Made by a program: the position numbers and the translations under genes. From the NCBI GenBank assembly GCA_031409335.1, contig JANNWY010000040.1, positions 1 through 11,954 on the forward strand: a stretch of DNA of 11,954 nucleotides. Direction: 5' to 3'. Under the pieces are notes generated by a model. That model saw only the letters and a list, made by a program, of their open reading frames with translations, had not been told where the DNA came from and searched no databases. Origin of the DNA: Chthoniobacteraceae bacterium. GTDB taxonomy: Bacteria; Verrucomicrobiota; Verrucomicrobiia; Chthoniobacterales; Chthoniobacteraceae. Below, in pieces: positions 1 through 11,954 of this stretch; position 1 is the stretch's first letter; every line of letters starts with the position of its first letter.

Positions 1-866
1 AGACGCGCGGGGAGCAAGATGGTGAGCACCATCGTGAAGCCGCCGAAGATCGCGCCCGCTACGAAATACGGCGGGAAGATCGTGGTGTGCCATCCGGGAA
101 GGATGGAAGTGGCAAAGTCGAACGACACGACCGAATGAACCGAAAGCACGAGCGGCGTGGAGAGTCCCGCGAGGAGCAGGTAGGCCATTTCGTAGTGCCG
201 CCAGTTGCGGTTCGAGCCGCGCCAGCCGAGGGCGAAGATGCCGTAGAGGAAACGCGAGACACGGGACTTCGCGCGATCACGCAGGGTGGCGAGGTCGGGC
301 ACGAGGCCGGTGTACCAGAAGAGCGCGGAAACCGTGAAGTAGGTCGAGACGGCGAACACGTCCCAGAGCAGTGGCGAACGGAAATTCGGCCAGATCGCGT
401 TGGAATTTGGGATCGGCGCGAGGAACCACGCCATCCATACGCGACCGACGTGGATGCCCGGGAAAATACCCGCGCAAATCACCGCGAAAATCGTCATCGC
501 CTCGGCAGCGCGATTGATCGATGTGCGCCACTTCTGGCGCGTCAGGAAAAGGATCGCAGAAATCAGCGTTCCCGCGTGACCGATACCGATCCAGAACACG
601 AAGTTCGTGATGTCCCACGCCCAGCCCGCCGGGTGATTTTCTCCCCACACTCCGACGCCATTTGAAATCTGGTAGCCAATGCAGAACAGCCCGAACAAGG
701 CAAGCGCTGAAGTCGGGAGAAAGGCCAGCCACCACCACAGGCGTGTCCTTTCCTCGGGAATCGCGGAAACCTTATCCGTGACCCATGCAAAGCTGCGCGC
801 GTTTTGGACGAGCGGCACACGCTCCATTTCCTTCGCGGTCGTGAGAGTGACGACGGATTCAGACAT
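1..866 (-). CDS. actC: Alternative complex III subunit C (NrfD/PsrC-family quinol-binding membrane subunit), 3' end outside the window
   Basis: Not in the ORF track because it has no stop in the window. Manual translation from the ATG at 866 (TAATG overlap with the actB stop) gives [21 protein letters not shown]...[37 protein letters not shown]...[17 protein letters not shown]...[18 protein letters not shown]...[15 protein letters not shown]...[20 protein letters not shown], which are hallmark ActC motifs. Confidence 0.95.
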
Positions 867-3800
867 TACGCCTGGCCTCCATTGCTGGCACCGGTTGCGG
901 CTTCATGTTTCGGTTCGGCGTGAGGTGGGTGATGATATTTCGAGCCCTTGATGGCTTTGCCGGTCTTGTCGGCGCCGGGCATTTTCGGGTTGGGATTGCG
1001 GATGCGCGCGAGATAGGTGACGCGCTGATCGAGATGCAAATACTCGAAGAGCCGGTAGCCGCGCTCGCTTTCGAGCAGCTTCGCGACGGCACTTTCCGGG
1101 TTCTTTTTGTCGCCAAAAACGATCGCACCCGTCGGGCAAACCTGCGCGCAGGCCACGGTGAAAGTGTCCGCCGGAATCCGCGCCGGTCCCTCGTCGCGGA
1201 TCGCAACCGCCGCGGCGATTTTCGCTTCCTGGATGCGCTGCACGCAGAACGTGCATTTCTCCATGACGCCGCGCATGCGCACGGTCACGTTCGGGTTTTT
1301 GGAAAGTTTCAGCGAATCCTCCATCCCCCGCTCGCTCGTCAGATTCCAATCGCGGAGAGTGCCGATCTTGCGCTCGTTGTAATCGAAGAAATTGAAGCGA
1401 CGCACTTTGAACGGACAGTTGTTCGCGCAATACCGCGTGCCGATGCAGCGGTTGTAAGCCATCACGTTCAAGCCATCCTCGCTGTGGACCGTCGCGTTCA
1501 CCGGGCAGACGGTTTCGCACGGCGCATTCTCGCAGTGCTGACACATCATCGGCTGGGAAACCAGCTCAGGGTCGGCGTCGTTTTCGTCCGAGGACGCAAA
1601 GTAACGGTCCATCCGCATCCAATGCATTTCGCGACCTTCGATGACCTGACGCTTGCCAACGATTGGAATGTTGTTTTCCGCCTGGCAGGCGACCATGCAC
1701 GCGGAGCAGCCGATGCAGGTATTCAAATCGACCGCCATCGCCCACTGATGCGGATCGCCGAGCGGCGGATGTTTGTAAAGCGAGGCATCCGCCGGGATAT
1801 GGCCGTCCATGCCCATCGTTTTTGCGAACTTCGGAGCCGCCGTGTATTCTTCGAGCGTCGCCTCGCGAGTGATGTCCGGCCCGCGGCCTTCGAGCGTGCC
1901 GTGCTCCTGGGTGACGCCGAGTTTGTAGCTCGTGCCGGAGAGTTTCACGGTCGCGCCATTTGCGAAATACGGCGTCGCCGTCGTGCGCAAAAGGTAGCCA
2001 TTGAAACCGCCGCTGGTCATCTCCGAATCCAGGGCGAATCCCTCGGTCGTCTGGCCCACCGTGCCGACGCGGCCGGCCTTCGTGCGCCCGTAGCCGAGCG
2101 GGATCGTGATCGAATTCTCGGCGTGCCCTGGAATCACGAGAGCGGGCAGATCGAGCTTGCGATCGCCGACCGTGATTTCGATCCGCGGATATTCGAAGTG
2201 TTCCTTGAAAAAACTCGGATCGGTATTGATGCCAAGTTTCTTTGCGGTCGCGAGGCTGATCAGCGCGGCGTTATCCCACGTCAGTTTGGTGATCGGATCG
2301 GGCAGTTCCTGAAGCCAGCCGTTGTTGGCAAAACGTCCGTCATCGACCTTCGCATCGCCGACCAGCACGACTTCGTACGAGTTTTCGCCGAGCGGCGGGA
2401 TCGGGAGTTTTTCCGCGACCAGCTTGCCGACTGCCTCGCCACTGAGTGTGAGCGCGACGGGTTTCGGAGTTTCGCCCGCAATAAATCCGTCGTGAAGGAA
2501 TTTCGCCCACACTGCGGTGAAATCATTCGGCTGCACGCGCTGCTTGAAAGTTTCCTGCACCAGTTCCGGGCCGTCGGTCTTTTTCAGACCCGCGAATTTC
2601 GCAAGCACATCAATCTCCGACCATCCGCCGTAAAGCGGCAAAATCATCGGCTGCACGGAAACGTAACTGCCGTCCACCGCAAGCCCGTCGCCCCAGGATT
2701 CGAGGTAATGCGAAAGCGGCGCGTGCCAGGTCACGTGCTCGCTGGTTTCGTCCTCGTAAAATCCGACGCGCACCACGTTCGGCACCTTCTTCAGCTTCGC
2801 GGTAAAATCGAGATCGACCGGCGCATTATAGACCGGATTTCCGCTCACGATGATGATCGAGGAAAGCGATCCGTCGTTCATCCGACGCGTGACTTCCGCC
2901 AGATTAGCCGACGCCCTCGCGGGCAAATTTCCGCCCACCAAAGTCGTGCCCAGACTGCCCAGCGCCGCATTGATCGCGAACACCAGCGCCTGCACTCCCG
3001 CAGGCTGCCGCGAACCCGCAAGCACAAGGCCGCGCCCTTTGTTTGCCGCCAAATCCGCCGCTGCCACGGTGATCCACTCTCGCTTCGTCGCCGGTTTCGG
3101 AGCCGCCGCCACCAGCTTTGCGAGCGTCGCGTCGTTCGTCAGCGTCGCGATTTCCGCCGCGAATTCGATCGCCGCCGCACCGATCTGACTCGCCGGCAAA
3201 CGCAGCCGGTGATCCGCCGCGCCGCCCGTGATCGTGTAATGGTTTTCGACCGCGTAAAGGCGGTTCATCTTGTTCTCGCCACCCACCTTCCGCCGCGAAG
3301 CAAACGCCCCCTGCTCCACCACGCCGCCATCGAGCCCGATGAAATCCGCATCGAGCGAAAGAATCACGTCCGCCTTCTCGATCTGCGGAATCGCCCGCAC
3401 GCCTTCGCCGAAAGCCGCCCGCGCCGCCTCGACCGCCGCATCGTCGCCGAGCGGCTCATAGATCGCCCACAACGCCTTCGGAAATTTCTTCTCGATCTCC
3501 CCGCGCAACCGCTCGCGCGTCGGCGACGGATTGCTTTCCAAAAGAAACGCAAGCCCCGCGCCATCCCCTGCCCCGGCGATCAATTCATCCAGCGCCTTCT
3601 CAAAATCCGCCGCCGTTTTCGTCGCACCGTTCAGCTTGAAAGTCTTCGCGCGATCCGGGTCGTAAAGATCGAGGATCGAGGTCTGCGCCCAAGTATCCGT
3701 CGCGCCCTTGCTCGCCGGATGACCCGGATTACCCTCGATCTTCGTCGGCCGCCCATCGTGCGTCTCCGCCAGTAGCGGCGCATATCCGCGGCGCGTCGGC

Positions 3801-4108
3801 ATCGACGTGGTGAAAAACAACGCCTTGCCCGGAATCGACCATTCCGTTCCCTTTACGAACGGAATCAAGTGCTTCACCGGCCGCCGGCACCCCGCGAAAC
3901 TCAGCCCCGCCAGCGCCATCGACGCGCCCATCAATTGCAGGAAATTCCGGCGCGACACATCGCCGCCCTTCATCTCGGAAGCACCCTGCGGAAACTCGCG
4001 CTCCAGCCAACCGCGGAATTCCGGCGTGTCATTGAGCTGCCCGAGGCTGCGCCAGTATTTTTTACCGCTCGTCGCGGGTTCAGGATGTTGGAAGATTCGC
4101 TTGCTCAT
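866..4108 (-). CDS. actB: Alternative complex III subunit B (Tat-exported molybdopterin-oxidoreductase-like domain fused to an Fe-S ferredoxin domain)
   Basis: N-terminal YWRSL...EFP...[12 protein letters not shown]at-variant leader; [14 protein letters not shown]-terminal Cys motifs [41 protein letters not shown]...CAQVCP; RGVMEKC. Start placed at ATG 4108 (ATGA overlap with the actA stop) rather than 4117. Confidence 0.95.
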
Positions 4109-4779
4109 CGGTGGCACCCCGCGCAGTTCCCGTTCGGCGGATTCAAATGGAGTTTCTTCACCAGCTCTTCGCCGATGCGCAGTTGGGCTTCTTTTTTGGA
4201 TTCGCCCTCAAGTTGCGGCGGGATCCAGTTGAGATTCGTCACCTGATCGACCGGACGCACGTGTTCCGCCGGATTGCGATGGCATTCCAGACACCACGCC
4301 ATCGAGTGCGGCTCCGCGTGATACACCACCGGCATCTCGTTCACCTTCCCGTGGCAGCTCACGCACGACACCCCGCGATTCACATGCGCCGAGTGATTGA
4401 AATACACGTAGTCCGGCGTCTTGTGGATTTGCACCCACTCGATCGACTTGCCCGTCGTCCAGGATTCGCGCACCGGGGCGAGCTTCGGGTTCTCCTTCTG
4501 CACCTGCGTATGGCAGTTCATGCAAGTCTGCGTCGTCGGCACATTCGAGTGCGCCGCGACTTCCACGAAGCTGTGGCAGTAGCGGCAATCCATCCCGAGC
4601 TGCCCCGCGTGGATTTGATGCGAAAAATTCACCGGCTGCTCAGGCTGGTAACCGACGCGGGTGTATTTCGGCGTGAAATAATACCAGACTGCCATCGAGA
4701 CCACCGGCGTGATCAAGAGCCCGATCAGGACGAATTTGAGGGGGAGAATATTGCTCCCGCGTGGAAAGATATTCGCCAT
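4105..4779 (-). CDS. actA: Alternative complex III subunit A, membrane-anchored pentaheme cytochrome c (c3 family)
   Basis: One N-terminal hydrophobic helix, GYQPEQPVNFSHQIHAG, five CxxCH motifs (CRYCH, CMNCH, CVSCH, CLECH, CAGCH), VYFNHSAH; lies directly upstream of actB. Confidence 0.95.
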   Translation of the reverse strand: MANIFPRGSNILPLKFVLIGLLITPVVSMAVWYYFTPKYTRVGYQPEQPVNFSHQIHAGQLGMDCRYCHSFVEVAAHSNVPTTQTCMNCHTQVQKENPKLAPVRESWTTGKSIEWVQIHKTPDYVYFNHSAHVNRGVSCVSCHGKVNEMPVVYHAEPHSMAWCLECHRNPAEHVRPVDQVTNLNWIPPQLEGESKKEAQLRIGEELVKKLHLNPPNGNCAGCHR

Positions 4780-4888
4780 TCTGTGTCAGTGAATGGCGTG
4801 GAGAAGCGTCAGTTTTTCAGCTTGCGGCATGGAGCAGGAAGTCAGAGTGGAGCGGGAAAATGTCGTTTCAGTAAAATGATTGCAAGCG

Positions 4889-4917
4889 ACTTTGTGAAAA
4901 AATTCACAAGCGGTCAA
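4889..4917 (-). promoter_or_regulatory. Candidate sigma70-type promoter of the act operon
   Basis: Minus strand reads TTGACC (4917-4912), 17 nt, CAAAGT (4894-4889). The -10 match is weak. The palindrome covers the spacer and part of the -10. Confidence 0.45.
4892..4909. promoter_or_regulatory. Perfect palindromic operator TTGTGAA-AAAA-TTCACAA (Rex consensus; also fits CRP-family TGTGA-N6-TCACA)
   Basis: 18-bp site with perfect 7-bp arms, about 112 nt upstream of the actA start. Confidence 0.75.
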
Positions 4918-5249
4918 CGGGTCGTCGGCAAACGCCGCGTTTTTTCGCTGCGAAATGCCTCAAGATCATCGACCGGGCATGGATCATTGGAAATTCCGCC
5001 GCGCCGCTGCAACAATAAAACCGCGTTTTGTCGGGCGCGATTTGCAATGTGCTCGCAGGAGATCGTCTTTTCGCTCGGGCAATCACATTTTGGAATTCCT
5101 CAATAGTTTCCTTTCCGTCGGGTTAAAACGTATCGCAGTGCATCAACTGAACATTCCCAGTTCCAACCACCCGAGGTGCTGAATCAAACACTCCGCGACA
5201 AATTGCGTTCGACTTGCGCTGCCGATCGCGTGGGTTCTCCGAAAATATA

Positions 5250-8200
5250 ATGAGCCGCTCCCGCTACATCACCCTTCAGTCATGTCTCCTCGCCGCGGCA
5301 CTTTCCGCCACGGCAAGCGGGGCGCAAAACGCGCCGGTCAACTTCAACCGCGATATCCGCCCGATCCTTTCGGACAAATGTTTTCATTGTCACGGGCCGG
5401 ATGAAAAAGAGCGGAAGGGAAAACTCCGGCTCGATCTGCAGGAGGCTGCGCTGAAAGGCGGCGAGTCTGGACCCACGGCGATCATCCCTGGCAAGCCGGA
5501 CGAGAGCGAAGTGCTGATCCGCGTGCTTTCCAAGGATCGCGACGAGGTGATGCCGCCGCCGAAAATGCACAAGCCAGTGAGCGCGGTGGAGGCGGACTTG
5601 CTGCGGCGCTGGATCGCGGACGGTGCGGAGTATCAGGGGCACTGGGCGTTTTTGAAACCGGAACGCGTGGATGTGATTGCGGATTGCGGATTGCGGATTG
5701 CGGATTGGGAAAAGCGCGAACCGGCGCGGGGCGCGGAGTTGCGACGGCGCGAGGTGGAGTTGAAGGCGTGGCCGAAAAATCCGATCGACGATTTCATCCT
5801 CGACCGGCTACTGCGCGAAGGACTCACGCCTTCCGCCGAAGCTCCGCCGGAAACGCTCGTGCGACGGATGACGCTTGATCTGACTGGCCTCCCGCCGACT
5901 CCCGCCGAAGTCGAGGCGTTCGTCGCGGACTCTATCCGCAATCCGCAATCCGCAATCCGCAATCTCGCCGACCGGCTACTCGCATCGCCGCGCTACGGCG
6001 AGCAGATGGCCGCGCGCTGGCTCGACATGGCGCGCTACGCGGACAGCAATGGCTTCCAAAGCGACACGCAGCGGCAGCAGTCGCCGTGGCGCGACTGGGT
6101 GCTCGGCGCGCTGAACGCGAACATGCCGTTCGACCGTTTTACCATCGAGCAGCTCGCCGGCGACCTGCTGCCAAACGCGGCGCGCGATCAGATCGTGGCG
6201 ACTGGCTTTAATCGCAACCACCGGCTCAATGGCGAAGGCGGACGGATTGTCGAGGAGTGGTTTGCAGAGACCGTCATCGACCGCGTGGAGACCACCGGGC
6301 TGACCTGGATGGCGCTCACGCTGAACTGCTGCCGCTGCCACGATCACAAGTACGATCCAGTCACGCAGAAGGAGTTTTACCAGCTCTTCGCCTACTTCAA
6401 TTCCAACGATGAACTCGGCGTGATGGATGAATTCGGCGGCGCGGCGGGCACGCGAAAGGGCGGCAACTCGAAGCCAGTGCAGCTCCTGCCGACTCCGGCG
6501 CAGGAGAAAGAGGCCGCCGAACTCGACGCAAAACTGAAAGCGGCCGAGGCCACGCTGGCGGGCGCGAACAAACAGCTCGTGACGCTGCAACCCGCATGGG
6601 AGCAGGACTTCCGGGCAAAGCTCTCGCAGACACTCACTGCCTGGACGGCGCTCGGACCGCGCAGCGTTCACAGTACGGGCGGGGCAACGCTCACGCAGCA
6701 GGCCAATGGCTCGTGGCTCGCGAGCGGGATGAATCCGCCGAATGACACTTACGAGATCGAGGCACCGGCGACGCCCGGCATTCTCACGGGGCTGCTGGTC
6801 GAGGTGATGCCGGACGCATCGCTGCCAAATCAAAGCCTCGGGCGCGGGCCGAACGGCAACTTCGTGCTGACCGGCATCGAGGCGGAGATCACCGTGCCGG
6901 GCGTGTCCGATCCGATCGTTGCGGAGTTCACGCGGGCCGAGGCGGACTACGAGCAGAAAGGCTGGGAGGTTGGCCTTGTCGTGCGTGCCCAGCCCAAGCC
7001 GGCGAAGGGCAAGCGCCCGGCGAAAGGCGCGAAGAATCAGCCCGGCTGGGCGATCGACGGCAACGACCCGGCAAAACGCCTGCCGCGAAAAGCGCTCTTC
7101 GTCTGCGATCCGATCAACGTGCCCGCAGGTGCCACGCTCACAGTGCGGCTCGTGCATGGCTCGCTGCATGGCGATCACAACATCGGCCGCTTCCGCGTCA
7201 GCTCGACCGCGCTGCCGCCCACGACCGTGAAGCTCGACGGCGCGAAAGTGCCGGATGTCATCCGCGCCGCGCTGCTCGCCGAGCCGGCGAAACGCACGCC
7301 GCAACAGATCGCCGACCTCGCGAAATTTTACCGCGAAAATTCCGACAACCCCGCGAAACGCGCCGAGACCGCGCTCGCTGCCGTGAAGAAAGCGGTGGCC
7401 GATCTCGGCTCCGAAATCGACAACGTCATGGTGATGCGCGAACTCCCGCAGCCGCGCGATGCCTTCATCCTCAACCGCGGCGAATACGACAAACCCGGTG
7501 ACAAGATCGCCCGGGCCCTGCCCGCTGCGCTACCGGCGCTGCCGCCCGGCGCGCCCAACAATCGCCTCGGCTTCGCGCAATGGCTGGTCTCCGGCGAGCA
7601 TCCGCTTACGTCGCGCGTGTGGGTGAATCGCGCATGGGAAATGTTCTTCGGCGCAGGCATCGTGCGGACGACGGAAAACTTCGGCTCGCAGGCGGAGTGG
7701 CCGACGCACCCCGAGCTGCTCGACTGGCTCGCCACGGAATTCGTGCGCGTGAAATGGGACATGAAAGCCATGCATCGTCTGATGGTGACGAGCGCGACTT
7801 ATCGGCAGTCGGCGCGCGTGACGCCGAAGCATTTGGAAAAAGATGCCGACAACCGGCTGCTCGCGCGCGCGCCGAGGCTGCGCCTGCCCGCCGAGACGCT
7901 GCGCGATCAGGCGCTGGCGGTCAGCGGATTGCTCGTGGAGAAACTCGGCGGGCCGAGCGTGAAGCCTTACATGCCCCAAGCCGTGTGGGATGAGACGAGC
8001 GTTTACGGCGACATGCGCGGCTACAAATCGGACACCGGCGAAGGCCTCTATCGGCGCACGCTTTACACCATCTGGAAACGCACCGCCGCACCGCCGACGA
8101 TGCTGCTCTTCGATTCCCCGAGCCGCGAAATCTGCACGGTCAAACGCTCGCTCACGAACACGCCGCTGCAAGCCCTCGCGCTGCTAAACGAAGTGACCTA

Positions 8201-8504
8201 CGTCGAAGCCGCGCGTCGTTTAGCCGAGCAGATGCTGACCGAAGGCGGCACGACTCCCGAAGCCCGCATCGCCTGGGCCTTCCAGCGCGCCACCGCGCGA
8301 AAGCCGGACGCCTTCGAGCTGGAAAAACTCACCGCAAATCTCCGCGACCGGCTCGCCGCATTCGCGCAGGACGCGGAAGCCTCCGCAAAGCTGATCGCGC
8401 AAGGTGCCTCGCAACCAAACGCAAACCTCAACCCAACCGAACTCGCCGCCTACACCGTGACCGCAAACGTGCTGCTGAACCTCGACGAAGTCGTGACCCG
8501 GTGA
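5250..8504 (+). CDS. Secreted PSD1/planctomycete cytochrome c domain protein (PSCyt1 + DUF1549 + DUF1553)
   Basis: Signal peptide (LLAAALSATASGA); VNFNRDIRPILSDKCFHCHGPD...LRLD...MPP (PSCyt1); HWAF, NPIDDFI, RRMTLDLTGLPPT, YGEQMAARWLDMARYADSNG, CCRCHDHKYDP (DUF1549); NRLGFAQWL, PLTSRVWVNR, PTHPELLDWLA, SATYRQS, TNTPLQALALLN, LLNLDE (DUF1553). ATG 5250 preferred to TTG 5214. Confidence 0.92.
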   Translation: MSRSRYITLQSCLLAAALSATASGAQNAPVNFNRDIRPILSDKCFHCHGPDEKERKGKLRLDLQEAALKGGESGPTAIIPGKPDESEVLIRVLSKDRDEVMPPPKMHKPVSAVEADLLRRWIADGAEYQGHWAFLKPERVDVIADCGLRIADWEKREPARGAELRRREVELKAWPKNPIDDFILDRLLREGLTPSAEAPPETLVRRMTLDLTGLPPTPAEVEAFVADSIRNPQSAIRNLADRLLASPRYGEQMAARWLDMARYADSNGFQSDTQRQQSPWRDWVLGALNANMPFDRFTIEQLAGDLLPNAARDQIVATGFNRNHRLNGEGGRIVEEWFAETVIDRVETTGLTWMALTLNCCRCHDHKYDPVTQKEFYQLFAYFNSNDELGVMDEFGGAAGTRKGGNSKPVQLLPTPAQEKEAAELDAKLKAAEATLAGANKQLVTLQPAWEQDFRAKLSQTLTAWTALGPRSVHSTGGATLTQQANGSWLASGMNPPNDTYEIEAPATPGILTGLLVEVMPDASLPNQSLGRGPNGNFVLTGIEAEITVPGVSDPIVAEFTRAEADYEQKGWEVGLVVRAQPKPAKGKRPAKGAKNQPGWAIDGNDPAKRLPRKALFVCDPINVPAGATLTVRLVHGSLHGDHNIGRFRVSSTALPPTTVKLDGAKVPDVIRAALLAEPAKRTPQQIADLAKFYRENSDNPAKRAETALAAVKKAVADLGSEIDNVMVMRELPQPRDAFILNRGEYDKPGDKIARALPAALPALPPGAPNNRLGFAQWLVSGEHPLTSRVWVNRAWEMFFGAGIVRTTENFGSQAEWPTHPELLDWLATEFVRVKWDMKAMHRLMVTSATYRQSARVTPKHLEKDADNRLLARAPRLRLPAETLRDQALAVSGLLVEKLGGPSVKPYMPQAVWDETSVYGDMRGYKSDTGEGLYRRTLYTIWKRTAAPPTMLLFDSPSREICTVKRSLTNTPLQALALLNEVTYVEAARRLAEQMLTEGGTTPEARIAWAFQRATARKPDAFELEKLTANLRDRLAAFAQDAEASAKLIAQGASQPNANLNPTELAAYTVTANVLLNLDEVVTR
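5675..5707 (+). repeat. Heptamer tandem repeat (GATTGCG)x4 + GATTG inside the CDS
   Basis: Read directly; translates in frame as IADCGLRIAD. Confidence 0.95.
5934..5964 (+). repeat. Heptamer tandem repeat (ATCCGCA)x4 + ATC inside the CDS; reverse complement of 5675-5705
   Basis: Read directly; translates in frame as IRNPQSAIRN. Confidence 0.95.
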
Positions 8505-8515
8505 TGCGCCAGCTT

Positions 8516-8923
8516 TTACTCGAAGGGATTCACCACCGGCACGCCGCAGCGCGTGAAGTCGTCCACATTGCGCGTGGCCACCGTGAGTCCGTGCAGCTTC
8601 GCGGTGGCGGCGATCATGGTGTCGGCCATGCCTACGGTGAAACCGGCGCGCTTCACTTTGTTAAAAAGTTTGCCCCACACGATTCCCGTTTCCTCCGTCC
8701 AATCCAAACAGATGGTCGTGCTCCGCAGCTCTTGAAACCACGATTCAAGATCCCGCTTTTTGAGCCCCGACGGCATCGCATCGATCCCGCGCCAGATTTC
8801 CGCCAGCACCACGGCATCGACCACGCTCTGAGCCTCGTTCCTGGCAATCCAGGCGAGCACGCGGGGCGACGGCTGCAGCTTGGTTGGCTCGCTCAGCACG
8901 TTCACGTCCACGAGGTAGTTCAT
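8516..8923 (-). CDS. vapC: Type II toxin-antitoxin PIN-domain toxin (VapC/FitB-like ribonuclease)
   Basis: 135 aa; YLVDVNVLSE, LAEIWRGI, DTMIAATAKLHGLTVATRNVDDF, VVNPFE are PIN-domain signature motifs with the acidic active-site residues. Confidence 0.92.
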   Translation of the reverse strand: MNYLVDVNVLSEPTKLQPSPRVLAWIARNEAQSVVDAVVLAEIWRGIDAMPSGLKKRDLESWFQELRSTTICLDWTEETGIVWGKLFNKVKRAGFTVGMADTMIAATAKLHGLTVATRNVDDFTRCGVPVVNPFE

Positions 8924-9174
8924 TCAAAGGGATTCCGCCAAAAGTCCGCAGTGGTTTCCCGGCGCTCCAACGGCTTATACCAGCCCTTCACCGGACAGCT
9001 CAGCAGCACATCAATGAGCCGGCGCTTGGGCTTTGCTTCATCCACGACCTTGACCCGCAGAGTGTCGCCGCCGAGGGAGTCGATCTCACAGCGTTGCCCT
9101 GGCTTGATGCGATGCTTCCGGCGGAGCTTCGCGGGAATTTCCACGGAGCCATCGGCTGAAACTTTAGTCGTCAT
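8920..9174 (-). CDS. AbrB/MazE/SpoVT-family DNA-binding antitoxin (VapB-like)
   Basis: 84 aa; MTTKVSADGSVEIPAKLRRKHRIKPGQ fits the AbrB swapped-hairpin pattern; ATGA overlap with the PIN gene. Confidence 0.85.
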   Translation of the reverse strand: MTTKVSADGSVEIPAKLRRKHRIKPGQRCEIDSLGGDTLRVKVVDEAKPKRRLIDVLLSCPVKGWYKPLERRETTADFWRNPFE

Positions 9175-9180
9175 GCCCGG

Positions 9181-9209
9181 AACCTAGGCTCCGCCCTTCA
9201 CACCGTCAA
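9181..9209 (-). promoter_or_regulatory. Sigma70-type promoter of the TA operon, likely leaderless
   Basis: Minus strand TTGACG (9209-9204), 17 nt, TAGGTT (9186-9181), then 6 nt to the ATG at 9174. Confidence 0.7.
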
Positions 9210-9217
9210 ACTTCTCC

Positions 9218-10684
9218 ATGAACTGCAACGACCACCACTTCCTCTCCCTCGCGAACAGCGCGCAGCGCGACATCACGCGCCGCACTTTCCTCCAGCGCGC
9301 CGCGGGCGGCATCGGCCTCGCCGCGCTCGGCGGATTGCTAGGGCAGCGCGCGGATGCTGTGCCAGCCATGCTTCCCGGCTTTCCAAATTTTCCGCCGAAG
9401 GCGAAACGCATCATCTACCTCTTCCAAAGTGGCGCGCCGTCGCAGATGGATCTCTTCGATCCGAAGCCGGAGCTGGCAAAGCGGCGCGGCGAGGATTTGC
9501 CCGAGTCGATCCGCAAAGGTCAGCGGCTCACGACGATGACTTCGGGGCAAAAATCATTTCCCGTCGCGCCGAGTATTTTCAAATTCGCGCAGCACGGAAA
9601 CAGCGGCGCGTGGTTCAGCGAACTGATGCCGCACATTTCGGCGCGGGCGGACGATTGGTGCATGATCCGCTCGCTGCACACCGAGGCGATCAATCACGAT
9701 CCGGCGATCACTTTCATGCAAACCGGCTCGCAACTCGCGGGACGCCCGAGCATCGGCGCATGGATGAGCTACGGGCTCGGCAGCGTGAACTCGGAGCTGC
9801 CGTCGTACGTCGTGCTCACCAGTTTTGGCAGCGGACGCAAAGACGACCAGCCGCTCTACGACCGGCTGTGGAGCGCGGGCTTTCTCCCCGCGAAATATCA
9901 GGGCGTGAAATTCCGCAACAAGGGCGAGCCCGTGCTCTATCTCGGCAACCCGCCGGGCATGGATCGCGCAATGCGGCGCGGTTCGCTGGATGAACTCGCG
10001 GCGCTCAATCAGCACCGGCACGACGCCCTCGGCGACCCGGAAATCCAGACGCGCATCGCGCAGTACGAACTCGCCTTCCGAATGCAGGCGAGCGTGCCGG
10101 AACTCGCGGACATTTCCAACGAACCCGCGAGCGTCCTCGAAAGCTACGGCCCCGAAGTAAAGACGCCCGGCACCTATGCCGCAAACTGCCTGCTCGCGCG
10201 CCGGCTCTGCGAACGCGACGTCCGCTTCGTGCAGCTTTTCCACATGGGCTGGGATCATCACGGCGGCCTGCCCGCGGCAATCAAGGGCCAGTGCAGCGAC
10301 ACGGACCAGCCGACGGCGGCGTTGCTTCAGGATTTGAAACAGCGCGGGATGCTTGATGACACGCTCATCGTCTGGGGCGGCGAATTCGGGCGCACGACTT
10401 ACTCGCAGGGGACGCTCACCGAGACGAACTACGGGCGCGACCATCACCCACGCTGCTTCACCGTGCTCATGGCTGGAGCCGGTGTAAAAAAGGGCGTGAC
10501 CTTTGGCGCGACCGACGACTTTTGCTACAACATCACCGAAAATCCGGTCCACGTGCATGATCTCAACACGACGATCCTGCACCTCATGGGCGTCGATCAC
10601 ACGCGCTTGACCTATCGCGCGCAAGGCCGCGATTTCCGGCTCACCGACATCCACGGCGAACTCGTGAAAGGCGTCCTCGCTTAA
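9218..10684 (+). CDS. DUF1501 domain protein (Tat-exported, sulfatase-like fold), usual partner of DUF1549/DUF1553 proteins
   Basis: TRRTFLQ Tat motif; KAKRIIYLFQSGAPSQMDLFDPKP, RPSIGAWMSYGLGS, CLLARRLCERDVRFVQ, WDHH, DQPTAALLQDLKQRGMLDDTLIVWGGEFGRT, GRDHHP, VHVHDL, GRDFRLTD. Confidence 0.93.
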   Translation: MNCNDHHFLSLANSAQRDITRRTFLQRAAGGIGLAALGGLLGQRADAVPAMLPGFPNFPPKAKRIIYLFQSGAPSQMDLFDPKPELAKRRGEDLPESIRKGQRLTTMTSGQKSFPVAPSIFKFAQHGNSGAWFSELMPHISARADDWCMIRSLHTEAINHDPAITFMQTGSQLAGRPSIGAWMSYGLGSVNSELPSYVVLTSFGSGRKDDQPLYDRLWSAGFLPAKYQGVKFRNKGEPVLYLGNPPGMDRAMRRGSLDELAALNQHRHDALGDPEIQTRIAQYELAFRMQASVPELADISNEPASVLESYGPEVKTPGTYAANCLLARRLCERDVRFVQLFHMGWDHHGGLPAAIKGQCSDTDQPTAALLQDLKQRGMLDDTLIVWGGEFGRTTYSQGTLTETNYGRDHHPRCFTVLMAGAGVKKGVTFGATDDFCYNITENPVHVHDLNTTILHLMGVDHTRLTYRAQGRDFRLTDIHGELVKGVLA

Positions 10685-10850
10685 ACGCCCATGATAACGG
10701 GCTTCACAGCTTCACACTTGTCTTACCTGCCAGACATCCCTCGCCTCATACGGGCTCAAGCTACTACCAACTGACTAGCGCGAAGCAGCTCGCGGAATCT
10801 ACCAGCGCCCGTTGGCTGCTTGACGACCGTAGCCATCACCAAGTTTTTCA

Positions 10851-10875
10851 AACTTAGTGGTTGACGACCTAAGTT
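10851..10875. promoter_or_regulatory. Inverted repeat AACTTAG-N11-CTAAGTT straddling the -35 box; candidate operator
   Basis: Perfect 7-bp arms at 10851-10857 and 10869-10875. Confidence 0.4.
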
Positions 10876-10889
10876 CAGAGGCTTACTTT
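10861..10889 (+). promoter_or_regulatory. Sigma70-type promoter for the leader/ncRNA/tRNA operon
   Basis: TTGACG (10861-10866), 17 nt, TACTTT (10884-10889); predicted start near 10896, just before the ATG at 10908. Confidence 0.7.
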
Positions 10890-10907
10890 GTTATTCCTTC
10901 ACTTCCA

Positions 10908-11075
10908 ATGACATCAACCGGAACATATCCAAACCATTCGCAAGCGACCTCGTGGTTGCGTTGCGCGGGTATGTCCGTGCGCATTGGCAAACCCGGATTC
11001 GGGTTCGGCGTCCAGGCAACCAATACGCGGCCGAGTTCCGCGAACGAAGGCCTTACCAAGGAGGCCAGCAGGTAG
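10908..11075 (+). CDS. Putative attenuator leader peptide, 55 aa (MTSTGTYPNHSQATSWLRCAGMSVRIGKPGFGFGVQATNTRPSSANEGLTKEASR)
   Basis: First ATG after the predicted promoter; its TAG (11073-11075) lies inside the segment complementary to the 5' arm of the downstream terminator. Confidence 0.55.
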   Translation: MTSTGTYPNHSQATSWLRCAGMSVRIGKPGFGFGVQATNTRPSSANEGLTKEASR

Positions 11076-11122
11076 TTCAAGATCTGACACAGATCATCGA
11101 AATTTCGAGAACCCTGCCGGCC
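11049..11122 (+). promoter_or_regulatory. Attenuator alternative helices (anti-antiterminator and antiterminator)
   Basis: GGCCTT 11049-11054 pairs with GAGGCC 11061-11066. Alternatively GGCCAGCAGG-TA-GTTC 11063-11078 pairs with GAACCCTGCCGGCC 11109-11122 (13 bp, one A.C mismatch, 2-nt bulge). Confidence 0.7.
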
Positions 11123-11147
11123 TGAAAGCCAGCAGGGTTCTTCGTTT
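11107..11147 (+). terminator. Intrinsic terminator-like hairpin (conditional)
   Basis: AGAACCCTGC-C-GGC / CTGAAA loop / GCC-A-GCAGGGTTCT, ending in an interrupted U-rich tail (TTCTTCGTTT). Confidence 0.75.
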
Positions 11148-11159
11148 CCGGGTGATGAA

Positions 11160-11675
11160 CCAGTTTTCTAGTCGCGGCCCGATGGCCGCAAAACCAAAGC
11201 AACCAAACTGATCGACCAACACATTTGAACCACAACGTGGGCGATAAAAACCCCGCCGTCAGCGCAAACTGACGATGGGGCGGAACGCACGGCGCGGCAG
11301 CGCACTCCTACTAACGCGGAGCGCTTACCGCATAGCCGCCGGCGCGGCAATCGGTCACCAATCCAGATAAGTCCCTAGCGGAGACGCCGGTGAGTTAGTA
11401 ACCTCGCAAACGGTGGCAGCTCACGGAGTAACTGTCAAGCCAGTCAATCTTACGATGACTAGCTAGCGGATCTGTATTGTCTGATTCCTCGCCCTGACTT
11501 CTCCAGTCCAGAGGCTTCGCATGACTAACTATGTCATGCACCGGGAGGTGTGCCTGAAACACCGAAAGAACCGCCGTGAAATAATCCTGCGGGTGCGAAC
11601 TCAAGTTCCGAGTTGGCAGCGGTGTTTGTTCTTTTTTGTCGTATGCGGCGCGGGTGTCACAACCCGCGCCGCCCA
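11160..11675 (+). ncRNA. Candidate large multi-domain structured RNA(s) upstream of the tRNA array (family unassigned; context like GOLLD/ROOL)
   Basis: More than a dozen helices by eye, including nested long-range stems 11209-11215/11351-11357, 11360-11378/11463-11486, 11390-11396/11418-11424 and 11570-11574/11619-11623; GAGA and GCAA loops, AGUA motifs, G.U pairs on the + strand; no convincing protein ORF. Boundaries approximate. Confidence 0.6.
11645..11675 (+). other. Perfect 11-bp GC-rich hairpin followed by CCA
   Basis: GCGGCGCGGGT-GTCACA-ACCCGCGCCGC-CCA, 3 nt before the first tRNA. Confidence 0.8.
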
Positions 11676-11678
11676 TTT

Positions 11679-11752
11679 GCGGTCATCGTCCAAGAGCAGG
11701 ATGCCTGAACGCCAATCAGGCGATGCCGGTGCAATTCCGGCTGACCGCACCA
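11679..11752 (+). tRNA. tRNA-Gly(GCC), non-canonical
   Basis: Acceptor GCGGTCA/TGACCGC, D stem GTCC/GGAT, anticodon stem CCTGA/TCAGG with loop AC-GCC-AA (anticodon 11711-11713), T stem GCCGG/CCGGC with loop TGCAATT, A73, encoded CCA. Confidence 0.88.
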
Positions 11753-11770
11753 TTTTCAAGTACCCACAAC

Positions 11771-11844
11771 ACGGCGGGCGCCAGCTTGCGCAGCTTGGTC
11801 TCCAGAACCTTGCGGGCTCGGGGCAGCACCGAGACGCCGTGCCA
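11771..11844 (+). tRNA. tRNA-Trp(CCA), degenerate/non-canonical
   Basis: Acceptor ACGGCG/CGCCGT (A1-U72, G73, G7.A66 mismatch), D arm GCGC-CAGCTT-GCGC, anticodon arm TTGGT-CT-CCA-GA-ACCTT (anticodon 11802-11804, two U.U pairs), T arm CTCGG-GGCAGCA-CCGAG, encoded CCA. Confidence 0.75.
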
Positions 11845-11855
11845 TTTCTTCAAAT

Positions 11856-11931
11856 CGCGGGGGAGCCAGGTGGGAAGGCAGCGGCCTCATAAGCCGTCAA
11901 TGAGCGGGTTCGATTCCCGCCCCCGCCACCA
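11856..11931 (+). tRNA. tRNA-Met(CAT), initiator-like
   Basis: Acceptor CGCGGGG/CCCCGCC with C1.C72 mismatch, D arm GCC-AGGTGGGAA-GGC, anticodon arm GCGGC-CT-CAT-AA-GCCGT (anticodon 11888-11890), T arm GCGGG-TTCGATT-CCCGC, A73, encoded CCA. Confidence 0.9.
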
Positions 11932-11938
11932 ATTTCAT

Positions 11939-11954
11939 GGGCCGCTCGATCATT
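11939..11954 (+). tRNA. Probable 5' end of a fourth tRNA, truncated by the window edge
   Basis: After a 7-nt AT-rich spacer (ATTTCAT), GGGCCGC-TC-GATC-ATT fits acceptor strand, positions 8-9 and D stem. Identity cannot be determined. Confidence 0.45.

Follow-up and report, generated by a model that had tools for sequence, protein, structure and literature searches.

A likely translation-gated regulatory head of a long tRNA array and RNA-repair operon in Verrucomicrobiota

The tRNA array and its neighbouring genes

The window, that is, the whole stretch of 11,954 nucleotides analysed here, is an entire contig (C40) of the genome of a Chthoniobacteraceae bacterium (G000) and stops at position 11954, 23 nt 3' of a tRNA-Met gene. 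The genes 5' of the cassette described below encode cytochromes and an ordinary PSCyt/DUF1501 module together with a PIN/MazE-like pair; the PIN-domain and MazE-like genes (8516-9174, minus strand) are inserted between the PSCyt and the DUF1501 genes. Flanking genes vary between relatives, which fits the expectation for a mobile cassette.

The last part of the window carries tRNA genes on the plus strand. A tRNA-Gly(GCC) gene (11679-11752), called by ARAGORN and Rfam, has C33, a TGC in the T-loop and discriminator A, and a canonical tRNA-Gly(GCC) copy is found on contig C293 of the same genome. A tRNA-Met(CAT) gene (11856-11931, +), likewise called by both programs, shows an initiator-like C1 mismatch without the three anticodon-stem G-C pairs. 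By the rules of tRNA identity the Gly tRNA is atypical and the Met tRNA initiator-like, and with its discriminator A and C33 the array tRNA-Gly may differ from the housekeeping copy in identity or charging. Between these two lies a degenerate tRNA-Trp(CCA)-like gene (11771-11844, +) whose homologues are called as tRNA-Trp(CCA); the unit itself received no call from ARAGORN or Rfam and folds no better than shuffled sequences (z +1.0). The final 16 nt (11939-11954, +) are identical to the start of the tRNA-Ala(CGC) gene in relatives. An earlier note, made from the letters of this stretch alone, had described three CCA-ending units spaced 18 and 11 nt apart and a probable fourth tRNA; units and spacing are correct, the middle one being recognized only via its homologues, and the fourth is accounted for by the tRNA-Ala(CGC) start.

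Housekeeping Gly(GCC), Trp and Met tRNAs are present elsewhere in the genome and the array isoacceptors are thus supernumerary. Full-length arrays of relatives comprise 14-20 tRNAs on the same strand (default ARAGORN, six loci), compared to three and a partial one in the window. A relaxed ARAGORN run on the genome produced noise.

In relatives, the arrays are followed by varying sets of genes for Band_7 (SPFH), TROVE (Ro60), RlaP, RtcB and HNH proteins. The rtcB, TROVE and HNH neighbours predicted in the earlier note are therefore present, and its reading of the locus as an RNA-only cassette had to be given up. In the window's genome, RlaP, rtcB and HNH genes are encoded at the end of contig C12 which, judging from the gene order in relatives, would follow C40. 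Joining of C40 to another contig via an end overlap was ruled out, as only chance matches of 12-14 nt were obtained, and the remaining array is unassembled. Read on the reverse strand, the first 5.4 kb of C12 contain RlaP, two opposite-strand methyltransferase/restriction-like genes, a site complementary to the core RNA (see below), rtcB and HNH; the start of this contig resembles the end of an insertion sequence. A truncated second rtcB, located by a PIN-like gene on contig C324 (10689-11103), is accompanied by a second such site and by a copy of the 65-nt element introduced below, and a similar remnant was seen in locus L086. A protein of about 270 amino acids without a Pfam match recurs within the operons (L022, 10289-11119; L120; L142; L152; L165), sometimes directly 3' of the core RNA. 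The gene for RtcR (C263, 6265-6810) is unlinked, being neither on C40 nor on C12, so the genome may also hold a conventional RNA-repair operon; RtcR was not found in three of five cassette genomes, one of which is only 67% complete.

The probable leader attenuator

Upstream of the array, on the plus strand, a sigma70-type promoter (TTGACG, 17 nt, TACTTT; 10861-10889, with the -35 element at 10861-10866 and the -10 element at 10884-10889) is conserved in relatives; its score of 8/12 is below the cut-off of the consensus scan, and for this reason it was unlisted there. It precedes a 55-codon upstream open reading frame (uORF) with an ATG start (10908-11075, +), which has no Shine-Dalgarno (SD)-like run upstream and the 5' half of which forms a hairpin. 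Its end overlaps the antiterminator strand (11060-11072, +), which in the model is covered by a ribosome positioned at the uORF stop, and an intrinsic terminator lies at 11106-11147 (+). Promoter, uORF and competing helices with a terminator can be seen directly in the sequence, as had been pointed out previously. The leader folds with a z of -5.0, and pairing of the antiterminator with the 5' arm of the terminator amounts to -20.1 kcal/mol in the window versus -25.2 kcal/mol for the terminator hairpin.

From 153 loci, 69 leaders remained for scoring once recombinase loci (12), loci with too little DNA upstream (41), duplicates (14) and loci failing the terminator/promoter pattern (17) had been excluded, scoring being conditional on a TTG-led -35 element and an ATG 8-34 nt beyond the -10 element. 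In 65 of these 69 the frame of the ATG stops 23-39 nt 5' of the terminator, compared to 0 and 3 for the other two frames; in the four misses, an upstream false start had been chosen. The last codons of the uORF pair with the terminator arm and follow its changes, that is, they covary. Similarly, cognate antiterminator pairing (-14.5 kcal/mol) is stronger than non-cognate pairing (-12.4 kcal/mol), and the median non-cognate value is surpassed in 39 of 50 cases. The frame test and this covariation bear out the proposal that a ribosome-dependent attenuator precedes an accessory tRNA array.

The leader peptides (43-83 amino acids) are divergent and not conserved in sequence. However, all 20 amino acids occur in 27 of 37 leaders sharing less than 50% identity, versus 1.72 expected from base composition; kin are not independent in these counts, but the gap between observed and expected is large nevertheless. 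The mean number of distinct amino acids is 19.7 in the leader frame, against 17.2 and 18.0 for the two alternative frames, and Trp and Cys are each encoded in 35 of the 37 divergent leaders. Codon runs for a single amino acid, as in leaders of the trp or his type, were not found, no residue exceeding 10.2% of the pooled leaders. The uORF of the window encodes 19 of the 20 amino acids, Asp being absent, which taken alone is not significant (P 0.15). The completeness of 27 of the 37 leaders points to a general translation sensor and, because it samples all amino acids, the leader probably monitors the state of translation as a whole and not the supply of a single amino acid.

We consider the attenuator step very likely. 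From the arrangement of these elements we infer that the promoter fires and that a ribosome translates the leader; on arrival at the stop it would cover the antiterminator, allowing the terminator to form and keeping the operon off. An earlier stall, caused by a ribosome drug or by an uncharged, missing or cut tRNA, would let the antiterminator pair, and polymerase would then enter the spare tRNAs and the RNA-repair genes. Metatranscriptome contigs from relatives (4 of 24 listed runs) span leader, spacer and tRNAs, one of them crossing the terminator and another linking the core RNA with tRNA-Gly; strand and level are not given for these contigs, which may also derive from DNA.

A predicted antisense RNA, a core RNA and a long-range helix

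Between terminator and array, the earlier note had seen about 500 nt of dense structure belonging to one large structured RNA, with all elements on the plus strand. The spacer does fold well (z -3.6), but 65 nt of it are a mobile insertion, and the other two statements were not confirmed. A single large sense-strand RNA was rejected, since the consensus fold retained only one hairpin and the minus strand offered the better explanation. The spacer is a composite of a predicted small RNA (sRNA) gene on the minus strand, the 65-nt insert and a separate RNA of about 130 nt. A conserved toxin or other open reading frame in the spacer was not seen by eye.

The predicted antisense sRNA (11246-11403, minus strand) consists of a 5' imperfect hairpin, a single-stranded linker, a 14-bp terminator hairpin and a U tract, and would be about 155 nt long in the window and about 90-100 nt in relatives. 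It is preceded by a candidate promoter (TTGACA, 17 nt, CACCGT; 11410-11438, minus strand), a conserved TGTCAA on the sense strand being the minus-strand TTGACA. Of 43 array leaders, 39 have the TTGAC site, which is missing from all 9 recombinase loci; of these 39 antisense promoters, 34 have the exact TTGACA, 31 an A at -11 and 26 a T at -7. For 38 of 39 loci the minus strand gives the better fold of this region (consensus -31.8 kcal/mol), and 11 of 19 consensus pairs are changed on both sides. A model of the sRNA gave one strong match per array leader and one weak match elsewhere in five genomes, and no match in recombinase loci.

Neither the sRNA nor the core RNA matched an Rfam 15 covariance model, even E values up to 10 returning only chance matches, and the models for C4 antisense RNA, GOLLD, ROOL and MISL gave no match. 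Y RNAs (YrlA) are sought on the strand of Ro60 and at most 4 kb away from it, whereas the sRNA is antisense, and it had no Rfam match to them. On the sense strand, a competing helix over the target of the sRNA linker was noticed by eye and is the basis for the idea that the sRNA might pair with a sense site that is otherwise self-folded, thereby damping leak transcripts; to such damping we would give an even chance.

The 65-nt palindromic insertion (MITE/REP-like; 11286-11350, without assigned strand) lies in the sRNA linker and is missing at the same site in several relatives; a metatranscriptome contig skips it with a joint at 11283-11349. Copies were noted in L021, L022, L024, L031, L074 and L085 and on contigs C56 and C324 of the window's genome. 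The element inserts between AA dinucleotides in T-, D- and variable loops of tRNAs, in both orientations, and no transposase was identified for it.

The conserved core RNA (11512-11641, +) contains the helices P3 and P4, an invariant GGGAGGUG and a U-rich tail. P3 and P4 covary, and 96% of cells pair, a value reached by 0 of 500 shuffles. A probable H-type pseudoknot would join 11512-11515 with 11552-11555 and 11547-11551 with 11559-11563 (+). The outer pair of its first stem is GC in 19, AU in 18 and GU in 6 of 43 sequences and is never broken; the second stem is invariant because the search pattern fixed it, and the pseudoknot is thus only probable. A second pseudoknot, between an upstream strand and loop L1, applied to a subset only, with cognate pairing better in merely 29 of 56 cases, and is kept as a lead. 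Among the matches listed, the core RNA occurs without attenuator (absent from 9/9) or sRNA ahead of serine recombinases in 9 of 80 titled loci. Copies standing alone 5' of large serine recombinase and ParB-like genes were observed in Verrucomicrobiota elements, namely in L103, L114, L126, L127, L136, L138, L145, L153 and L162.

The core tail (11616-11641, +) is complementary to a site located about 40-95 nt upstream of rtcB/HNH, on C12 and C324 in the window's genome. Of 36 loci in which rtcB/HNH is in view, 29 have this long-range helix and 7 lack it; it beats every control window in 27 of the 36, with a median of 23 bp. The distance from tail to site is 0.5-9.7 kb in the 36 scored loci and about 19 kb in one more. 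Within loci, a change on one side is mirrored on the other, as in the pairs TTCGTTC/GAACGAA and GTTTTCA/TGAAAAC, and the changes follow clades. Recombinase-associated copies have no complement to the tail in view. The simplest reading is that of a processing stalk, in which the tail would close a helix of the leader-trailer type around the tRNA block and also fix the 5' region of the rtcB/HNH mRNA; we give this reading slightly less than an even chance.

The same RNA might instead act as a processive-antitermination element across kilobases of untranslated tRNA genes, reused before recombinase operons, with nut/boxA and EAR or put elements as analogues. Its solitary position ahead of serine recombinases would suit such a role, as would tails ending in GTTCTTT or GATCTTT, which match boxA-like sites in rRNA leaders of the phylum; by the available text of PMC13753749, Bacillus boxA likewise ends so. 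The match to the boxA of the host's rRNA extends over 7 nt in most clades and fails in one, and the GA that follows TTT in rRNA sites is absent from most tails. In addition, the clade test failed, since two genomes with GTTTTCA or GTTTTTA tails have rRNA leaders reading GCTCTTTGAC or GTTCTTTGAC, and model R1 found nothing in six rRNA loci or ahead of five proteobacterial recombinases (0/5). We regard antitermination as rather unlikely.

Another reading regards the core RNA as a second switch or as a ribosome-recruiting element, in which the helix brings a ribosome bound to GGGAGGUG to an SD-less rtcB/HNH start. ACACC has two possible partners, the pseudoknot strand and the tail, which exclude each other; its columns were fixed by the search pattern and hence carry no covariation evidence, and the pairing with the tail only breaks and never covaries. 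As to recruitment, binding of GGGAGGUG to the 16S 3' end is possible, with a duplex of core and anti-SD of -14.2 kcal/mol, and an SD is present at 0 of 29 helix-bearing rtcB/HNH starts versus 4 of 7 starts without the helix, a correlation that is confounded with clade. SD-less starts may, however, be the norm in this phylum, and we regard this reading as unlikely.

Less likely still, the core RNA could be excised together with the tRNAs as an antisense RNA repressing rtcB/HNH until stress, following what is known of C4 RNA. It is a multi-hairpin RNA located 5' of tRNAs and of recombinases, and its complement in the downstream 5' region is near-perfect with matched changes. Against this stand the lack of a C4 match at E values up to 10, also in an insertion-free homologue, the position of the paired site far 5' of the start codon, and recombinase copies without such a target in view.

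A more elaborate design may be put forward tentatively, which we hold to be less probable than not: a protein-free RNA control of translation repair in three layers, made up of an all-20 leader sensing the loss of any tRNA, the antisense RNA and an active pseudoknotted RNA of a new class (acting through antitermination, ligand sensing or ribosome delivery to the SD-less rtcB) that was borrowed by recombinase elements.

Distribution and comparison with known systems

Leader or spacer matched over at least 90 nt in 13 of 60 related genomes, whereas a tally of 53 of 61 in the same comparison reflects mostly short tRNA-Met matches. An exact 23-nt spacer pattern occurs at 119 or more genome loci. 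Among the matches listed, 78 of 80 titled loci belong to Verrucomicrobiota, and of these 80, 66 have tRNAs downstream, 9 carry a serine recombinase in their place, 4 are truncated and 1 is ambiguous; the conserved linkage of parts by which the earlier note proposed to check its idea is therefore present in many relatives. Model R1 gave one weak, chance-compatible match among the best 26 candidates from each of 150 other genomes of the phylum. Phage and plasmid collections yielded nothing beyond tRNA matches and one match to the 65-nt insert, and four contigs from viral collections were counted with the patchy spread of the array. L246 and L247, which are the same as or like L149 and L173, contain two core-RNA copies with no tRNAs, attenuator or recombinase in view.

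A cryptic, decaying mobile tRNA array with a disused leader would also be patchy, and the core motif indeed occurs in only 23 of the 401 genomes sampled from the class (1 with a reversed-pattern control); degenerate tRNAs, mobile inserts within tRNAs and the truncated second rtcB on C324 would fit decay as well. Yet the reading frame, the completeness in amino acids and the compensatory changes seen across several orders require ongoing selection on the family, and we regard this explanation as very improbable; such selection does not prove activity of the window copy itself. With several degenerate tRNAs and an insertion in its sRNA, the window copy may itself be decaying. For the family we favour selection, and it is quite likely that the locus is a translation-gated control region heading an operon which combines a long tRNA array with RNA repair and has spread horizontally.

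The locus offers a testable answer to the questions why cryptic tRNA arrays persist and how their activation works in bacteria other than cyanobacteria, together with a candidate natural sensor built to report on all amino acids. A further contribution is a pair of structured RNAs that are restricted to the phylum, supported by covariation and assigned to no Rfam family; both occur at locus L112 of Chthoniobacter flavus, a soil species available in culture.

With L-arrays, described in the main text of PMC8421152 as long, redundant and patchy tRNA arrays with neighbouring or co-regulated HNH and rtcB genes and listed there for Verrucomicrobia, the locus shares the run of tRNAs on one strand, the patchiness and the nearby HNH and rtcB genes. 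According to the same text, the array of Anabaena PCC 7120 is induced together with rtcB and an HNH gene under translational stress; 'attenuat' and 'leader' have no occurrence in it. The Anabaena trn operon is controlled by direct repeats at the promoter and the repressor TrcR (PMC10272220, as far as its available text goes), whereas control here apparently operates at the RNA level. A direct-repeat motif over the -10 element, as in the TrcR site, requires GTA, and none was seen by eye at 10850-10910 of the window.

The uORF of whiB7/wblC combines a Rho-independent terminator with an antiterminator and is opened by stalling; in M. smegmatis it encodes all amino acids but Cys, is rich in Ala, and its composition determines which starvation induces (available parts of bioRxiv 10.1101/2023.06.02.543512). 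In contrast to that Ala-rich leader, which controls a transcription factor, the present leader heads tRNA and RNA-repair genes, and its completeness is selected across divergent sequences. PA5471.1 of Pseudomonas aeruginosa is a leader that attenuates armZ (RtcB-like)-PA5470 and is induced by ribosome drugs; as predicted for our locus, it provides leader-peptide attenuation before an RtcB-like gene, but a tRNA array, an antisense RNA and a pseudoknotted RNA are not described for it in the available text of PMC12057347. The rsr-yrlBA-rtcBA operon of Salmonella, which responds to damaged tRNA under control of RtcR (available text of PMC7790460 and PMC4201824), shares RtcB and Ro60 with noncoding RNAs, whereas here RtcR is off-locus and the sRNA, encoded on the other strand, is not recognized by Rfam as a Y RNA. 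In the leader-trailer helix and boxA of rRNA operons, complementary strands bracket stable-RNA genes and a boxA-like 7-mer occurs (PMC10250234 and PMC13753749, available text). By comparison, our helix encloses tRNAs together with some protein genes, stops just ahead of rtcB/HNH and matches boxA in part.

The combination of leader, antisense RNA, core RNA and array was not found described in the literature searched, mostly main texts of open papers. Known parts, an L-array with RNA repair and a uORF attenuator, are joined here in a selected module together with an all-amino-acid sensor and two uncatalogued RNAs.

Follow-up and report, generated by a model that had tools for sequence, protein, structure and literature searches.

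The window analyzed here is the 11,954-nucleotide stretch of DNA that runs from position 1 to 11,954 of contig JANNWY010000040.1 of a Chthoniobacteraceae bacterium (assembly GCA_031409335.1). The features of interest lie near its 3'-end on the plus strand. A likely sigma-70-type promoter, TTGACG-17 nt-TACTTT, is positioned at 10861 to 10889. We infer it from the sequence because it falls below the threshold of the promoter scan; in relatives, a TTGAC is found at the same place ahead of the leader ORF. That ORF, 55 codons in length, extends from 10908 to 11075, and its last codons (11063 to 11072) are complementary to the 5'-arm of an intrinsic terminator-like attenuator hairpin delineated by positions 11107 and 11147 (folding z of -4.98, with 0/200 shuffles as good). 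The region from 11239 to 11641 is a structured RNA, namely the leader of a tRNA-array/RtcB operon, and lies downstream of this leader-peptide attenuator. The first gene of the array, a tRNA-Gly(GCC) at 11679 to 11752, displays unusual bases in the anticodon loop and the T-loop. It is followed by a probable, atypical tRNA-Trp(CCA) at 11769 to 11844, the anticodon of which was read from the sequence at 11802 to 11804; this gene was missed by both ARAGORN and Rfam, and its homologue at locus L024 is called as tRNA-Trp(CCA). A tRNA-Met(CAT) occupies 11856 to 11931, and the contig ends 23 nt further on. Elsewhere in the window, a small two-gene pair on the minus strand (8516 to 9174), which we take to encode a PIN-domain toxin and an AbrB-type antitoxin, is inserted before a DUF1501 gene.

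Upstream DNA sufficient to evaluate the attenuator was available for 93 homologous loci, and a terminator is present in 83 of them. An ORF with at least seven contiguous antiterminator pairs at its end was observed at 50 of the 93, and 33 more show a terminator with a shorter or unparsed antiterminator match. The ten terminator-less loci include the recombinase-associated copies and the orphans described below. The window itself contains a bulged version of the antiterminator with five contiguous pairs. Across loci the leader ORFs are similar in length and unrelated in sequence, and they end within the antiterminator strand; in a divergent family, referred to as f19, the terminator stem and the antiterminator change together. 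As read from the sequences, this arrangement of ORF and terminator is the anatomy of a ribosome-coupled attenuator. Its anatomy and gene content, together with the analogy of the Anabaena tRNA array, for which this was shown (PMC8421152), suggest that translation stress would induce it.

A conserved, folded RNA leader stands at the start of operons for tRNA arrays and RNA repair in Verrucomicrobia. BLAST searches with 11340 to 11660 gave matches in 32 of 101 related genomes, the extents of which varied from full length to the 3' third or to the last 25-35 nt alone, and the same type of search against plasmid and phage collections gave no match. The leader has two parts, a lineage-restricted 5' domain (11239 to 11494) and a core (11512 to 11641). 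The core set was obtained with a pattern based on the 3' part that was run against the genome collection. Nearly all of the 120 stretches listed, out of approximately 310, are labelled Verrucomicrobiota. When these were combined with 21 earlier loci, 135 of the 141 proved to be true and six were coding false positives. The core thus occurs at at least 131 distinct sites in Verrucomicrobiota. A covariance model of 110 positions, built from 49 core sequences, revealed the divergent form in f19 (four loci in three genomes). Its counts, namely matches in 2 of 151 genomes of the phylum and 4 of 151 in f19, refer to the best 25 candidates per genome and are not a measure of prevalence; one of these matches (G272/L421), without tRNAs, was false. 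A strict pattern run against 401 genomes of the phylum matched the window's own genome (G000) alone, and is uninformative because it was too narrow. RNA-library contigs of relatives from four studies cover parts of the leader, and such contigs show no ends, strand or level. Positions 10692 to 10875 are uncovered by them, and a gap in contigs proves nothing.

A preliminary description of the window had placed an ornate structured RNA with nested junctions and a possible pseudoknot at 11360 to 11640, next to tRNA genes. It was right about the neighborhood, and all of the complementary stretches it listed are present in the sequence. A conserved multi-helix RNA with a pseudoknot indeed exists here; the pseudoknot and several of the helices that were chosen for it did not hold up, the element starts earlier (at 11239), and it has a partner kilobases downstream. 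The folding energy of the original interval is marginal (z of -1.65 with 6/100 shuffles as good for 11360 to 11640, and z of -1.53 with 19/200 for 11355 to 11650), whereas the larger unit from 11236 to 11645 yields a z of -3.01 with 0/100 shuffles. A relative without the 65-nt insertion described below gives a z of -3.55.

The architecture of the 5' domain is supported by covariation in homologues. Its helices are formed by 11239-11244 with 11489-11494, 11349-11354 with 11481-11486, and 11359-11368 with 11470-11479, and it contains hairpins at 11390 to 11424 and 11442 to 11460. In an alignment of 20 sequences, these two hairpins and stem P1 of the core (11547 to 11563), all three of which had been proposed in the preliminary description, were upheld. 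The outer helix had been drawn in the wrong register: 82.5% of cells are paired in the revised 5' model versus 71.8% in the original one, although both percentages are inflated relative to shuffles by kinship, and the revised model was drawn from the same 20 sequences. Two-sided changes occur in 29 of the 51 pairs of the revised model, with many G.U pairs on the plus strand. Other proposed elements are complete in a minority of the aligned sequences and were abandoned, namely a kissing interaction between 11500-11504 and 11380-11384 (5/20), GACT/AGTC at 11496 to 11508 (5/20), GCG/CGC at 11378 to 11387 (6/20) and CCTC/GAGG (8/20). The 5' domain is accessory because it is present at 43 of 131 sites, is replaced by another type at 50 and is absent from the f19 cores; the remaining 38 sites are unclassified or too short. 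At the 50 loci with the other type (L177, L184 and L195, for example), the ornate domain gives way to a 5' region of another kind that includes a short conserved palindrome and may represent an operator or a separate RNA domain.

Two further elements lie within the limits of the 5' domain. The first, at 11251 to 11280, is a hairpin whose non-canonical pairs read as G.U on the minus strand, where a U-run comes after it. In 36 homologues, 40 A.C and 2 G.U combinations were counted as read on the plus strand, an A-rich run precedes the hairpin in 29 of the 36, and the scan listed it as a minus-strand terminator. On this sequence evidence it likely terminates antisense transcription. The second is a REP-like insertion of 65 nt at 11284 to 11348 that does not belong to the conserved RNA and is absent in close relatives, the contigs of which join across the insertion site. 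Copies of the element in relatives are located between tRNAs in both orientations, and at L192 a similar REP-like element is inserted at the same site. The hexamer TGTCAA at 11433 to 11438 is invariant. It is positioned ∼100 nt past the minus-strand hairpin and resembles a minus-strand -35 box, but an antisense sigma-70 promoter there is unsupported, with a TAnnnT -10 element in 2 of 36 homologues. In a search of the window's own genome for units like the 5' domain, none of 25 loose hairpin matches carried TGTCAA.

The conserved core, ∼110-130 nt in length, is built around an H-type pseudoknot (11512 to 11563) in which AGGC at 11512 to 11515 pairs with GCCT at 11552 to 11555 in the loop of stem P1 (11547-11551 with 11559-11563). 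Among 123 parsed cores, the pairing is GGGC/GCCC in 74, AGGC/GCCT in 43 and contains G.U in six, with no mismatch. These 117 Watson-Crick cases of 123 leave out three cores that lack the strand by the pattern and five that were unparsed. The pair switches at least three times on the HNH tree. Invariance of P1 and of the 5' strand of P2 is no evidence because both are fixed by the search pattern; P1 does change compensatorily in f19 and in phage copies, the stems of which vary freely. A hairpin at 11519 to 11539, noted in the preliminary description and present in the window, is a variable insert within the pseudoknot, being just a 7-nt linker in 89 of the 123 parsed cores. For the following hairpin, P2, the originally proposed ACCGC/GCGGT closure has been replaced by CCGC at 11571 to 11574 with GCGG at 11589 to 11592. 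The start of its loop is conserved, and its GCGG strand, which lies outside of the search pattern, is invariant and complementary in 49 of 49 sequences. An extension of P2 past 4 bp was not supported in homologues. By inspection, the hairpin P3 (11594 to 11618) varies in length and keeps its pairing. A switch between P1 and a second GGTGT in the tail was considered and rejected, in that it displays no covariation, its score is reached by 231 of 500 shuffles, and it is impossible in f19.

The core and the minimal pseudoknot from phages described below are RNA motifs absent from Rfam 15. A scan of the window at E≤1 gave nothing except two tRNAs downstream of the leader, and a narrow scan at E≤10 gave three chance matches with E of 3-7. 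Novelty with respect to Rfam therefore stands, as the preliminary description had surmised. HDV-like/theta and other small ribozymes gave no Rfam match, and a by-eye fit to the HDV topology failed; likenesses to C4/a1b1, OOP, Y RNA, xrRNA and HDV folds were likewise not supported.

The 3'-end of the leader, or tail (11616 to 11641, plus strand), contains a boxA-like 8-mer at 11627 to 11634. G[TAC]TCTTT occurs in the tail of 101 of 127 cores, and this 8-mer is identical to the first eight nucleotides of the rrn boxA in these families (12 operons). It is absent in 26 of the 127, among them an entire clade in which the trailer described below persists, and it is retained in recombinase-module copies that lack a trailer. 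The two bases that follow it are GT in 39 cores, TT in 24, AT in 21 and others in 17; they are never GA or AA, the dinucleotides found in the rrn boxA of these families. In the window, the 8-mer carries G2, C5 and U6 of the boxA core but not the purine-rich 3' extension of the GYTCTTTAANA consensus. In the crystal structure, recognition by NusB-NusE is limited to 8 nt, with G2, C5 and U6 being critical (PMC3177189). The window's genome contains genes for both nusB and RNase III.

The tail is complementary to a distal trailer. Its reverse complement reappears 468-9682 nt further along the same transcript, beyond the last tRNA and ahead of HNH or rtcB, and none of 36 trailers is followed by a tRNA within the next 3 kb. 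A trailer score of at least 17 was reached in 29 of 74 loci, as compared to 0/74 on the opposite strand and 0/53 upstream. Of 41 loci with HNH/RtcB in view, 35 have an accepted trailer, two have a strong complement elsewhere and four have none. In total, 40 tail-trailer pairs were accepted, including four f19 loci, with duplexes of 13-37 nt; L232, a core in the genome of Chthoniobacter flavus, and L247 were dropped as false pairs. Ungapped duplexes span at least 17 nt, mismatches included, in 36 of the 40. For comparison, the reported minimum for the 16S helix is 17 bp (PMC10250234). Tail and trailer co-vary at approximately ten places on the HNH tree (L043, L048, L052, L185, L211, L223, L241, L249, L189/L250 and f19 are examples), and the lengths of their U-runs agree in 7/7 and 2/2 pairs. 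In an independent, HNH-anchored metagenome set, all seven cores have a trailer that matches their own tail variant. Less informative are the G.U excess in the duplexes, which is weak (28 G.U versus 14 A.C after removal of the two false pairs, in a tail that is G/U-rich), and the duplex energies, which do not discriminate own from other trailers (-64 versus -52 kcal/mol, with the own trailer best in 10 of 42).

The array is unassembled in the window's own genome. On another contig (G000:C12:75507-75531), the linkage of which to the window contig we infer, a trailer precedes rtcB and HNH; this trailer would pair with 11616 to 11641 and with 11588 to 11598. Five of five draft genomes contain trailers with no detectable core, in a search that had no positive control, and at three metagenome loci the trailer has no tRNAs within 7-8 kb upstream. 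Both observations argue against a strict partnership of core and trailer. A further trailer, on C324, is accompanied by a truncated rtcB start. Directly 5' of the trailers of G000:C12, C324, L030, L032 and L033 lie oppositely oriented genes that, by their look, we presume to be toxin-antitoxin-like or restriction-modification-like, which suggests that this region is an insertion hotspot.

Downstream sequence of at least 1.5 kb was available for 81 cores, of which 51 precede arrays of at least five tRNAs, 15 precede one to four and 15 precede none. The operons encode RtcB, TROVE/Ro60, RlaP, SPFH and HNH proteins. The genes for TROVE, RlaP and SPFH fall inside the loop closed by tail and trailer, and coding sequence therefore begins ahead of the trailer. 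The tRNAs are oriented on the strand of the core in 750 cases and opposite in eight, and no locus has three or more opposite. Some cores (L053, L054 and L236, along with the short loci L158, L262 and L263) are instead positioned before serine recombinase-ParB-ParB modules; these lack attenuator and trailer and share upstream motifs of their own. Orphan cores at L194, L237 and L251 (all on one chromosome) and at L183, L216 and L268 are without attenuator, boxA-like 8-mer or tRNAs.

In viral contigs the pseudoknot recurs alone, as a motif of 25-35 nt shortly past stop codons (loci L057-L175 and L435-L554; for example, L453:1501-1526 and L509:1501-1525). Approximately 580 viral stretches match the loose pattern, most of them by chance. 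A GGC strand lies upstream in 46 of 73 distinct P1 matches. With a looser pattern, the stem is extended by at least four pairs in 29 of 102 copies, where we estimate that ∼2 would be expected, and 21 of these 29 are within 45 nt of the stop of a long ORF, as compared to 10 of the other 73. The proteins encoded upstream of 15 viral copies comprise one major head, one major tail and one HNH protein, two of unknown families and ten unmatched. A viral pattern based on P2 alone gave three loci of known type plus chance matches. Seventeen viral loci were compared with Rfam, and only tRNAs were matched. Judged from this short motif, the phage and bacterial cores may be homologous. The role of the pseudoknot may be a separate one because it occurs alone in phages.

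Several known systems share parts of this organization. In rrn leaders, with their boxB-boxA (Nus antitermination complex) and leader-trailer helix (PMC10250234, PMC11404451, PMC3177189), hairpins are likewise followed by an 8-nt boxA or boxA-like site before a long untranslated stable RNA, and complementary, co-varying strands of about 17-35 nt flank the stable-RNA region. Here, in contrast, a tRNA array and some protein genes are enclosed rather than rRNA, and the leader is positioned behind a leader-peptide attenuator, with the pseudoknot upstream and the boxA-like site inside the pairing strand. In the rrn operons of f19, as read from the sequence, the leader-trailer helix starts inside boxA. 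Since the tail-trailer helix encloses tRNAs and protein genes, it would work like an rrn stalk but is not one, and the leader, a genuine and new RNA motif, likely functions in the manner of an rrn leader without being one. The boxA sites of suhB and of CRISPR arrays also precede a non-rRNA transcript; unlike the present case, neither a distal complementary trailer nor a pseudoknot is mentioned in the sections of those reports that were consulted (PMC5725501, PMC13753749). The L-arrays and the trn operon of Anabaena likewise have HNH, rtcB and RNA-processing genes alongside a long tRNA array (PMC8421152). Control there is ascribed to promoter repeats and the TrcR repressor (PMC10272220), and the word leader is absent from the main text of PMC8421152, whereas here an attenuator and an RNA leader are found. 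The processive antiterminators put, EAR and conAn2 are also structured cis RNAs ahead of or inside long operons, mobile elements included; they show no sequence or Rfam similarity to the core, and in the sections of PMC8191782 consulted no complementary off-switch is described for them. In the open-access literature searched, neither the motif nor any leader-trailer helix around a tRNA array is described, with the qualification that the supplements of PMC5737381 and PMC10690425 could list the core or the phage motif as unnamed candidates.

The interpretation that we favor, with a probability of about 0.45, is that the leader combines a Nus-loading site with a leader-trailer helix in the manner of an rrn operon, which would carry polymerase through the array and then, by pairing, release or reset the repair genes. 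Points in its favor are the tRNA-array context, the trailer with its covariation and the kept 8-mer. Counting against it are the altered bases after the 8-mer and its loss in one clade, the protein genes inside the loop, the operons that have no trailer, the trailers found without a core or without tRNAs, the weak G.U excess and the lone pseudoknots of phages. By sequence and covariation, the leader ORF can switch the terminator, and a slowing of the ribosome would open it. After read-through, NusB-S10 would load onto the 8-mer and keep the tail near the polymerase across kilobases of untranslated RNA, and the pseudoknot may protect or tether the leader once RNase P has cut off the first tRNA. 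As the trailer emerges, the tail-trailer helix would form, bury the boxA and end the Nus mode, thereby marking off the HNH/rtcB message; the helix would also probably be cut by RNase III, which would define the 5'-end of that message. This scheme follows the tethering model for rrn operons (PMC10250234; bioRxiv 10.64898/2026.03.17.712431).

A broader proposal, which we regard as doubtful, is that the pseudoknot core represents a new class of cis-acting RNA, a processivity element that would serve stress operons, recombinase-ParB modules and, in its minimal form, many phage operons by riding on or protecting the elongating transcript. In tRNA arrays the trailer would then be an off-switch up to 10 kb away, and the whole an antiterminator with a built-in antisense off-switch.

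Of the competing explanations, the one that fares best, although it too is improbable, is an antisense brake: RNase P would free the leader as a stable small RNA, which would anneal to the 5' UTR of HNH/rtcB and repress these genes. Phage C4 and CI RNAs repress genes in their own operon in this way. With C4 and P4 CI, a leader RNA is cut by RNase P and finds a complementary site downstream in the same operon, which parallels the present arrangement. Both are listed as RNase P substrates in PMC5499578. HNH or rtcB always follows the trailer immediately, in some cases with the start codon 8-30 nt away, and in two lineages the trailer pairs with P1 or P2 strands as well (z below -2 in 7/39); in the window's own genome the cofold amounts to -90.6 kcal/mol as against -47.3 and -9.1 kcal/mol. 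Such extended pairing is not a general feature, however (mean z of -0.55). The leader has no C4-type Rfam match and belongs to a host stress operon, one long helix takes the place of loop-loop contacts, and its hairpin loops vary without a matching partner. The boxA-like 8-mer of the trailer-less copies would also be left unexplained.

Somewhat less probable still is a plain processing stalk, in which the helix does no more than offer RNase III a place to cleave between the array and the mRNA behind it, and the likeness to boxA is incidental with no Nus complex involved. The clade that lost the 8-mer and retains a co-varying trailer fits this explanation, as do helix lengths like those of rrn stalks and the presence of an RNase III gene. 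Against it, without tethering of the leader tRNA processing would normally have parted the strands by the time the trailer is transcribed, and the 8-mer is kept both in most cores and in copies that have no trailer.

We consider it quite unlikely that the strands act at the DNA level, as inverted repeats that mark out a tRNA cassette able to move or invert, their complementarity being maintained by recombination rather than by RNA pairing. The near-perfect match, run lengths included, the horizontal movement of L-arrays (PMC8421152), the core copies before serine recombinase-ParB modules and the cassettes inserted beside trailers would all suit such repeats. Yet the strand bias of the tRNAs gives no sign of an inverted array, the recombinase copies are the ones that lack trailers, G.U pairs are tolerated, and hairpins are extruded from the match.

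The chance is slimmer again that this is a free-standing GOLLD/ROOL-type RNA transcribed together with the tRNAs, as the preliminary description proposed. GOLLD and ROOL RNAs, too, are structured, lie near tRNA clusters and combine a 5' part that varies with a 3' part that is conserved (PMC12286853, PMC5737381), and the covarying multi-helix 5' domain, the adjoining tRNAs and the RNA-library contigs of relatives are in accord with that proposal. Many GOLLD RNAs exceed 800 nt (PMC12286853), whereas the present core is far shorter and is without an Rfam match even at E≤10 in the narrow scan. The ornate 5' domain is missing in f19 and replaced or absent at most sites, and the core holds a fixed cis position between attenuator and first tRNA, with a co-varying distal partner. 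Least probable of all is that the pseudoknot underlies a ligand-responsive switch or a self-cleaving ribozyme: its sequence is highly conserved, in phages too, the second GGTGT could displace P1, and RtcB repairs the end type made by small ribozymes, but the alternative pairing lacks covariation and cannot form in f19, models of known ribozymes and riboswitches do not fit, and the attenuator already supplies regulation.

Leader-trailer helices and Nus loading are textbook features of rRNA operons and are undescribed for tRNA arrays in the open-access literature searched. If the favored interpretation is correct, cells transcribe and delimit their stress-induced tRNA arrays as they do rRNA operons. 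The arrays would provide a natural test, backed by covariation, of the model in which a tethered leader waits for its trailer, over distances of 0.5-10 kb that are interrupted by tRNA cuts. The favored interpretation would also account for the way in which the nuclease and the RNA ligase at the operon end come to be controlled separately from the tRNAs.

Follow-up and report, generated by a model that had tools for sequence, protein, structure and literature searches.

Residues G18 and pseudouridine 55 are near-universal textbook bases of tRNA. The locus described here raises the question of how tRNA genes that lack both can be maintained, and what such genes may serve. The window, the whole stretch of 11,954 nt that was analysed, is the entire contig C40 of its source genome (G000), and no other contig overlaps the C40 end. 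Its protein genes, identified by Pfam domains (cytochrome c, 4Fe-4S, PSCyt1/PSCyt2/PSD1, a PIN-domain ORF with an antitoxin-like neighbour, DUF1501), are unrelated to the tRNA finding. From position 10860 to the contig end runs a non-coding block that has close homologues in the same family and carries the following features:

10861 to 10889, forward strand: putative sigma-70-type promoter (TTGACG, 17 nt, TACTTT), read by eye
10908 to 11075, forward strand: leader ORF of 55 aa from ATG, from its frame and from homologous leader ORFs ending just 5' of the hairpin
11110 to 11147, forward strand: predicted attenuator terminator hairpin with U-rich tail, from fold and conservation
11237 to 11640, forward strand: conserved structured ncRNA of no named family, from an 18-homologue alignment and fold
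11283 to 11349, forward strand: small repeat of 67 nt inserted in the ncRNA, absent from most homologues
11679 to 11752, forward strand: tRNA-Gly(GCC) with A18/G19, G55/C56 and encoded CCA, from ARAGORN, Rfam RF00005 and fold
11771 to 11844, forward strand: compact tRNA-Trp(CCA), from a paired-fold comparison of 28 homologues
11856 to 11931, forward strand: tRNA-Met(CAT) with an initiator-like 1:72 mismatch and a canonical GG/TTC elbow, from ARAGORN and Rfam
11939 to 11954, forward strand: start of a tRNA-Ala cut by the contig end, matching the first bases of the Ala gene found next to Met in relatives

We propose that this block forms the 5' part of an accessory tRNA operon in which A18 and G55 replace G18 and U55 while G19 and C56 are kept. 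With a probability of roughly 0.55, this operon supplies a back-up pool of tRNAs, predicted to be switched on when ribosomes stall and to fold their elbows without the usual T-loop modifications. The elbow variant itself is real, selected and array-wide; its host operon is likely stress-induced and devoted to spare tRNAs and RNA repair, a function in translation stress that we infer from the evidence below.

An altered elbow shared by two of these genes was the claim of an earlier note. The loop letters it gave for tRNA-Gly (AAGAGCA; TGCAATT) and tRNA-Trp (CAGCTT; GGCAGCA) are those of the sequence, and the neighbouring Met(CAT) gene does keep GG and TTC. Its statement that both genes lack G18G19 and U55 has to be narrowed: G55 is present in Gly and Trp, but tRNA-Gly loses only G18 and keeps a G19 able to pair with C56. 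Likewise, AG at 18/19 holds for Gly, which numbers uniquely, and by analogy only for Trp. The tRNA-Gly gene scores 50 bits against Rfam RF00005, and the cloverleaf is its MFE fold (z -3.4). Its 7-nt D loop reads A14 A15 G16 A18 G19 C20 A21 and its T loop begins U54 G55 C56, with A18 at 11695 and G55 at 11731. The T stem is G49-C65/C50-G64/C51-G63, A31-U39 is followed by unpaired A32/A38, and the identity pairs G1-C72, C2-G71 and G3-C70 are intact (identity elements of Gly and Trp tRNAs as given in the accessible part of PMC9976931). Twelve of 13 distinct homologues of this gene are A18/G55.

Three bases of the tRNA-Gly are atypical, A32, C33 and A73. A32 and C33 should weaken decoding. A73 recurs in 11 of the 13 homologues; it occurs in 239 of 232,109 bacterial tRNA-Gly, and, in the portion of that study available, a U73A change renders Gly-tRNA about 100-fold more sensitive to DTD, the U73A tRNA having been charged with the dimeric T. 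thermophilus GlyRS (PMC6097841). G000 carries DTD and a dimeric GlyRS, and no tetrameric GlyRS was found in it. The housekeeping tRNAs of G000 keep GG and TTC in 43 of 43 cases, a count that leaves out calls on contigs C59 and C205 absent from the Rfam list. Given that this set already includes Gly(GCC) and Trp, along with three CAT genes, the window tRNAs are extras. Set against the 43 of 43, the 200 of 214 tRNAs with G55 in homologous loci (below) place the elbow observation beyond chance.

Is the altered elbow a property of two genes or of the array? A custom cloverleaf parser, which selects on stems and a 3' CC end, is blind to D- and T-loop letters and misses interrupted genes, Trp-type genes and the window's Met, returned 214 distinct tRNAs from 30 homologous loci, the window included: G55 in 200, U55 in 13 and A55 in one. 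With position 19 placed as the complement of 56, the G55 class divides into 165 A18/G55, 9 G18/G55, 9 C18/G55, one U18/G55 and 16 unassigned or ambiguous; the remainder comprises 6 G18/U55, 6 ambiguous U55, one C18/U55 and one C18/A55, and A18/U55 does not occur. Counting against strict pairing are 20 of the 200 G55 tRNAs with a base other than A at 18 (19 of them listed as G, C or U), a further 16 being unassignable. Neighbours of pattern matches, the seed tRNAs removed, gave A/G 269, G/U 31, G/G 9 and A/U 0 among 403 tRNAs of 124 genome loci (40 ambiguous U55 loops) and A/G 122, G/U 129, G/G 1 and A/U 0 among 366 tRNAs of 115 viral loci (94 ambiguous). When only 7-nt D loops, whose numbering is unique, are taken from the three sets (n=263), 182 are A/G, 65 G/U, 16 other and none A/U; because the sets share kin and may overlap, and the genome- and viral-neighbour sets were seeded with the A18/G55 pattern, Fisher values on these counts overstate. 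The cleanest case of covariation is a single orthologous gene, Leu(GAG), in which both sites switch together: among 11 variants, 6 have GG with TTC, 4 have AG with TGC, and one has G55 with neither.

The 18/55 covariation check against related arrays that the earlier note called for thus comes out in favour of its central idea, a selected alternative elbow rather than decay: hundreds of tRNAs and the Leu(GAG) orthologue covary, while stems, anticodons and encoded CCA are kept. Where it saw a change in two isotypes, the parallel change is borne out but its scale was understated, as nearly the whole array is altered. Sixteen amino acids are represented among the 200 G55 tRNAs, with Trp, Met, Ser and Tyr genes added by eye; homologues at the position of the window's Met(CAT) keep GG/TTC, and other array Met genes have G55. 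Like the canonical elbow (RF00005; G18-psi55, G19-C56, U54-A58), the array tRNAs have a cloverleaf, a G53-C61 pair (199 of 200), a purine at 57, a 19-56 pair (G/C in 69 and U/A in 5 of 78 family 7-nt loops) and a CCA end (encoded in 190 of 200). Unlike it, they have A18/G55, their 54:58 combination is free (UA 108, GG 43, CA 25, AU 16), and position 8 is often A or G. Structure is conserved in these tRNAs, and the letters read by modifying enzymes vary freely.

The Trp gene departs further, in a way that the earlier note missed, as it did the attenuator and the RNA-repair context. Neither ARAGORN nor Rfam calls this gene, and folding its sequence alone gives no cloverleaf. In the proposed layout the D stem directly follows the acceptor strand with no 8-9 linker, the D loop has 6 nt (CAGCUU), the anticodon stem has 7 bp with two mismatches, the variable loop has 3 nt, the T loop reads G54 G55 C56 A57 G58, and G73 and an encoded CCA follow. 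Thirty homologues were found in genomes and viral contigs, and two were dropped for poor register. Across the remaining 28 distinct sequences 91% of cells are paired, and 18 of 23 pairs show two-sided changes. At nt 8-11/18-21 the D stem is paired in 100% of cells, with compensatory changes, against 5.4% for the canonical D register, figures to be read with the structure having been drawn from the same 28 sequences, so that slid-register controls favour the drawn fold. D-loop C-A-G, C56 and G73 never vary and G55 hardly does, and 18 of the 28 sequences leave 7:66 unpaired. By this comparison the Trp gene is a real, conserved compact tRNA. Its AG likely plays the 18/19 role, numbered so by analogy only because the D stem sits outside the canonical register. 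The alternative that this AG is A14-G15 was rejected, since the canonical D register is unpaired and some homologues have a loop reduced to CAGC. The layout resembles that of tRNA-Pyl and mammalian mitochondrial tRNA-Ser(UCN), with which the gene shares a short linker between acceptor and D stems, a small D loop, a lengthened anticodon stem and a 3-nt variable loop, and from which it differs in its CCA anticodon, its G73, the often open 7:66 pair and an anticodon stem of 7 rather than 6 bp.

How might such an array be controlled? The leader ORF, which has no Pfam match, stops 35 nt 5' of a strong hairpin with a U-rich tail, and its last codons (about 11059-11074) are the predicted antiterminator strand. 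The hairpin has a fold z of -4.6 and is kept in homologues, its U run being full in loci L072-L077 and its tail imperfect in the window. The end of the leader ORF pairs with the 5' arm of the terminator in 24 of 24 loci listed (-10 to -22 kcal/mol), the window lying outside these but locus L035 having the same two segments as the window; antiterminator and terminator letters covary in L072-L077. We infer the layout of an attenuator: a ribosome finishing the leader ORF and standing at its stop codon would cover the antiterminator strand, favouring the terminator, and a stalled or missing ribosome would free that strand, so that transcription reads through. A TTGAC-like box recurs at the promoter spot in most homologues inspected. 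A promoter and terminator consensus scanner found nothing above chance in the window, leaving both the 10861-10889 promoter and the 11110-11147 terminator uncalled.

Between the attenuator and the tRNAs lies the ncRNA, about 340 nt long without its insert. The alignment of 18 homologues gives 46 predicted pairs, 8 of them with two-sided changes, and a 3' domain that hardly varies and contains two UGAAA T-loop-like motifs (fold z -3.2). No Rfam family was found for it. GOLLD RNA, considered for its likeness, was set aside, as RF02032 matched in none of 5 genomes at E up to 10, and the Y RNA family YrlA (RF02553) had no match on C40. The 67-nt insert has two further copies in G000.

What lies beyond the contig end has to be read from relatives. 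G000 assembles only the first three array genes and part of a fourth; no contig in G000 continues C40, and none of the other array tRNAs of relatives matched in this genome, for which 2,886 ARAGORN calls made at -ps85, mostly spurious, were discarded. Homologous arrays in L022 and L027 are co-oriented clusters with 17 to 22 ARAGORN calls, and the named records with similar arrays are largely Verrucomicrobiota, which makes that phylum the likely home; related arrays also occur in viral contigs. The order in relatives is leader ORF, hairpin, ncRNA, tRNAs and then Ro60/RlaP/RtcB/HNH, the relative G076 having TROVE (Ro60), RlaP, RtcB and HNH genes after its array. YrlA-like partial matches below the Rfam cut-off lie at the far end of the array in G076 (C10:354232-354293), there 5' of TROVE, and in G105 (C22:760131-760196). 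Homologues of RlaP, RtcB and HNH in G000 begin at an end of contig C12, so an assembly gap has likely swallowed the middle of its array, perhaps together with TROVE, for which the assembled G000 gave no match. Contigs aligning to the leader or ncRNA occur in 4 of 4 metatranscriptome runs, and in two runs they span the 3' part of the ncRNA into tRNA-Gly; contigs in two runs skip the 67-nt insert. These contigs derive from relatives and show neither strand nor ends, and they are a weak hint of transcription. A search of sequencing runs returned no run holding half of the query words.

The array would work like an L-array, with the long co-oriented tRNA cluster and the supernumerary genes of that group, from which it differs in elbow and predicted control. 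The type case is the trn operon of Anabaena/Nostoc PCC 7120, and L-arrays have been reported in Verrucomicrobia (PMC8421152, accessible text, also for what follows on this operon). Both have supernumerary clustered tRNAs beside a full housekeeping set, a linked HNH and an association with RtcB. The Anabaena array is mostly canonical, with G55 in one of 24 ARAGORN calls and in the uncalled Ile(GAU), whereas here G55 is the rule; the strict parser, requiring an encoded CC end, took only 4 Anabaena tRNAs, and that array was read by eye instead. Anabaena control is through direct repeats at the promoter (PMC8421152), against a predicted leader-peptide attenuator followed by an unnamed ncRNA here. 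By eye, the operonic Glu(CUC) has G55, and the operonic Ile(GAU) has A18, G19, G54, G55 and G58, almost the T loop of our Trp gene. In Anabaena 23 of 26 operon tRNAs are charged; Ile(GAU) gives an aminoacylated band in vivo under stress, with aberrant migration and misacylation not excluded (PMC8421152). This band is the only experimental support we found that such an elbow is tolerated. The same source, in its accessible text, describes the operonic tRNAs as unnecessary for recovery of protein synthesis, and the words 'T-loop', 'D-loop' and 'consensus' do not occur in that text. In our literature search, outside which most subscription papers lay, no description of an A18/G55 elbow swap or of a matching D/T-region selection was found. 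The Steinberg laboratory reportedly carried out in vivo selections in 2003-2004 on suppressor tRNAs whose D/T loops had been randomised, and a 2012 paper on the Anabaena tRNA cluster may mention A18/G55-type pairs.

How could an elbow fold with A18 and G55? The GNRA pair is a sheared G-A pair, and G is common at T-loop position 55 in rRNA and riboswitches. Canonically, residue 18 is inserted between T-loop bases, where a single hydrogen bond joins it to psi55, and elbow partners read the flat 19-56 pair (PMC4810234, in part). According to the available part of a preprint, the non-canonical pair of the GNRA tetraloop superimposes on the 18-55 pair (bioRxiv 10.1101/2022.11.01.514747); because it occupies the place of U55-G18, A18-G55 is a plausible substitute. 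A18 would thus intercalate in the T loop and pair with G55 in a sheared, GNRA-like manner, so that the 19-56 face stays flat and can be read by RNase P, the ribosome and the L1 stalk. With no U55, and in many cases no U54 or U8, the array tRNAs would not be substrates of TruB and related enzymes. TruB, which is present in G000, requires GUUYRANYC (PMC7912444, in part), and therefore the array tRNAs would be ignored by it. The same presence counts against the proposal, since G000 shows no evident lack of modification. The array tRNAs would mature without TruB-type modification, be recognised less readily by enzymes that rely on the T-psi-C loop and, once charged, top up translation while RtcB and Ro60 repair or clear damaged RNA. 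In its fullest form, for which we would give somewhat less than even odds, the picture is of a whole working tRNA set built on the A18-G55 T-loop of riboswitch and rRNA type, independent of modification and present in verrucomicrobial and phage arrays, including a new compact tRNA-Trp without acceptor-D linker; the set would be governed by a ribosome-stalling attenuator and co-transcribed both with the undescribed RNA of about 340 nt, in which the paired T-loop motifs may hold on to tRNA elbows, and with the Ro60/RtcB repair kit.

Could the stress-induced tRNAs act mainly outside decoding, as ribonuclease decoys or as substrates and scaffolds of Ro60, RtcB, RlaP and the ncRNA? A73, A32 and C33 of tRNA-Gly, C33 in 35 of the 214 parsed tRNAs and the distorted Trp fold would fit such a role, as would the TROVE, RtcB and YrlA-like pieces linked at the array end in G076 and G105, and a sponge was raised as an idea in the part of PMC8421152 available. 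The array resembles Ro60 (Rsr)/Y RNA/RtcB repair operons (PMC4201824, in part) in those pieces 3' of the array in relatives; unlike them, it begins with a leader attenuator and a large set of rewired tRNAs, and the window genes have anticodon arms and are complete tRNAs rather than Y RNAs. Near-complete specificities, intact anticodons, identity pairs (Gly; Trp G73) and CCA exceed the needs of a decoy, which would moreover be expected to keep the host T-psi-C loop, and we regard this role as rather unlikely. Quite improbable, in our judgement, is that the main benefit of the swap was evasion of nucleases or modifying toxins directed at the T-psi-C loop, arising from phage-host conflict, with stress control added later. 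G55 is found in 133 of 366 viral neighbours (115 loci), some viral arrays being almost all G55, but these loci were A18/G55-seeded and the share is biased; the ncRNA motif occurs in 4 viral contigs as well. Counting against escape, the cleavage sites of most known tRNA toxins lie in the anticodon loop or at the acceptor end.

Drift by neutral compensatory changes, in an array that moved horizontally, is silent and has no current role, would account for the patchy occurrence (matches in 45 of 151 family genomes, some via the small repeat alone and many incomplete) and for the broken and interrupted copies in some relatives. It is very improbable all the same: the same two-site swap runs over at least 16 specificities, and this swap, the compensatory stem changes and the conserved, covarying attenuator need purifying selection. 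Staphylococcal NP1-3 tRNA-Gly species also lack U55 and G18, like the tRNA-Gly here; they alone have lost G19 too, and have a weak T stem (A49-U65/U50-A64/A51-U63), an extra C31-G38 pair and service with Fem transferases (PMC13443448, PMC7826273, both in part). That the array tRNAs are non-ribosomal aminoacyl donors of this cell-wall-bridge kind, the parallel drawn in the earlier note, is scarcely credible, for beyond the common loss of U55 they keep G19 and a G/C T stem and span at least 16 specificities, and no FemAB transferase (PF02388) was found in G000, which is 98% complete.

With hundreds of tRNAs in which the two bases are swapped as a pair, this natural family can show directly whether tRNA structure requires psi55 and T54 or whether these bases persist only as letters read by enzymes. 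The A18/G55 tRNAs would be scaffolds that host modifying enzymes ignore, of possible use in engineered translation; the attenuator predicts induction by ribosome stalling, which bears on the role of long accessory tRNA arrays, and the Trp variant shows that standard finders overlook genes of such arrays.

Several further observations accompany the locus. On the reverse strand, window positions 1-4779 hold ordinary cytochrome c, 4Fe-4S and membrane-subunit genes (Pfam domains), a set resembling alternative complex III, and positions 8516-9174 a PIN-domain ORF with an AbrB/MazE-like partner, a VapBC-type pair inserted between the PSCyt/PSD1 and DUF1501 genes, 1.7 kb upstream of the leader ORF. 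An apparent methyltransferase/endonuclease pair lies, by eye, between RlaP and RtcB at about 75.5-77.8 kb of contig C12, a spot where relatives have another gene or none. Family Arg(UCG) genes carry a second elbow variant, G18/G55 with U19/A56 (7 cases), a compensation at 19-56. Lone A18/G55 tRNAs without array neighbours occur in records named Patescibacteria and Poseidoniales/Thermoplasmatota (loci L079-L202) and may be housekeeping copies. In relatives, array tRNAs are split by structured inserts of 50-70 nt, which lie in their D loops, T loops or anticodon regions (L022 at about 740-920, 1275-1420 and 1610-1870; also L021), one insert family being common to these tRNAs and the window ncRNA (11283-11349); the inserts are small mobile repeats or, given the linked RtcB, possibly removable introns.
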